Of a stretch of 6,192 bases of DNA, positions 1 to 6,192 are shown piece by piece (within the stretch, counting starts at the first letter, position 1; the number at the start of each line of letters is the position of its first letter). The notes under the pieces were generated by a model. That model was not told where the DNA came from. It did not search any database and was given only the letters and a program-made list of their open reading frames with translations. A program made the position numbers and the translations under genes. The DNA comes from a virus. Lineage: Duplodnaviria > Heunggongvirae > Uroviricota > Caudoviricetes. The stretch is from IMG/VR virus record IMGVR_UViG_2563366944_000009, one strand, 5' to 3'.

Positions 1-66
1 TCAAAATCGGTGGAGCTGCATGACAAAGTCATCGGGCATTATCTGAACATAAAACACTATCAATAA
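1..66 (+). CDS. insB: IS1 transposase InsB, C-terminal fragment (5' end outside the window)
   Basis: In-frame translation of 1-63 gives SKSVELHDKVIGHYLNIKHYQ followed by TAA at 64-66, which is the recalled C-terminus of IS1 InsB. Confidence 0.8.
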   Translation, partial: SKSVELHDKVIGHYLNIKHYQ

Positions 67-81
67 GTTGGAGTCATTACC
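1..81 (+). mobile_element. Right-hand end of an IS1 insertion sequence (the element continues left of the window), ending in its terminal inverted repeat at about 59-81
   Basis: Bases 1-81 match the recalled 3' end of IS1, finishing ...CACTATCAATAAGTTGGAGTCATTACC, the complement of the GGTAATGACTCCAACTTATTGAT terminal repeat. The putative 9-bp target duplication would be 82-90 (ttatttgag) but cannot be verified without the other end. Confidence 0.85.
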
Positions 82-139
82 TTATTTGAGTTAGAGCAAA
101 TAAATTGTGATGAGAGCAATGGTATCAATCAGCTACTTG

Positions 140-157
140 ATGGATTTTAAAATCCAT
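140..157. repeat. Perfect 18-bp palindrome ATGGATTTTAAAATCCAT in the AT-rich cos-flanking DNA
   Basis: Read directly from the sequence; self-complementary about its centre. Its function is unknown; a protein-binding site in the packaging region is one possibility. Confidence 0.4.
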
Positions 158-184
158 ACCTATTTAATTCTTATACTGCGCGCA

Positions 185-203
185 GTGCTTTCCCCGCCTC
201 GCC
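185..203 (-). other. cos cohesive-end sequence of the P2/P4 family
   Basis: gtgctttccccgcctcgcc at 185-203 is the exact reverse complement of GGCGAGGCGGGGAAAGCAC, the 19-nt cohesive end I recall for P2, 186 and P4. It sits just downstream of psu, as in P4. Confidence 0.7.
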
Positions 204-234
204 CGCCCGCTTTGCGGGGCGGTTTTAATGCAGT
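196..234 (+). terminator. Candidate intrinsic terminator (GC-rich imperfect hairpin plus TTTT) overlapping cos
   Basis: cccgc-tttg-gcggg stem followed by gcgg and TTTT. Oriented for transcripts entering from the left across cos. Confidence 0.3.
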
Positions 235-304
235 TGTACTGACACGCTCAGACCGCGCCGGGAATGGCACGGTTTACAGAAAATGAGGCAGGAAAACGCA
301 TGCA

Positions 305-337
305 AAGCCATGCACCTTATCGATGCATGGCTTTTTT
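305..337 (+). terminator. Candidate rho-independent terminator
   Basis: 10-bp perfect stem aagccatgca (305-314) / tgcatggctt (324-333) with a 9-nt loop, then a T-run at 332-337. The stem is palindromic so it also folds on the minus strand, where the U-tract is poorer. Confidence 0.5.
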
Positions 338-366
338 CAGTAAAACGGGCGGATTTTCGGGGAGTT

Positions 367-939
367 TTACACAGACTGACGTGATGCCAGTTGCGCACTT
401 TTACGCGAAAAAATCATGTTCTGCGCAGGGGTGAATTTTTCACGGCTGTCATCCACCGAAGCCGCGTCAGGCCTGAATCCGATGGTCGTTAAAATGTCGC
501 TATCCTGTGCGGAATAATTAATTTTTTCCCCCTTCGCAAGCCAGGACAGGAGGGCTTCACGCAGGGCATCTGTGGCACGCTGTATGGCACAGTTTCGGGC
601 AATGGCCGTCAGCTCACTGTAGCCCATCAGCTCCGGTGCCAGTGCGGCCGCCAGTGCTGTGCCGTGCTGCTGCATAAAATCATTCAGCCGGTCGCGGATG
701 CTGATGTGCTGAACGGCTTCATGCGAACGAATATAACGACCGGCAGCCTGATTCACCTGCCATTTTCTGACTTCGATAATATTGCGTAATTCGTCCAGGC
801 GACTGACGTTTCTGCCTTCTCCTGACAGAAGCCGCAGATATTCCTGTTCGGCCGCAGCCAGCTCATTTTTGCGTTGCAGCCATGCTGCTTTGTTATTCTG
901 ACAGGTGTCAAAGGCCTGCTGTAAGGCTGTGCTTTCCAT
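367..939 (-). CDS. psu: Psu-like polarity suppression protein (capsid decoration / Rho antagonist of P4-type satellites), 190 aa
   Basis: Last gene of a minus-strand three-gene operon ending next to cos. The 190-aa length and position match P4 Psu. ATG at 939-937, TAA at 369-367. Confidence 0.75.
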   Translation of the reverse strand: MESTALQQAFDTCQNNKAAWLQRKNELAAAEQEYLRLLSGEGRNVSRLDELRNIIEVRKWQVNQAAGRYIRSHEAVQHISIRDRLNDFMQQHGTALAAALAPELMGYSELTAIARNCAIQRATDALREALLSWLAKGEKINYSAQDSDILTTIGFRPDAASVDDSREKFTPAQNMIFSRKSAQLASRQSV

Positions 940-1012
940 CGTTATCTCTTTCTCATCATGCTGAAGAATAAAAATACGGTGTGCGGCGACGGCCGGGGTT
1001 AACCGGCAGCCC

Positions 1013-1513
1013 TCATTCCAGACGCAGCGAATATGATTGTGTTTTTAACCGTACTGGCGGCAGTTCCTGTTTTTCATGCAGGCTTTCTGCCAGTTCGTCC
1101 GGCGTGACCGGGCGGACAATGAAGCGGTTGATGGTCTGAAGCGTTTTAAACACCAGACCACAGCCCGGCTCCGTGCACACATAAAAACGTTCGGTGACTT
1201 CCTGAGACAGACGCCGCGATGTTCTTGACAGTGCAAGGCCTTTACATCTCCGACAACAATATCCGGTAACAAGCATTCTTTTCGGGCGTTTCATACTGCC
1301 GGAGGCAGAAGTCAGTGAATCGCGGTATCTCTGTTTGCCTGAAATGTATTCCATTCCTGAATCTTTACAGTCAGAGAAAAAGCTTTCACTCGCTTCAAAT
1401 GTCGCAGAGCAATAAATATTCCGGCACTGTGCAATCATTATCTTGGTGCCATCGTCCATGAAATGTGCGCGACGGGTGTGAGCAACATGTCCACACGACG
1501 GGCAGTAAATCAT
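1013..1513 (-). CDS. delta: Delta-like late-gene transcriptional activator, a tandem duplication of the Ogr-type zinc finger, 166 aa
   Basis: Two C-X2-C-X22-C-X4-C motifs in the translation (CPSC...22...CRNIYC and CRRC...22...CTEPGC). Length 166 aa as in P4 Delta. The ATG at 1513-1511 overlaps the sid TGA (ATGA overlap). Confidence 0.85.
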   Translation of the reverse strand: MIYCPSCGHVAHTRRAHFMDDGTKIMIAQCRNIYCSATFEASESFFSDCKDSGMEYISGKQRYRDSLTSASGSMKRPKRMLVTGYCCRRCKGLALSRTSRRLSQEVTERFYVCTEPGCGLVFKTLQTINRFIVRPVTPDELAESLHEKQELPPVRLKTQSYSLRLE

Positions 1514-2244
1514 GACAGCAGTCCTCTGGCCTTAAGCTCTGCTCCCTGCTGGTCTATTTTGTCCTGCCACACCTTGCGCTGTGCCGGTGTGCCTGCCACC
1601 TCATAATCCATGTGCGGGAGTGTTGCCGCTGACAGTCCGGTCAGCCGGAGAACCGGCTCACCGCTGAGGCTGATTTGCATCTGTTTTATTTTCTGTTCCA
1701 GCGATGATTTCACCTGCTGCATGACAGCCTTTTCCGGTGCGATGTAGCCCTGATGGCCGGTGGTGTTGGCGAGCGGATTTTCCTGTACCAGGATGCTCAG
1801 ATGCATTGCCCGGACAAGCGCCTCACAGGTTTCATTCAGGGCGTGTTCCAGCTCATGCTCTGCATACAGACTCAGAAGGTGATGATGTGCCTTCCGGTAG
1901 GCGGTGGCCGTGCTGTCACACGCCCCTTTCAGGCGTTCGCGTTCAAAATTCAGCACCACGGCCAGATTGTCATATTCCTGTACCAGCTCCCGGCGTGCCA
2001 CGCGCTCAATGTGGCGCTGTTTCAGCTCATCGCTCAGGACACCACCGGCTGCACGAAAGGCCGTGCGCCAGTCGTCAGCGTCGTTTCCGTCGGCCTGCGC
2101 CAGCGCATTTTTTTCCTGCTCTGCCCGTTCAATGGCCGTGACGGTCTCATCCATCAGGCGGGCGTTCTCAAGATGGGCGGCTCTGGCCTTTTCCAGTTGT
2201 GCCAGCGCGGGTTGCAGATATTCAGGGATGGTGTTGTCAGACAT
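1510..2244 (-). CDS. sid: Sid-like capsid size-determination (external scaffold) protein, 244 aa from the preferred ATG
   Basis: First gene of the late operon, with a long predicted helical, charged sequence. The ATG at 2244-2242 has GAGG 9 nt upstream and gives 244 aa, the P4 Sid length. The track's GTG at 2262 has no Shine-Dalgarno sequence. Confidence 0.7.
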   Translation of the reverse strand: MSDNTIPEYLQPALAQLEKARAAHLENARLMDETVTAIERAEQEKNALAQADGNDADDWRTAFRAAGGVLSDELKQRHIERVARRELVQEYDNLAVVLNFERERLKGACDSTATAYRKAHHHLLSLYAEHELEHALNETCEALVRAMHLSILVQENPLANTTGHQGYIAPEKAVMQQVKSSLEQKIKQMQISLSGEPVLRLTGLSAATLPHMDYEVAGTPAQRKVWQDKIDQQGAELKARGLLS

Positions 2245-2316
2245 TTTCCGGTTCCTCGTCACTTCAGGTTAAGAAAATTGTGACGTACACCGGACAACAA
2301 CACGACGCATTGCAGA

Positions 2317-2334
2317 TGTGCCAGCCCTGACACA
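2317..2334. promoter_or_regulatory. TGT-N12-ACA dyad, candidate Delta/Ogr activator site of the leftward late promoter (Psid-like)
   Basis: TGTgccagccctgacACA read directly. Its centre lies about 80 bp upstream of the sid start codon, consistent with an activator site near -55 of a late promoter. Confidence 0.5.
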
Positions 2335-2414
2335 GGAGACTCATCCTCAGACCGGCAAGCCAGGAAAAGGTCGCAGGAAAAACCGGCTTACTGTTTGTTT
2401 TTTTTATATTTTAC

Positions 2415-2518
2415 TGTTCACCTCTGTTCACAATAAGAAAAAAGATAAGTAATACAGTAAGTTAAAGGGTGAACAATCGCAGTAATGACTGTTCACCGTC
2501 TGTTCACCACTGTTCACC
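2415..2518. repeat. Iteron array, six copies of TGTTCAC(C/A): candidate ori-type binding sites for the alpha replication protein
   Basis: Copies at 2415-2422, 2425-2432, 2468-2475 (inverted), 2490-2497, 2501-2508 and 2511-2518; the last three are spaced 10-11 bp apart. P4 ori and crr are known to carry TGTTCACC octamers bound by alpha. An AT-rich tract follows at about 2520-2620. Confidence 0.65.
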
Positions 2519-2676
2519 CGTTGATGGGCTTTTTGTGCTGTTTATTACTTTTTATTTTTATTAATTCACTGAAATAAATAAGAAAAAACAATTTGTATTT
2601 CACTATAATTTTTTCCAGCTCCTTCCAGAGCGTTTTAAAGCTATCTGGCGCTGATGTACAAAAAATGCACAGCCAT

Positions 2677-2694
2677 TGTAAGGCTGCCGGAACA
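2677..2694. promoter_or_regulatory. TGT-N12-ACA dyad, candidate Delta/Ogr site of the rightward late promoter (PLL-like) upstream of vis
   Basis: TGTaaggctgccggaACA read directly, centred about 110 bp upstream of the vis ATG. Confidence 0.45.
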
Positions 2695-2796
2695 AATCCC
2701 CCCTGTTGCGTCTGCCGAAAATATTCACAAAATAAAGCGCTACCCGAAGCCGGACGGACTTATCCGGTGCTGTATGGACATTAACGAGGTAGCCCG

Positions 2797-3063
2797 ATGC
2801 AAGCTGTTTTTTCTTCCCCGTCTCCCGCCCCTGTGACGCCACTGATGCCGCTGCCGGACATCACACAGGAGCGTTTTTTACGTCTTCCGGAAGTGATGCA
2901 CCTGTGCGGCCTGTCACGCTCGACCATCTACGAACTCATCCGTAAGGGGGAATTTCCGCCGCAGGTGAGTCTTGGCGGTAAAAATGTGGCCTGGCTGCAC
3001 TCTGAAGTCACCGCATGGATGGCCGGCCGCATTGCCGGACGCAAACGGGGGTACGACGCATGA
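2797..3063 (+). CDS. vis: AlpA/Vis-family small DNA-binding regulator and excision factor, 88 aa
   Basis: The translation contains the AlpA-type helix-turn-helix core ([50 protein letters not shown]). GAGG lies 7 nt before the ATG. The 88-aa length and first position after the divergent late promoter match P4 Vis. Confidence 0.85.
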
Positions 3064-3157
3064 TGATGCCTGTTCTGCAAAAAGTCCCTTTTTCTGGCTT
3101 GCCTTTTTCCGGCATTTGCGGATATAGTTTTTCCGCTGTCGCAAAATCGGCAGCCGG

Positions 3158-3183
3158 GCGTGGAAACCCGAGCAATCTAACGG
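3158..3183 (+). promoter_or_regulatory. Upstream copy of a candidate antisense-RNA target site (GCGTGGAAAC ... ATCTAACGG)
   Basis: Direct repeat of the element at 3410-3450. Both are approximately complementary to 3364-3385. Confidence 0.35.
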
Positions 3184-3191
3184 CGACATAT

Positions 3192-3213
3192 GACGCGCCA
3201 TGCGTCTTTTTTT
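3192..3213 (+). terminator. Weak hairpin plus T7 run, a possible attenuator just after the upstream target site
   Basis: gacgc-gccat-gcgtc followed by TTTTTTT at 3207-3213. The stem is only 5 bp. Confidence 0.25.
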
Positions 3214-3329
3214 GTGTCGCAATCAACGCCACAGAGCGCCAGATTATGGTGTGGTGTGTGGTCAGTCGAGCAGATGGAACTCCGTGCATCCTGCCCGCGT
3301 CCGCTCATTATGCCGCAGAGTCAATGGTA

Positions 3330-3400
3330 GCTCAGGCGGGGCAGCCTCCGGGCTGGCCGGTATCCGTTAGAGCCGGTATTTCCACCCCCGTCTGGGCTAT
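3330..3400 (+). ncRNA. Candidate c4/CI-type antisense immunity RNA; boundaries are approximate
   Basis: The core CCGTTAGA...TTTCCAC (3364-3385) is near-complementary to GTGGAAAC...ATCTAACGG, found both upstream (3158-3183) and overlapping the icd ribosome-binding site (3410-3450). This mirrors the P1 c4 and P4 CI arrangement. No protein-coding signal spans this 400-bp gap. Confidence 0.3.
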
Positions 3401-3409
3401 CGCCATCGA

Positions 3410-3450
3410 GCGTGGAAACTCCGGCGATAGCGTAACCTGCTATCTAACGG
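3410..3450 (+). promoter_or_regulatory. Downstream target-site copy overlapping the Shine-Dalgarno sequence of the Icd-like gene, lying in the loop and 3' arm of a 9-bp hairpin
   Basis: GCGTGGAAAC at 3410-3419 and ATCTAACGG at 3442-3450, running into GGAGG at 3449-3453. A stem gctatcgcc / ggcgatagc flanks the first motif. Confidence 0.4.
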
Positions 3451-3461
3451 AGGCTGCCATC

Positions 3462-3659
3462 ATGGCTACAACCCTTACCCCTTCACACCCTGAATTTGTC
3501 TTTGTGTTTGCGGCTGTCCGTCGCGCAGACCGTCATCCCCGTATCTGCATGCTTCGCACCGTCGCCGGTGATGAACGCAGTGCCCGCCGTTCCCTTGTCC
3601 GTGACTATGTGCTCTCCCTTGCTGCCCGTCTGCCGGTGGTGGAGGTGTCCCGTGCGTAA
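3462..3659 (+). CDS. Icd-like host cell-division inhibitor family protein, 65 aa
   Basis: GGAGG lies 8 nt upstream of the ATG. The translation [65 protein letters not shown] fits my recollection of the short Icd-like proteins found in P4-like prophages. The 214-aa track ORF 3015..3659 is an upstream extension through non-coding DNA. Confidence 0.7.
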
Positions 3660-3939
3660 TAAAAAAGCCCCTCAGACCGTCTCAGCGCGTCATGACGCCC
3701 GTGAACACCTCAGCATTGAGGCTTACCATAAGCTCAACCGCGCCAGCGCCGTATCCCAGTTTGTTGGGGGTGATTTGATTCACCGTGAACTCTCCGGCCT
3801 GCATCAGCTCTACATTCCGCATATTTTCAGCTACCTGAATGAAGATATTGATTTTGTGCTGAATGAGCTGAAAGCCAAAGGCCTGTGCCGCGATTTTCTC
3901 GCCCAGCAGAAAGACCGGGGAGACAAGACGCATGTTTGA
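3652..3939 (+). CDS. Small hypothetical protein, 95 aa, in the position and of about the size of the P4 epsilon anti-repressor; start is uncertain
   Basis: GTG at 3652 with GGAGG 6 nt upstream, overlapping the icd stop. The frame is open back to 3496, but that would overlap icd by 160 nt. No recognisable motif. Confidence 0.5.
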
Positions 3940-4387
3940 TTTTCCCCAGCCCGGTGAGATTTACCGTTCTGCCGGTTTTCCCGATGTGGCCGTGGTCGGC
4001 ATTCTGGAAGACGGTATTCCGTGGGAAATGCCGTACCGCTGCCCGGACATTGTCTGGAACCCGTACCGCCGTAAATTCAGTATCCTTGTGCGTATCCTCG
4101 CTGACGGGCGCACCACAGACATCCCGCTGGGGCGTTTTCTGCGGGAATTTACCTGTGACCGTCCTGACCTGTTTAAACGCAGCCCCGTAAACCGGCATGC
4201 GGTACTGAAAGAAATGGCCGGAGACCCGGAATTACAGAAATGGCGGGAGAAATATCTGGATATTTACCCGCAGGCCCCTGTTCCGGTCAGCCGGGCGGCA
4301 CCGGTGGCGCGGGAATGGCGGGAAATTCCCCGCACGGAGCCTGACCCGGAAATCACCCCGGATAACAGTTACCGCAATTATCTGTAA
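3932..4387 (+). CDS. Hypothetical protein, 151 aa (same length as P4 orf151)
   Basis: Its ATG overlaps the preceding stop (ATGTTTGA), suggesting translational coupling. Codon usage is consistent with its neighbours. Function unknown. Confidence 0.6.
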   Translation: MFDFPQPGEIYRSAGFPDVAVVGILEDGIPWEMPYRCPDIVWNPYRRKFSILVRILADGRTTDIPLGRFLREFTCDRPDLFKRSPVNRHAVLKEMAGDPELQKWREKYLDIYPQAPVPVSRAAPVAREWREIPRTEPDPEITPDNSYRNYL

Positions 4388-4460
4388 TTAAAAAACGACA
4401 CCCGAAAAATTAAATGTGCGTATTCGCGCAGGGATACGCACGTCTTCAGGAGACGCAGAT

Positions 4461-4526
4461 ATGCCTTATCAGTTAATGCAACCGGCACGGAATGCAGTCA
4501 TCTGTCACAGGGAGGAAAACAAATGA
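4461..4526 (+). CDS. Possible 21-codon upstream ORF ([21 protein letters not shown]) coupled to the next gene
   Basis: AGGAG lies 8 nt before the ATG at 4461, and the TGA at 4524-4526 overlaps the ATG at 4523 (ATGA). Too short to assert as a gene. Confidence 0.25.
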
Positions 4527-4843
4527 AAACACCCTTACCGCCCGTCTTACGTGCTGCCCTTTACCGTCGCGCTGTCGCCTGTGCCTGGCTGACCGTGTGC
4601 GAACGTCAGCACCGCTACCCGCATCTCACCCTTGAGTCACTGGAGGCGGCCATCGCCGCTGAGCTGGAAGGCTTTTATCTGCGCCAGCACGGTGAGGAAA
4701 AAGGGCGTCAGATAGCCTGTGCCCTGCTGGAAGATTTAATGGAATCCGGCCCCCTGAAGGCCGCGCCGTCGCTGTCCTTTCTCGGGCTGGTTGTGATGGA
4801 TGAACTCTGTGCCCGTCACATAAAAGCGCCGGTACTGCACTGA
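4523..4843 (+). CDS. Hypothetical protein, 106 aa, immediately upstream of the primase
   Basis: GGGAGG lies 8 nt before the ATG. The stop TGA overlaps the primase ribosome-binding site AAGGAG. Function unknown. Confidence 0.6.
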
Positions 4844-4857
4844 AGGAGAACAACACC

Positions 4858-6192
4858 ATGAAAATGAACGTAACCGCCACCGTCAGCCATGCGCTCGGCC
4901 ACTGGCCGCGTATTCTCCCGGCGCTGGGGATTCAGGTGCTGAAAAACCGTCATCAGCCCTGTCCGGTCTGTGGCGGGAGTGACCGCTTCCGTTTTGATGA
5001 CAGGGAGGGGCGCGGCACCTGGTACTGCAATCAGTGTGGTGCCGGTGACGGCCTGAAACTGGTTGGAAAGGTGTTTGGTGTCTCTCCGTCCGACGCGGCC
5101 GCAAAGGTGGCTGCCGTGACCGGCAGCCTGCCCCCGGCTGACCCGGCAGTGACGGCCGCCGCCGTTGCTGAAACAGACGCTGCCCGGAAGAACGCCGCCG
5201 CACTGGCACAAACCCTGATGGCAAAAACCCGTCCCGGAACCGGTAACGCCTACCTGACCCGCAAGGGCTTTCCCGGCCGGGAATGCCGGATGCTGACCGG
5301 CACACACAGAGCCGGTGGCGTGAGCTGGCGCGCCGGTGACCTTGTGGTGCCACTGTATGACGACAGCGGCGAACTGGTTAACCTTCAGTTAATCAGTGCT
5401 GACGGCCGTAAGCGCACCCTGAAAGGCGGACAGGTCAGGGGCACCTGTCACACCCTTGAAGGACAGAATCAGGCCGGAAAACGTCTGTGGATAGCGGAGG
5501 GATACGCGACCGCACTTACCGTGCATCACCTGACCGGTGAAACGGTGATGGTGGCGCTTTCTTCCGTGAACCTCCTTTCTCTGGCCAGCCTTGCCCGGCA
5601 GAAGCATCCGGCCTGTCAGATTGTCCTTGCCGCAGACCGTGACCTCAGCGGTGACGGCCAGAAAAAAGCCGCCGCAGCCGCAGATGCGTGTGAGGGCGTT
5701 GTTGCCCTGCCGCCGGTCTTCGGTGACTGGAATGATGCCTTCACGCAGTACGGCGGGGAGGCCACCCGTAAGGCCATTTACGATGCCATCCGGCCACCGG
5801 CTGAAAGCCCGTTCGACACCATGAGCGAAGCAGAGTTTTCCGCCATGAGTACCAGCGAAAAGGCCATGCGTATCTATGAGCATTACGGCGAGGCGCTCGC
5901 GGTCGATGCCAACGGCCAGCTTCTGTCCCGCTATGAAAATGGTGTCTGGAAGGTGCTGCCGCCACAGGACTTTGCCCGGGATGTGGCCGGGCTGTTTCAG
6001 CGTCTGCGCGCGCCGTTCTCCTCCGGGAAGGTGGCCTCCGTGGTGGACACCCTGAAACTGATTATTCCGCAGCAGGAAGCCCCCTCCCGCCGCCTGATTG
6101 GCTTTCGTAACGGCGTGCTCGACACGCAGAACGGCACGTTCCATCCGCACAGTCCGTCACACTGGATGCGCACCCTGTGCGATGTGGATTTC
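4858..6192 (+). CDS. alpha: P4 alpha-type primase/helicase replication protein, N-terminal 445 codons (3' end beyond the window)
   Basis: AAGGAG lies 9 nt before the ATG. I translated the frame by hand to the window edge and found no stop. It has an N-terminal zinc ribbon (CPVCGGSDRFRFDDREGRGTWYCNQCG) and a Toprim-type motif (RLWIAEGYATALT ... VLAADRDLSGDG). Absent from the track only because it has no in-window stop. Confidence 0.9.
   Translation, partial: MKMNVTATVSHALGHWPRILPALGIQVLKNRHQPCPVCGGSDRFRFDDREGRGTWYCNQCGAGDGLKLVGKVFGVSPSDAAAKVAAVTGSLPPADPAVTAAAVAETDAARKNAAALAQTLMAKTRPGTGNAYLTRKGFPGRECRMLTGTHRAGGVSWRAGDLVVPLYDDSGELVNLQLISADGRKRTLKGGQVRGTCHTLEGQNQAGKRLWIAEGYATALTVHHLTGETVMVALSSVNLLSLASLARQKHPACQIVLAADRDLSGDGQKKAAAAADACEGVVALPPVFGDWNDAFTQYGGEATRKAIYDAIRPPAESPFDTMSEAEFSAMSTSEKAMRIYEHYGEALAVDANGQLLSRYENGVWKVLPPQDFARDVAGLFQRLRAPFSSGKVASVVDTLKLIIPQQEAPSRRLIGFRNGVLDTQNGTFHPHSPSHWMRTLCDVDF

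What the first reader, a model, noticed from the sequence alone, without database searches (positions are those of the whole stretch)
1..203. IS1 inserted about 100 bp from cos, at the edge of the satellite's cargo hotspot
In P4-like satellites the segment between psu/cos and int is the known hotspot for variable cargo, including anti-phage defence systems. Here an IS1 end abuts the cos-flanking DNA at position 81, so whatever occupied the hotspot lies left of the window and may be disrupted, rearranged or mobilised by IS1. An extra 768 bp so close to cos could also affect packaging of the element.
Basis: partly seen in the sequence, partly recalled or inferred. Interest (0 to 1): 0.45.

Follow-up and report, generated by a model that had tools for sequence, protein, structure and literature searches.

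The report
IS1 inside a satellite's defence gene
The window opens with the last 81 bases of the common jumping gene IS1, which has landed in the tail of a known candidate anti-phage gene (bNACHT22) carried by a P4-like phage satellite; this is an ordinary insertion that leaves the satellite's packaging site untouched.

Summary
Window 1-81 is the right end of IS1, 81/81 identical to IS1A copies. Window 204-6192 is a P4-like satellite, 97.5% identical to P4, with cos cohesive ends at 185-203.

The interpretation needs one correction. IS1 is not at the edge of the cargo hotspot. Window 82-150 is the last 22 codons plus stop of the cargo gene itself. That gene is a 652-aa NACHT protein, WP_001183326.1, the bNACHT22 of Kibby et al. 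It fills the int-cos hotspot in all close relatives.

The left side cannot be read. However, four public E. coli contigs carry int plus bNACHT22 codons 1-632 and end at ...TTATTTGA. The best reading (0.72) is therefore a simple IS1 insertion with an 8-9 bp duplication. It would replace the last 19 residues of the protein.

The main rival (0.18) is an IS1-mediated deletion of the gene, starting from the IS1 that the closest relatives carry just upstream in the same orientation.

The packaging worry is not supported. Conservation among P4-likes ends 8 nt beyond the cohesive end, about 95 bp from IS1, and the enlarged element is about P4's size.

All components are known, so interest is low.

The parts
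1..81 (+). Right end of IS1 (IS1A type). It holds the InsB C-terminal codons (1-63), the stop codon (64-66) and the 23-bp right inverted repeat (59-81).
   Evidence: 81/81 identity to L001 12013-12093. 100% identical to annotated IS1 in phage records. Translation.
82..90 (+). Target sequence ttatttgag, the right-hand copy of the presumed 8-9 bp target-site duplication. It corresponds to bNACHT22 codons 631-633.
   Evidence: The uninterrupted sequence in L001 reads ...gacagtgctttatttgagttagagc. Contig L024 ends ...gacagtgctttatttga.
82..150 (+). 3' remnant of the cargo gene bNACHT22 (WP_001183326.1, 652 aa). It encodes LFELEQINCDESNGINQLLDGF followed by the stop codon.
   Evidence: Identical to L001 14001-14069, the end of the annotated NACHT CDS. 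Named bNACHT22 in the Kibby supplement.
177..203 (-). Conserved cos core: the 19-nt cohesive end (185-203, reverse complement GGCGAGGCGGGGAAAGCAC) plus 8 conserved nt (177-184).
   Evidence: Alignment A1 of P4 and 6 P4-likes with unrelated cargo. More than 2,200 E. coli genomes with other cargo align only from window 162-180 rightward.
203..222 (+). GC-rich hairpin followed by a T-run (terminator-like), in the conserved cos flank.
   Evidence: Conserved in A1.
367..939 (-). psu (190 aa), intact.
   Evidence: PF07455.
1013..1513 (-). delta (166 aa), intact.
1510..2244 (-). sid (244 aa), intact.
2797..4843 (+). Satellite early/regulatory block, by coordinate transfer from L001: alpA-like ORF88 (2797-3063), Ash/Icd-like 199 aa (3060-3659), epsilon (3652-3939), ORF151 (3932-4387), ORF106/DUF5375 (4523-4843).
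   Evidence: The window differs from L001 only at 529 and 671.
4858..6192 (+). alpha primase-helicase, N-terminal 445 codons. It runs off the window.

Best explanation
An IS1 copy transposed into the AT-rich 3' end of bNACHT22. This is the single NLR-like candidate defence gene that fills the int-cos hotspot of this P4-like satellite.

Proposed mechanism. The IS1 transposase made a staggered cut at TTATTTGA(G), bNACHT22 codons 631-633, and the cut was filled in to give an 8-9 bp duplication. To the left of the window I infer the rest of IS1 (about 687 bp), then the left copy of the duplication, then bNACHT22 codons 1-632/633, then int. This order is inferred, not seen.

Consequences. The protein would lose its last 19 residues and gain 8 IS1-encoded ones (GDAANLLI with a 9-bp duplication). 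It would keep the NACHT NTPase and nearly all of the SNaCT5 sensor domain. Whether it still works is unknown. cos and all satellite core genes visible in the window are intact. The element becomes about 777 bp longer, reaching roughly the size of P4, so packaging by a P2-type helper should still be possible. That last point is inferred and not tested.

The resident IS1 also makes the locus prone to later IS1-mediated deletions, as one relative (L025) shows.
For: Shown:
- IS1 identity and the exact boundary.
- Window 82-150 is the bNACHT22 3' end.
- The cluster look-up of bNACHT22 returned P0003, a 632-aa 'partial' protein ending ...KYDSALF, present on 4 NCBI E. coli contigs.
- The contig fetched, ABDBQQ010000028.1, carries int followed directly by bNACHT22 and stops at ...gctttatttga, the predicted left copy of the duplication. 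It has no IS1 upstream of the gene.
- Four assemblies breaking in the same codon fit a repeat inserted there. A random break would fall within 1 nt of this site in a 1,959-nt gene only about 1 time in 1,000.
- The target is AT-rich: bNACHT22 is 32.7% GC against 56.2% for the backbone.
- Two other independent IS1 insertions lie in or next to the same gene, in L001 with the duplication aaaataagg and in L025.
- cos is unaffected. Size estimate.

Base rate: in the LTEE sample of PMC11708052, 69 of 83 IS movements, including all 5 IS1 events, were simple insertions with a duplication.
Against: - The left flank of this very window is not available.
- I could not show that the window and the four P0003 contigs come from the same lineage, because they share no sequence other than the 8 nt.
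- The P0003 contig ends without any IS1 bases, so the repeat that breaks it is inferred to be IS1, not seen.
- The predicted complete fusion proteins (641 aa or 639 aa, in both the S and P variants) are not in the 15-billion-protein collection.
- The window's nearest relatives by SNPs (L001 with 2 differences, L020 with 4 plus 2 gaps, L015 with 6) all carry an IS1 just upstream of bNACHT22 in the same orientation as the window's IS1. That is what an adjacent deletion would need.
Confidence: 0.72

Rival explanations
1. IS1-mediated loss of the defence gene. The ancestor resembled L001, with an IS1 between the int stop and the bNACHT22 ATG. Either an adjacent deletion from IS1's right end, or recombination with a second IS1 inserted at codon 631, removed 1,907 bp (L001 12094-14000, bNACHT22 codons 1-630). 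Left of the window there would then be one IS1 and then int. The hotspot would be empty except for the 69-nt remnant.
For: - The closest relatives carry that upstream IS1 in the same orientation as the window's IS1.
- The window differs from L001 at only 2 of 6,111 positions.
- IS1-associated deletion is demonstrated in this same cargo family. In L025 an IS1 joins bNACHT22 codon 648 to delta with no duplication, deleting cos and psu.
- Adjacent deletions and IS x IS recombination are common causes of missing duplications (PMC11708052).
Against: - It requires the deletion endpoint to coincide to the nucleotide with the site where four independent contigs that have an intact upstream gene, and no upstream IS1, break.
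- H2/L012, which lacks any IS1, is also a very close backbone relative, so backbone similarity does not imply the upstream IS1.
- Same orientation is only a 2:1 argument.
Confidence: 0.18
2. Composite arrangement. The source is an L001-type element that has both the upstream IS1 and this new IS1. bNACHT22 would then be bracketed by two direct IS1 copies, giving a Tn9-like structure that could move or delete the defence gene.
For: The window's backbone is closest to L001-type elements. Two direct IS1 copies would also explain why a short-read contig stops in IS1.
Against: No such doubly flanked copy was seen in any locus fetched. bNACHT22 was not found on any plasmid of PLSDB; the only hit is a 73.5%-identical Arsenophonus homologue. 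The only contig showing the left side of this site lacks the upstream IS1.
Confidence: 0.07
3. Assembly artefact. The 81 IS1 bases would be a repeat overhang wrongly attached to this contig end, and no IS1 sits at this site.
For: The window starts inside a high-copy repeat, as contig ends often do. No database sequence reproduces the junction.
Against: The switch from IS1 to satellite falls exactly at IS1's last base and inside a gene. Independent assemblies break at the matching position on the other side.
Confidence: 0.03

Closest known systems
IS1 (IS1A) insertions and IS1-mediated deletions in E. coli/Shigella
   Same: Identical terminal 81 nt, an AT-rich target, and an 8-9 bp duplication (8 nt seen on an independent contig). 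Relatives show both a classic insertion with a 9-bp duplication (L001, aaaataagg) and a duplication-less deletion derivative (L025).
   Different: Nothing mechanistically different. Only the location is particular: the 3' end of a satellite-borne NLR-like gene, 103 bp from cos.
P4-like satellite defence hotspot between psu/cos and int (Rousset et al. 2022, PMC9122126; NAR 2026, PMC13586616)
   Same: Same backbone (97.5% to P4) and same hotspot position directly next to cos. The cargo 'NACHT WP_001183326' is already listed in Rousset's Table S1.
   Different: Here the cargo is interrupted by an IS. The NAR 2026 survey reports that defence pseudogenes are under 1% of P4 pseudogenes and describes transposable elements as thought to be infrequent in phage and satellite genomes. 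This cargo shows several independent hits.
bNACHT22, clade 14 (bNACHT01-like) bacterial NLR-related proteins (Kibby et al., preprint 10.1101/2022.07.19.500537)
   Same: The remnant is 69/69 nt identical to the gene for WP_001183326.1, which the paper names bNACHT22. Pfam finds NACHT 113-247 and SNaCT5 446-638.
   Different: In this window only the last 22 codons are present. The tested full-length protein gave only an equivocal effect on T3, and the authors left it out of their main figure. Its defence function is therefore itself unproven.
IS transposition inactivating immune systems (e.g. IS insertions into cas genes, PMC10359306)
   Same: An IS has landed in a gene of a presumed defence system.
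   Different: Here the hit is at the extreme 3' end, so inactivation is not established.

Membership tests
IS1 family insertion sequence | Terminal inverted repeat of about 23 bp (right end GGTAATGACTCCAACTTATTGAT) | tested here: met
   Window 59-81 is its reverse complement. 81/81 identity to the end of a complete IS1.
IS1 family insertion sequence | insA-insB' transposase genes with programmed frameshift; total length 768 bp | not testable with these tools
   Only the last 21 InsB codons lie in the window. The remaining 687 bp would be left of position 1.
IS1 family insertion sequence | 8-9 bp direct duplication of the target | tested here: inconclusive
   The right copy, ttatttgag, is at window 82-90. 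A left copy (ttatttga) ends an independent contig, L024, but that contig cannot be tied to this window.
P4-like phage satellite | Core genes psu, delta, sid, alpA, epsilon and alpha in P4 order | tested here: met
   97.5% identity to P4 over window 204-6192. ORFs intact. alpha runs off the window.
P4-like phage satellite | P2-type cos site with 19-nt cohesive end | tested here: met
   Window 185-203 is the reverse complement of P4 nt 1-19.
P4-like phage satellite | Integrase beyond the hotspot | not testable with these tools
   It would lie left of the window. It is present in every close relative.
P4 hotspot cargo bNACHT22 (clade 14 NACHT + SNaCT) | Sequence identity to WP_001183326.1 with NACHT and SNaCT5 domains | tested here: met
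   The remnant is 69/69 nt identical to the gene's 3' end. The domains were found on the full-length relative, not in this window.
P4 hotspot cargo bNACHT22 (clade 14 NACHT + SNaCT) | Demonstrated anti-phage activity | not tested
   Literature only: an equivocal T3 effect. PADLOC gives only a weak Avs2 hit, E = 0.0021.

The most novel reading that the evidence does not exclude
bNACHT22 may be a recurrent target of inactivation. Among a few dozen elements it shows three independent IS1 events (upstream of the ATG, at codon 631, at codon 648), two other IS insertions and a frameshift. This could reflect selection against a costly or self-reactive NLR-like gene on satellites, which would be an exception to the reported 'swap without pseudogenisation' rule for P4 hotspots. 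Alternatively, paired IS1 copies could turn the cargo into a composite transposon, giving a route for defence genes to leave satellites.
Probability: 0.08. Interest if true: 0.5.

Novelty: already known. Interest (0 to 1): 0.15.

Why it matters
It matters little on its own. The finding is one more IS1 insertion allele in a well-catalogued satellite carrying a catalogued cargo gene.

It has modest value as a worked example. IS elements do hit P4 hotspot cargo. An IS next to cos can later strip a satellite of cos and psu while leaving the defence gene in the chromosome, as in L025. That is one concrete path from a mobile satellite to a fixed 'defence island'.

It is also a practical warning. Short-read assemblies break at such sites, so hotspot surveys that discard loci split over two contigs, as Rousset 2022 did, will under-count IS-interrupted cargo.

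Tried and rejected
- Junction searches. The right junction gave no place covering at least 80% of the query in 5,426 complete E. coli genomes. Exact-pattern scans gave 0 hits in GTDB representatives, JGI metagenomes and IMG/VR. The predicted left junction, allowing an 8- or 9-bp duplication, gave 0 hits in genome contigs and metagenome contigs.
- Exact look-ups of predicted truncated fusion proteins, for 9-bp and 8-bp duplications and for both the S and P variants: all absent.
- Attempts to reach the source contig through ORFs in the window. The spurious ORFs 107-286 (two possible starts) and 160-270(-) have no records. Psu and Sid are too common, at 31,576 and 2,078 blocks, and only the longest contigs are read.
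- SNP phylogeny of the backbone, to decide whether the ancestor had the upstream IS1. The variable sites are few, mosaic and confined to psu-delta-sid, so they are not decisive.
- Comparing int-bNACHT22 of L024 with relatives. All are about 99.8% identical, so this is uninformative.
- Mobilisation of bNACHT22 to plasmids: none found.
- The idea that IS1 damages cos was rejected on the conservation data.
- I did not run the large protein searches or structure prediction. The effect of losing 19 C-terminal residues would still need an experiment.

Full report
**1. What is in the window**

Positions 1-81 are the right end of IS1. They match the last 81 nt of a complete, annotated 768-bp IS1A copy (L001 11326-12093) at 81/81, E = 7.7e-38. 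They are also 100% identical to IS1 copies in P1, SfIV and RCS47. Frame 1 gives the InsB C-terminus SKSVELHDKVIGHYLNIKHYQ*. Window 59-81 is the 23-bp right inverted repeat.

From 204 to 6192 the window is the minus strand of satellite phage P4 (X51522 5635-11624) at 97.5% identity. It contains:
- psu, 367-939 (-)
- delta, 1013-1513 (-)
- sid, 1510-2244 (-)
- the alpA/ash/epsilon/ORF151/ORF106 block, 2797-4843 (+)
- the first 445 codons of alpha, from 4858

Window 185-203 is the reverse complement of P4 nt 1-19, the cohesive end.

**2. What IS1 has landed in**

The 122 bases between IS1 and the P4 co-ordinate origin are not generic 'cos-flanking DNA'. In the closest complete genomes, window 82-150 is the last 69 nt of a 1,959-nt gene for a 652-aa NACHT protein, WP_001183326.1. 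These genomes are NZ_OZ547117 (L001), with 2 differences in 6,111 nt, and NZ_CP054353 (L012), with 15 differences. In both, the gene fills the whole space between int and cos.

Pfam finds a NACHT NTPase at residues 113-247 and a SNaCT5 C-terminal domain at 446-638. PADLOC gives only a marginal Avs2 hit.

The protein is listed as a 'NACHT' P4-hotspot system in Table S1 of Rousset et al. 2022. It is bNACHT22, clade 14 (bNACHT01-like), in Kibby et al.. When cloned it produced only an equivocal drop in T3 titre, which the authors chose not to show in their main figure.

IS1 therefore sits inside the cargo gene at codons 631-633, not at the edge of the hotspot.

The hotspot concept itself holds. 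Ten loci with the same Psu carry reverse transcriptases, UvrD+DUF2290, AAA_15/21+HNH, SIR2+DUF87, methylase systems and other genes between psu and int. This matches PMC9122126.

**3. What lies to the left**

This cannot be read from the window. No complete E. coli genome, GTDB representative, metagenome contig or viral contig contains the junction. Two scenarios had to be separated.

(a) Simple insertion. The 90%-identity cluster of bNACHT22 contains P0003, a 632-aa 'partial' protein ending ...KYDSALF, found on four NCBI E. coli contigs. The contig I could fetch is ABDBQQ010000028.1 from GCA_020368885.1 (L024). It carries int followed directly by bNACHT22 and terminates at ...gacagtgctttatttga. 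That is the predicted left copy of the duplication ttatttgag, minus its last g, and that g is also the first base of IS1. Either an 8-bp or a 9-bp duplication therefore fits. Four assemblies stopping in the same codon is what a repeat inserted at that site produces. A chance break within 1 nt of the site is roughly a 1-in-1,000 event for a gene of this length.

(b) Deletion. L001 and five further relatives (L015, L017, L018, L020, L021) have an IS1 between the int stop and the bNACHT22 start. Its duplication is aaaataagg, and it has the same orientation as the window's IS1. An adjacent deletion from its right end to codon 631 would give exactly the junction in the window while removing the gene. 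So would recombination with a second IS1.

The backbone SNPs do not decide between the two. They are few, mosaic and confined to psu-delta-sid, and the IS1-free L012 is also a close relative. The exact coincidence with the L024 break point favours (a). So does the base rate of simple insertions: 69 of 83 IS movements, including all 5 IS1 events, in the LTEE sample of PMC11708052. I put (a) at 0.72, (b) at 0.18, a doubly flanked composite at 0.07 and an assembly artefact at 0.03.

The link between the window and the P0003 contigs is an inference. Apart from the 8 duplicated bases they share no sequence. The S-to-P variant of P0003 is never seen full length in the collection.

**4. Consequences**

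Under (a) the product would be bNACHT22 residues 1-633 plus GDAANLLI. This is read from the IS1 left-end sequence. Nineteen residues are lost. The NACHT module remains, as do 188 of 196 positions of the SNaCT5 profile. Inactivation is possible but not shown. RefSeq annotates a similarly clipped 648-aa version in L025 as an ordinary protein.

cos is not touched. In an alignment of P4 with six P4-likes carrying unrelated cargo, conservation ends 8 nt beyond the cohesive end, at about window 177. More than 2,200 E. coli genomes with other cargo align only from window 162-180 rightward. IS1 lies about 95 bp into naturally variable territory.

A 23-bp direct repeat flanking the element is spaced 10,702 bp apart in the IS-free L012 and 11,479 bp apart in L001, a difference of 777 bp. 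P4 is 11,624 bp. An IS1-bearing copy is therefore no larger than P4. I infer that packaging is unaffected, but this is untested.

**5. Context from relatives**

Of 5,426 complete E. coli genomes, 25 carry this cargo. In 23 the region is uninterrupted, one has the upstream IS1, and one has a deletion derivative.

The deletion derivative is NZ_CP098192 (L025). There IS1's left end follows bNACHT22 codon 648 (window-equivalent 133). Its right end is fused to window-equivalent 1448 inside delta, with no duplication. The missing 1,314 bp include cos, psu and most of delta.

Non-RefSeq relatives add further hits to the same gene:
- a second IS at gene nt 153-161 (L017)
- an IS5-type element near nt 960 (L018)
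- a 1-bp indel (L020)

The gene is 32.7% GC against 56.2% for the backbone. That fits IS1's known preference for AT-rich targets (my own knowledge of the IS1 literature, not checked here). Target preference is therefore the economical explanation for the clustering. Selection against the gene is possible but unsupported.

A recent survey reports that defence pseudogenes are under 1% of P4 pseudogenes (PMC13586616). These cases are a small counter-example at most. bNACHT22 was not found on plasmids.

**6. Verdict**

Every component is known: IS1, the P4-like satellite, the psu-int hotspot and bNACHT22. The event is an ordinary transposition. Its only points of interest are that the insertion lies inside the cargo gene rather than beside it, and that relatives document the follow-on deletion of cos. 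Interest is low, at 0.15.

Noticed in passing
L025 (NZ_CP098192.1) 9053-9822; window-equivalent 133 to 1448: An IS1 joins bNACHT22 codon 648 to the middle of delta with no target duplication. The 1,314 bp holding the gene's tail, cos, psu and most of delta are gone. The satellite can no longer be packaged but keeps its defence gene.
   Followed up: yes
L001 11326-12093; also L015, L017, L018, L020, L021: A widespread lineage has an IS1 exactly between the int stop and the bNACHT22 start (duplication aaaataagg, 17 nt upstream of the ATG). Within that lineage the gene is hit again by another IS at nt 153-161 (L017), by an IS5-type element near nt 960 (L018) and by a 1-bp indel (L020).
   Followed up: partly
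Window 380-2419; loci L001, L012, L015-L022: Differences among near-identical satellites are mosaic and almost all fall in psu-delta-sid. One genome (GCA_964055605.1; L014 and L015) holds two P4-like elements with identical Sid but different cargo. This suggests gene conversion between co-resident satellites.
   Followed up: no
L016 12057-16735: Two P4-like elements appear to lie in tandem. The int of the bNACHT22 element is followed directly by another set of epsilon, ash, alpA, sid, delta and psu genes.
   Followed up: no
L012 1-5554: In strain SCU-172 the P4-like integrase lies immediately beside P2-like prophage genes (CI, CII, Fil, integrase). Satellite and potential helper are neighbours.
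   Followed up: no
Window 203-222: A GC-rich hairpin with a T-run (terminator-like, + strand) abuts the cohesive end. It is conserved across P4-likes and would stop transcription coming out of the hotspot.
   Followed up: no
block statistics for Sid (window 1510-2244): In 1,187 of 2,078 collection blocks, the longest contig carrying this Sid is only 5-10 kb. Draft assemblies routinely break around this satellite, through IS1 or duplicate satellites, so surveys that need psu and int on one contig will miss such loci.
   Followed up: no
P0003 (L024 10001-11898): The truncated bNACHT22 on the four contigs carries an S-to-P change (KLDPTDF). That change is never seen in a full-length copy in the 15-billion-protein collection.
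   Followed up: partly

Follow-up and report, generated by a model that had tools for sequence, protein, structure and literature searches.

What kind of element does this viral stretch of DNA come from, and is its immunity region native or borrowed from another phage? The window, meaning the whole 6,192-nucleotide stretch that was analysed (IMGVR_UViG_2563366944_000009), had been described in an initial annotation as the conserved core of a P4-type satellite phage, from cos to the primase, in which a c4/Icd-type module would replace kil, cI, eta and orf199. Our reading, to which we give a probability of about 96%, is that a close variant of phage P4 resides in a chromosome as a P4-like satellite prophage and that the window covers its right-hand two thirds.

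Megablast against P4 (X51522/NC_001609) returned a single piece, window 204-6192, with 97.5% identity (E = 0). With the cos junction closed, window 177-6192 was collinear with P4 27..1 followed by 11624..5635, at 97.4% identity over 6,018 columns. This alignment contained only three indels, each of 1 bp and all intergenic, and window 2568-6192 was indel-free. The proposed core was thus confirmed but its left limit was not: 177-6192 is P4, whereas 82-176 is not P4 core and includes the 3′ end of a NACHT gene at 82-150. Protein identity to P4 was 97-100% for psu, delta, sid, vis, epsilon, orf151, cnr and the first 445 amino acids of alpha, and the reading frames of psu, delta, sid, vis, eta/kil, epsilon, orf151, cnr and the visible part of alpha were intact, without stops or frameshifts. 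Family profiles were matched for Psu, Ogr_Delta (twice), Phage_AlpA, Phage_ASH, Derepression, DUF5375 and Zn_Ribbon_Prim with Toprim and D5_N in Pfam, and for phage_ICD_like in NCBIfam. No evidence contradicting the identification as P4 was found. At 97.4% identity to P4 itself, the stretch is, as had been anticipated, mostly known biology, and from cos to the primase gene it is an ordinary P4 copy, differing chiefly in a handful of bases that probably determine the range of relatives open to silencing by its RNA repressor.

P4-like satellite prophages of E. coli have been surveyed previously (Moura de Sousa and Rocha 2021, PMC8628076; Rousset et al. 2022, PMC9122126), and their core set consists of psu, delta, sid, alpA/vis, epsilon, alpha and int in conserved order (PMC8628076). 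In the window, sid, delta and psu are adjacent and co-oriented on the minus strand, and AlpA/Vis, epsilon and the alpha primase follow in that order on the opposite strand, alpha being cut by the window end. The window shares with P4 (NC_001609/X51522) the gene order and sizes, cos, the ori iterons, the late-promoter dyads, PLE, the scaffold of the CI RNA and the nesting of kil in eta.

An identity of 97.4% over the whole shared length would also suit laboratory phage P4, sequenced as virion or plasmid DNA rather than as a natural prophage variant. We rejected this origin, which has next to no probability, on three grounds: 150 substitutions separate the two sequences, including an immunity switch and a 45-bp patch; a NACHT gene remnant and IS1 lie to the left of cos, where P4 has its gop region (gop/beta/cII); and E. 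coli AF3 has window 82-6192, at 99.97% identity (2 mismatches in 6,111 nt), as a chromosomal island by ssrA. The same segment was 99.8% identical in E. coli SCU-172, and in both strains the context was ssrA-int-(IS1)-NACHT-cos-psu...alpha-ypjA. These ssrA islands share the window's immunity allele, and their hotspot likewise lies between int and psu, by cos. P4 encodes a 440-aa integrase, whereas the integrase in these nearest relatives has 402 aa and the element lies at ssrA. More widely, at least 80% of the window was present in 954 of 5,426 complete E. coli genomes.

The left flank of the window also departs from P4. Positions 1..81, outside the P4 core, are the right end of an IS1, terminating in the terminal inverted repeat ...GGAGTCATTACC; all 81 positions agreed with IS1 copies found across many phage records, and also with the annotated IS1A of E. 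coli AF3. On the left, the surviving cargo region is bounded by this end. The adjoining 69 nt (82..150, plus strand) are the last 22 codons and stop of a NACHT-domain cargo gene (LFELEQINCDESNGINQLLDGF, then the stop), and their translation matched without a difference the C-terminal end of WP_001183326, a NACHT protein of 652 aa in AF3 and SCU-172. The rest of the gene, which is whole in those two islands, is absent here. The remnant belongs to the cargo of the satellite's variable int-psu hotspot; left of cos, the usual defence-gene cargo (NACHT in the nearest relatives) is reduced to these last 69 nt. Relative to AF3, 1,907 bp are missing directly beside the IS1 end, a layout that fits an IS1-adjacent deletion of 1.9 kb, and the IS1 end with the adjacent deletion shows that the element is damaged at least in its cargo region.

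The core packaging region of cos, common to P2-like helper phages, occupies 178..259. It holds the 19-nt cohesive-end sequence at 185-203 (GTGCTTTCCCCGCCTCGCC), which in reverse complement equals P4 nt 1-19 exactly, as had been expected for P4 cos. Window 178-236 was 96.6% identical to Peduovirus P2, with weaker matches in other P2-like phages extending to window 259 and beyond.

The abutment of the IS1 end on a truncated cargo gene, together with the missing 1,907 bp, raises the alternative of a cryptic prophage, that is, a decaying, non-mobilisable P4-like remnant for which IS1 insertion and deletion were the first steps of domestication. The integrase, the att sites, crr and the alpha C-terminus (the last 332 codons) lie beyond the window limits, which leaves room for this view, and the function of this copy is taken from its identity with P4. 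Nevertheless, we consider decay unlikely. No stop or frameshift interrupts any of the eight complete genes or the portion of alpha inside the window, cos and the iterons have been kept, and the deletion ends 35 nt short of the conserved cos region, having removed only non-essential cargo; the closest relatives, AF3 and SCU-172, carry a full integrase upstream and a full alpha. The hotspot genes of P4 itself have likewise been described as accessory (PMC9122126). For a close variant of P4, the collinearity, the intact frames, the exact cos end and the six ori iterons together suggest, as far as sequence can tell, that the element should work as P4 does.

All of the genes that the initial annotation had listed were present with the sizes and order it gave them. 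Three genes, psu, delta and sid, lie on the minus strand. The psu gene (367..939, 190 aa) encodes a protein identical to P4 Psu at 189 of 190 residues (Pfam Psu, 295.7 bits), which we take to be the polarity suppression protein, an anti-Rho capsid decoration protein. The delta product (1013..1513, 166 aa) matched P4 Delta at 161/166 residues and Pfam Ogr_Delta in two stretches, and is presumably a late-gene transactivator built of two Ogr-like zinc-finger halves. The sid product (1510..2244, 244 aa; 241/244 identical to P4 Sid) is presumably the external scaffold that fixes the small capsid size, and the same gene in AF3 bears the PGAP name 'capsid size-determining scaffold Sid'. Profile searches had been proposed as a check on these assignments: Psu, Ogr_Delta and the zinc ribbon and Toprim domains of the primase were recovered, but Sid had no match in the Pfam or NCBIfam HMM searches.

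Upstream of sid, the Psid control region (2279..2334) showed no differences from P4 and contains two TGT-N12-ACA dyads, at 2279-2296 and 2317-2334. TGT-N12-ACA is the type of motif bound by Ogr/Delta activators; which of the two dyads is used at Psid we can only infer. A pattern search found five such dyads in the window against 1.3 expected, four of them inside 2279-2694. The dyad upstream of vis (2677..2694, plus strand), also kept in P4, has a position that makes it a candidate Delta/Ogr site for PLL, the late promoter.

The ori region (2415..2518) contains six type-1 iterons (TGTTCACC), presumably, by analogy with P4, binding sites of the alpha protein. The P4 annotation has its 'ori type 1 repeats' at matching positions and in matching orientations; in the window five are exact and one, unlike its P4 counterpart, is degenerate (TGTTCACA at 2425-2432). 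A further difference from P4 is a 45-bp patch (2609..2652), an unrelated sequence of the same length that stands in place of P4's three 'ori type 2' decamer repeats and differs from P4 9175-9218 at about 30 of 44 positions. An inverted-repeat search found an imperfect palindrome in it (CCAGAGCGTTTTAAAGCTATCTGG). Both versions of the patch are common in E. coli (373 vs 441 genomes).

The genes to the right of ori lie on the plus strand. The vis product (orf88, 2797..3063, 88 aa) was identical to P4 at 87 of 88 residues (Pfam Phage_AlpA, 74 bits) and is presumably an AlpA-type excisionase and regulator. Epsilon (3652..3939, 95 aa, GTG start; 93/95 identical to P4, Pfam Derepression 170 bits) we take to be the helper-prophage derepression protein. 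The adjacent orf151 (3932..4387) encodes a protein identical to P4 ORF151 at 148/151 residues, for which searches of Pfam and NCBIfam found no family. The product of orf106/cnr (4523..4843) was identical to that of P4 throughout (106/106; Pfam DUF5375, 211 bits) and is presumably the copy-number regulator. Alpha (4858..6192), of which the window holds the first 445 of 777 amino acids, was identical at 441 of these 445 and carries the Pfam domains Zn_Ribbon_Prim, Toprim_3 and D5_N; we take its product to be the primase-helicase-origin binding protein.

The remaining genes lie in the immunity region. Eta (orf199, 3060..3659, plus strand, 199 aa; Pfam Phage_ASH 100 bits) starts where vis stops, the two overlapping at ATGA, and covers the whole immunity region, with kil (3462..3659, plus strand) nested inside it in the same frame. 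A 600-nt PGAP CDS occupies the eta position in AF3 and SCU-172. Kil is an Icd-like protein of 65 aa with an amino-acid sequence identical to that of P4 (NCBIfam phage_ICD_like, 76 bits), and eta residues 146-193 accordingly match the same profile. In P4, kil is the first gene translated from PLE transcripts, and the roles of both kil and eta have been described (PMC10111431).

The immunity region itself lies between vis and epsilon at about 3099-3460 on the plus strand. A consensus scan located a PLE-like sigma-70 promoter inside eta (3099..3128, plus strand; TTGCCT-18-TATAGT), identical in P4, and the isrK/SeqA RNA model begins 7 nt downstream of it. The leader, or 'SeqA RNA' (3135..3212, plus strand; Rfam isrK 72.5 bits, gathering score 50), consists of two hairpins that form the first CI target, followed by an intrinsic terminator at 3192-3213 (terminator scan). 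The target segments, on the plus strand, are b1 (GUGGAA, 3160-3165) and a1/seqA (UCUAACGG, 3176-3183). Rfam c4-a1b1 scored 45.8 bits at this upstream target, 0.9 below its gathering score of 46.7, and 44.1 bits in P4 itself. The CI immunity RNA, encoded by cI within 3320..3407 (plus strand), matched the C4 antisense RNA family over its full length (Rfam C4 RF01695, 76.2 bits, gathering score 45, E = 3.8e-14), and the homologous place in P4 scored 74.9 bits. Its loop carries the specificity modules a′ (CCGUUAGA, seqB, 3364-3371) and b′ (UUCCAC, 3380-3385). The second CI target (3412..3454, plus strand) comprises b2 (GUGGAA, 3412-3417) and a2/seqC (UCUAACGG, 3443-3450), the latter running into the Shine-Dalgarno sequence GGAGG of kil (3450-3454), whose ATG is at 3462. 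The loop segments of 8 and 6 nt are perfectly complementary to both targets.

These Rfam C4 and c4-a1b1 matches, the Icd-like ORF and a moderate enrichment of differences from P4 at 3000-3600 are what a foreign module of the P1 kind would also produce, had it replaced kil, cI, eta and orf199. All four are present, however. The region aligns to P4 without a gap, and where it diverges most, over 371 nt (3100-3470), identity is still 92%; P4 has the same C4, isrK and c4-a1b1 matches at homologous coordinates. Orf199/eta and kil keep intact, in-frame coding sequences, and P1-family phages match at only about 70% over part of the region. We therefore rejected foreign replacement of P4 immunity, which is exceedingly improbable. 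Since the same Rfam matches occur in P4 and Kil matches phage_ICD_like, P4's native immunity region is itself a c4/Icd-type module, and the initial annotation had given two names to one thing. Its view that variation lies in the immunity module and in the small early genes also did not hold in that form: the small early genes were 98-100% identical to P4, and the changes in the immunity region concentrate in the specificity bases.

The P4-type region nonetheless resembles that of P1, and P1, P7, N15, P4 and phiR73 have been grouped together (PMC7567579). The C4 antisense RNA of P1/P7 (RF01695/RF03163) and the CI RNA of P4 and the retronphage phiR73, which belong to Rfam clan CL00128, are both processed small RNAs with two loop segments, two upstream and two downstream targets, the last of which extends over the ribosome site of a gene of the Icd-like kind, and a specificity altered through compensating base changes. 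They differ in outcome, which in P4-type elements is premature termination of the replication operon and in P1/P7 is control of an antirepressor.

For a close variant of P4, the steps of its life cycle can be carried over from P4 biology, on which there is further literature (PMC9122126, PMC8628076, PMC7567579). Epsilon would derepress a P2-type helper, and Delta would switch on Psid and PLL in the satellite as well as the late genes of the helper. Sid would then force small capsids, Psu would decorate them and block Rho, the helper terminase would cut the shared cos, and alpha would prime and unwind DNA at the iterons. Lysogeny would be kept by RNA, not protein: PLE transcripts starting near 3135 would be processed to the CI RNA, whose loop segments would pair with the upstream (3160-3165, 3176-3183) and downstream (3412-3417, 3443-3450) targets. 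In P4 the leader is known to be processed to a stable RNA of about 70 nt, and termination is known to depend on CI (PMC4825925, PMC10111431). Pairing would cause early termination and cover the kil ribosome site, so that epsilon, cnr and alpha would stay silent.

Within that scheme, this element differs from P4 in its specificity bases. Segment a reads UUCACAGG/CCUGUGAA in P4 and UCUAACGG/CCGUUAGA here, and segment b reads GUGAGA/UCUCAC in P4 and GUGGAA/UUCCAC here. Base-by-base alignment showed that module a has changed at 4 nt and module b at 2 nt in each of three places (CI, seqA and seqC), so that coordinated, compensating changes in the CI RNA and both targets preserve complementarity; 18 of the roughly 34 immunity-region substitutions fall on specificity bases. 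Both modules also covary in all three places among ten natural E. coli alleles, with 99.3% of cells paired and 9 of 14 pairs changing on both sides, compared with at most 54% paired in controls slid by 1-3 columns. Heterologous pairing between CI and target with P4 is predicted to meet mismatches at 4 of 8 and 2 of 6 positions. As the compensating changes fall on specificity bases and keep complementarity, the element is probably heteroimmune to P4: its CI RNA would silence its own kind and not P4, nor would that of P4 silence it.

We compared the window with public phage records by megablast and found that nucleotides 204-6192 match P4 (X51522 / NC_001609 11624-5635) as a single piece with 97.5% identity. 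Because the P4 record is linear and starts at the cohesive end, the cos junction was closed in silico before realignment. The match to P4 then begins at window position 177 and comprises 6,018 aligned columns at 97.4% identity, with 151 mismatches and 3 gaps; the three indels are each one base long and all intergenic. The reading frames of the window are all open and nearly identical to those of P4, with identical amino acids at 189 of 190 positions in Psu, 161 of 166 in Delta, 241 of 244 in Sid, 87 of 88 in Vis, 93 of 95 in epsilon, 148 of 151 in orf151, all 106 of orf106/cnr, and 441 of 445 in alpha as far as the window end. A profile search matched the families Psu, two Ogr_Delta fingers, AlpA, Phage_ASH, Derepression, and DUF5375, as well as the primase zinc ribbon, Toprim, and D5_N in alpha. 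Sid and orf151 matched no Pfam or NCBIfam model and were therefore identified by their identity to P4. The collinearity, the near-identical proteins, the agreeing profiles, and the iterons and dyads found in place confirm the P4-type anatomy, from cos to the primase, that the initial annotation had described. Its main interpretation was right, and this biology is already known. The differences from P4 are clustered in three regions, namely the immunity specificity bases, a patch at 2609-2652, and everything left of position 177.

Window positions 185-203 are the exact reverse complement of P4 nucleotides 1-19, the 19-nt cohesive end. The packaging signal is common to satellite and helper (PMC9122126), so a cos core resembling P2-like phages is expected; the core at 178-259 matches P2-like helper phages, with P2 96.6% identical across 178-236. 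Right beside the cohesive end, at 203-222 (+), is a GC-rich hairpin (CCGCCCGCTTTGCGGGGCGG) followed by TTTT, which P4 also has and which is oriented such that it would terminate transcription leaving the cargo hotspot. Six alpha-binding iterons (TGTTCACC) lie at 2415-2518, placed as in P4. One is degenerate: the second type-1 iteron, at 2425-2432, reads TGTTCACA in place of TGTTCACC. The divergent control region contains TGT-N12-ACA dyads of the Ogr/Delta type at 2279-2296, 2317-2334, and 2677-2694. Between the candidate dyad of the late promoter PLL and the AT-rich side of ori, P4 has three 'ori type 2' decamers, whereas the window has at 2609-2652 an unrelated 45-bp patch of equal length, which contains an imperfect palindrome at 2625-2648. 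Neither version of the patch is much commoner than the other: they occur in 373 and 441 of 5,426 E. coli genomes. An alignment artefact was considered for this patch and rejected, as each version is intact in hundreds of genomes. A hairpin with an 8-bp stem (GTGCGTAT...ATACGCAC) was spotted, by eye only, at 4424-4449, where 135 nt separate orf151 from cnr.

The initial annotation had further proposed that a c4/Icd-type module replaces the kil, cI, eta, and orf199 genes of P4. This proved wrong: the region from vis to epsilon aligns to P4 without a gap, and the two sets of terms are two names for the same thing. The eta/orf199 frame (3060-3659, 199 codons) starts with an ATG overlapping the vis stop codon (ATGA), and in near-identical E. 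coli loci PGAP labels this coding sequence 'host cell division inhibitor Icd-like protein'. Nested in the eta frame is kil (3462-3659, 65 aa), identical to P4 in amino acids and matching NCBIfam phage_ICD_like at 76 bits; the early promoter PLE is also internal to eta. Rfam models matched C4 at 3320-3407 (76.2 bits against a gathering score of 45), isrK at 3135-3212, and c4-a1b1 at 3122-3174. The C4 model detects the antisense immunity RNA CI, and the isrK model detects seqA, part of its upstream target. The same three models match the P4 reference at homologous positions, C4 scoring 74.9 bits there. Secondary accounts in the literature (PMC4825925; PMC10111431) describe the P4 region in the same way. 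The leader at 3135-3212 scores higher than P4's own with the IsrK model of Salmonella Gifsy-1 (72.5 versus 60.8 bits), because its first hairpin is fully paired in the window (GCUGUCG/CGGCAGC) and has a C-C mismatch in P4. The small early genes, which had also been taken for variable parts, are 98-100% identical to those of P4. In the P4 reference records a protein of 137 aa named 'cI' is still annotated (RefSeq calls it a 'transcriptional repressor'), although the repressor is an RNA, and NC_001609 carries no annotation of eta/orf199 or kil. This outdated annotation probably misled the earlier proposal. In NC_001609 the 137-aa coding sequence ('cI gene product, transcriptional repressor') spans 8168-8584, over the CI RNA region.

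Within this shared architecture, 18 of about 34 substitutions in the immunity region form six coordinated blocks in which perfect complementarity is kept. The CI loop reads CCGUUAGA in module a' (3364-3371) and UUCCAC in module b' (3380-3385), compared with CCUGUGAA and UCUCAC in P4. The matching bases are present in the upstream target, with GUGGAA at 3160-3165 and UCUAACGG at 3176-3183, and again in the downstream target, with GUGGAA at 3412-3417 and UCUAACGG at 3443-3450, the latter running into the GGAGG of kil. In P4, the two targets both read GUGAGA and UUCACAGG instead. The coordinated changes keep each CI matched to its own targets, so the window element and P4 likely do not repress each other.

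We then aligned eight more natural E. coli alleles (L067-L074), spanning the identity range of a search that gave 876 full-length E. coli immunity regions, with the window and P4 (alignment A1, ten sequences). Among these ten, the 8-nt module takes four or more forms and the 6-nt module three or more, combined in seven ways. Both targets match their own CI loop in every sequence, except for one upstream-target mismatch in O157 Z869. Across the ten alleles, 99.3% of the cells in the pairing between CI and the upstream target are standard pairs, and 9 of the 14 pairs are changed on both sides; when the partner is displaced by 1-3 columns as a control, the paired share drops to 38-54%. This natural allelic series argues strongly, on comparative grounds, for the known pairing of CI with its targets. 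GPEC1209 combines the long module of the window with the short module of P4, while MS20654 has the reverse, and such mixed natural combinations suggest recombination between modules.

A pattern scan of viral contigs for the CI loop, its specificity bases left unconstrained, gave no match. A shorter CI-loop pattern gave 61 loci in genome contigs, almost all of them in unrelated phyla and due to chance resemblance to a GC-rich, hairpin-like pattern. P4 was the only close match to the immunity region in the phage collection, which does not include phiR73. The principle of compensating specificity changes has already been published for P1/P7 and P4/phiR73 (cited in PMC7567579); what may be new is how the two modules are combined across natural populations. 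A more far-reaching reading, to which we assign a probability of roughly 0.6, is that immunity specificity differs from P4 at both modules and that E. coli satellites of the P4 type may rely on a small combinatorial code; its reshuffling in nature would let satellites, whether co-resident or incoming, evade repression by one another.

The mechanism proposed for the window element is carried over from P4 by sequence identity. Epsilon would derepress the helper, Delta would transactivate the late genes at the dyads, and Sid would redirect capsid size. Psu is predicted to decorate the capsid and inhibit Rho (PMC12360218), and the shared cos would be used for packaging. Alpha would replicate the element at the iterons, with Cnr limiting. 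The prophage would be maintained because PLE transcripts terminate prematurely in a CI RNA-dependent manner, a block that PLL transcripts are expected to bypass through eta translation.

The nearest relatives of the window lie in E. coli: a chromosomal island next to the tmRNA gene ssrA in strain AF3 shows 2 mismatches in 6,111 nt, and SCU-172 has the same island (int through alpha, then ypjA) at 99.8% identity. In both strains the arrangement is int - NACHT gene - cos - psu ... alpha - ypjA. The interval between int and psu is a defence hotspot of P4-like satellites (PMC9122126; PMC8628076). In the window, the right end of an IS1 (1-81) abuts the satellite cargo region at 81/82 and is followed by a NACHT gene remnant (82-150, +), the last 69 nt, or 22 codons plus stop, of the gene for the 652-aa NACHT-domain protein WP_001183326. 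In AF3, the same IS1 lies downstream of int and is followed by a NACHT gene that is intact, and 1,907 bp next to the IS1 end (9082-10988 of the AF3 locus, L004) are missing from the window. With the left IS1 end outside the window, we infer an IS1-adjacent deletion, ending short of cos, as the simplest reading. The window copy has lost the NACHT cargo gene that its closest relatives hold in the hotspot. The whole window is found as a single piece in no record of the complete-genome collection; 954 of 5,426 complete E. coli genomes, about a sixth, hold at least 80% of it.

Few phage satellites are as well characterised as P4, and the window offers little discovery value. Its value is mainly corrective, in recognizing one module under two names and an outdated cI protein annotation, and in the covariation support. 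Two modest points are left. One is a probable switch of immunity specificity, fitting a two-module natural allelic series; the other is a probable IS1-mediated loss of defence cargo, the loss of the NACHT gene being an example of turnover in the cargo of a satellite.

Follow-up and report, generated by a model that had tools for sequence, protein, structure and literature searches.

The 398 nt that lie between vis and kil in the 6,192-nt stretch of DNA analyzed here (hereafter, the window) carry two direct repeats and a near reverse complement of them, which raises the question of whether the locus encodes an antisense immunity RNA and, if so, whether that RNA is a known one. The window belongs to a common type of P4-like satellite prophage found in E. 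coli, and the locus proves to be the immunity region already known from P4, with a specificity allele other than that of P4; it does not represent a new variant of c4. The immunity circuit, the textbook CI RNA circuit of P4, is already known and this copy is ordinary save for its pairing sequences. The predicted difference in specificity from P4 is the only new step here, and as a known circuit in a common prophage type, the locus is of small discovery value.

The P4-like element and its immunity region

The window is 97.5% identical to P4 across positions 204-6192 and 95.6% identical across 2653-3700, and its genes follow the P4 order (psu-delta-sid-ori-vis-eta/kil-epsilon-orf151-orf106-alpha; Table 1). 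Across the flagged 398 nt, the window matches a prophage of E. coli SCU-172 at 100% identity; DNA similar to it occurs in 1253 of 5426 complete E. coli genomes, or about a quarter. The closest known system is phage-plasmid P4 itself (NC_001609/X51522; PLE-seqA-t1-cI-seqC-kil/eta-timm), which agrees with the window in gene order, promoter, terminator and RNA structure, in how the three pairing sites are spaced, and in the lengths of Kil (65 aa) and eta (199 aa). The two differ in both pairing modules, for which seqB carries matched changes. Repeated TGTTCACC octamers on both strands at ~2400-2530, between sid and vis, match the repeats that the P4 annotation lists as 'ori type 1 repeats'. Positions 1-203 have no P4 counterpart because the P4 record ends there; in E. 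coli SCU-172, the psu-side neighbors are a NACHT-domain protein and an integrase-domain protein (cf. L106, 1-6300). We take this position to be the variable defence hotspot of P4-like satellites.

Scanning for promoters identified PLE as the sole sigma-70-like site in 2600-3700, with a -10 element that is the one labeled 'consensus -10' in P4 record X02534. Given PLE at 3099-3128, transcription is predicted to start near 3135, which is also the first position of the isrK model. The Rfam scan that had been proposed in the first-pass annotation was run, and on the + strand it matched C4 (RF01695; 76.2 bits, GA 45) over the full-length model (positions 1-87 of 87) and isrK (RF01394; 72.5 bits, GA 50) at 3135-3212 (positions 1-77 of 77). 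IsrK and C4 have been described as structural homologues of P4 seqA and CI RNA, respectively (PMC3632133; PMC4825925; PMC10111431). The c4-a1b1 model (RF03163), which describes the upstream targets of c4, fell just under its threshold in the window (45.8 vs 46.7 bits at 3122-3174, 0.9 bit short), so membership is not claimed; this model passes in ten related loci, and the same window element is captured by isrK.

An intrinsic terminator, t1, sits directly 3' of seqA. The terminator scan placed it at 3192-3206 with a T7 run at 3207-3213, in agreement with the hairpin and T-run that had been noticed after the upstream repeat. Leader hairpin H1 and t1 each show compensatory changes in homologues, and the leader alone folds no better than shuffled sequences (z = -0.75). 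The CI RNA has a minimum free energy of -48.1 kcal/mol (z = -4.4) and folds into a basal stem and two hairpins, with both recognition elements unpaired. Across 62 homologues, its internal stems are paired in 97.6% of cells, with two-sided changes in 8 pairs. C4-type RNAs of P4 and P1 are processed, stable small RNAs with an RNase P-dependent 5' end.

The region had initially been read as 400 bp with no convincing ORF. It is not ORF-free, because the 199-codon eta frame crosses it. Eta has three ATGs (3060/3063/3066) and lies inside a 214-aa ORF at 3015-3659; the vis stop codon (TGA, 3061-3063) overlaps the first of these ATGs (ATGA, 3060-3063). The frame spans PLE, seqA, t1, cI and seqC, is in frame with kil and ends as kil. 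A PGAP CDS of equal extent is present in the identical locus of E. coli SCU-172, and Pfam Phage_ASH matches eta residues 22-146 (E 1.3e-28). The frame is open in 64/64 distinct homologues, for 297-480 nt upstream of the kil ATG, and the other two frames are shut within 135 nt in the 64 distinct homologous regions. With an open frame lying over the RNA elements, the DNA is therefore of dual use, yielding regulatory RNAs in PLE transcripts and protein in late transcripts. Eta, kil and the termination mechanism have been described for P4 (PMC10111431).

Single-base changes in the length of the t1 U-run (T6 in L019, T8 in L093) shift the eta frame, and the open frame upstream of kil is shorter in these loci (297 and 396 nt). 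Names for the eta frame are inconsistent: 'host cell division inhibitor Icd-like protein' in E. coli, 'transcriptional repressor / cI gene product (137 aa)' in P4 record NC_001609 and 'put. ash gene' in X02534. In the RefSeq/GenBank records compared (E. coli, NC_001609 and X02534), annotation is absent for both the CI RNA and the seqA RNA. The locus is thus of use for annotation, in that the RefSeq labels ('Icd-like protein'/'transcriptional repressor') name CDS only, without the CI and seqA RNAs that bear immunity.

Table 1. Coordinates of genes, RNA elements and pairing modules in the window
Feature	Position	Strand	Remarks and basis
psu	367-939	-	Pfam/NCBIfam Psu
delta	1013-1513	-	Pfam/NCBIfam Ogr/Delta
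sid	1510-2262	-	P4 gene order
vis/alpA-type excisionase-regulator gene, 88 aa	2797-3063	+	Pfam Phage_AlpA, E 7e-21; P4 ORF88 annotation
eta reading frame, 199 aa	3060-3659	+	ORF list; PGAP; Pfam Phage_ASH
PLE promoter (predicted)	3099-3128	+	TTGCCT, 18-nt spacer, TATAGT; consensus promoter scan
Leader RNA with seqA (Rfam isrK)	3135-3213	+	RF01394; terminator scan
Leader hairpin H1	3135-3154	+	
Leader hairpin H2	3155-3170	+	seqA module 1 in loop
seqA module 1, GUGGAAA	3160-3166	+	H2 loop
seqA module 2, UCUAACGG	3176-3183	+	single-stranded spacer before t1
Intrinsic terminator t1	stem 3192-3197/3201-3206, U7 3207-3213	+	terminator scan
cI gene (CI/C4 antisense RNA)	3320-3407	+	Rfam RF01695
CI basal stem, 17 bp	3325-3341/3386-3402	+	
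CI hairpin 1	3342-3355	+	
CI hairpin 2	3356-3377	+	12-nt loop
seqB module 2, CCGUUAGA	3364-3371		loop of CI hairpin 2
seqB module 1, UUUCCAC	3379-3385		single-stranded joint before basal stem closes
9-bp hairpin	3396-3404/3423-3431	+	seqC module 1 in loop; arms 100% complementary
seqC	3412-3453	+	motif counts; covariation with seqB
seqC module 1, GUGGAAA	3412-3418	+	
seqC module 2, UCUAACGG	3443-3450 (plus A3451)	+	overlaps kil Shine-Dalgarno
kil, 65 aa, Icd-like	3462-3659	+	NCBIfam phage_ICD_like, E 1.6e-21; P4 homology
Controlled operon epsilon-orf151-orf106-alpha	3652-6192	+	
epsilon	3652-3939	+	Pfam Derepression; P4 annotation
orf151	3932-4387	+	Pfam DUF5375; P4 annotation
orf106	4523-4843	+	P4 annotation
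alpha primase-helicase	4858 to window end (6192)	+	Pfam Zn_Ribbon_Prim/Toprim/D5_N; P4 annotation

Covariation among the three pairing sites

Two short motifs are each present in exactly three copies in the 6192-nt window, in the order +, -, +, which bears out the two direct repeats and near reverse complement seen at first reading. GTGGAAA lies at 3160-3166 (+), 3379-3385 (-) and 3412-3418 (+), against 0.92 by chance, and TCTAACGG at 3176-3183 (+), 3364-3371 (-) and 3443-3450 (+), against 0.07 by chance; 0/200 shuffles gave three copies of TCTAACGG. The inverted copy had been placed exactly, at 3364-3385, and the starts given for the direct copies (3158 and 3410) lie 2 nt before the motif. 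SeqB is complementary to the upstream seqA and the downstream seqC, with 7 + 8 bp per site. The kil Shine-Dalgarno sequence (SD), GGAGG, is at 3449-3453 and the kil ATG at 3462; TCTAACGG ends at 3450, and the downstream copy does end inside the SD as had been stated, two to three bases into GGAGG.

In order to follow this complementarity across homologues, 23 loci from other genera (Klebsiella, Kluyvera, Pantoea, Erwinia, Mixta, Atlantibacter and others) and 80 from IMG/VR were compared, the 103 loci giving 39 distinct alleles. Four segments were taken by invariant flanking anchors, concatenated and aligned (A3). This alignment was anchored on the invariant flanks and not fitted to the pairing, and was used because a plain MAFFT alignment (A2) was one column off at seqC module 2 in some genera. 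Both C4 and isrK were matched in 20/20 related loci scanned.

The compensatory changes that had been suggested as a check were found in both comparisons, with 11 of the 15 pairs changed on both sides in each. For seqA:seqB, 98.8% of cells are paired, falling to 42-51% when slid, and 141 cells are two-sided as compared to 41.4 +/- 6.9 in shuffles. For seqB:seqC, 99.0% are paired (35-47% when slid) and 144 are two-sided (41.9 +/- 7.1 in shuffles). The observed values were attained in 0/500 shuffles. One-sided changes are G.U on the + strand RNA (e.g. GC:28, GU:11), and this strand-specific wobble favors pairing between RNAs over DNA operators. The near-perfect co-variation of three sites across genera makes the locus an example of RNA-RNA covariation. 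The original proposal of antisense immunity of the P1 c4/P4 CI type is supported by the covariance-model matches, by these compensatory changes and by the 95.6-97.5% identity to P4.

Departures from the pattern occur in L044, L058 and L071. In L044, neither module of seqA has the allele that its seqB and seqC carry, seqA module 2 of L058 is mismatched to its own seqB, and L071 has a 2-nt deletion in seqC and a mismatch in seqB. These are natural recombinants or degenerate copies. Since seqA is mismatched to its own seqB in L044 and L058, seqA pairing is not indispensable. P4 genetics showed that one target site is enough to maintain immunity, with which all three loci fit.

Mode of action and alternative explanations

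By analogy with P4, it is very likely that immunity in the window works as it does there, with a CI RNA that pairs with seqA and seqC in its own leader and so keeps the replication genes off. The first four steps below were established in P4 and are extended to the window by homology, with RNA ends, processing and termination carried over from P4. Constitutive PLE would start transcripts inside the eta frame (step 1), and the leader would carry seqA followed by the intrinsic terminator t1 (step 2). The cI gene would be contained in read-through transcripts and processed to a stable CI RNA of ~70-80 nt (step 3); in P4, CI processing involves RNase P and PNPase. The CI loop (CCGUUAGA) and joint (UUUCCAC) would then pair in trans with the two-part targets of new PLE transcripts (step 4). 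At seqA, pairing would enhance termination at t1, amounting to autoregulation of CI. At seqC, it would cover the SD of kil, presumably the first gene translated from PLE transcripts, and the untranslated RNA would terminate (at t4 and at Rho-dependent timm inside kil). The kil gene of P4 contains the Rho-dependent terminator timm; t1, t4 and timm were reportedly described in detail by Briani et al. (2000) and by Forti et al. (1999).

Early termination would keep epsilon, orf151 and the alpha primase off in the lysogen; as the untranslated RNA would terminate before epsilon and alpha, the prophage would not replicate. Transcripts from an upstream late promoter would be translated through as eta, coupled to vis via the ATGA at 3060-3063, and would read through and escape immunity (step 5). 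Translation of late transcripts as eta and their read-through past immunity have been described (PMC10111431). Lastly, the concerted change of both modules at three sites would render the element heteroimmune to P4 (step 6).

Three other explanations were weighed against the P4-type circuit. The repeats might serve as operators on the DNA, bound by a repressor protein that the overlapping ORF encodes, which was the original view of the P4 'cI gene product, 137 aa' and survives in the RefSeq name 'transcriptional repressor'. A 137-aa cI/ash CDS is annotated over the region in P4 records, and this conserved frame is represented in Pfam by the family Phage_ASH. Such operators fit poorly with the inverted orientation of one copy and its location in the loops of an RNA with strong structure (z = -4.4), with RNA covariance models scoring well above threshold, and with variation that preserves Watson-Crick/G.U complementarity, with strand-specific wobble, instead of sequence identity. 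In P4, a nonsense mutant of the ORF with RNA pairing intact is reported to be still fully immune. We give this explanation practically no credence and reject it, because the RNA complementarity covaries and the immunity factor of P4 is RNA (PMC4825925; PMC3632133; PMC10111431).

A mode confined to that of P1/P7 c4, in which icd translation is blocked and ant is lost by coupling, with no termination or replication-gene control, is very improbable. The targets of P1/P7 c4 (a1/b1 and a2/b2, upstream of icd-ant; RF01695 and RF03163, clan CL00128) and those of the window are met by RNAs of the same Rfam family and fold through two-part recognition (a'/b'), the targets comprising an upstream set and a second set that covers the icd ribosome-binding site. 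The first gene is Icd-like, as Kil is, module 2 overlaps the SD, and 3316-3501 is ~70% identical to the c4-icd region of the P1-like phages D6 and RCS47. The genes downstream are P4 epsilon, orf151, orf106 and alpha, however, so that satellite replication genes take the place of the antirepressor ant as the output operon, and the window has an intrinsic terminator directly after the upstream target, as well as the long overlapping eta frame. Termination is moreover the reported output of P4 (PMC4825925; PMC10111431). The P1/P7 and P4 views overlap, because blocked kil translation permits Rho-dependent termination in P4. The remaining alternative draws on the Salmonella Gifsy-1 IsrK/STnc1160-orf45-anrP region (RF01394), the leader of which is a structural homologue (two hairpins, spacer and terminator), likewise with a processed C4-like RNA and a small ORF downstream of it. 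The short RNA of Gifsy-1 turns on translation of the long isoform and drives an antiterminator. That the t1-ended leader RNA (3135-3213) is a trans-acting sRNA seems unlikely, and we are similarly doubtful that, beyond its role as a CI target, it unlocks the long transcript from an inactive fold and switches on translation of the downstream gene. The isrK match (72.5 bits), the conservation of H1 and t1 with compensatory changes and the alternative folds around seqC and the SD are in favor, and IsrK-like elements of P4-like prophages were required in S. Typhi TraDIS, by an unclear mechanism (PMC3632133). On the other side, covariation ties seqA to seqB, as a CI target, in nearly all loci. This mode would in any case add to the P4-type mechanism and not replace it.

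The 9-bp hairpin reported at the downstream repeat was recovered (3396-3404/3423-3431), with module 1 of seqC in its loop and module 2 located 3' of it. In 62 sequences, this 3396-3431 hairpin has 98.9% of cells paired and 3 pairs with two-sided changes. Its 5' arm shares bases with the 3' strand of the CI basal stem (3386-3402), and the two structures therefore exclude each other. Changes at 3400 and 3402 are compensated in the downstream arm (UA to CG and GC to AU, 17 sequences), and the 5' strand of CI takes them up via G.U/G-C wobble. A third fold, predicted in 37/37 distinct homologous sequences, pairs CUCC(G) at 3419-3423 with (C)GGAG of the kil SD at 3448-3452 and encloses an inner hairpin, GAUAGCG/UGCUAUC (3426-3432/3438-3444). 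As modeled, the 3419-3452 fold would conceal the SD in cis, together with part of seqC module 2, and it is similar to alternative folds that have been put forward for Gifsy-1 IsrK (PMC4825925). By this analogy, the CI basal stem, the 3396-3431 hairpin and the SD-sequestering 3419-3452 hairpin could together form a cis-acting switch.

A stretch of CI hairpin 1 (GGCAGCCUCCG, 3340-3350) is perfectly complementary over 11 nt to the kil SD and spacer (CGGAGGCUGCC, 3448-3458). It was rejected as a functional pairing, as 7-11 of the 11 pairs are kept in relatives with no compensatory change, and in L008 hairpin 1 is changed while the SD side is unchanged.

Two-module alleles and immunity specificity

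Over positions 3040-3680, the window differs from P4 at 34 of 641 aligned nt, with no indels (97% identity). Eighteen of the 34 differences fall inside the six module segments, which total 45 nt (P = 5e-14), and all 18 are compensatory. Module 1 is GUGGAAA in the window and GUGAGAA in P4; module 2 is UCUAACGG in the window and UUCACAGG in P4. At six of its 15 module positions, seqB departs from the P4 sequence, and seqA and seqC are altered to match. SeqB and its targets, the identity of which would define the same immunity as P4, are not identical in the window. Cognate duplexes have energies of -26.2 (seqA) and -31.6 kcal/mol (seqC) as compared to -12.7 to -21.8 kcal/mol for window/P4 cross pairs, a predicted weakening of ~10-15 kcal/mol that is rough because seqB was treated as unstructured and the internal structure of CI ignored. 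From the matched changes at all three sites in both modules, heteroimmunity to P4 is predicted, and the element probably falls into an immunity group other than that of P4; as the duplex energies ignore CI structure, the prediction is qualitative.

The principle of an immunity specificity that has been reset is known from phiR73 and P4. Retronphage phiR73, a P4-like element, is reportedly heteroimmune to P4 via changes in seqA, seqB and seqC, as attributed to Sabbattini et al. (1996, Virology). The likeness to the window is one of principle, in that a relative of P4 has had its specificity reset by concerted changes at three sites.

The exact 43-nt seqB segment of the window is present in 55 of 5426 complete E. 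coli genomes. Of the 103 loci, 10 share the two-module allele of the window, an Atlantibacter element with very diverged flanks among them. Among these loci (L001-L105) there are four module-1 alleles (GUGAGAA, GUGGAAA, GUAGGAA and UUUGCAG) and 12 module-2 alleles, in 22 combinations; L004 joins module 1 of the window to module 2 of P4. A joint reading, in which the modules form a recombining combinatorial immunity code and the mutually exclusive folds a possible cis switch in the leader, has in our estimation an even chance of being correct. If it is, the code would split P4-like satellites into many heteroimmune groups, with GUGGAAA + UCUAACGG distinct from P4. Immunity groups of P4-like satellites would be typable from two short modules, which bears on co-residence and superinfection. 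A limited literature search found no systematic survey of the module code, and this code is the only part of the present analysis that might reward further work. Anecdotally, two elements that share one allele occur in one IMG genome (L037 and L045), and two with different alleles in another (L055 and L089).

What the first reader, a model, noticed from the sequence alone, without database searches (positions are those of the whole stretch)
3652..4843. Three small early ORFs of unknown function between the Icd-like gene and the primase
The 95-, 151- and 106-aa ORFs are tightly packed with overlapping stops and starts and good ribosome-binding sites, and none has a motif I recognise. This early-operon slot in P4 holds epsilon, which derepresses the helper prophage, and accessory ORFs. 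Small proteins here are the natural candidates for helper manipulation or counter-defence. That is an inference from position only.
Basis: inference. Interest (0 to 1): 0.5.

Follow-up and report, generated by a model that had tools for sequence, protein, structure and literature searches.

The report
P4 satellite genes epsilon, orf151, cnr
These three small genes are the long-known epsilon, orf151 and cnr genes of a phage-P4 satellite prophage of E. coli; two already have established jobs (waking the helper prophage, and limiting the satellite's own DNA copy number), so only the middle gene is still of unknown function.

Summary
The three ORFs are real and lie exactly where stated: 3652-3939 (95 aa), 3932-4387 (151 aa) and 4523-4843 (106 aa). 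They are not unknown. The window is a natural variant of satellite phage P4, 97.5-98.5% identical in DNA and colinear from psu to alpha. The 95-aa ORF is P4 epsilon itself (93/95 residues; Pfam "Derepression", E 8e-51), the antirepressor that binds the helper P2 C repressor. The 106-aa ORF is identical to P4 ORF106 (DUF5375). From my memory of the P4 literature this is cnr, the negative regulator of alpha-dependent replication; its position and distribution here agree. The 151-aa ORF is P4 ORF151 (148/151), which is still uncharacterised. It is a real gene (dN/dS 0.17-0.30, syntenic in at least 8 genera). It forms an orphan family confined to epsilon-bearing P4-like satellites. The model shows a generic SH3-like barrel and a disordered tail. 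Nothing links any of the three proteins to counter-defence. Side observations: a strongly conserved 40-nt block after orf151; a 21-codon remnant of a gene that P4 has lost; and a Pfam marker mix-up (Phage_ASH is not epsilon). Verdict: already known, low interest.

The parts
3652..3939 (+). epsilon (E protein): antirepressor that derepresses a P2-type helper prophage. 95 aa, GTG start.
   Evidence: 93/95 aa identical to P4 epsilon (the window has Q36 and K92 where P4 has R). Annotated 'epsilon gene product' or 'helper derepression protein' in X51522 and NC_001609. Pfam PF25738 'Derepression', 170 bits against a cut-off of 27. dN/dS 0.12-0.32. Mechanism from PMC2995052.
3932..4387 (+). orf151: conserved P4 gene of unknown function, translationally coupled to epsilon through an 8-nt overlap.
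   Evidence: 148/151 identical to P4 ORF151. phrog_10748, E 8e-101, 'unknown function'. No Pfam, NCBIfam or PADLOC match. Family confined to Enterobacterales. dN/dS 0.17-0.30. AF2 pLDDT 63.5: residues 1-108 ordered as an SH3-like barrel plus helices, residues 110-151 disordered.
4415..4454 (+). Conserved non-coding block (TGTGCGTATTCGCGCAGGGATACGCACGTCTTCAGGAGAC). It contains a possible 12-bp hairpin (4414-4443) and the Shine-Dalgarno sequence of the next ORF.
   Evidence: 32-38 of 40 nt identical in 8 divergent loci whose flanking genes have dS of about 1. In all 96 IMG/VR loci fetched with this motif it lies about 30 nt after an orf151 homologue. Hairpin pairing is kept in 92% of cells, but there is no covariation beyond the shuffles. 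No Rfam family matches.
4461..4526 (+). 21-codon mini-ORF ([21 protein letters not shown]). Its stop overlaps the cnr ATG (ATGA). It looks like the remnant of a 74-86 aa gene present at this position in other P4-like satellites.
   Evidence: Coordinates. Other loci carry a phrog_10110 ORF in the same slot, with the same upstream block and the same ATGA junction with cnr. PMC8628076 reports a 75-aa family between epsilon and alpha that is absent from P4.
4523..4843 (+). ORF106 = cnr: negative regulator of alpha-dependent P4 replication (copy-number control). 106 aa.
   Evidence: 106/106 identical to P4 ORF106, with one synonymous nucleotide change. Pfam DUF5375, 211 bits against a cut-off of 30. 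Always immediately upstream of the primase gene, also in lineages without epsilon or orf151. dN/dS 0.07-0.17. cnr lies between epsilon and alpha, and its family is in 90% of P4-like elements (PMC8628076). The assignment of the name cnr to ORF106 is from my own knowledge.
3463..3659 (+). Context: Icd-like ORF (65 aa from the ATG at 3463; longer 'ORF137/cI' frame from 3243) just upstream of epsilon.
   Evidence: NCBIfam NF033153 phage_ICD_like, E 1.4e-20. Corresponds to the P4 'cI gene product (AA 1-137)' annotation.
3320..3407 (+). Context: CI immunity RNA gene (C4 antisense RNA family), which controls read-through into the operon.
   Evidence: Rfam RF01695, 76.2 bits against a gathering score of 45.
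3135..3212 (+). Context: isrK-family leader RNA with its terminator-like hairpin. It lies downstream of a promoter-like site at 3099-3128, which is probably PLE.
   Evidence: Rfam RF01394, 72.5 bits against a gathering score of 50. Promoter-like and terminator-like sites.
4859..6192 (+). Context: 5' part of alpha (primase-helicase-origin binding protein), the target of Cnr. It runs off the window.
   Evidence: P4 annotation 'alpha gene product / DNA primase'. tblastn synteny.

Best explanation
The segment is the epsilon-orf151-cnr part of the early (left, PLE/PLL-driven) operon of a natural P4 satellite prophage of E. coli.

1. **Epsilon (3652-3939).** It encodes the E antirepressor. The protein does not bind DNA. 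It binds the helper P2 immunity repressor C in a multi-subunit complex that cannot bind the operator. This derepresses the P2 prophage and gives P4 access to helper late functions. This is shown for P4 and inferred here from 98% identity.

2. **cnr (4523-4843).** Cnr acts on the alpha initiator protein encoded immediately downstream. It holds down P4 replication and plasmid copy number. This is established for P4 according to the literature as I remember it, and the protein here is identical.

3. **orf151 (3932-4387).** It is a real gene, translationally coupled to epsilon. It has no assigned function. My best guess is a protein-protein adaptor acting on a helper or host factor during the early phase. 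This is inference only.

Expression of all three depends on read-through past the CI-RNA-controlled termination region upstream.
For: **The window is P4.**
- 98.5% identity over 3400-5000 to X51522 and NC_001609.
- 97.5% over window 204-6192.
- Colinear psu, delta, sid, orf88, cI-region, epsilon, ORF151, ORF106 and alpha.

**The proteins match P4's.**
- Identities are 93/95, 148/151 and 106/106.
- Pfam PF25738 'Derepression', E 8e-51; DUF5375, E 3e-63.
- RefSeq calls the same genes 'derepression protein', 'hypothetical protein' and 'DUF5375 domain-containing protein'.

**They are coding genes.** dN/dS is 0.07-0.32 and synteny holds in Kluyvera, Scandinavium, Serratia, Citrobacter, Buttiauxella, Cedecea and others.

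**Epsilon mechanism.**
- PMC2995052: E binds C, has no DNA binding of its own, and the P2 sos mutation T67I abolishes the interaction.
- PMC7552001.
- PMC12239096: inducible epsilon expression activates a P2 prophage.

**cnr.**
- PMC8628076 places cnr between epsilon and alpha, in a family found in 90% of P4-like elements.
- P4 has only ORF151 and ORF106 in that interval.
- ORF106/DUF5375 is the more widespread of the two. It is found in 1426 against 1001 of 5426 E. coli genomes and in 311 against 96 IMG/VR loci.
- It is kept next to the primase in lineages that lack orf151.

**Operon regulation.** Rfam finds the C4/CI RNA and the isrK leader upstream.
Against: - I could not retrieve the primary cnr papers. 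UniProt and Pfam still label the protein 'Uncharacterized protein ORF106' and DUF5375. The equation ORF106 = cnr therefore rests on my own knowledge plus position and distribution.
- The two epsilon substitutions relative to laboratory P4 (R36Q, R92K) have not been tested for function. This allele is nevertheless the common natural one, found on at least 1000 contigs.
- Nothing here says what orf151 does. In one locus (L014) orf151 persists although the epsilon slot holds an unrelated 57-aa ORF, so orf151 does not strictly need epsilon.
- No helper prophage is visible in a 6-kb window, so activity in the source strain is unknown.
Confidence: 0.93

Rival explanations
1. One reading: all three are uncharacterised small proteins whose likely role is helper manipulation or counter-defence.
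For: The position in the early operon is correct. Epsilon does manipulate the helper. PHROGs and NCBIfam give no function for any of the three.
Against: Two of the three are already characterised P4 genes. ORF106/cnr acts on the satellite's own replication, not on the helper. No anti-defence or defence family matches any of them. The known P4 defence hotspot lies elsewhere, between psu and int (PMC8628076).
Confidence: 0.04
2. orf151 encodes an RNA-polymerase-binding Tudor/SH3-like protein of the CarD / UvrD-CTD / Mfd-RID type. It would modulate host or helper transcription in the early phase.
Confidence: 0.07
3. orf151 belongs functionally with cnr and alpha, as a replication or plasmid-maintenance accessory, and not with epsilon.
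For: It lies between epsilon and cnr-alpha in one operon. It persists in L014, where epsilon is replaced.
Against: It is translationally coupled to epsilon, not to cnr, through an 8-nt overlap conserved in all loci. It co-occurs almost one-to-one with epsilon in E. coli: 993 against 1001 genomes, with the same identity bands. It is absent from lineages that keep cnr-alpha but lack epsilon.
Confidence: 0.12
4. The ORFs, or at least orf151, are chance reading frames and not genes.
For: None found. orf151 has no Pfam family.
Against: Intact frames, conserved length and dN/dS of 0.17-0.30 over dS of about 1 in 8 divergent loci. 29 invariant residues in 24 homologues down to 43% identity.
Confidence: 0.01

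Closest known systems
Phage P4 epsilon (E protein; X51522 CAA35901 / NP_042039; Pfam PF25738)
   Same: 93/95 residues, the same GTG start, the same 8-nt overlaps with both neighbours and the same operon position.
   Different: Two conservative substitutions (R36Q, R92K). Activity was not tested here.
Phage P4 ORF106 = Cnr (CAA35899 / NP_042037; UniProt YQ55_BPP4; Pfam DUF5375)
   Same: Identical protein, with one synonymous nucleotide change, lying 15 nt upstream of alpha.
   Different: Nothing at protein level. Databases have not carried over the name cnr.
Phage P4 ORF151 (CAA35900 / NP_042038; phrog_10748)
   Same: 148/151 residues and the same position.
   Different: Three substitutions in the disordered C-terminal part (D115A, T116P, T141I). 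Function is unknown in P4 too; no paper in the held library mentions it.
Other protein antirepressors that bind a repressor directly (for example coliphage 186 Tum or P22 Ant; recalled from memory)
   Same: They work like epsilon: a small protein sequesters the immunity repressor, with no cleavage and no DNA binding.
   Different: I know of no sequence relation, and none was tested here. Epsilon is encoded by a satellite and targets the repressor of a different element, its helper.
phrog_10110: the 74-86 aa gene between orf151 (or the Icd-like gene) and cnr in other P4-like satellites (the '75-aa family' of PMC8628076)
   Same: It occupies the spacer slot. It shares the conserved upstream block and the ATGA junction with cnr.
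   Different: In the window and in P4 only a 21-codon remnant is left. It is not detectably related to epsilon (BLASTP E 0.82; hhalign probability 1%).

Membership tests
P4-like satellite (core set of PMC8628076: psu, delta, sid, alpA, epsilon, alpha, integrase) | Co-localised homologues of the core components in the P4 order | tested here: met
   psu, delta, sid, orf88/alpA, epsilon and alpha are all present and colinear with P4 at 97.5% DNA identity. The integrase lies outside the window.
P4 epsilon / Pfam PF25738 Derepression protein family | Full-length match above Pfam's gathering score | tested here: met
   170.2 bits against 27, covering residues 1-95 of the 95-position profile.
P4 epsilon / Pfam PF25738 Derepression protein family | Orthology to the experimentally studied P4 gene (identity and synteny) | tested here: met
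   93/95 identical, between the Icd-like ORF and ORF151.
P4 epsilon / Pfam PF25738 Derepression protein family | Binds the P2 C repressor and derepresses a P2 prophage | not testable with these tools
   Known for P4 E (PMC2995052). Here it needs a binding or induction assay.
Cnr / Pfam PF17345 DUF5375 | Full-length match above the gathering score and identity to P4 ORF106 | tested here: met
   210.9 bits against 30. 106/106 identical.
Cnr / Pfam PF17345 DUF5375 | Gene immediately upstream of the alpha primase-helicase gene | tested here: met
   15-nt spacer in the window. The same adjacency holds in all 9 divergent loci and in 2 lineages that lack epsilon.
Cnr / Pfam PF17345 DUF5375 | Negative control of alpha-dependent replication through interaction with alpha | not testable with these tools
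   Literature knowledge (Terzano 1994 and Ziegelin 1997, recalled; the papers are not held). PMC8628076 states that cnr controls plasmid copy number.
P4 ORF151 family (phrog_10748) | Full-length match, and a position overlapping the epsilon stop codon | tested here: met
   E 7.7e-101, residues 1-151 of 151. The 8-nt overlap is conserved.
RNAP-interacting Tudor-like domains (CarD, UvrD-CTD, Mfd-RID) | Specific structural match clearly above generic SH3-like barrels | tested here: not met
DUF1653 (PF07866) small phage/bacterial barrel proteins | Sequence or structure match at significant level | tested here: inconclusive
Known anti-phage defence proteins (PADLOC-DB) | Any model match | tested here: not met
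   No match for any of the three proteins at E up to 0.1.

The most novel reading that the evidence does not exclude
orf151 and the 40-nt conserved block just after it (4415-4454) may form an unstudied functional unit of epsilon-bearing P4-like satellites. ORF151 would be a helper- or host-targeting adaptor, with an SH3-like barrel and a disordered tail ending in the conserved motif D-x-x-Y-x-x-Y-L. The block would be a cis-acting RNA or DNA signal that sets expression of the downstream cnr-alpha replication genes.
Probability: 0.25. Interest if true: 0.35.

Novelty: already known. Interest (0 to 1): 0.08.

Why it matters
It matters little as a discovery. The finding re-describes three genes of a phage sequenced in 1990.

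It has practical value for annotation.
- The '95-aa unknown' should be labelled epsilon (antirepressor).
- DUF5375 proteins next to P4-type primases are Cnr-type replication regulators.
- Pfam Phage_ASH (PF10554), which one survey used as the epsilon marker, in fact hits the cI/Icd-region ORF and not epsilon. This can affect counts of which satellites 'have epsilon'.

orf151 remains the one conserved early-operon gene of this model satellite without a function. It is cheap to test genetically.

Tried and rejected
**Remote homology for ORF151.**
- Pfam, NCBIfam and PADLOC gave no match.
- PHROGs gave only its own family, labelled 'unknown function'.
- A profile search of PDB sequences gave only borderline eL21 barrel matches, E 0.05-1.
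- A profile search of 1.84 billion representative proteins returned 30 hits. Nearly all are family members or fragments; the exceptions are weak hits near the E-value limit, such as P0166.

**Structure of Cnr.** A single-sequence AF2 run gave a low-confidence all-helical model (pLDDT 59.7), so I did not use it for a fold search. Profile searches of PDB sequences with epsilon and with Cnr found nothing significant.

**Is the 74-86 aa 'gap' protein a paralogue of epsilon?** I suspected this by eye. BLASTP E 0.82 and hhalign probability 1% do not support it.

**Is the conserved block an RNA hairpin?** It folds. However, covariation is no better than in the shuffles and no Rfam family matches. RNA structure is unproven, and a DNA-level palindromic site is equally possible.

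**Literature.** The primary epsilon and cnr papers are not in the held library. Searches for orf151, orf106 and 'Cnr protein' found nothing on P4.

**Fetching divergent cnr loci.** The IMG/VR scan returned only near-identical copies. I took divergent examples from E. coli genomes instead.

**Tracking helper phages across genomes.** This was not feasible. The search tools return counts and top rows only, not per-genome presence tables.

Full report
**Observation.**
The window contains three + strand ORFs at exactly the stated positions.
- 3652-3939: GTG start, 95 aa.
- 3932-4387: ATG start, 151 aa.
- 4523-4843: ATG start, 106 aa.

Each is preceded by a Shine-Dalgarno-like motif. The first ORF overlaps the upstream Icd-like ORF by 8 nt, and the second overlaps the first by 8 nt. 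The 'tightly packed' description fails at the third junction, where a 135-nt spacer (4388-4522) separates the 151-aa and 106-aa ORFs. A further 15 nt separate the 106-aa ORF from the primase gene.

**What the window is.**
Megablast of 3400-5000 against the phage collection finds only phage P4 (X51522, NC_001609), at 98.5% identity over the whole query. Window 204-6192 aligns with P4 at 97.5%.

The P4 annotation maps colinearly onto the window:
- psu, 367-939 (-)
- delta, 1013-1513 (-)
- sid, 1510-2244 (-)
- orf88/alpA, 2797-3063
- the 'cI/ORF137' frame with its Icd-like end, 3243-3659
- epsilon
- ORF151
- ORF106
- alpha, from 4859

Rfam finds the CI immunity RNA (C4 family, 3320-3407) and the isrK-type leader (3135-3212). 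A promoter-like site at 3099-3128 lies just upstream.

The same DNA is a common chromosomal prophage. 954 of 5426 complete E. coli genomes carry at least 80% of the window, and one genome matches it at 100% next to ssrA.

**Identity of the three proteins.**
- The 95-aa protein differs from P4 epsilon at two positions (R36Q, R92K).
- The 151-aa protein differs from ORF151 at three positions.
- The 106-aa protein is identical to ORF106.
- Pfam places the first in PF25738 'Derepression protein family' (E 8e-51) and the third in DUF5375 (E 3e-63). The second has no Pfam family.
- NCBIfam and PADLOC have nothing for any of them. PHROGs has one 'unknown function' family for each.
- The exact sequences each occur on at least 1000 public contigs. 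Their source names are 'Derepression protein', 'hypothetical/Prophage protein' and 'DUF5375 / Uncharacterized protein ORF106 YQ55_BPP4'.

**Are they genes?**
A scan of one genome per species recovered 9 divergent P4-like loci, in Kluyvera, Scandinavium, Serratia, Citrobacter, Tenebrionibacter, Intestinirhabdus, Buttiauxella, Cedecea and an unnamed enterobacterium.
- All have the order Icd-like, epsilon, orf151, cnr, alpha. The exception is Cedecea, where the epsilon slot holds an unrelated 57-aa ORF.
- Nei-Gojobori dN/dS against the window is 0.12-0.32 for epsilon, 0.17-0.30 for orf151 and 0.07-0.17 for cnr, at dS of about 0.6-2.
All three are under purifying selection.

**How epsilon works.**
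According to PMC2995052, the P4 E protein has no DNA-binding capacity of its own. It binds the P2 C repressor in a multi-subunit complex that cannot bind DNA. This turns the P2 switch to lytic growth. The P2 sos mutation (C T67I) abolishes the interaction. PMC7552001 and PMC12239096 (inducible epsilon used to activate a P2 prophage) agree. With 98% identity, the same mechanism is inferred here.

**How ORF106 works.**
From my own knowledge, ORF106 is cnr (Terzano et al. 1994, J Bacteriol 176:6059). Cnr acts through the alpha protein (Ziegelin et al. 1997, J Bacteriol 179:2817). I could not retrieve either paper. The independent support is as follows.
- PMC8628076 states that cnr controls plasmid copy number and lies between epsilon and alpha, in a family present in 90% of P4-like elements.
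- P4 has only ORF151 and ORF106 in that interval.
- ORF106/DUF5375 is clearly the more widespread of the two. It is in 1426 against 1001 of 5426 E. coli genomes and in 311 against 96 IMG/VR loci.
- It stays next to the primase in a second E. coli lineage that has neither epsilon nor orf151.
- It is also the most conserved protein of the operon, at 70-90% identity where alpha is at 42-55%. That fits a protein which must keep an interface with alpha.

**What can be said about ORF151.**
- *Distribution.* It is an orphan family. There are 104 clusters, all from Enterobacterales, down to 44% identity. A profile search of 1.84 billion representative proteins adds nothing outside the family.
- *Link to epsilon.* It co-occurs with epsilon almost one-to-one in E. 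coli: 993 against 1001 genomes, with the same identity bands. It is translationally coupled to epsilon.
- *Structure.* The AF2 model has pLDDT 63.5 and pTM 0.60. It shows an ordered region, residues 1-108, with four strands and three helices, and a disordered tail, residues 110-151. The last residues of the tail (D144, Y147, L151) are invariant.
- *Best guess.* I rank 'protein-protein adaptor acting with or after epsilon on a helper or host factor' first. This has low confidence.

**Comparison with what is known, and verdict.**
Everything in the finding is a known P4 gene. Novelty: already known. Interest is low. The only open question is the function of orf151, which has stood open since the P4 sequence was published.

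**Side observations.**
- A 40-nt block about 28 nt after the orf151 stop (4415-4454) is 80-95% identical across loci whose coding flanks are saturated at synonymous sites. It accompanies orf151 in all 96 IMG/VR loci that carry the motif. A 12-bp hairpin is possible but is not supported by covariation.
- The spacer holds a 21-codon ORF whose stop overlaps the cnr start. It is the remnant of a 74-86 aa gene (phrog_10110) found in other P4-like satellites. This matches the '75-aa family absent from P4' of PMC8628076.
- Pfam Phage_ASH (PF10554), used as the epsilon marker in that survey, matches the cI/ORF137 frame over the CI RNA gene and not epsilon.

Noticed in passing
window 4415-4454 (possible hairpin 4414-4443): A 40-nt non-coding block just after the orf151 stop is 32-38/40 identical in 8 divergent P4-like loci whose flanking genes have dS of about 1. 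It lies about 30 nt after an orf151 homologue in all 96 IMG/VR loci fetched with the motif. A 12-bp hairpin is possible, but covariation does not exceed the shuffles and no Rfam family matches. It could be an RNA signal or a palindromic DNA site.
   Followed up: partly
window 4461-4526: 21-codon mini-ORF ([21 protein letters not shown]) with its own Shine-Dalgarno sequence. Its stop overlaps the cnr ATG (ATGA). In other P4-like satellites the same slot holds a 74-86 aa gene (phrog_10110) with the same junction. P4 and the window appear to carry an internal-deletion remnant that may still provide translational coupling to cnr.
   Followed up: partly
window 3306-3497 (within the ORF137 frame 3243-3659): Pfam PF10554 'Phage_ASH' matches the cI/ORF137 frame (E 3.8e-19) over the region that encodes the CI RNA (Rfam C4, 3320-3407). 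The true epsilon matches PF25738 and not PF10554. The survey PMC8628076 used PF10554 as its 'epsilon' marker, so its epsilon presence/absence calls may really score the cI/Icd region.
   Followed up: partly
L190 3933-7630 and L191 3939-7641 (E. coli chromosomes): A second common E. coli lineage of P4-like elements has alpA, an Icd-like gene (181-185 aa), a 74-aa phrog_10110 gene, DUF5375/cnr and the primase. It has no epsilon and no orf151. How it derepresses a helper is not evident.
   Followed up: partly
L014 5589-6008 (Cedecea): The epsilon slot holds an unrelated, hydrophobic ORF of about 57 aa. It still ends in ...SHV* and overlaps the orf151 ATG as epsilon does. This looks like a gene replacement that kept the junction.
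   Followed up: no
window 1-81, junction at 82: The first 81 nt are 100% identical to the end of an IS1A copy. In strain AF3 a 1.9-kb stretch containing a NACHT-domain gene lies between that IS1 and the sequence that follows at window 82, in the hotspot next to psu. The window's source therefore seems to lack that cargo gene.
   Followed up: partly
protein P0127 (ORF151 homologue from a Logan assembly): This 151-aa homologue has many R/P/H/T-to-W/C/F/L/I changes, as if the DNA had undergone systematic C-to-T conversion. It is probably a sequencing or assembly artefact, and I left it out of the alignment.
   Followed up: no
window 1510-2262 (-): The mechanical ORF for sid starts at an upstream GTG (250 aa). 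P4 sid is annotated from the ATG six codons downstream (244 aa). The remainder is near-identical.
   Followed up: no
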